A stretch of 63,854 bases of DNA, counting the filler, from Bigelowiella natans CCMP2755 (Eukaryota; Protista; Cercozoa): assembly GCA_000320545.1 (NCBI GenBank). It is 9 parts of 9 records of this genome, joined end to end, with 100 filler letters (N's around TTAATTAATTAA, not from the genome) between each part and the next. Parts side by side here need not be neighbours in the genome. Positions count along the whole stretch, not along the records: positions 37,331 to 54,244 come from ADNK01002870.1; 8 more parts are not named here. The stretch is one strand, 5' to 3'. Under the pieces are notes generated by a model. The model was given only the letters and a program-made list of their open reading frames with translations, was not told the DNA's origin and did not search any database. The first letter of the stretch is position 1. The number at the start of each line of letters is the position of its first letter. Positions 1-63,854 of the stretch are shown here, one piece after another. A program made the translations under genes and the position numbers.

Positions 1-80
1 TATGTATTGTGCATCACCGCCCCCATAGCTATCCTGATCCTCTCCCCCCCACTCCTCCCCCTCCTCGAATAAATATATAG

Positions 81-158
81 TTAGAGGAGTCTAACGTAAA
101 GATGCAGAAGGAACTATCTGCTTTGAAGGAAAAGATCCAAATTTTTCAGAAGCAGTAA

Positions 159-198
<40 letters not shown>

Positions 199-312
199 AC
201 TTTTGTGTTAAAATAAATCTCTCCATATTGTATTAATTTTTTTCCTATCTTCCATTTATTCTTTATTTACAACATTGAACGAAGTGATGATGATAAAGTA
301 GTTGTATAGTAT

Positions 313-354
<42 letters not shown>

Positions 355-455
355 ATATATATATTTGGATTTGTGCACTTATTGCAGGCGTATCGAAGCA
401 AAAAGTGAAGCCGAAATGGAAATGAAAAACGCGTGTATGTCTCTCCCCTGCAACA

Positions 456-513
<58 letters not shown>

Positions 514-758
514 TCCCACCAATATGCGTGGTGTTGATGATACACAGTGAATAAGCTAAAAGAGGCTCATAAGCAAGAGATGGAGAATCTGGCTGGAATA
601 TCGAAGAGGGCTGAGGTAGCAGTAGTAGTTGTTGGTGGTTGAGGTGGTGGTGTTGATGATGACGATGCTATTGCTGCTGCCGCTGTTGTGCTATGTGACG
701 TATAGAATGATGGATATTATTACTATGTTGCATATAGAATGAAGGAATACATCTAGAT

Positions 759-796
<38 letters not shown>

Positions 797-1505
797 GTTG
801 TTCCCAACAAATTCTATGATAATTTGCTGCTTCCAGGCGAAGAGAAGACCATATTATCTCTTTATAATGCGTTGTTGTAGTTATGCAAACCAGATCATGT
901 TAATTATTGTGTCTTGAGTTGAAGTTGCTGCATGTCATCTCCTATTTGGCACTTCTTCTTTTTCTCATTTGTGGTTGTCGTTGCCTGTTGTTCTTTGCTA
1001 TTATCTCCATCGGTGTACTAGCTCTCGAGCCGTTTAGAGGCTGAATCCGCAACAGAACGCTATAAAAGAGAGATGGAAGATGCTAATGTATGGGCGACTA
1101 ACTCAACATCACCCATTTCATGATTGATTCCCAACAGCAGCACGTGCGTATATACCATCGTCTAAGAGCGTTGTGTATAAAGGGGAGTGTGCTGTAATAT
1201 GACCTAGTACTTATTTTAATGTGTGTAATCATCATCATCATCATCATCATCAACATCATCATCATCGTACTCGCCAACTTATCAGTTAAGACATAAGGCA
1301 GAGTTAAAGGCGGAGAGGCAAAGACACGAAGAGGAGATGAAGGTTGTCTTTGTTCATATTATGTACTACGGTAACAAGCAGCTGCAACACTAATAAAGTA
1401 CCTCCCTCAATGTGCGATTCCTCTTCTTTTCATCTTCTTCTAGGAACTACAAGATCGAAGGAATCAGAAGATGTTGGATGAGAATGCTTCCGATAAGGTT
1501 CTATT

Positions 1506-1554
<49 letters not shown>

Positions 1555-1980
1555 CATTAACTAATATATTAATAGATTAGTGGTAGTAGGGTCAAGTAGT
1601 AGGTAGTAAGTAGTATCCAGAGTGGTAGTAGTACCATTAATTTCGTACATGATGCACAGAAGGAGGCCATACTAGTGTTAGATTTGTTAGATCAATCAAT
1701 GTTAGTTTCAAGAGGGAAAAAAAAGAGGACTAAGAAGGAAGCGATAAAAGATATTCTGTTATATACTTTGAATTGTATCACGTCGATGCACAGCAAATTA
1801 TGCAGTTGGAAACACCACTCACTCACTCACTCACTCACTCACTCACTATAGCAACCAACGGATGGTGATTAGTTTACCACAACCCTTTTTAGATTAATCG
1901 TAAGCCATGTATTACTCATGATTCAAGATACACATTTTACTAACACTGTATGCACATGTCGCACACTCTCTTCTTCTCTT

Positions 1981-2029
<49 letters not shown>

Positions 2030-2328
2030 GTGTGTGTGTTTGTGTGTGTGTTGTGTATGTGTCTATGTAGAGGTCATTGGAAGATAAGCATGCAAAACTT
2101 TTAGAGCAGATCAAGAAGAAGCACACAGAAATGGTTATATGATTTGATTCACTACAAATATATAATAATGATAGATGACGCTGACCTATTATCTCCTGAT
2201 AGTATTCAAAAATAATATCAGTATCAAGTGTCAAGATAGAGAAATTTGTTGTAATTGTGGAGTAATTATAACAGAGTTCATTTCTCCATCAAAACTTCGT
2301 AACGGCCATAATATTATGAAAATACTTG

Positions 2329-2367
<39 letters not shown>

Positions 2368-2423
2368 ATGTGTGTACGTGTGTACGTGTGAATGTTTTGT
2401 AAAATTACCACCCGTATAGAGAT

Positions 2424-2462
<39 letters not shown>

Positions 2463-2586
2463 AACAGAAAGAAAAGAAGACAGACACACGCACCCATCGT
2501 GTAGGAGCAAAGACTTGAACAAGAGAAAGTCCAGTTTGAGAAGAATATGAGAGATAAACTAACAGAAGCTCAAGCTAAACTTCTTG

Positions 2587-2625
<39 letters not shown>

Positions 2626-4054
2626 AAAGTAGTACAAGTAGCACAAGTCGTAATCAAAGGAGTAGAAGTAGGGAAATGAAGACTCTAATTATCAATCCTA
2701 CTAATTTTTTGATTAAAGTCGGAATATAGATATGATGGATGGGACAACACTAAAGATGATGACTATTCATTCTCCCTCTTCTGAGAGAGGACTGAATCGT
2801 CGGTCTTTCATTTCTCCAATTGCTCTATTATTATTATCACCTATAACATCCCATCATCACAATTATTTCGTTTGATAATCAATATCTGTTATTTCTTCCA
2901 CCACTGCTACTATTGCTTACTATTCTCCATGTAAAGAGATGGAAAGAAAACGTGGAGTGGCTGATACAATGGCAAGAGATGAGAAAGAGCATCTTCAAAA
3001 GCAGCTAACAGAGGAAACAAAGAAGCTTAAAAATCTGAGAGTAGATTTTGAAGCTATAACGACGATTGCCAAAAAAGATAAACAGGAAGCCAAAGAACAG
3101 CAAATGCAACTACAAAATAGAATAAAGTCTGAGAATAAGTTCGTCGTTGTTTTGACCTACTGCTATCGTATAATTGGTTAGCATGATCTCTTCTGAATAT
3201 GAGTAGTACCACACTATGTTAGGTTGGGTGGGGGTCTGATAACAATGATAATGATAATAGACTGAGAGGAAGAGGAAATGACTTATGAATATATTTTTTT
3301 CGTGTTATCCTTCTTCAGAGAATTGGAGAATCGAAATGTGCAGCTAGCAAGTGATCAAGGCGAGGCTGTAAAAAAGGTCAGAACGAATGTCACTATTTGT
3401 AAGCAAAGCAGCATTTTTTATACTTTGCAAACAAATTCTTTTTCTTTAAACGTTGGTGTATTGTGCTGTTTGTGTCTATTAAGGTCCAAAATGCATTGGA
3501 AAAGGAACGACAGGTGTGGTTATAATAGTAATTAGTGACATGTTGTTACTTTGTGTATTTGTTCTACATATTTCCTATACCTAATGCTGCATGAGTGGTA
3601 GGCTATTTCACTTCGTTTATCCACCCATATAAATTTGAATAGATGCGTTAGGTTATTTTTAGTCTTTGATCATCATCATTTTATTAATAATGCTTCTTGT
3701 TTGCTGCATCAACCATTGCACTAATGAAGCTTCGAGGTCAAGTCAGCTCTGAGTTAGAGAAGGTATTAGATTCGTGGATTATCTGATGATGATGATGATG
3801 GTGGTGGTGGTGATACTGCTGTGATGTTGTGTCGATATAGGGAGTGGTGAGGTTGAGTTTGGAATGTGAACAACAACAACAACTACTACTACTACTACTA
3901 CTACAACATACTACTGCTACTACAGAATGAGAGAGGAGACATCAACTCGCATACATTATAAAGAGAGATTTATACGGAGAGGGGGGGAGGAAGAGAGAGA
4001 AAGCAGTAGTTCCTGAAGTTTATGGGAGAGCAAAAATGACTTACATGATTTATG

Positions 4055-4087
<33 letters not shown>

Positions 4088-4202
4088 CTAATGCTAATGC
4101 TAATGGTAACTAAAAATTGACTATTGACGATAGTTCAAAAGCAAGCTAGAGGGTGCAGTGGAGCGCTATTCACGTCTGGAGGCTAATCTAGAAGAACTCA
4201 AG

Positions 4203-4233
<31 letters not shown>

Positions 4234-4620
4234 CAGCATATTGCAGACCGATCTTTTCTGAGGAGAAGAGGCCAACTAGTTTGGTGATGGATAAAACAAT
4301 ACCGTAGCACTTAAAAGTATTATACACTCATGTTGTTTATCTCCTATCATCATTTACTACAGAAGCAGAACGTCTTGAATGAAGAAAAGCTTAAATCGAA
4401 ATACGAAGAGTCAAAGACTACACTAGTAGCAGCCAATGAGCGAAATCATTCGCTTATAGTTGATAATCTTAAGATGCTTCAAATTAAAGTAAGAGGGCTT
4501 GAGACAAAGAAGAAGAAACGAACATGATCAATAACCTAATAATTCAAGAAATACTCACTATATTTGTTATATGGTAGTATTATTCTTACACGAAATGATG
4601 ATGTTTGCTGTTTATGTGTG

Positions 4621-4660
<40 letters not shown>

Positions 4661-4755
4661 TACCTTTTAAGGTGCGAGGAGCCATGGCTTGGTCTGCATT
4701 CTCTGGAGACACAAATCTCGATTTTTTGCAAAGTAGATGATGATGATAATGATTG

Positions 4756-4790
<35 letters not shown>

Positions 4791-5037
4791 GTGATGAGGT
4801 TATGTGGACTAGTATTGAATCACTTGAATTAGAAGAATGGATTACTTGAGATAGATGAGCGAGTGATGCCCTCCTCCCACTTATGTTGCTATGATCAGTA
4901 CTGACAATATATAGTACCATATAGATGAGTACTACTTCTGTCATCTTATTCTTCTTGCTATTCTCATATTAGGTAACTTTGGCATTCAAATCATCTCGAT
5001 TAAGAAAATTGAAGTTGCGAAGTTATCAGGATTTGAG
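81..5037 (+). CDS. Multi-exon coiled-coil protein of unknown family (5' end outside window, 3' end uncertain)
   Basis: Series of short AG/GT-bounded exons with E/K/Q/R-rich translations (LEESNVKMQKELSALKEKIQ; VNKLKEAHKQEMENL; EQRLEQEKVQFEKNMRDKL; FKSKLEGAVERYSRLEANLEELK) separated by microsatellite-rich introns. Confidence 0.7.
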
Positions 5038-7046
5038 GTAGGAGGTTAAACTTATATAAATAGTAGTAACACATTAGATCAATGGTAGGAGGAAGAGGTA
5101 TGATAGAAAGTCGTCCAAAAGAATTAATTACTGACTGACGCACACTACTTTAGGATAGAATGTCCAAAATAATAATTACTGACAGACAGACACTACTGTA
5201 GGACGCGCATTTGATTATAAGCGTAGTATCTGGTCAAGGACAACCTCTTGGAAGGGCCTGTCGCTGCGAAGTAAAAGGGGGAGGAGGAGGAGGAGGAGGA
5301 GGAGGAGGAGGAGGAGGAGGAGGAGGCATGGCGCAGATTGTCCTAGGTCCAAAGGGAGACAATGGTTAGTTGTGAATAAGCGAGTATTATTGAAACGAAA
5401 TTAGGATTTTCAAAAACAAACTATTACAACACCATGCGCCGCACTCAAAAGAAGGGATGTTACTCCACCATCATACAATGAAAGTTTTATAAAAAGTGCC
5501 CTTCTCGTCCACAACGCACCAATCTAAAATGAATAGTGACAACCACATGACAGCTAGGAGTAGGGTAGGCAAGTAACAACTACTTGATGAAAATGTATTT
5601 ATCATGACACTGAATACACCTTCCCAGGGCCATATGTATTTGTGGAGCTGAAGCATTCGAAACAAAAGAAAGGATTTGTCAAGGTAACAATAGCAAGTCG
5701 CAAAAAATAACAGTGAACAATAAGGAAGAACACATAGGCAACAATTGACAAAAGTTTTCAAATAAGTAGTCGTCTGTTGGTTTATGGTGATTAATCATGA
5801 ATAAATGTTGGTTAATGATGAAAATATGACTGCCATTCTGTTGCACGTATCAGATGAGCACTCGATGTTTTGCGTTCTACAAGCCGGTAAATCCACATGA
5901 ATGTGGGATTGATCAACTCTTTGGATGCCATGTGTTATTTGAACAATTTGAAATTTTCTCAGCACGAAAAATCAGGGGACTTCGAATTAGTATTTTATGA
6001 AAAGCCCACGGAGTTGACAAGAGATCAAGAAAAACTTCGTTCTCGCAAGAAGATTGGTAGCATTTTTTTTTGATGGTTTCAATTGCAATTCAGTCTTGAA
6101 CAACCTCCTCACATCTCAAGTCGTACCATTGCAATCTTTCTCAGGAAAATTGCTGCTGAACTCCAAAATTGGCACTCCGGGAATGTGATTGAGATGCAGC
6201 AGGGTTTGGCGACATGAGATTGCATCTAAGACCGCATCTGCATGCAGCTGTGGCCGCTGCATTGAACAGCTACATTGGGATGACCTGTAACCATTAAACA
6301 AATTTGATTCATTGATCATTGCATCCGTTTTGCACTCAAAGCCATGCCTTTGTCACCGTGCAAAAGGCATTGCTTCATCGAAAAAGGTGTGCATGGCTCA
6401 AACCATGCTCCTTGCACACAAGGACTCTGTGCGCAATCCTGTGATCATTGCCAAAAGATGCATTCATTTTGCTGTGGCAGTTTGTCAGAGGAAAAATGCT
6501 GCGCAAAAAAAAAAAACAAGATCGCAAGCTTTTTCACATCATTTTTGCGCTCATTCATGCACCAAACATCATTTTGCGAACAATGCGTTCCCAAAACTGC
6601 CATTCAATGTTCAAAGAGTTCGGAATCAGAGTTTGGTTCGCACTTGTGCGAGTCACAGCTCGCGGTCGTGCGTTTGAAACAGGCACAGCACTTTGCATGG
6701 CAAGCGAAGACCAAATTTCATCAAAGGCCAATGCATTTGCAGTGGTTTGTCATTGAGCCAATTTCCTGTCCAGCTGGCCTGGGGTTCTTTTCTCAATCAG
6801 GCCGGGGCGAAATGACGATCAAAACGAGGGGCAAAGTGAGGAAAACTGGTGCCAGAAATCGACCAGGGCATTTTCCAAACAAAAAATGACGCAAATTGCA
6901 ACAAAAATTGGTGTGAGTTTTGTGTCAAAACTGGAATGAGGGTCAAACCAACGAATTTTGGTGTGAAGCATGGAACAGAATCAGCAAATGCGTCAGGACA
7001 AGGGTTGCATTCAGGAAAAGACCACTAGAAAAATCACGGCCACTGC

Positions 7047-7160
7047 TCAGGGTTTGGGTCAGGGTTTGGGTCAGGGATTGGGTCAGGGATTGGGTCAGGG
7101 TTTGGGTCAGGGTTTGGGTCAGGGTCAGGGTCAGGGTTGGGGTCAGGGTCAGTGTCAGGG
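7047..7160 (+). repeat. Array of degenerate telomere-variant repeats (TCAGGG, TTTGGG, ATTGGG, TTGGGG); looser variants continue to about 7570
   Basis: Hexamer periodicity, e.g. tcagggtttgggtcagggattgggtcaggg; no canonical TTAGGG. Confidence 0.85.
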
Positions 7161-7601
7161 TTTTCTCCTGGGCCACGACCAAAGTGACGACCAAAGTGAC
7201 GGTCGAAGTGAGGGTCAAAGTGAGGGAAACTGGTCACAAAAATCGACCAGGGTTTTTTTCAGGGCAAAAGTGAGGACCAAAGTCACGGAAAGTGGTGAGG
7301 GTTTCGTGTCAGGGCTGGGATGAGGGTCAGAGTCACGGTTTTTGGTGAGGAGTTTGGACCAGCATTGGGGTGAGGGTCGGGGTGAGCATCGGGATCAGCA
7401 CTGAAACCAGGAGTGAAACGAGGAGAACAAGTCAGGAGCAGTTTCAGGAACAAAACCACGGCCAAAGTGAGGGGTGCGACAAGGGTCAGGATCAGGATTG
7501 AAATCACGCCCAAATTGAGGGCTGCGACAAGGATTGAAACCAGGGCCAGGACGAGGGTTGGGGTGAGCAAAGTTTTCAGGAAAGTTTTCAGGGATTTGTC
7601 A

Positions 7602-7837
7602 AGGAAAGAACTCAGGAGAACTTTCAGGGTTTTGTTCAGGAAAGAACTCAGGAGAACTTTCAGGGTTTTGTTCAGGAAAGAACTCAGGAGAACTTTCAGG
7701 GTTTTGTTCAGGAAAGAACTCAGGAGAACTTTCAGGGTTTTGTTCAGGAAAGAACTCAGGAGAACTTTCAGGGTTTTGTTCAGGAAAGAACTCAGGAGAA
7801 CTTTCAGGGTTTTGTTCAGGAAAGAATCCAGGAGAAC
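7602..7837. repeat. 36-bp tandem minisatellite, 6 identical copies plus a diverged partial
   Basis: Unit AGGAAAGAACTCAGGAGAACTTTCAGGGTTTTGTTC starts at 7602, 7638, 7674, 7710, 7746, 7782; partial at 7818. Confidence 0.95.
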
Positions 7838-8433
7838 CGCATCACGGAGGAGAATGGGCCCACAGGAGTCAGAGTTCAAGTTGACATCACAAATCGTGTG
7901 CCGTGAAACATTCATGAGCCAGACTCTGATGGGCCCATGGGACCCATGCTCTCTCGTTTTCCACTTCCAACCAAGTGAAGAAATCATTCCCATCATCTTG
8001 ATTGCACTGATCATTCATGCCATGTTGATGATCCCTTCATTTGAATCGGTGACATTTTGTTTCGAGTCGCCATCATCATCATCATCATCCTCATTGCCAT
8101 TGTCATCTGCCATTTCAGATGTTGCGTTCACTCGTTTGCTTCACGTGCAGAGTGTGCAGTGTCAGGTGGCAAGAGTGGTGAAATCACAAAGAAGGGCATG
8201 GCCTTTGCTCACATGGAAAAGAATTGGGGCAACGTCCGCTTGAACACCCACCACGCAAATGATGTGTGAGATGGATGATGATGATCACTCAAAATCATGA
8301 AACAGATCACAATGACACTGTCAACCATGTGGGTCAGTTGAGCATGGAGAGAAATGCTCTGCACAATCGCACTGGACACTGCTGCTTCATGTTTTTCCTT
8401 TTCTTCCTCCCCTAGATCCTTCATCAGAGACAT

Positions 8434-8471
<38 letters not shown>

Positions 8472-10535
8472 GCCCTGCTGCTTGAAGGTTTTCCCAATTG
8501 CTTGGATGTGGTCACAAGCGATTGGCATGATTGACGGTAGCACAGCTGAATGATCACGAAGATGCTTGAGAAACATGATTCTTGTGTCAGCACCACTCAT
8601 TCGCAAGTGATGTTGTCTCATCTGCTCCTTGTCGCAAACTCAGGATCACTCATTTGAGCTGGTAGCTGCTTCCTGCATGGCATCTCATTTGGTACCCAGA
8701 GTGAGTGTGACAGCGCTGAGAGCTCCAAATGTGCACTGGGACTTCAGGCTCTTGAATGAGCATTCTTTCAAGTGCAATCGATGCAGTCTGACCAAAGACA
8801 TGGGTGAAACGATGACTAGGCATCACACACACACATGTGGCAACTAACTGCTTTTTCTCCCAACAACAAAGCACATTCTGACGATCATCCTGACCAAAAA
8901 TCAGCTCAATGAGTCGTTTCCACAGTTGTCATGATGTCGCCTACACATTCACTGATTGGTGGCCTTCATGTCCCCCACCCTTGAGTCCCTCTTCCTCCCC
9001 CCTTTTCCACCCACAGGCACGTGGGACTTTGCTGTTGAGTCCAAAAAAGACGGACGCTTGCTTGCTCTCAACTTCAGTTCTCCCTCGTCGAGTTTCTCTG
9101 AGAGATTGCTCACACCTGCACACAATGGGTTCAGCAATGACACAGGCATTGGAGGTCCATTCATTTGCAAGGAGATCGACAATTGCACACTCGAAAAGAT
9201 GTTCTCATCAAAGTGGTAGTAGCAGTGGCAGTGGTTGTCGCAGATTCAAAACAACAATTCCACAAATTGTGACAATGGCAATGACAATGACGATGAGATG
9301 CCTTGTGCCATCCTGAGAAGTGAGCTTTTTCTTGTGAATGCTTCTTTTCTTTTCACGCCTCAGCGAAAGAGTCTTGCACAGCTCACGTCGATGCATTGGC
9401 CGTGGACACGAGCAGAGACAACAATGAGCAGCTTCTCAAGGCTAGAATCTGTCAGGTTGTCATGAATGCCGAGCACGATTTGGTGTCAAAATCACGGCGG
9501 TGATGTGGGCGTTTCTCATTGTTTGCATGCAAATTTTTTGTTGGTGATGATTTCAGTCTCAGTCTTCAACTGCTCAGGCTGCTCTCGAGTTTGGAGGTGA
9601 ATGTGCAACTTGGTCATGATGGAAAAACAGAGCAGATGCATGAATTGACATGATCAATTGATGCGTTGAAATTTGAGAGCACAACATTGCATCTCGTTGC
9701 CTCTCTGATGCCTGCTGGGGTCAAGACTTCAAAGTGCCAACTTTTCAAACTTTCTGGCATGTTCTCCGAGATGTCAAACCATCACAAATCAAGATGAAGG
9801 TTCAGATGCACCATGATGAGATGTGTGCCATCATGCATGTCCATTGTGAACGCAACAGTTTTCATCTAGCAATTGAAGCTTCTGCACTATGAACAACATG
9901 CATGAATTTGAAGTGCAATGTCAATGTCTCCATGCTTTGCTCACATTTCGACCTTGCTAGCTTGGGCGCATTGCTAGCTAGCTAGATGAATTGTTGGAAG
10001 AAGCACATGGCGAGACTAGGAGGTGGCTAGATGGCGAGAGCATGTCATCAATCCAAACGACACACACATCTAGATGTGTCGACGTTCATCAGGTTTGCCC
10101 ATCACATTCAAGAATCGGCGGCTGCATTCATTTCAAAAATGAATTGACACAGCTGTGGCGCTGCCAAGTCTGGAAGTTGTTGCCCACATCTGATTTAGCC
10201 ATGCTTGCATGCATGCACTTGCACGCAGATGCAAAGTGATGAATGCAGCCACGTTGTGATGGCCATCACGGCCGCACTCATTTCGATGGTTGGCAATTTG
10301 ACCCAGGGATGACAATGTGGAATGTTGATGAGGTAGAAGGTCGCATGTCGGCTCTGTCAACATTTGCAGCTAAGATTCACCAGTCGAACGCATGAAAAGA
10401 CGATTCATTGAAATTCGACAATGCAATGCTCCAATTTGGAGTGAAAAAAATTTCCCTTTGATTCAAACAAAAGTCTAACGCATCTACAAATGTTACGCAT
10501 CCTTCATTGCCTAAAAAAGGAGAGAAAAATGATCA

Positions 10536-10773
10536 TTAGGGTTAGGGTTAGGGTTAGGGTTAGGGTTAGGGTTAGGGTTAGGGTTAGGGTTAGGGTTAGG
10601 GTTAGGGTTAGGGTTAGGGTTAGGGTTAGGGTTAGGGTTAGGGTTAGGGTTAGGGTTAGGGTTAGGGTTAGGGTTAGGGTTAGGGTTAGGGTTAGGGTTA
10701 GGGTTAGGGTTAGGGTTAGGGTTAGGGTTAGTTTTAGTATTAGGGTTACAGTTAGGGTTAGGGTTAGGGTTAT
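10536..10773 (+). repeat. Telomeric (TTAGGG)n array at contig end (about 39 units, last few degenerate)
   Basis: Near-perfect TTAGGG tandem ending at the N gap, G-rich strand pointing outward. Confidence 0.95.
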
Positions 10774-10873
10774 NNNNNNNNNNNNNNNNNNNNNNNNNNN
10801 NNNNNNNNNNNNNNNNNTTAATTAATTAANNNNNNNNNNNNNNNNNNNNNNNNNNNNNNNNNNNNNNNNNNNN
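10774..10873. other. Artificial contig-joining linker
   Basis: 44 N + TTAATTAATTAA (stops in all six frames) + 44 N. Confidence 0.98.
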
Positions 10874-11921
10874 TTTTGCTTATTACAACCGTGATGCCCT
10901 CGCAGGAGTAATGGGAGCTTTGAATTCTGGTTTCACCATTTTCAAGCATATCTTCCTCCAAGGGTGAAATTCTCCGGAGAGGGGAGGGAGTCCTTGGATG
11001 GTCCCGCAATACGTAGACCTTACTTCTCACAATATCAACGACGCTGGCTTCAGCATATGGGAAGTGTGGTGTGGTGGAGGGCGCCGACTCGTATCGTTCC
11101 TGCACTCAATCGCCAACGCTGCTTCTTCCCTGCACCGGAGCGCTGCCTCTAGTAGCTTCGCCCAAGCTCTTTGCCAAGGCAAGATCACACACTGAATCCC
11201 GTGCGATTTTTGAATTATTCACTCTATTTCCGTATCGTAAGCCGGAAAAACCATGGTATTTTGGTCTGCTGAGGTCACAAATCGTTCGAACCCGATCCGG
11301 TTTTCAAATTGGCCCTCAAATCCGCGGGTGGCTGCAGGTGTTTTCAGGATGCGACTAACAACAAATTCCCAACTTTTCATTTTTTTACGGTCAACCACCC
11401 ATTAGCGCACCAAAAGTGTGAAATCGCCGAGGATGGGTTGTCGTTGATCCTTTTTTCTCAATGGAGATTCCTGTGAATGCCGATACTCCTTTTCGATATC
11501 TGGGGCCCGTTTCTTAGTCCCAGCCATTGTGGCGAAAACAGTACTGGGCGTTAAGATATTGCGACTACGGAGCATTTGTTGTTGCTCTTTGGCGCAGAGG
11601 AAAAACATTCGATGTTTTTGGTAATTATTCGCGAAGGAAATAAATTAAAAAACCATGACGCAATCACGGAACAGTCTGCATTTCATGGGGCTAAACAAAA
11701 CTCTCTTTGCATGGCGTTACACGACGTAGGGGTCCGGTCCTGAGATTGGCACTGGTGTACCGACTCGTATTTGTAGTAGTTGAGCTTCTCTCATTTGAGA
11801 ATCCAACCGAGCTCGGCAACAGCCCTGTTCTGTCTGCAGCAGGGTGCATTTTGCGCTTCGTTCTCACCGTTCTCTTTCAACATTCATACAAGCGAGATCA
11901 ACTCGGAATCAGGTTACCGGC

Positions 11922-50225: not shown

Positions 50226-51078
50226 CTAGGTGAGCTAGATAGGTGCCAAGTCTAGAAAGAGAAGGAAGCTTGAAAAAAGTATGCAAGTGATGATGCATTG
50301 TGTGTGCGGTCTTGTCGTCTTTGCGTAACAAGGGTCTTTTTAGACAGAATCAGCTAGCCAGGGAATGCATGCTAGCATGCTGGCACGCGAAAATCTGGCA
50401 TTGCTAGATTGCAGCGATGCGATGTTTGGCCCAGCGAACATTGCATGCTAGATTGTGGAAGTCAAGTCTCTCTCTAGCTCTGATCAGCAACGTCCCCCAC
50501 CGCTTCCTCTGTCCTTCTTCTTGATTTTTGTAGTCAACCTGCCTACAAGAAGAATCGAGCAAGTGAATTCGCTGATCTAGCGATGATTAGCCTATTACAC
50601 AGAGCGCATTGCAGCGGGTTTTCATTTGTTGCCACGGATTGTCAAATCATTCAACACATGGTGACTGTGTGATGCGGTCGTCTAGCAGCGATATGTACAG
50701 TGACGACTGAATCTTCTAGTCTTGAAATTGTGATTTTGTGCATCATGCTGGACCAGCTTTTGAATGCACACTACTACTAGACTAGTGGCATGCTAATGCT
50801 AGCATGGCTAGTTGGAGCGCATGGCAGCAGCAACAAACTGATCTAGAGATGCAACATGCATGAGCGGTGTCTGCGCATGCTAGCTAGATCGCATAGCTCT
50901 AGGACTACATCTAGCTAGCTACACATTGCTAGATCTAGAGATTAGAATAATCGTTGAAAATGTTTGTTCCACTCGGTGCATCTGCATGCTAGCTAGCTAG
51001 CATGTTTGCTAGCTCGTGAAGTTGCAGTAGTACTAGCTAGCTAGAGTTGCGTGCATACATGCACATCTAGCTAGACAT
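50226..51078. other. Dense cluster of XXXX-(CTAG)n-XXXX scars in the convergent intergenic region
   Basis: About 30 CTAG in 860 bp; 8 exact 4-bp flanking duplications plus several 3/4 matches. Confidence 0.92.
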
Positions 51079-51312
51079 GCACATGCCAAACCAGCAAAAC
51101 ATCCAAAAAATGTTGAATAAAACCCTTCTACTACAACTACTACTACTACTGCTACTACCACTACTACTGCCACTACTACTGCCACCACAATCACACCACT
51201 TCACTAGGAGACCAACAGATTCAGCATTAGCGCTGAAGCCGCTGCATTGCACTGCTACATGAGGATGGATGACCATTGGACAATTTTAATTTGATTGATT
51301 ACATCCGTTTTA

Positions 51313-51585
51313 CTAGCACTTCGAGAATGGTGCCGCAACTGGCTCGCCAAACTTAGCATGGTGCCACGCATCATACGCATCATACACCGGGCGAATGGTG
51401 AGGTGATGGAGGTAGTTCTCGCAGCCGTAGCACCAGAAGGACAGGTCTCCTAGGCACATTGCAATCTTGTGCCCTTTCTCATTTGCATACTTCAGCATGC
51501 ACGCCTTCGCGTAGCGCCCGCAAAATATCTCCTTGGTGGCTGATGTGATTGCAGTGTTGGGTGATATAATTAAAAATATAATATT

Positions 51586-51631
<46 letters not shown>

Positions 51632-52158
51632 CATGTTTATGTTTACGTGCGTGTGTGTGTGTGTGCGCGCGTGTAAATATATGTACTGATATTGATACAC
51701 GTACAATTTCTTTAAAGTTTATTTAGAAACTGTGTGTGCGTGTGTGTGCGCGTGTGTGTCAGACGAAGTTTAAGTCATCCTGATGGTCTCTCGGCGTTTT
51801 CGCTACGTCAAGAGGCATGTCGCATGAGTTGTAGCTAGATGGGCGAGTCGTCGCTAATCAATGCTCTGAAGCTTGGTAGTAGTACCCATACACACCCACA
51901 GGTCCTTTTCCTCACAGTGACCGCACTTTTGGCACTTGAGATCCTGATATAGCAGCTTCGCCTCCGACGGGTTTATCTGCGGGTGATGAAGTTGGCAGAA
52001 CGGTAAGTATGGCTTCTGTGCCTCGCTGCTGCTACGAGAGATCCTAGCCCCCCCCCCCCCCCGAATCGAACAGATATATGATATAGTGATAAAAAAGATA
52101 ATATGTAGTAAAATAATGAAGGAAAGAATGAAAGCTGTAGGCTAATATGAACCCTTTC

Positions 52159-52199
<41 letters not shown>

Positions 52200-52966
52200 T
52201 TATATATATTGAAAAAAAAAAAAAACATTTTTTGCCAACGGTGATGCTTGCTATGACGCTCAGAGCACGAAGCTGCTAGCCTCAGGATTCAAAAACCGTC
52301 GTCACCCCCCTCTTCCCCCCACCCCCCCCAAGTGCTCTAGGGCGTGCACACAGAAACGCGCTGCGAAGACGACCTCGAGGTCGTCTTCGCGGAAAAAGTC
52401 TCCACCTTTGCAATGTTAGTGATAGCATGCACACACGAGTGTAATGCGGGGGCATAGCCACCGATATCACCAGAAGACGAGATGTCATTAATGCAGCCAG
52501 CGCCGGCATCGTCCACCTCCATCTTCTTCTTGCTGGCCTTGCCTTCCTCCTCTGCTCCGCAGCTGCTGGCGACGTCTCCCTTCTGCCCTTTCACTTCCCT
52601 CTTGCTACCTGCCTTCACCGCATCTCTAGGGGACGAGGAGGGCCCCGCCTCCTTTGCAGCAGCAGCTGCTGCTGCTGCTGCTTTGTATAACTTATATGCT
52701 CGGAGAGCGATGGATCCCCCCCCATCCCATTGCTCAACAGCTTTTATCCATGCCTTCGGAATGGCCTCAAGCCCGTAGATTGCTCCTGCAAGCTGCCCGA
52801 CTACAGCACACACGGAGTTGGAGTCGCCTCGCATGTTCGCGCAGTAGAGCATGGCCTCTTACGGGGCGCGTTTAAAGGAGGGAGGGGGGGGGGTGGAGAG
52901 GTGGGGAATAGTGTGTGCATGTGCGCGTGAGTATGTGTATAGGAGGGAGGGAGAGGGGGAAAGAGA

Positions 52967-53001
<35 letters not shown>

Positions 53002-53418
53002 TAATATGCGCTTGAACTTCGCCGCGAAGAAAACCAAGTAATCGGTAGTTTCTGCTTCACTCCATTTTCCCCATCACCTCCTCCCCCCACTCCTAGTCCT
53101 CCTCCGCGAGGGCTACACCCTACCTTGGCCGAGGAGGTGTGGTAGATGCAGTGCAGGCTCATGGAAAGATTGTCCATTGCGTACGATCCCACGTAGCCGG
53201 GCATTTGGTAGGCGCGACCGGGCGCGTATTTAAAATCCTTCTCCTTCCAAGTCCTGGGGAGGGGAGCGAGGAGACCGAAGTCAATGATGACAGGAAAGAG
53301 GAGAGGGGGGGGGGGGGGGGGGGTTAGGCGGGGTTGCTGTTATTATTTGATGTTTCAGTACCGAGAGCTAATTAAGTCCGGTCTTTACATAATTCATGTG
53401 TGTGTGTATATATATGTA

Positions 53419-53459
<41 letters not shown>

Positions 53460-53651
53460 GTGTGTGTATGTGTGTGTATGTGTGTGTGTTGTTGCTGTGT
53501 ATATGCATAATTACCAATTTCGGTCTGTAAGATCCAGGTCCTCATTGGCCGTGCATCGCTCTTCCTTCTTCCCCGCTGCAAGGCAGGTCACGCTGTAGAG
53601 CTCCGAGGTGAAGGTTGAGGGGAGAGAATCTAGAAGCTTCTTCGCATCAAC
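51313..53651 (-). CDS. ADP-ribosylglycohydrolase-family protein with probable C-terminal ZnF-UBP domain; 5' half not found
   Basis: PGYVGSYAMDNLSMSLHCIYHTSS, NMRGDSNSVCAVVGQLAGAIYGLEAIPKAW; then KCQKCGHCEEKDLW, IFCGRY, GHKIAMCLGDLSFWCYGCENY...KFGE. Confidence 0.75.
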
Positions 53652-53899
53652 CTGCTTTCAGGAAGAAGACCCGATAACAACAACCAGGGTAGATACCAAC
53701 AGTAAAAGTGAGCCGCAGAGTCATTCTTGCTTTTTGAACGCCATCGTTTGAGGAGGAGGAGGAGGAGGAAGAGGAGGGGGAAGAGGGGGATGGAGGGGGA
53801 GGAGGAAGAGAAGTGCTGCCCCCCTCTTCTCTCTGCATTGAACAACTTCTCCAGTGTCCTCGTCTCCCTGAACGTCACTTCTGCTTGGGGAGCGGGGGA

Positions 53900-54244
53900 A
53901 AAGTATCTACGACTTGTTGGCTATGCGGTGTTCATCGCCGGCTTCCGATATAACGACGGGGAGTCCACCCAGTACATGGGCACACAGCGTGCGGGAGACG
54001 TGATCGATGTCCATCTTGACATGGACTCGCGCACGATGCGCTTCAGCCTAAACGGCGTCGACTGCGGCCCCGCATTCACCGACCTTCCTGAGTCCGTCCG
54101 CCCGGCGATTTCAATGCAATTCGCTGAGACATCGTGCCACGTGCTCAGCAACCTCGACGCGAAGACGGAACAAGAGAACAGGGCGAAAATCCATCGAGGA
54201 GGAGATCGACACTATCATGTTCGAGCAAAAAGGGGACTTGGAAG
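53900..54244 (+). CDS. SPRY-domain exon, partial
   Basis: GDVIDVHLDMDSRTMRFSLNGVDCGPAFTDLPESVRPAISM matches the SPRY consensus. Confidence 0.8.
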
Positions 54245-54344
54245 NNNNNNNNNNNNNNNNNNNNNNNNNNNNNNNNNNNNNNNNNNNNTTAATTAATTAA
54301 NNNNNNNNNNNNNNNNNNNNNNNNNNNNNNNNNNNNNNNNNNNN
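54245..54344. other. Artificial contig-joining linker
   Basis: 44 N + TTAATTAATTAA + 44 N. Confidence 0.98.
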
Positions 54345-54559
54345 AATGAGATGTCGCGGGGAAACTAAGGGGTAAGAGGAGGATTTCCATATCGAGAGAA
54401 AGATCCGGAGATCCATTGAGGGGGACAGGATGGTCTTTGAGAGGACGGTGAGGCAGTTGGCAGACACTTGGCGATGATACAGTCGACGCAGAGAAAGGGG
54501 GGATGATCAGAGCGAATGAAAAGAAGAAGAAGAAAAAGAAGAGGAGGCCTCGGGGCGTC

Positions 54560-54967
54560 TGGGAGACTGTGACCGAGCCTGTACTGTCAGCTATTCCGCT
54601 GAGCATGTAATTGTTTAATGGTAAGTCCTCCCCCTCCACTCCTATCATACGTTACCGTTTGCGGATTTGTGTTTAGCTACTAGACAGTGAGCACATATAC
54701 GAAGGAGGTGGTGGAAGTACAGTGATAAGGTAGGCTTGCTACTTCGGAGCTTTGCTAACGTGGTTTATTCGACTCGCAACTTCAGCGTAAGAGTATCCAC
54801 TCTTCTCCCACGCTTCCACGTTCCTTGTGGGCGCCAATGCCTCTTTCTTTCGGGGAGGAGGTGCGGCCCACCTCGCTTCCAATCAAATGCCCCCTCGCTG
54901 TAGAAGGTCCGGAAGATCTTGGATTATACACCACACCACACATGTGCACCAATACACATATAGAGAG

Positions 54968-55009
<42 letters not shown>

Positions 55010-55576
55010 ATATATATATCAATATATATATCTATATATATATATCTATATACAAATATAATTACTACTTTCACACGCAAAACGTGTATATTCCTATCGA
55101 TCTGCCATACGGCGTATCATCTAACACGAGTCGTGTCGCATTCATTCCAAGAGAATACTAGCAGACTCGCGCTCCGCCGTACTAGCCCACTACCTGGCTC
55201 TGCCTTCAAGACCCTGTCATACACGACGTCGGAGGGATGCGCGACGAAAGCCGCGATGCCCCCAGCCATTGCCGATGAGATCGAAGCTACGGCCTGAGGA
55301 GAAACACAACGCAAGACGCAATACACGCACCCAAAGTACACACACAAATCAATATAATAGCACATCATATTACCTTTTACAGTAGTGTACACATACACAC
55401 ACAGTGCACACGCTCGCGCGCGCGCACGCACACACAATATCCCTTTTCTTCATCCGAAACACATCTCACCGTGCCATATACTTGGCCCGAATCCTGGCTG
55501 GCAGTGTAGTACTCGATAGTCCCTTGAATCAAGCTGTACAGCGGCATGAAAGCGAGCTGCCGGAAAGCCTGTACGC

Positions 55577-55650
<74 letters not shown>

Positions 55651-55835
55651 GACGACACACACACACACACACGCACACACACACACACACGCACACAACT
55701 ATTATGCTTTTAGGGTTATTCATTAAACGGCAGTTTCAACTCTCGAGTGCGGAGTGGAAAGGCACACTAAAAACACACACACACACACACTCTCGCGCAC
55801 ACACACACACATACACAACAAATGAGAGACTTTTG

Positions 55836-55875
<40 letters not shown>

Positions 55876-56354
55876 AAAGAGAGATCGTCAAAACAAAAGC
55901 CACTCCTACCCACCTCTGGGCCGAAGCCAGCAAGAAACCCAGGGAGGCCATACTTTCTCCAGATAAACTCTGCAGCTTCCTTCACCGTCATCTTGTCCGC
56001 ATCGCACCGCCGCTTGATCGCTTGGAGCGGCGTTTGCAGCGTCGCATAGGGAATGACCGATACGAGACCCGCAAACACGTCCATCATAATGAGCTGTGTA
56101 AAAAAATGAAGAAGCAGCAGTAGTAGGAGCGGGTGATGGTGGAAGGAGAAGGCGTTATTGATGGCGTTGGAATAGTTTGTGGTGAAAATAGTAGTCACAG
56201 GTGATGTGGAAGGTGCTCAACCGAAACCTACTTGTGAGTATTGTTTTGTTGTTTGTGCGTGTGTGCGTGTGTGTGTGTGTGTGTGCGTGCGTGTGTGCGT
56301 GAAAGAGCATCGTTATGGGCAGTCAAAGAGCAATCGTCGCCAGGTTTTAATACA

Positions 56355-56392
<38 letters not shown>

Positions 56393-56690
56393 TGATATGC
56401 TATATAGATATATCTTATCACGCACGCGTGAGCACACTAGTAGCATTCCCACAAGCACAAAGCAAGTAAGTAGCCTCTTTTCTCGCCACACCATCATCTT
56501 CACCCACCCCCCTCACCATCACCATCGTCATCATCGACTTAATACGCGCGCTGAAAATACCTGGAACCCCTGCAGCTGGAGCGTGTTGGCGAGATACGCC
56601 GAGAGTTGGTAGTAGATGTACATTTGGACCATATTCGGTATCTGGAAGAACAGCTTCGTTCCCGCCCACTTGGAGAATCTTGGGTTAGGC
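54560..56690 (-). CDS. Mitochondrial carrier (SLC25) family protein, multi-exon, ends uncertain
   Basis: Signature-like TPLQAIKRR and HPSDVVYDR; IWRKYGLPGFLAGFG; AMAGGIAAFVA. Confidence 0.62.
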
Positions 56691-56734
56691 CGAGCGCAGC
56701 GAGGCGGGGGGAGGGGCAGGGTGAGGGAGGGGGC

Positions 56735-56793
<59 letters not shown>

Positions 56794-56850
56794 TGAAATA
56801 ATTATTATTTCGATTTTTTTTCCATACAAATATTCAATTTATATTATATT

Positions 56851-56881
<31 letters not shown>

Positions 56882-57022
56882 CGATTGTAGCAAGATGATC
56901 CGTTCGGATGGCTTGCGTACTACTAGAACAGCAGCAGCTAAACAGCAAGACTCGTTTGCTGACTGATACACCTGGACATGACTTTCACTGGAACTTTCAC
57001 AACTCGCCACCGAGGAATACCC

Positions 57023-57057
<35 letters not shown>

Positions 57058-57160
57058 TACACAGAGGGAAAGAGAGAAAGAGAGGTATATATTATGACAC
57101 ATAAGTTCTAATCGTCACATACACACGCGCCGAAAGAGAAAAGGCGAGAGACAGAGAGAG

Positions 57161-57209
<49 letters not shown>

Positions 57210-57216
57210 AGAGATG

Positions 57217-57256
<40 letters not shown>

Positions 57257-57426
57257 CATAATTTCTAATCATCCCATCGGCCACTTGCGCACCTTTATAA
57301 GCTTGATAAGCCTACCAATGATATCTCCTATATCCGAAAATTGCACGCCGCCGCACATTCCTACCCAAGTTGGAGAAGAAATACCAAGACCCCGCAGTTA
57401 GTGACGATATAACATAAACACACACA

Positions 57427-57483
<57 letters not shown>

Positions 57484-57515
57484 GGTATATCAAGCTGCTA
57501 TATACACATACACAG

Positions 57516-57543
<28 letters not shown>

Positions 57544-57547
<4 letters not shown>

Positions 57548-57800
57548 CTATATGAATACATTATTAACAAAAAAAAACAAATCAAACTACCATCCATTCC
57601 ACAGGCCCATCCTCTTCGCCGCCGGCGCCTCTTGCCGCTCCCAACGCCGTTGTCATCAAAATCCCCATCTTCAGGGATATCAACCTCCATTGAAAGGAGC
57701 CTTCTTCCGTGATTAAGCGCTGCCTCCTCACTCGAGGAGGCATTTTTCTCTCCTCCCCGGCTCTGGCCATAGCTGTAAGAAGCAAGGAGCAGTAGCAGCA

Positions 57801-57839
<39 letters not shown>

Positions 57840-57957
57840 CGTGCGTGAGTAGGAGCGATGTTATTAGTAATAACGACGATAAGTATCATACCCAAAAAAA
57901 AAAATATCAAATATACATAATGTATATGCACATATTGTGGAGAGTAAGATATTCAAA

Positions 57958-57993
<36 letters not shown>

Positions 57994-58851
57994 AATATAT
58001 TCATATAATATACAACGCGTGTACGGCATTTTCATATGTGTGTCGGGGGAAAAAGGCGCGCGCTTTAGAAATGTCAGTACAGCACATCGTAAGAGCTTTC
58101 TCAAGGGCCTGGAGATCTTCCTCAAGAGCACGCATTTCCTCCTCCTCGGTCGCACCTGCATGTAGTATAATAAACCGTGTCAATCTCCGTTTCAGATCAT
58201 CATCATCGTCATCCTCCTCGTCCTCCTCCTCCTCATCATCATCGTTGGGGAGAGAAAGGCTCACCTTCAAACTCAACCGAACAGCAGGAGAACCCCGTGG
58301 GCTTAGCGCTACAGCTGTCCTTCGATTTCTTCGCGGGGTTCCGGAAGAAAGCGCCGGGGACATTGCTGATCCTCTGCGTATTCAAAGAGCACTGCTGCCG
58401 CGAGCTGCTACCGCCGTCTTTCGAGGGGGGGGCGAAGTCGCGCGCAATTTTCCTCCCAAAAGCCTTGACGGGGTCCTCGGTGATGATTGACACGACGTGT
58501 GGTTTGGGTTTCTCGAAGAGAGGCGTGTTAAGTGATATGTTGGCCACGCCGCCGCTCAGGATGTAAGCCGCGCGGGAGATCTGGTGATGGAAAAAGGAAA
58601 GGGGGGGGGGGGGATGCACAGAGCGCATCCGTATCGTTAGGGTTTCCCCAAACGGACAAAGACGGGAAAACAATCTCTAAAAGCCAACGGAAGAAGCTCA
58701 TCAGCTCCACACTGCGCAGGTTGCGAACGTGTATGCTGACGGTCTTAGTTGTCTCTTTCCTTGCCTTTCCCTTCCTACCCGCGGCCATGGCGATGAGCTG
58801 TTTGCGCGTCCTATCCAGGAATAAGAGTGGGAGAAGGTTACGCTTCGGGCA
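57544..58851 (-). CDS. Unidentified minus-strand exons
   Basis: Exon-like ORFs such as LKRRLTRFIILHAGATEEEEMRALEEDLQALEKAL; family unknown. Confidence 0.35.
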
Positions 58852-58951
58852 NNNNNNNNNNNNNNNNNNNNNNNNNNNNNNNNNNNNNNNNNNNNTTAAT
58901 TAATTAANNNNNNNNNNNNNNNNNNNNNNNNNNNNNNNNNNNNNNNNNNNN
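58852..58951. other. Artificial contig-joining linker
   Basis: 44 N + TTAATTAATTAA + 44 N. Confidence 0.98.
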
Positions 58952-58965
58952 TTGCTCGTGTTATC

Positions 58966-59016
<51 letters not shown>

Positions 59017-59083
59017 GACAGAGAGAGAGAGAGACAGAGAGAGTGTGCGTGTGTGTTTTCTCTCTCTCTCTCTCTCTCTCACA

Positions 59084-59232
<149 letters not shown>

Positions 59233-59408
59233 TATATAAATTTTAAAAAAAATCAATGCAATAAATGATGGAAGACGAAAGCGGCGATTGAGGCTAAGAA
59301 GATAAGGCTCTGGATTGGGATGAGAGTGGGGAGGCGATGAGAAGAGAGGGAGGGGGAGCGAGAAAGGAAATAATGGTTTGGAAAAGGTAAGGACTGATTG
59401 GAAAGGAC

Positions 59409-59582
59409 CTTTGCTAGTGCAATGTCCATTGCGTCGTTGATGGCAGTGAAGAGATTCATAGTCCTTGTCTTTGCCACGCTAGCCTCCAACTTCGCCCTCA
59501 TCTCTGAGCTGAAGCAGCGCATAACAGATGGAGTGCGACATCCTAATGCGTGATTCGACGATTTGCAAGCACGGCGGATCAT
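59409..59582 (-). CDS. BCKDHB: Branched-chain alpha-keto acid dehydrogenase E1 beta, first exon
   Basis: Presequence-like MIRRACK... then TMNLFTAINDAMDIALAK (BCKDHB-type, not PDHB-type), followed by a GT donor. Confidence 0.8.
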
Positions 59583-60362
59583 TGTCCCGGGTTTCACAGA
59601 GAGAGCCTGCGAAATTCCTTCCTTCGCTGCCCCCCTCTACGATGTGCCTGGATACGCAAATTATCAAATTCCGACCATCTTACTAATATTTCTTCCAATT
59701 GTCAAGTATATCTATCCCTTTCTACTTTCCGATACCCCCCACCCTCTTCCCCCCTTAGGGAATGCCCCAACCCTAGCTTAACGTTCTCACTGTTCGGGCT
59801 CGAGCACACGAGAGACTTTCAGAGGAAGCGCAACCAAAATTGAATTATATTCAGAACGTACGGTATTTAATCCCTGCGACAACCTGTAAATTATGGTACT
59901 GGGAAAACCCGCCCTCGATCGCCATTCCTTCGCGGAAGACTGTAGACGTCTGTCGGAAGCGGGGAAGCGGACAGATATCTGGTCGGAGGATACATGGATC
60001 GACAAGGGACCACTGGATATATTCTCTACGACATGACCAATTGCCATGTCGCAGCATGAAAACCAGATCATCTGCGTCCTGATGGTAGGAAGGATACCCT
60101 TCTTTCTCGGTACTTCTCCACGTGGGGTATATGGGGTATCATCAAGCCGATTTCTGTGATATCTCCGTTTTCGTCCTTGTCGCTTGTGGTAAATCAATGG
60201 CGTTTGATCTGTCGAAGAAGATCTGGCTTTTTCGGGTGAGAGAAAAGTGAGATCTTCGGAGGGGCAACACAGCTGCTTTGAACACAGAGCACAACCAGGG
60301 GGGGAGAGCGCTGCCTGCAGGGAGTCGTCCGAATACTGTGGGCCGTGGAAAAGGCGATCTGA

Positions 60363-61658
60363 ATGATGAAGCTAATCGCGCGTCGTAGCTTAAGACTGCA
60401 GTCTCTTCGCAGGTAGCAGGAGAACCTCCGTTTGAGATAATGGATGTCGGTGCTTGCTGCTCTCTGATAGGGGGGAAATGTCTGAAGAGCTGAGTCCAAG
60501 GACCAATGACTCCATTATTCCACATGATATAAATAAACGTTTTTGTGTGATTGTGTGTCCTGGGCCTCTGCCTTCGAAGCCTCATTCTTGTTTGTCACTC
60601 CATTTGGGGCGGGGAAATGTACAAATCTGACCTGGAGGAGGAATGCTGTTGAGCTCTCACTGATCTCTTCCTTTCTTAGGGCCACAAATTTATACGGTTC
60701 TAGCTGCTCTTTTGCCCAGGCAGCTCGTTCTCTGTCATCAAGAGTCGAAGAGCAGCACACCCCTCATCCTAGTAATGGCCTCGAGACTGCAAACACACTT
60801 GGAGAGGTTAAGCAGCAGCAGCGACAGCCGGGATTTGTAACGGAGCTCTTCCATGTAGACACAACACAGGTGGCTAAAACCTCAGGGCTTGATGAAAAAA
60901 ATAAAATACGTCATTCGAAGTATCTATGTTAACATTTGTATGTCGCGCACACCTGGTGATAAAGGGATGGATTTGGTGTTGTTGCAGGAGCCATTGATTC
61001 CTTCCTTTCGAATCCTCGACGAAAAGGGAAAGGTGCTCACATCTAAGCGGGAGTTTGAACTGGCAGATGACGACATTCTGTCAATGTACAGGACGATGTC
61101 CCAGGTACGTCGTTACATTAACGATGATGCAGGCGTGACCGTTCGAGGACTCATGCTTCCAGATTTCACCCCAAAGTTTACCTTTTTTTTTTTCTTTTAA
61201 AAAAGAAGAAAGGAAGGTATCATTCTCTATTTTCTTTCTTTCTATGCTATTGCTTAGGTACAGGCCATCGACCATATCTTCATGCAAGCGCAGCGGCATG
61301 GAAGAATATCGTTCCACATGCAGAATGCGGGTGAAGAGGGGCTTCAGGTGTTGTGAGTGTGTGTGTGTGTGTGTGCCAAAAGTAATCACTTCGTTCTTCT
61401 TCCTGCTATCGACTCTAAGCTTGAGCAGAAATGCATATTATTTGTGCCAAGAAATGATGAGCCAACACACATCATATTCGTGCTGAGAAATGGAAAAATA
61501 TGAATCACGCGTCGGTTTTGGTGTGTTCACGTGTGTTGTGTGTGTGTGTTATGTGTGAGTAGGTTGGGAGCGCTGCCGCACTTTAGCTCTAAGGACCACG
61601 TATATTCCCAATATCGTGAGCTTGGCGTCCTTCTTATGGAGGGGTTTCGATGTGCAGC

Positions 61659-61697
<39 letters not shown>

Positions 61698-62535
61698 TGT
61701 TTAGTGTTGGTTGCACTTGTCCCTCCTCCTCTTACTTTAAGAGGAATTACTACCATTGATGTTATATGTTATTATTGATGCCATTGGCGATCGATCTGAT
61801 CGAAATCTATCAGATTGCACACCAATGTACTTCTAACATGAACGACCTCGGAAAGGGACGCCAAATGCCAATGCATTTCGGGTGGGGCCGCTTGTCTCTT
61901 TTGATTGTTGACCATAGTATAATGGAACTGTGAGAAAGATGCAGCGGGGCGGGGCGTGAGGGAATCGGCTTTTTATCTCTCATCCACTATCTTACCGATT
62001 TCCTGACGATGTGTCGCACCTGATAATGATACAGCTCTCAAGCCTTAAACCTTCACACCATCTCATCACCGTTGGCCACGCAGCTTCCCCAGGTTCTTGG
62101 AAACGAATAGTCATCATGTTTGTGCTCCTTCCGCAGCAGCAGCAGCAGCAGCAGTGGGCAATGCCAGAGGGCAGTCCACGCATAAAAGCACATGCATACA
62201 AATGGCATCATGATATCATCAAAAAGGCTAATCACACACTATCACACACCGAACCACGATTTCAAATTACCATTCAAAACATAGGAGCCTTCGCCAATCC
62301 ATCTTCCTCCCCCCCATCCCCGCCTCATCCTCCGTTCCATCTTGTCTCTGTATCAATAATCACCCCCCCCCCTCGAAGGCAAGCGGAACCGCGTATGCGC
62401 TGAAGAGGAGAGGGGAGGACGCATGTGTCGTGTGCTACTTCGGTGACGGAGCCGCGAGCGAGGGCGATTTCCATGCTGCGCTAAATTTTGCATCAACGCT
62501 AGAATGCCCCGTCATCTTCTTCTGCAGGAACAACG
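60363..62535 (+). CDS. BCKDHA: Branched-chain alpha-keto acid dehydrogenase E1 alpha, truncated by gap; two 1-nt insertions in exon 61563-61660
   Basis: Presequence [17 protein letters not shown]; [18 protein letters not shown]; [13 protein letters not shown]; [13 protein letters not shown]; [20 protein letters not shown]...FFCRNNG. Confidence 0.93.
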
Positions 62536-62599
62536 GTAACAATCAATACGCTATACTTCCTCAGTGATGGATGAGGCGGGGGGGGGGGGGGGGGGTTAG

Positions 62600-62699
62600 N
62601 NNNNNNNNNNNNNNNNNNNNNNNNNNNNNNNNNNNNNNNNNNNTTAATTAATTAANNNNNNNNNNNNNNNNNNNNNNNNNNNNNNNNNNNNNNNNNNNN
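62600..62699. other. Artificial contig-joining linker
   Basis: 44 N + TTAATTAATTAA + 44 N. Confidence 0.98.
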
Positions 62700-62765
62700 G
62701 GGGGTGGAGGGGGAGAAGGGAAGAGCGGAGAAACCAGCAAATCAGCATATGACCCATTTTTTAAG

Positions 62766-62801
<36 letters not shown>

Positions 62802-62916
62802 ATATATGGAATTATGTATATAACATACTCTCGAGCTAACAATTACTACTCATTTTTCTTTGTCTCCTTCTTCGGGCTACTATTTCTACTACTCCTCCCC
62901 CCCGCCCCCCCCCTAC

Positions 62917-63528
62917 CTTGAGATTTATCGACGCGCTCAGAAAGTGAAACGCGGAGGCATACTGCTTCGTGCACAGGTGAACGAGACCGAGGTTATAGGC
63001 GATTATCCACTCGAATGAGTCAAGATACAGGGCGCGCTTGAGGCACGAGATGGAGGCCATATACTTGCCTTTGGAAGAGATCGATTGCAGACACAACAAC
63101 AACAACATCAACTACAATGACAATGACGACGACGACGGCAGATACTTTGATTTAAGCCAATGGCCACTAGGAATACTAAAGCCATTGTTCCTGGGAACCA
63201 TGAGGCCATCGATGAGACGATCGACGAATCAAGAGGAAGAAGATGACGACAGAGATATTTCATCATCTTCTTCACCATCTTCTTCTTTCTCCTACACGCA
63301 CGCATTCACGCAGGGAAGGCAGCACCTTTTCCGAAGAAGCACATTCCGATGTTGTTCCAAAGCTGGGCCGACATTGGCGTCTGAGGATGGGTGGCCGATG
63401 ACGGGGGGGGGGGGGACCATTTAGTTGCAATATTTGATTGATTGATAGAGGGAGAGATGTGAGCAATCAAAATATAAGTAGTGATCTGAATACATATAAA
63501 TAAATAAAAATAAATAAATAAATATGTG

Positions 63529-63565
<37 letters not shown>

Positions 63566-63661
63566 GAGGCTTATAATCGACATAAATCCCTCATCCTTTC
63601 TGACGCCCTTCACGGCAGCTACACGGTACTTCTTGAGCGCATCATTCATATTGTTGTGATC
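62917..63661 (-). CDS. BBS4: Bardet-Biedl syndrome 4 (BBSome TPR protein), internal exons
   Basis: [10 protein letters not shown] / [15 protein letters not shown] / [51 protein letters not shown]. Confidence 0.88.
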
Positions 63662-63854
63662 CTGATTAGTCGATTGGTCGTCAAGGCCAACCCACTATTA
63701 GCGACGCGCAACATGCAACGGAAGGGCGGGGGGGGGGGAGGGGGCTGGAACGTTCACACCCGTAGCCATTTGTCTGCCCAAAACAACGGTGAAATAGCCT
63801 ATTTCTACTTGCGAGAGAGCTGCTGCTGCTGCTGCTACGACAGACTCGCTGCGA

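Follow-up and report, generated by a model that had tools for sequence, protein, structure and literature searches.

A telomere-adjacent zone nearly free of TpA, the probable footprint of targeted A:T to G:C hypermutation

Described systems of base-specific hypermutation and editing

Only one study, a 2026 preprint (bioRxiv 10.64898/2026.01.13.699255), has so far described targeted A:T to G:C hypermutation of nuclear DNA. In it, Mettrop et al. report de novo A>G and T>C changes, exclusively at TpA, in viral DNA integrated into the genome of Bigelowiella natans. Two regions together carried 231 de novo mutations, of which 230 were A>G or T>C and were reported to lie on TpA; Illumina data verified them, as did Sanger sequencing for a subset. 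The same work describes kilobase-scale clusters that are poor in TpA, rich in CpA+TpG and bordered by normal neighbours, and 324 predicted CDS with a TpA frequency of 0.0018. The active targets, an integrated giant virus and a virophage, are about half depleted (Rho_TA 0.45). The authors favour adenosine deamination and name an ADAT2-like candidate (bioRxiv 10.64898/2026.01.13.699255). The sequence-only reading of the locus reported here had held that no eukaryotic system with such a spectrum was described, a statement that the preprint overturns.

Several better-known processes share part of this behaviour. Fungal RIP is likewise a local, dinucleotide-specific transition hypermutation that acts on both strands and has fairly sharp edges, with repeated or silenced DNA a plausible target in both cases. 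ADAR hyper-editing, if copied back into DNA, would also change A to G with a preferred 5′ U; ADARs, however, favour a 3′ G, the opposite of the rule found here, and edit many non-UA adenines. The chemistry of the tRNA adenosine deaminases ADAT2/ADAT3 and TadA would yield A to G as well, and their natural substrate, A34, follows U33 and thus stands in a U-A context; exclusion of a 3′ G is not known for these enzymes. Among eukaryotic ADAT2 enzymes, editing of DNA adenine has been measured only for amphioxus BjADAT2, which acts on hairpin or single-stranded DNA, targets A in GAA and C in TCG, and so prefers GAA over TA (PMC10354150). A DNA side-activity of Trypanosoma ADAT2 is cited in the preprint (bioRxiv 10.64898/2026.01.13.699255).

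The depleted zone and its context rule

The window, by which we mean the whole stretch of DNA analysed (63,854 nucleotides, filler included), contains a zone of about 4.5 kb from which TpA has nearly disappeared. In its saturated part, 6301-8411 (2111 bp), a single TA is left, a CTAG at 7026, where base composition predicts 144.9 (obs/exp 0.01; Poisson log10 P -60.8). The strongly depleted unique sequence that follows, 8412-10535, holds 26 against 156.1 expected (obs/exp 0.17; log10 P -37.3), and the flank, 1-6300, holds 607 against 629 (obs/exp 0.97). The excess lies in the transition products: CA and TG obs/exp are 1.88 and 1.20 in 6301-8411, and 1.74 and 1.69 in 8412-10535. AA and GA are unaffected (obs/exp 1.18 and 1.06), and GC content rises from 0.36 to 0.45-0.50 on entering the zone. 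The recount thus upholds the sequence-only reading both in the erasure of TpA from 6301-8411, where it had expected more than 100 TAs, and in the persistence of CpG, whose obs/exp is 0.49-0.53 in the zone versus 0.59 in the flank. Of the span which it gave for the zone, 6301-10535, the end stands, since the terminal TTAGGG array begins directly afterwards at 10536, while the start has to be moved to about 6000. The final normally spaced TAs lie at about 5988-5997, TA obs/exp drops from 0.63 (5501-6000) to 0.15 (6001-6500), and 6001-6300 is a transition with partial loss, having six TAs in 300 bp, three of them without a protecting neighbour.

These figures are the opposite of those left by fungal RIP, which converts C to T at CpA and thereby raises TpA and AT, whereas here TpA is erased (obs/exp 0.01-0.17), CA/TG stand at 1.2-1.9 and GC goes up. 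Deamination of 5-methylcytosine was rejected in view of the CpG values, and CpG decay cannot remove TA. An ADAR-type footprint was rejected as well, because TAG is the protected context and AA and GA are unaffected.

Clusters in the preprint are defined as runs of three or more successive 1-kb windows in which Rho_TA is <= 0.43 and Rho_CA+TG is >= 1.52 (bioRxiv 10.64898/2026.01.13.699255). By this definition 8001-10535 is a cluster, with Rho_TA and Rho_CA+TG of 0.10 and 1.84 in 8001-9000, 0.12 and 1.71 in 9001-10000, and 0.25 and 1.65 in 10001-10535. The window 6001-7000 also passes both thresholds (0.08 and 1.62). In 7001-8000, Rho_TA is 0.02 and Rho_CA+TG just 1.26, below 1.52, because of the G-rich repeats located there. 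Rho_TA thus ranges from 0.02 to 0.25 across the depleted windows and from 0.8 to 1.2 in every 1-kb window of the flanking gene at 1-5300.

The TAs that survive are informative about the process. Among the 27 in 6301-10535, 12 are CTAG, 13 are half-sites (CTAH or DTAG) and only two, GTAC at 8693 and TTAC at 10494, are neither. The probability of at least 12 CTAG among 27 is 1e-13 with the NTAN mix of the flank and 5e-9 with the base composition of the zone. Seven surviving CTAGs are clustered at 9958-10071 (positions 9958, 9975, 9979, 9983, 10017, 10028 and 10071), including GCTAGCTAGCTAG. We fitted a survival model in which the two strands are hit independently, taking three different NTAN mixes as the assumed ancestral state; the per-strand hit came out at about 2.0-2.6, and the relative rate on the G-protected side at 0-0.14 (upper bound 0.28). 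The three survival classes are therefore compatible with a per-strand process to which the G-protected side is nearly immune.

The products can be examined in the same way. Their largest rises are in TCA/TGA, GCA/TGC, CAA/TTG and CAT/ATG, and the smallest in CCA/TGG and CAG/CTG; ACA/TGT rise only slightly despite the erasure of ATA and TAT (no ATAN tetramer and one TAT are left in the zone), which counts against the explanation that we prefer. In 7850-10535, CA (288) and TG (290) are finely interleaved, at or above the random level (z = +1.7 and +3.1), which indicates that both strands are hit site by site; a test for strand-coordinated tracts of CA or TG found none. Possible relics of (TA)n microsatellites, in the form of in-phase mixed CA/TG runs, number nine versus 4.2 expected, a weak excess that 12 of 500 simulations reach.

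Telomere-type repeats provide a further view of the rule. An interstitial telomere-like array at 7047-7163 (+ strand), in the orientation of the terminal array, was delimited by Tandem Repeats Finder as 9.8 copies of the 12-nt unit TCAGGGTTTGGG. Its hexamers are TCAGGG (11), TTTGGG (4), ATTGGG (2), TCAGTG (1) and TTGGGG (1), with no TTAGGG. TCAGGG is the sequence expected if, in TTAGGG, only the adenine of the CCCTAA strand can be edited. The terminal array (10536-10773, + strand; Tandem Repeats Finder, TTAGGG, 39.5 copies), with which the piece ends, is unconverted: 36 of its units are perfect TTAGGG, and TCAGGG is absent. Variant telomere repeats such as TCAGGG occur at telomere bases and interstitially, and the array described here resembles them in its sequence, its telomere orientation and its place within a subtelomere; it differs in that the variant is exactly that predicted from TTAGGG by the TpA rule and stands in a TA-free context. 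Because the local rule predicts it and its surroundings are free of TA, the interstitial array is more likely a product of the TpA process than of a telomerase variant.

Origin of the depletion and rival explanations

We estimate a probability of about 75% that the region from about 6000 to the terminal array is the accumulated footprint of locally targeted hypermutation that would turn TpA into TpG and CpA. We infer the direction, from TA to CA and TG, from the excess of CA and TG, the unchanged CpG and the TCAGGG array, as observed in the sequence of one copy only and hence unpolarised. A:T to G:C transitions would occur at TpA only, with each TA exposed to hits from either strand, and a hit would be strongly disfavoured where the adenine precedes G or, equivalently, where the thymine of the opposite strand follows C. 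CTAG would then be immune, because an A before G is disfavoured on each of its strands; CTAH and DTAG would be open to hits from a single strand, and the remaining contexts would vanish. No CpG would be produced, because one changed base already ends the TpA site. The recount of survivors agrees with the classes noted in the sequence-only reading (about 26 TAs: 12 CTAG, about 12 half-sites, GTAC and TTAC), and its rule, a change of TA to CA or TG on either strand with A before G spared, gains support from the per-strand fit and the TCAGGG array and, further, from the matching spectrum of de novo changes in the B. natans mutation-accumulation work (bioRxiv 10.64898/2026.01.13.699255).

The process at this locus matches that seen de novo in B. 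natans and, by this analogy, would be of the same kind: both would affect TpA only, yield TpG and CpA from either strand, stay within kilobase-scale regions next to normal sequence and use TAG/CTA least. Our hand count of Table S2 of the preprint, pooling A>G with the complementary T>C, gave 71 TAA, 76 TAT, 56 TAC and 23 TAG (n = 226). TAG/CTA thus account for 10% in raw counts that are not normalised for site availability; so far as such counts allow a comparison, the viral targets are still hit there, and protection seems less complete than the near-immunity obtained from our fit. What is new relative to the preprint, which makes no mention of telomeres, CTAG or a 3′-neighbour rule (bioRxiv 10.64898/2026.01.13.699255), is the telomere-side position of this non-coding zone, with no viral or transposon coding remnant found, its near-saturation and the apparent immunity of CTAG.

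The search for such remnants yielded a weak negative: no recognisable viral or transposon protein was found in the zone. Scans of its ten longest reading frames against Pfam and PHROGs returned only sub-threshold, low-complexity matches, where heavy mutation could hide remnants. The frames 6344-6886 and 7386-8240 had no protein homologues, the exact products of two reading frames of the zone are found on no contig on record, and Rfam gave no match anywhere in the piece.

In chemical terms, an enzyme would most likely deaminate the adenine of T-A-H to hypoxanthine, which replication reads as G. The attack might instead fall on the thymine of D-T-A, for example by oxidation with a TET/JBP-type dioxygenase whose product, 5-hydroxymethyl- or 5-formyluracil, would mispair with G, so that T would become C and a 5′ C would block the reaction; we regard this as rather unlikely. 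A>G at T-A-H and T>C at D-T-A are one event written on opposite strands, and sequence cannot separate them. Thymine modification in TpA context does occur in other protists, as base J at kinetoplastid telomeres and as 5hmU in dinoflagellates, but we know of no evidence that the 5hmU:A pair is strongly mutagenic. The one ADAT2 measured on DNA adenine uses GAA and not TA (PMC10354150), which favours thymine; on the other side, the authors of the preprint identified an ADAT2-like candidate and prefer deamination (bioRxiv 10.64898/2026.01.13.699255).

It is also conceivable that a TpA-specific modification, dense in subtelomeric chromatin, is misread by a long-read basecaller (A as G, or T as C) while the true DNA keeps its TAs. 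Nanopore reads are known for strand-specific miscalling of methylated adenines as G, and one published chlorarachniophyte assembly is nanopore-based. Yet independent miscalls on each strand should leave many TA and CG, whereas TA is close to zero and CpG is not raised; moreover, the terminal TTAGGG array is read correctly and the zone boundary is sharp. In B. natans, Illumina and Sanger data show the matching spectrum to be real (bioRxiv 10.64898/2026.01.13.699255), and we consider such an artefact very improbable. Hardly credible, in our opinion, is selection in place of mutation bias, with TA (UA in the transcripts of either strand) purged because a UA-specific nuclease cuts it or TA-inserting transposons target it, or with foreign DNA that was TA-poor on arrival. 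UAH-specific endoribonucleases do exist in bacteria (PemK/Kid), and since TA is self-complementary, purging UA from one transcript clears both strands. Against this, about 300 non-coding sites would each have needed fixation, the losses appear as transitions (CA, TG) and not as all substitution types, the protective effect of a 5′ C in addition to that of a 3′ G requires both strands, and Pfam, PHROGs and Rfam revealed no coding or foreign signature. The mutational mechanism, in turn, has been seen directly in B. natans (bioRxiv 10.64898/2026.01.13.699255). Biased gene conversion was considered and rejected. So were an origin of the TA-free state from telomere-like seed repeats, 8412-10535 being complex unique sequence, and a codon or stop-codon constraint, as there is no coding signal.

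Under hypermutation, the process would be close to saturation in a subtelomere that is non-coding and looks native, with the telomerase-renewed terminal array remaining TTAGGG. Action beside a telomere with no viral signature suggests targeting by chromatin or repeat state; the signal probably lies in the subtelomere being repetitive, heterochromatic or silenced and not in foreign origin. More tentatively, a dedicated chromatin- or repeat-directed DNA base editor may act on the cell's own subtelomeres, beyond integrated viruses, with strict T-A-H specificity and CTAG immune. So strict a rule would point to an enzyme other than the tRNA-acting ADAT2, either an adenine deaminase capable of acting on double strands or a thymine oxidase. 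Should such an editor exist, it would be a eukaryotic counterpart of fungal RIP with opposite polarity.

The locus is of value because, as a nearly saturated example, it allows the rule to be read directly: TAH is hit, TAG is spared and CTAG is immune. With the T-A-H rule, candidate enzymes can be tested in vitro for a defined specificity, and a natural TA-specific DNA adenine editor would be of interest to base-editing technology. If targeting does follow chromatin or repeat state, genome defence would be linked to subtelomere evolution, and variant arrays of the TCAGGG type would be explained as edited telomere repeats.

Minor repeats and the flanking gene

The saturated part of the zone contains two further repeats. 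Internal duplicates at 6810-6981 and 7194-7365 are 72% identical and consist of degenerate 12-mer arrays; a comparison of the two copies did not reveal the direction of any change. A 36-bp minisatellite occupies 7586-7837 (+ strand; Tandem Repeats Finder, period 36, 7.0 copies, 97% matches), each copy having three TCAGG motifs and no TA. Exact searches of metagenomes with the 36-bp repeat gave no match, and neither did searches with Y/R at every CA/TG, which admit unconverted copies.

The TpA-normal control is a multi-exon coiled-coil gene at 1-5300 (+ strand). Frame translations resolve 14 or more short exons having GT donors, and its introns are short and packed with microsatellites. One 68-aa exon had no match among 1.84 billion representative proteins. 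GC content is 0.40 in the exons of this gene and 0.34 in its introns, versus averages of 0.49 and 0.41 in B. natans, and the local values agree well neither with B. natans nor with Amorphochlora amoebiformis. TTAGGG telomeres, short introns in large number and plentiful simple repeats are in keeping with a chlorarachniophyte. Telomeres of the TTAGGG type, together with many introns, are common to B. natans and Amorphochlora amoebiformis.

TpA depletion and CA/TG excess

All coordinates below lie in ADNK01001928.1 (positions 1–10,773), whose TpA-depleted zone is best read as the footprint of a real, locally targeted hypermutation of TpA to TpG or CpA, a reading to which we give a probability of roughly three in four. 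Dinucleotide counts gave one TA in 6301–8411 against 144.9 expected from base composition and 26 against 156.1 in 8412–10535 (Poisson log10 probabilities of the deficit, −60.8 and −37.3), whereas the flank, 1–6300, holds 607 against 629. Over the same two intervals, the observed/expected ratio is 1.88 and 1.74 for CA, and 1.20 and 1.69 for TG. For CpG it is 0.49–0.53 in the zone versus 0.59 in the flank; there is therefore no special effect on CpG. The near-absence of TA from 6301–8411 and the persistence of CpG, both proposed from the sequence alone, thus held on recounting. The proposed span of 6301–10535 held at its right edge, 10535, where a TTAGGG array follows from 10536, but not at its left: a table of 200-bp counts and a list of all TAs with their contexts place the onset near 6000, the last TAs at normal spacing lying at about 5988–5997 and 6001–6300 holding only six. 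The clearing shows no simple gradient from the telomere, as 6301–8411 is all but emptied and the 350 bp adjoining the telomere (10190–10535) retain seven TAs; this terminal part may be younger, or may have been replaced by recombination.

Context of surviving sites and telomere-like arrays

Twenty-seven TAs survive in 6301–10535: 12 in CTAG, 13 in half-sites (CTAH or DTAG) and two in neither (GTAC at 8693 and TTAC at 10494), reproducing the 12, about 12 and 2 of the sequence-only reading. No ATAN tetramer and a single TAT are left in the zone, half-sites too are all gone from 6301–8411, and CTAG occurs at the frequency predicted from base composition. Drawing 12 or more CTAG in 27 survivors has a probability of 1e-13 under the NTAN mix of the flank and 5e-9 under zone composition. 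That reading had proposed that TAH is hit and TAG spared. In our model, hits on either strand remove a TA at rate x, or at relative rate r on a strand whose A precedes G, so that CTAG survives with probability exp(−2rx), a half-site with exp(−(1+r)x) and any other TA with exp(−2x). Fitting the 12/13/2 survivors under three assumed ancestral NTAN mixes and 250–450 ancestral TAs gave x of about 2.0–2.6 and r of about 0–0.14 (upper bound 0.28). The survivor counts agree with the rule, a weak test given two free parameters for three classes. The product trinucleotides agree in direction: the largest increases over the flank are in TCA/TGA, GCA/TGC, CAA/TTG and CAT/ATG, and the smallest in CCA/TGG and CAG/CTG. 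The rise of ACA/TGT is also small, for which the simple rule offers no account. CA and TG are equal in 7850–10535 (288 and 290), and their alternation is at or above random (z = +1.7 there, +3.1 in 6001–6790); hits were therefore made site by site on both strands, without long one-strand tracts.

An interstitial telomere-like array at 7047–7163, oriented as the terminal array, serves as an internal test of the rule. In TTAGGG, the A of the G strand lies in TAG and would be spared, and that of the C strand, in CCCTAA, would be editable, so that the rule predicts conversion to TCAGGG rather than TTGGGG. The interstitial units include TCAGGG (11), TCAGTG (1) and TTGGGG (1), with no TTAGGG, in the same direction as the rule, and TCAGGG arrays are probably edited telomere repeats. 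The terminal array, which is renewed by telomerase, contains 36 TTAGGG units and no TCAGGG; with 39.5 copies it runs from 10536 to 10773, and the end of the piece is therefore a chromosome end. Its final units (10715–10773) are the variants TTAGTT, TTAGTA and TTACAG, which could reflect either sequencing error where the contig ends or genuine distal variation.

Precedent in B. natans and rival explanations

The statement in the sequence-only reading that no such eukaryotic system had been described is out of date. Mettrop et al. (2026; bioRxiv 10.64898/2026.01.13.699255, version of 2026-04-14) sequenced 15 B. natans mutation-accumulation lines by Illumina, confirming a subset of mutations by Sanger. 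Integrated giant-virus (186 kb) and virophage (25 kb) regions carried 231 of 302 nuclear single-nucleotide mutations, a rate about 1000-fold over background; all save one were A>G or T>C, placed by the authors on TpA (to TpG or CpA). The authors further list 324 predicted CDS whose TpA frequency averages 0.0018, together with 124 genomic clusters (three or more consecutive 1-kb windows at Rho_TA ≤ 0.43 and Rho_CA+TG ≥ 1.52), and propose an ADAT2-like adenosine deaminase. By these thresholds 8001–10535 qualifies and 6001–7000 passes too; 7001–8000 has a Rho_TA of 0.02 but is below the CA+TG threshold because of its G-rich repeats.

Table S2 of that preprint gives the trinucleotide of each mutation, and we counted contexts by hand in both viral regions: for A>G, TAA 33, TAT 39, TAC 25 and TAG 4; for T>C, TTA 38, ATA 37, GTA 31 and CTA 19; the remainder are four T>C entries shown with ATG or ATT context and one C>T. 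TAG/CTA is thus the least used (23 of 226, 10%, as raw counts rather than rates per available site), which is independent experimental support for the bias of the zone, although in these lines protection is only partial. At TAG, A>G (4) falls far short of its complement, T>C at CTA (19; binomial p = 0.003). Several further TpA hits in Table S2 lie beyond the viral regions, a few kb from scaffold starts that may be chromosome ends (scaffold_100:281, scaffold_134:539, scaffold_146:2024 and 2049, scaffold_78:6956). The preprint mentions neither telomeres, CTAG nor a 3′-neighbour effect. The zone would be a member of this recently described kind of hypermutation. What appears new relative to the preprint is the telomere-adjoining, native-looking, non-coding target, its near-saturation, the contrast between TAH and TAG that leaves CTAG immune, and the reading of TCAGGG arrays as telomere repeats that were probably edited.

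The most likely candidate chemistry would be adenine deamination in T-A-H context. Attack on the thymine of D-T-A instead is equally compatible with the same sequence data, and in its favour BjADAT2, the single eukaryotic ADAT2 whose editing of DNA adenine has been measured, prefers GAA (PMC10354150). That a TpA-specific modification merely misled basecalling is unlikely, since independent miscalls on each strand would keep TA and generate CG, the terminal TTAGGG array is correctly read, and the spectrum was verified in B. natans by Illumina and Sanger. Selection against TA/UA, or foreign DNA inherently free of TA, does not explain the transition-only products, the protection on both sides or the lack of any coding signal. 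Known signatures were also rejected: fungal RIP leaves TpA excess and CpA/TpG loss, the opposite of the depleted TA and raised CA/TG seen here; CpG decay requires a zone-specific CpG loss, but the CpG ratio in the zone is close to that of the flank (0.49–0.53 versus 0.59), and such decay could not remove TA; and an ADAR footprint is defined by a 3′ G preference and editing of many non-UA adenines, TAG being the protected context in the zone and AA (observed/expected 1.18) and GA (1.06) being unaffected.

Other content of the piece

Decayed G-rich 12-mers (GGTCAAAGTGAG, GACCAAAGTGAC and similar) fill about 6800–7550, a stretch that includes a 172-nt internal duplicate (6810–6981 and 7194–7365, 72% identical) flanking the TCAGGG array. 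Seven copies of a 36-bp repeat (7586–7837) and (TTG)13 (8434–8472) follow, and then some 2.1 kb of unique, complex sequence; long (TA)n arrays are absent from the zone. Rfam gave no match in the piece, nor did Pfam and PHROGs above cut-offs for the zone's ten longest reading frames, so that no coding, viral or transposon remnant is seen there. Protein homology searches found no homologues of the zone reading frames 6344–6886 and 7386–8240, exact-product look-ups for two zone frames returned no contig, and metagenome scans with the 36-bp repeat (exact, and with Y/R at CA/TG) gave no match.

The left 5.3 kb carries a plus-strand coiled-coil gene (95–5050) of normal TpA content, with at least 14 short exons (30–204 bp, mean about 70 bp, GC 0.40) and GT-started introns (100–580 bp, mean about 260 bp, GC 0.34) full of di- and trinucleotide microsatellites. 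A search of 1.84 billion representative proteins with its 68-aa exon (2936–3139) gave no match at E ≤ 0.001. Local GC is under the B. natans averages (exons 0.49, introns 0.41; bioRxiv 10.64898/2026.01.13.699255) and over that of the Amorphochlora amoebiformis genome (27%). Canonical TTAGGG telomeres, many introns and plentiful simple repeats have been reported for chlorarachniophytes. Microsatellites are very dense in 160–5330: (AT/TA)n six times, (AC)n, (TG)22, (CT)31, (AG)21, (CTA)n, (ATC)n, (GAT)20, (AGG)17 and (GTA)n, the last of which directly opens several introns of the gene.

Follow-up and report, generated by a model that had tools for sequence, protein, structure and literature searches.

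Genes and scar-rich regions in the window

The window is a stretch of 63,854 nucleotides from Bigelowiella natans CCMP2755, and all positions below count along it. We analyzed the 16.9-kb piece at 37,331 to 54,244 (ADNK01002870.1). An exon on the - strand (40890-41363) matches a B. natans JGI protein model at 99% identity and a protein from the B. longifila transcriptome at 71% identity, so the piece is chlorarachniophyte nuclear DNA. It is intron-rich, with exons of the NHL, transglutaminase-like, ankyrin, PhyH-like, zf-UBP, ADP-ribosylglycohydrolase, and SPRY types. Exact-protein look-ups of ten open frames gave no match, and an Rfam search of the piece found nothing.

The piece carries short marks, which we call scars, of the form ABCD-CTAG-ABCD: an insert of 8 bp, made up of CTAG and one copy of a 4-bp target. 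Most of them lie in two hotspots. The hotspots and the genes beside them are as follows:

43985-45318, + strand: ankyrin-repeat gene, with its stop codon at 45316-45318, directly upstream of hotspot 2
45371-46225: hotspot 2, which was absent from the initial annotation's list
48021-49316, + strand: exons of a PhyH-like Fe/2OG dioxygenase (identified from a weak match, E = 0.02, and motif reading), the left neighbor of hotspot 1
50226-51100: hotspot 1, with 25 CTAG runs: eight with exactly matching flanks, six with a single mismatch, and none with four
51316-51534, - strand: last exon of a zf-UBP gene, with its stop codon at 51313-51315, the right-hand convergent neighbor of hotspot 1

Hotspot 2 begins ~55 bp past the ankyrin stop codon and extends toward a probable - strand gene at 46587-46943. 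The 3' end of the PhyH-like gene is uncertain; the initial annotation predicted a stop codon at 50220-50222. Given the strands of the neighboring genes, both hotspots are probably convergent 3' intergenic regions. The interval at 39717-40890 is likewise probably convergent, and it contains only one scar. Apart from matches of scar length, no homology was seen between the two hotspots, so a single repeat in two copies does not account for them.

The scars

All eight of the exact scars that were initially annotated in hotspot 1 were found again at the same positions:

50368-50379: CATG-CTAG-CATG
50400-50411: ATTG-CTAG-ATTG
50470-50481: CTCT-CTAG-CTCT, in CT-rich surroundings, and the weakest of the exact cases
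50712-50723: TCTT-CTAG-TCTT
50773-50784: ACTA-CTAG-ACTA
50931-50942: AGAT-CTAG-AGAT, nested within an older ATTG-CTAG-ATTa scar
50985-51004: CATG-(CTAG)3-CATG, a nested scar in which the 4-bp target of the second event was the first CTAG
51063-51078: ACAT-CTAGCTAG-ACAT, a variant with an 8-nt filler and exact flanks

The three scars with 3/4 matching flanks that had been named were found as well, and one probable decayed scar lies at the edge of the hotspot:

50354: TCAG/CCAG
50577: TGAT/CGAT
51033: AGTA/AGTT
51087-51098: CAAA-CCAG-CAAA, probably a decayed scar

Scar sequence accounts for roughly a quarter of hotspot 1. In five of its six one-mismatch scars (50354, 50577, 50799, 50808, and 50843), the mismatch is at the first base of the duplication, and the differing base is the one directly after CTAG, on the right side. 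These first-base mismatches could reflect a 3-bp duplication with a 5-nt filler in some events, or they could be due to chance. An apparent 109-bp local duplication in hotspot 1 was set aside because it was produced by the CTAG runs.

The remaining scars lie in hotspot 2 or are isolated:

45701, 45725, 45743, 45791, 45905, and 46045: six exact scars in hotspot 2
45371, 45399, 45502, and 46214: four scars in hotspot 2 with CTGG or CCAG as the core
38677-38688: CAGG-CTAG-CAGG, between NHL-like open frames, probably in an intron
40392-40403: AAAG-CTAG-AAAG, which breaks up a purine-rich tract in the 39717-40890 interval
44590-44601, + strand: CGTG-CTAG-CGTG, inside a repeat unit of the ankyrin gene, in a coding exon

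Hotspot 2 also has four one-mismatch scars. Just three exact scars (38677, 40392, and 44590) lie outside the hotspots. There are about 17 scars per kb in the hotspots, as compared to about 0.3 per kb outside them. The high local density that was originally described is ~65-fold above the rest of the piece.

Flanking repeats are specific to CTAG and are exactly 4 bp

The scar signature is real, and the statistical support for it is overwhelming. Of the 76 maximal CTAG runs in the piece, 17 have an exact direct repeat of 4 bp on their two sides, where ~0.3 to 0.8 would be expected by chance (binomial P = 3.5e-25, with a per-site expectation of 1/256). When the left and right flanks were permuted among CTAG sites (20,000 permutations), the mean number of exact matches was 0.82 and the maximum was 6. 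Permuting within each hotspot gave means of 0.9 for hotspot 1 and 0.5 for hotspot 2, as compared to 8 and 6 exact matches that were observed.

We also used other tetramers as the core. Among the 23 control tetramers were the palindromes GATC, CATG, AGCT, TGCA, TCGA, and TTAA, and each control had just 0-3 cases with exact flanks. In particular, CATG, TGCA, and AGCT, which are the other palindromic cores that are common in the hotspots, do not have such flanking repeats. When all tetramers were tried as the core, only microsatellite cores (TATA, ATAT, and GGGG) ranked above CTAG.

The length of the duplication is strictly 4 bp: flanking repeats of 3, 5, or 6 bp were found at no CTAG run in the piece. 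Its sequence varies, with 15 different tetramers among the duplications, most of which lack TA and none of which is TTAA. Where tandem duplications of 4 bp occur in the hotspots, most are (CTAG)n, (CATG)2, or (AATG)n runs.

The piece contains 84 CTAGs, and 32 of them are inside 50226-51078. In the two hotspots together, the numbers of CTAG runs with 0 to 4 flank mismatches are 14, 10, 8, 6, and 0, while random flanks would give 0.4%, 5%, 21%, 42%, and 32%, respectively. No CTAG run in the hotspots has four flank mismatches, instead of the 32% expected. Judging by this spectrum, nearly every CTAG in the two hotspots looks like a scar or a decayed scar. Outside the hotspots, and setting aside the three exact scars, the mismatch spectrum is close to random.

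One scar is a derived 8-bp insertion

The scar in the ankyrin gene can be compared to its empty site. The repeat unit that begins at 44573 (44573-44679) is 107 bp, while four paralogous units in the gene are 99 bp. In an alignment of the five units, the 8 extra columns correspond exactly to CTAG and a single copy of CGTG, and every paralogue has gaps there. When these 8 bp are removed, the unit can be read as a normal ankyrin repeat; when they are present, there is a frameshift, which accounts for the two overlapping open frames. Because the paralogous units lack the 8 bp, we conclude from this alignment that the ankyrin scar is a derived insertion and not ancestral. The initial annotation had taken the scars to be inserted, and had held that this would fail if the CTAG array were ancestral sequence. 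At this one scar, the 99-bp paralogues show insertion, and an ancestral origin fails, as the 8 bp are gapped in all of them.

We did not find a Bigelowiella protein that spans the ankyrin scar within the length range searched. The frameshifted gene may be a pseudogene or an allele that is specific to this assembly. The scar at 40392, which interrupts a purine tract, gives weaker support for an insertion of the same kind.

Nesting and decay

Some later events landed inside older scars. One round of removing scars in silico turns CATG-(CTAG)3-CATG into the simple scar CATG-CTAG-CATG, as expected if the second event took the first CTAG as its 4-bp target. Similarly, 50929-50946 can be parsed as two events (AGAT-CTAG-AGAT into the older ATTG-CTAG-ATTa), and 45930-45949 as two events plus one substitution. 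These three cases bear out the nested re-targeting that had been proposed from (CTAG)3. A bias of (CTAG)n toward odd n, which was proposed along with it, is not seen: n is 2 in four runs and 3 in two runs. Nor can ACAT-(CTAG)2-ACAT be the product of a second 8-bp event, which is impossible given that its filler is 8 nt; a variant footprint fits better.

The scars also form a decay series, with 17 exact scars, 12 one-mismatch scars in the piece (versus about 3.6 expected), and six exact 4-bp repeats around CTGG or CCAG, each one transition away from CTAG. Of these last six sites (45371, 45399, 45502, 46214, 49866, and 51087), five lie within the hotspots or next to them, which makes them probable old scars. 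In their cores, the central TA has undergone an A:T to G:C transition; cores with the opposite change, from G:C to A:T (TTAG or CTAA), were not seen in the piece. This one-way decay may reflect a directional bias in mutation or repair, in a small sample.

Probable excision footprints

We think that the scars are probably footprints left by the excision of a cut-and-paste element, one that duplicates a 4-bp target and has self-complementary ends of the CTAG type. A duplication whose length is fixed but whose sequence varies implies that DNA was cut with a 4-bp stagger and that the gaps were then repaired, as happens with a transposase or integrase. The constant CTAG cannot be derived from the flanks, since bases from a hairpin would differ from target to target and the ankyrin site has no template close by. 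CTAG must therefore stem from the inserted DNA. That the author was a transposon, the sequence of its ends, and the annealing of its overhangs are what we infer from these patterns.

In this model, integration would proceed via a 4-bp staggered cut and would duplicate a nearly arbitrary 4-bp target, with a weakly palindromic preference for c|MNNK|g. The termini of the element would read CTAG, or CTA...TAG. Upon excision, a few bases from the element would stay on each flank as a single-stranded overhang. Because these overhangs would be self-complementary (CTAG, or TA within CTA/TAG), they could anneal and be ligated, which would leave the two target copies separated by exactly one CTAG. If both ends were instead filled in and joined bluntly, the rarer CTAGCTAG form would result. 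Repeated insertion and excision would then give about 15 recognizable events per 0.9 kb in the two 3' intergenic regions. Clustering could arise if insertion favored certain regions or if a resident copy repeatedly re-inserted itself at very short range. Either of these would give clusters without the locus-directed activity that had been suggested from the density of scars, so such activity is not needed.

Several observations fit this model. Among 23 reconstructed target sites, which is a small sample, C is at position -1 in 10 and G follows the duplication in 11, while G is at position 1 of the duplication in just one site and C is at position 4 in just one. This weak symmetry may reflect a dimeric enzyme. 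The ACAT-CTAGCTAG-ACAT scar fits with the retention of two CTAG ends. Overall, the footprint model is the simplest account of the uniformity of the scars, the variant, the nesting, and the decay series.

Other observations weigh against footprints. At about 17 per kb, the events are packed far more densely than is usual for footprints, and the insert is more uniform than is typical of repair by end joining. Also, probable intron sequence is almost free of scars, even though 8-bp insertions should be neutral there. Under the footprint model, a strong regional preference must therefore be assumed. The donor element itself is hypothetical: when we searched the 16.9-kb piece for an intact or truncated element, with CTAG ends or with any inverted ends plus a 4-bp duplication, we found only microsatellites and chance pairs. 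We know of no described superfamily with 4-bp duplications that has CTAG ends.

Alternative explanations

We considered whether the host itself might have made the scars, by a region-directed break-and-repair process with a 4-bp stagger, duplication by fill-in, and a fixed CTAG filler, but no free element. Such a process might involve a domesticated transposase, or a topoisomerase II-type enzyme that acts at convergent gene ends. Trapped topoisomerase II causes 2-4-bp duplications. De novo duplications of this kind arise in yeast top2 mutator alleles and in a cancer indel signature that is linked to TOP2A, and topoisomerase II breaks are enriched where transcription converges. These duplications resemble the scars in that arbitrary sequence is doubled by a 4-bp staggered break with a symmetric cleavage preference. 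A host process would suit the location of scars in two probably convergent 3' intergenic regions, where they are ~65-fold enriched, as well as the duplication of exactly 4 bp and the lack of a visible parent element in the 16.9-kb piece. The symmetric preference for C(-1)/G(+5) also resembles the cleavage preferences of topoisomerase II. However, filling in a 4-bp staggered break yields ABCDABCD, with no spacer. The duplications due to topoisomerase II are directly tandem, while here a constant CTAG separates the copies, and we know of nothing that adds a constant CTAG. The 39717-40890 interval, which is also probably convergent, carries only one scar. Furthermore, one scar is in a coding exon and another is in a probable intron, so the scars are not strictly confined to 3' regions. 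We consider a host process of this kind unlikely. That the scars record host-controlled breaking and joining at convergent 3' ends, which deposited a fixed CTAG and in which later events preferred earlier scars, seems just as doubtful. Another route to the same end product begins with an element, which is then lost by microhomology-mediated deletion between CTAG direct repeats (4 bp) at its termini, with one CTAG left behind. CTAG is a palindrome and might also be a terminal direct repeat, but deletions at 4 bp of homology are rare and imprecise, so their products would not be so uniform. This route also leaves the CTAGCTAG variant and the very high number of events unexplained, and we view it as quite improbable.

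It is very unlikely that the CTAG-rich sequence is ancestral or under selection (for instance, as a motif-rich terminator or as a decayed (CTAG)n or GCATGC-type repeat), with the matching flanks as a by-product of low complexity. Tandem Repeats Finder (TRF) did report arrays in the hotspot 1 region, at 50367-50385 and 50984-51014, but there were only two of them, both short and low-scoring, with periods of 8 to 16. The composition of the hotspots is odd (rich in TG, CA, and GC), and the CTCT scar does lie in a CT-rich run. Yet the flanking repeats differ between scars (15 tetramers), and permutation within the hotspots yields just 0.5-0.9 exact matches on average, versus the 6 and 8 observed. 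Also, the palindromes CATG, TGCA, and AGCT are without such flanks, the ankyrin scar was demonstrably inserted, and the hotspots lack homology to each other. An artefact of cloning, sequencing, or assembly is hardly credible. Nothing specific points to one, except that the 8-bp insertion in the ankyrin gene disrupts its reading frame. Artefacts would not explain nesting or the decay series of mismatched flanks and mutated cores, and no library method that we are aware of creates a 4-bp duplication along with CTAG.

We rejected four other mechanisms by reasoning. Hairpin (P-nucleotide) footprints would have a filler that differs by target. Templated insertion by polymerase theta would require a nearby CTAG template, which the ankyrin site does not have. 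Severely truncated LINE insertions would vary in both their lengths and their duplications. An 8-bp duplication of a target that contains CTAG would place another CTAG after the right flank, and there is none. Finally, a microsatellite or head-to-tail tandem repeat does not fit with just two low-scoring TRF arrays in the hotspot 1 region and with flanks that vary by scar.

Comparison to known transposons

The scars are most easily compared to the footprints of Tc1/mariner elements (Tc1, Sleeping Beauty, and Mos1), which also consist of a short constant insert, derived from overhangs of terminal bases, between the copies of the target. The uniformity of Tc1/mariner footprints arises from the pairing of the two overhangs, and we propose the same here. 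However, Tc1/mariner elements duplicate TA and leave CAG or CTG, whereas these scars have a nearly arbitrary 4-mer and CTAG. The TA duplication is absent, so the scars are not from members of this superfamily. Also, no element was identified here, and the local density is far higher.

PiggyBac elements share the 4-bp stagger, a palindromic tetranucleotide, and the re-ligation of complementary 4-nt overhangs. But piggyBac inserts only at TTAA, and its overhangs are the duplication itself, which makes excision seamless. In these scars, both copies of the duplication remain, along with CTAG. None of the duplications is TTAA, an 8-bp scar remains, and TTAA cores lack flanking repeats. As with hAT elements (Ac/Ds) and other plant transposons, the duplication is kept after excision, and footprints build up in noncoding DNA and occasionally cause frameshifts in genes. 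However, hAT elements have 8-bp duplications and variable, hairpin-derived footprints, with no constant filler.

Full-text searches of the accessible literature found nothing on CTAG footprints with 4-bp duplications, nor on such marks in Bigelowiella. A search of viral contigs with the 20-mer of the nested scar gave no match, and a metagenome scan with the zf-UBP exon found only distant relatives (38-46% identity), without scars.

The B. natans genome is thought to be poor in transposons, and to our knowledge, Rhizaria is a supergroup with almost no mobile-DNA biology. If the scars are footprints, then B. natans would have a very active cut-and-paste element, with a pairing of a 4-bp duplication and CTAG ends that has not been reported. 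Given that scars make up about a quarter of hotspot 1, this element would have reshaped the 3' intergenic DNA, and it could break genes, as with the frameshift in the ankyrin gene. The scars are a ready-made and datable record of insertion preference, which makes chromatin accessibility, local hopping, and the repair of double-strand breaks testable in Rhizaria. If there is no such element, then the signature would point to an unknown process of DNA breakage and repair. Eight DDE transposase genes have been reported in B. natans (PMC12730881).

Composition of the hotspots and of the piece

Both hotspots are depleted in CpG: the ratio of observed to expected is 0.6 in 45330-46230 and in 50226-51078, compared to 1.0 in the rest of the piece. 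TG and CA are enriched 1.4-1.9 in both. The loss of CpG along with the excess of TG and CA is the expected signature of long-term cytosine methylation and deamination. TA is scarce outside CTAG in both hotspots, accounting for 21 of the 53 TAs in hotspot 1. This scarcity is all that the piece shows in regard to the link between the scars and TA erasure that was hinted at initially, and that link is conjectural.

A (CTA)n/(CTACTACCACTA)n microsatellite at 51128-51185 separates hotspot 1 from the zf-UBP stop codon. It contains CTA but not CTAG. Together with 51020-51036, it makes up imperfect inverted repeats. Elsewhere, the noncoding parts of the piece include four runs of 15-19 G or C (at 42256, 43143, 52048, and 53305) and six (TA)n arrays of 18-36 units (at 37492, 39222, 48466, 51576, 52162, and 53407). 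[AT]n repeats were reported to be largely absent from B. natans (PMC12730881), and the six long arrays sit oddly with that statement.
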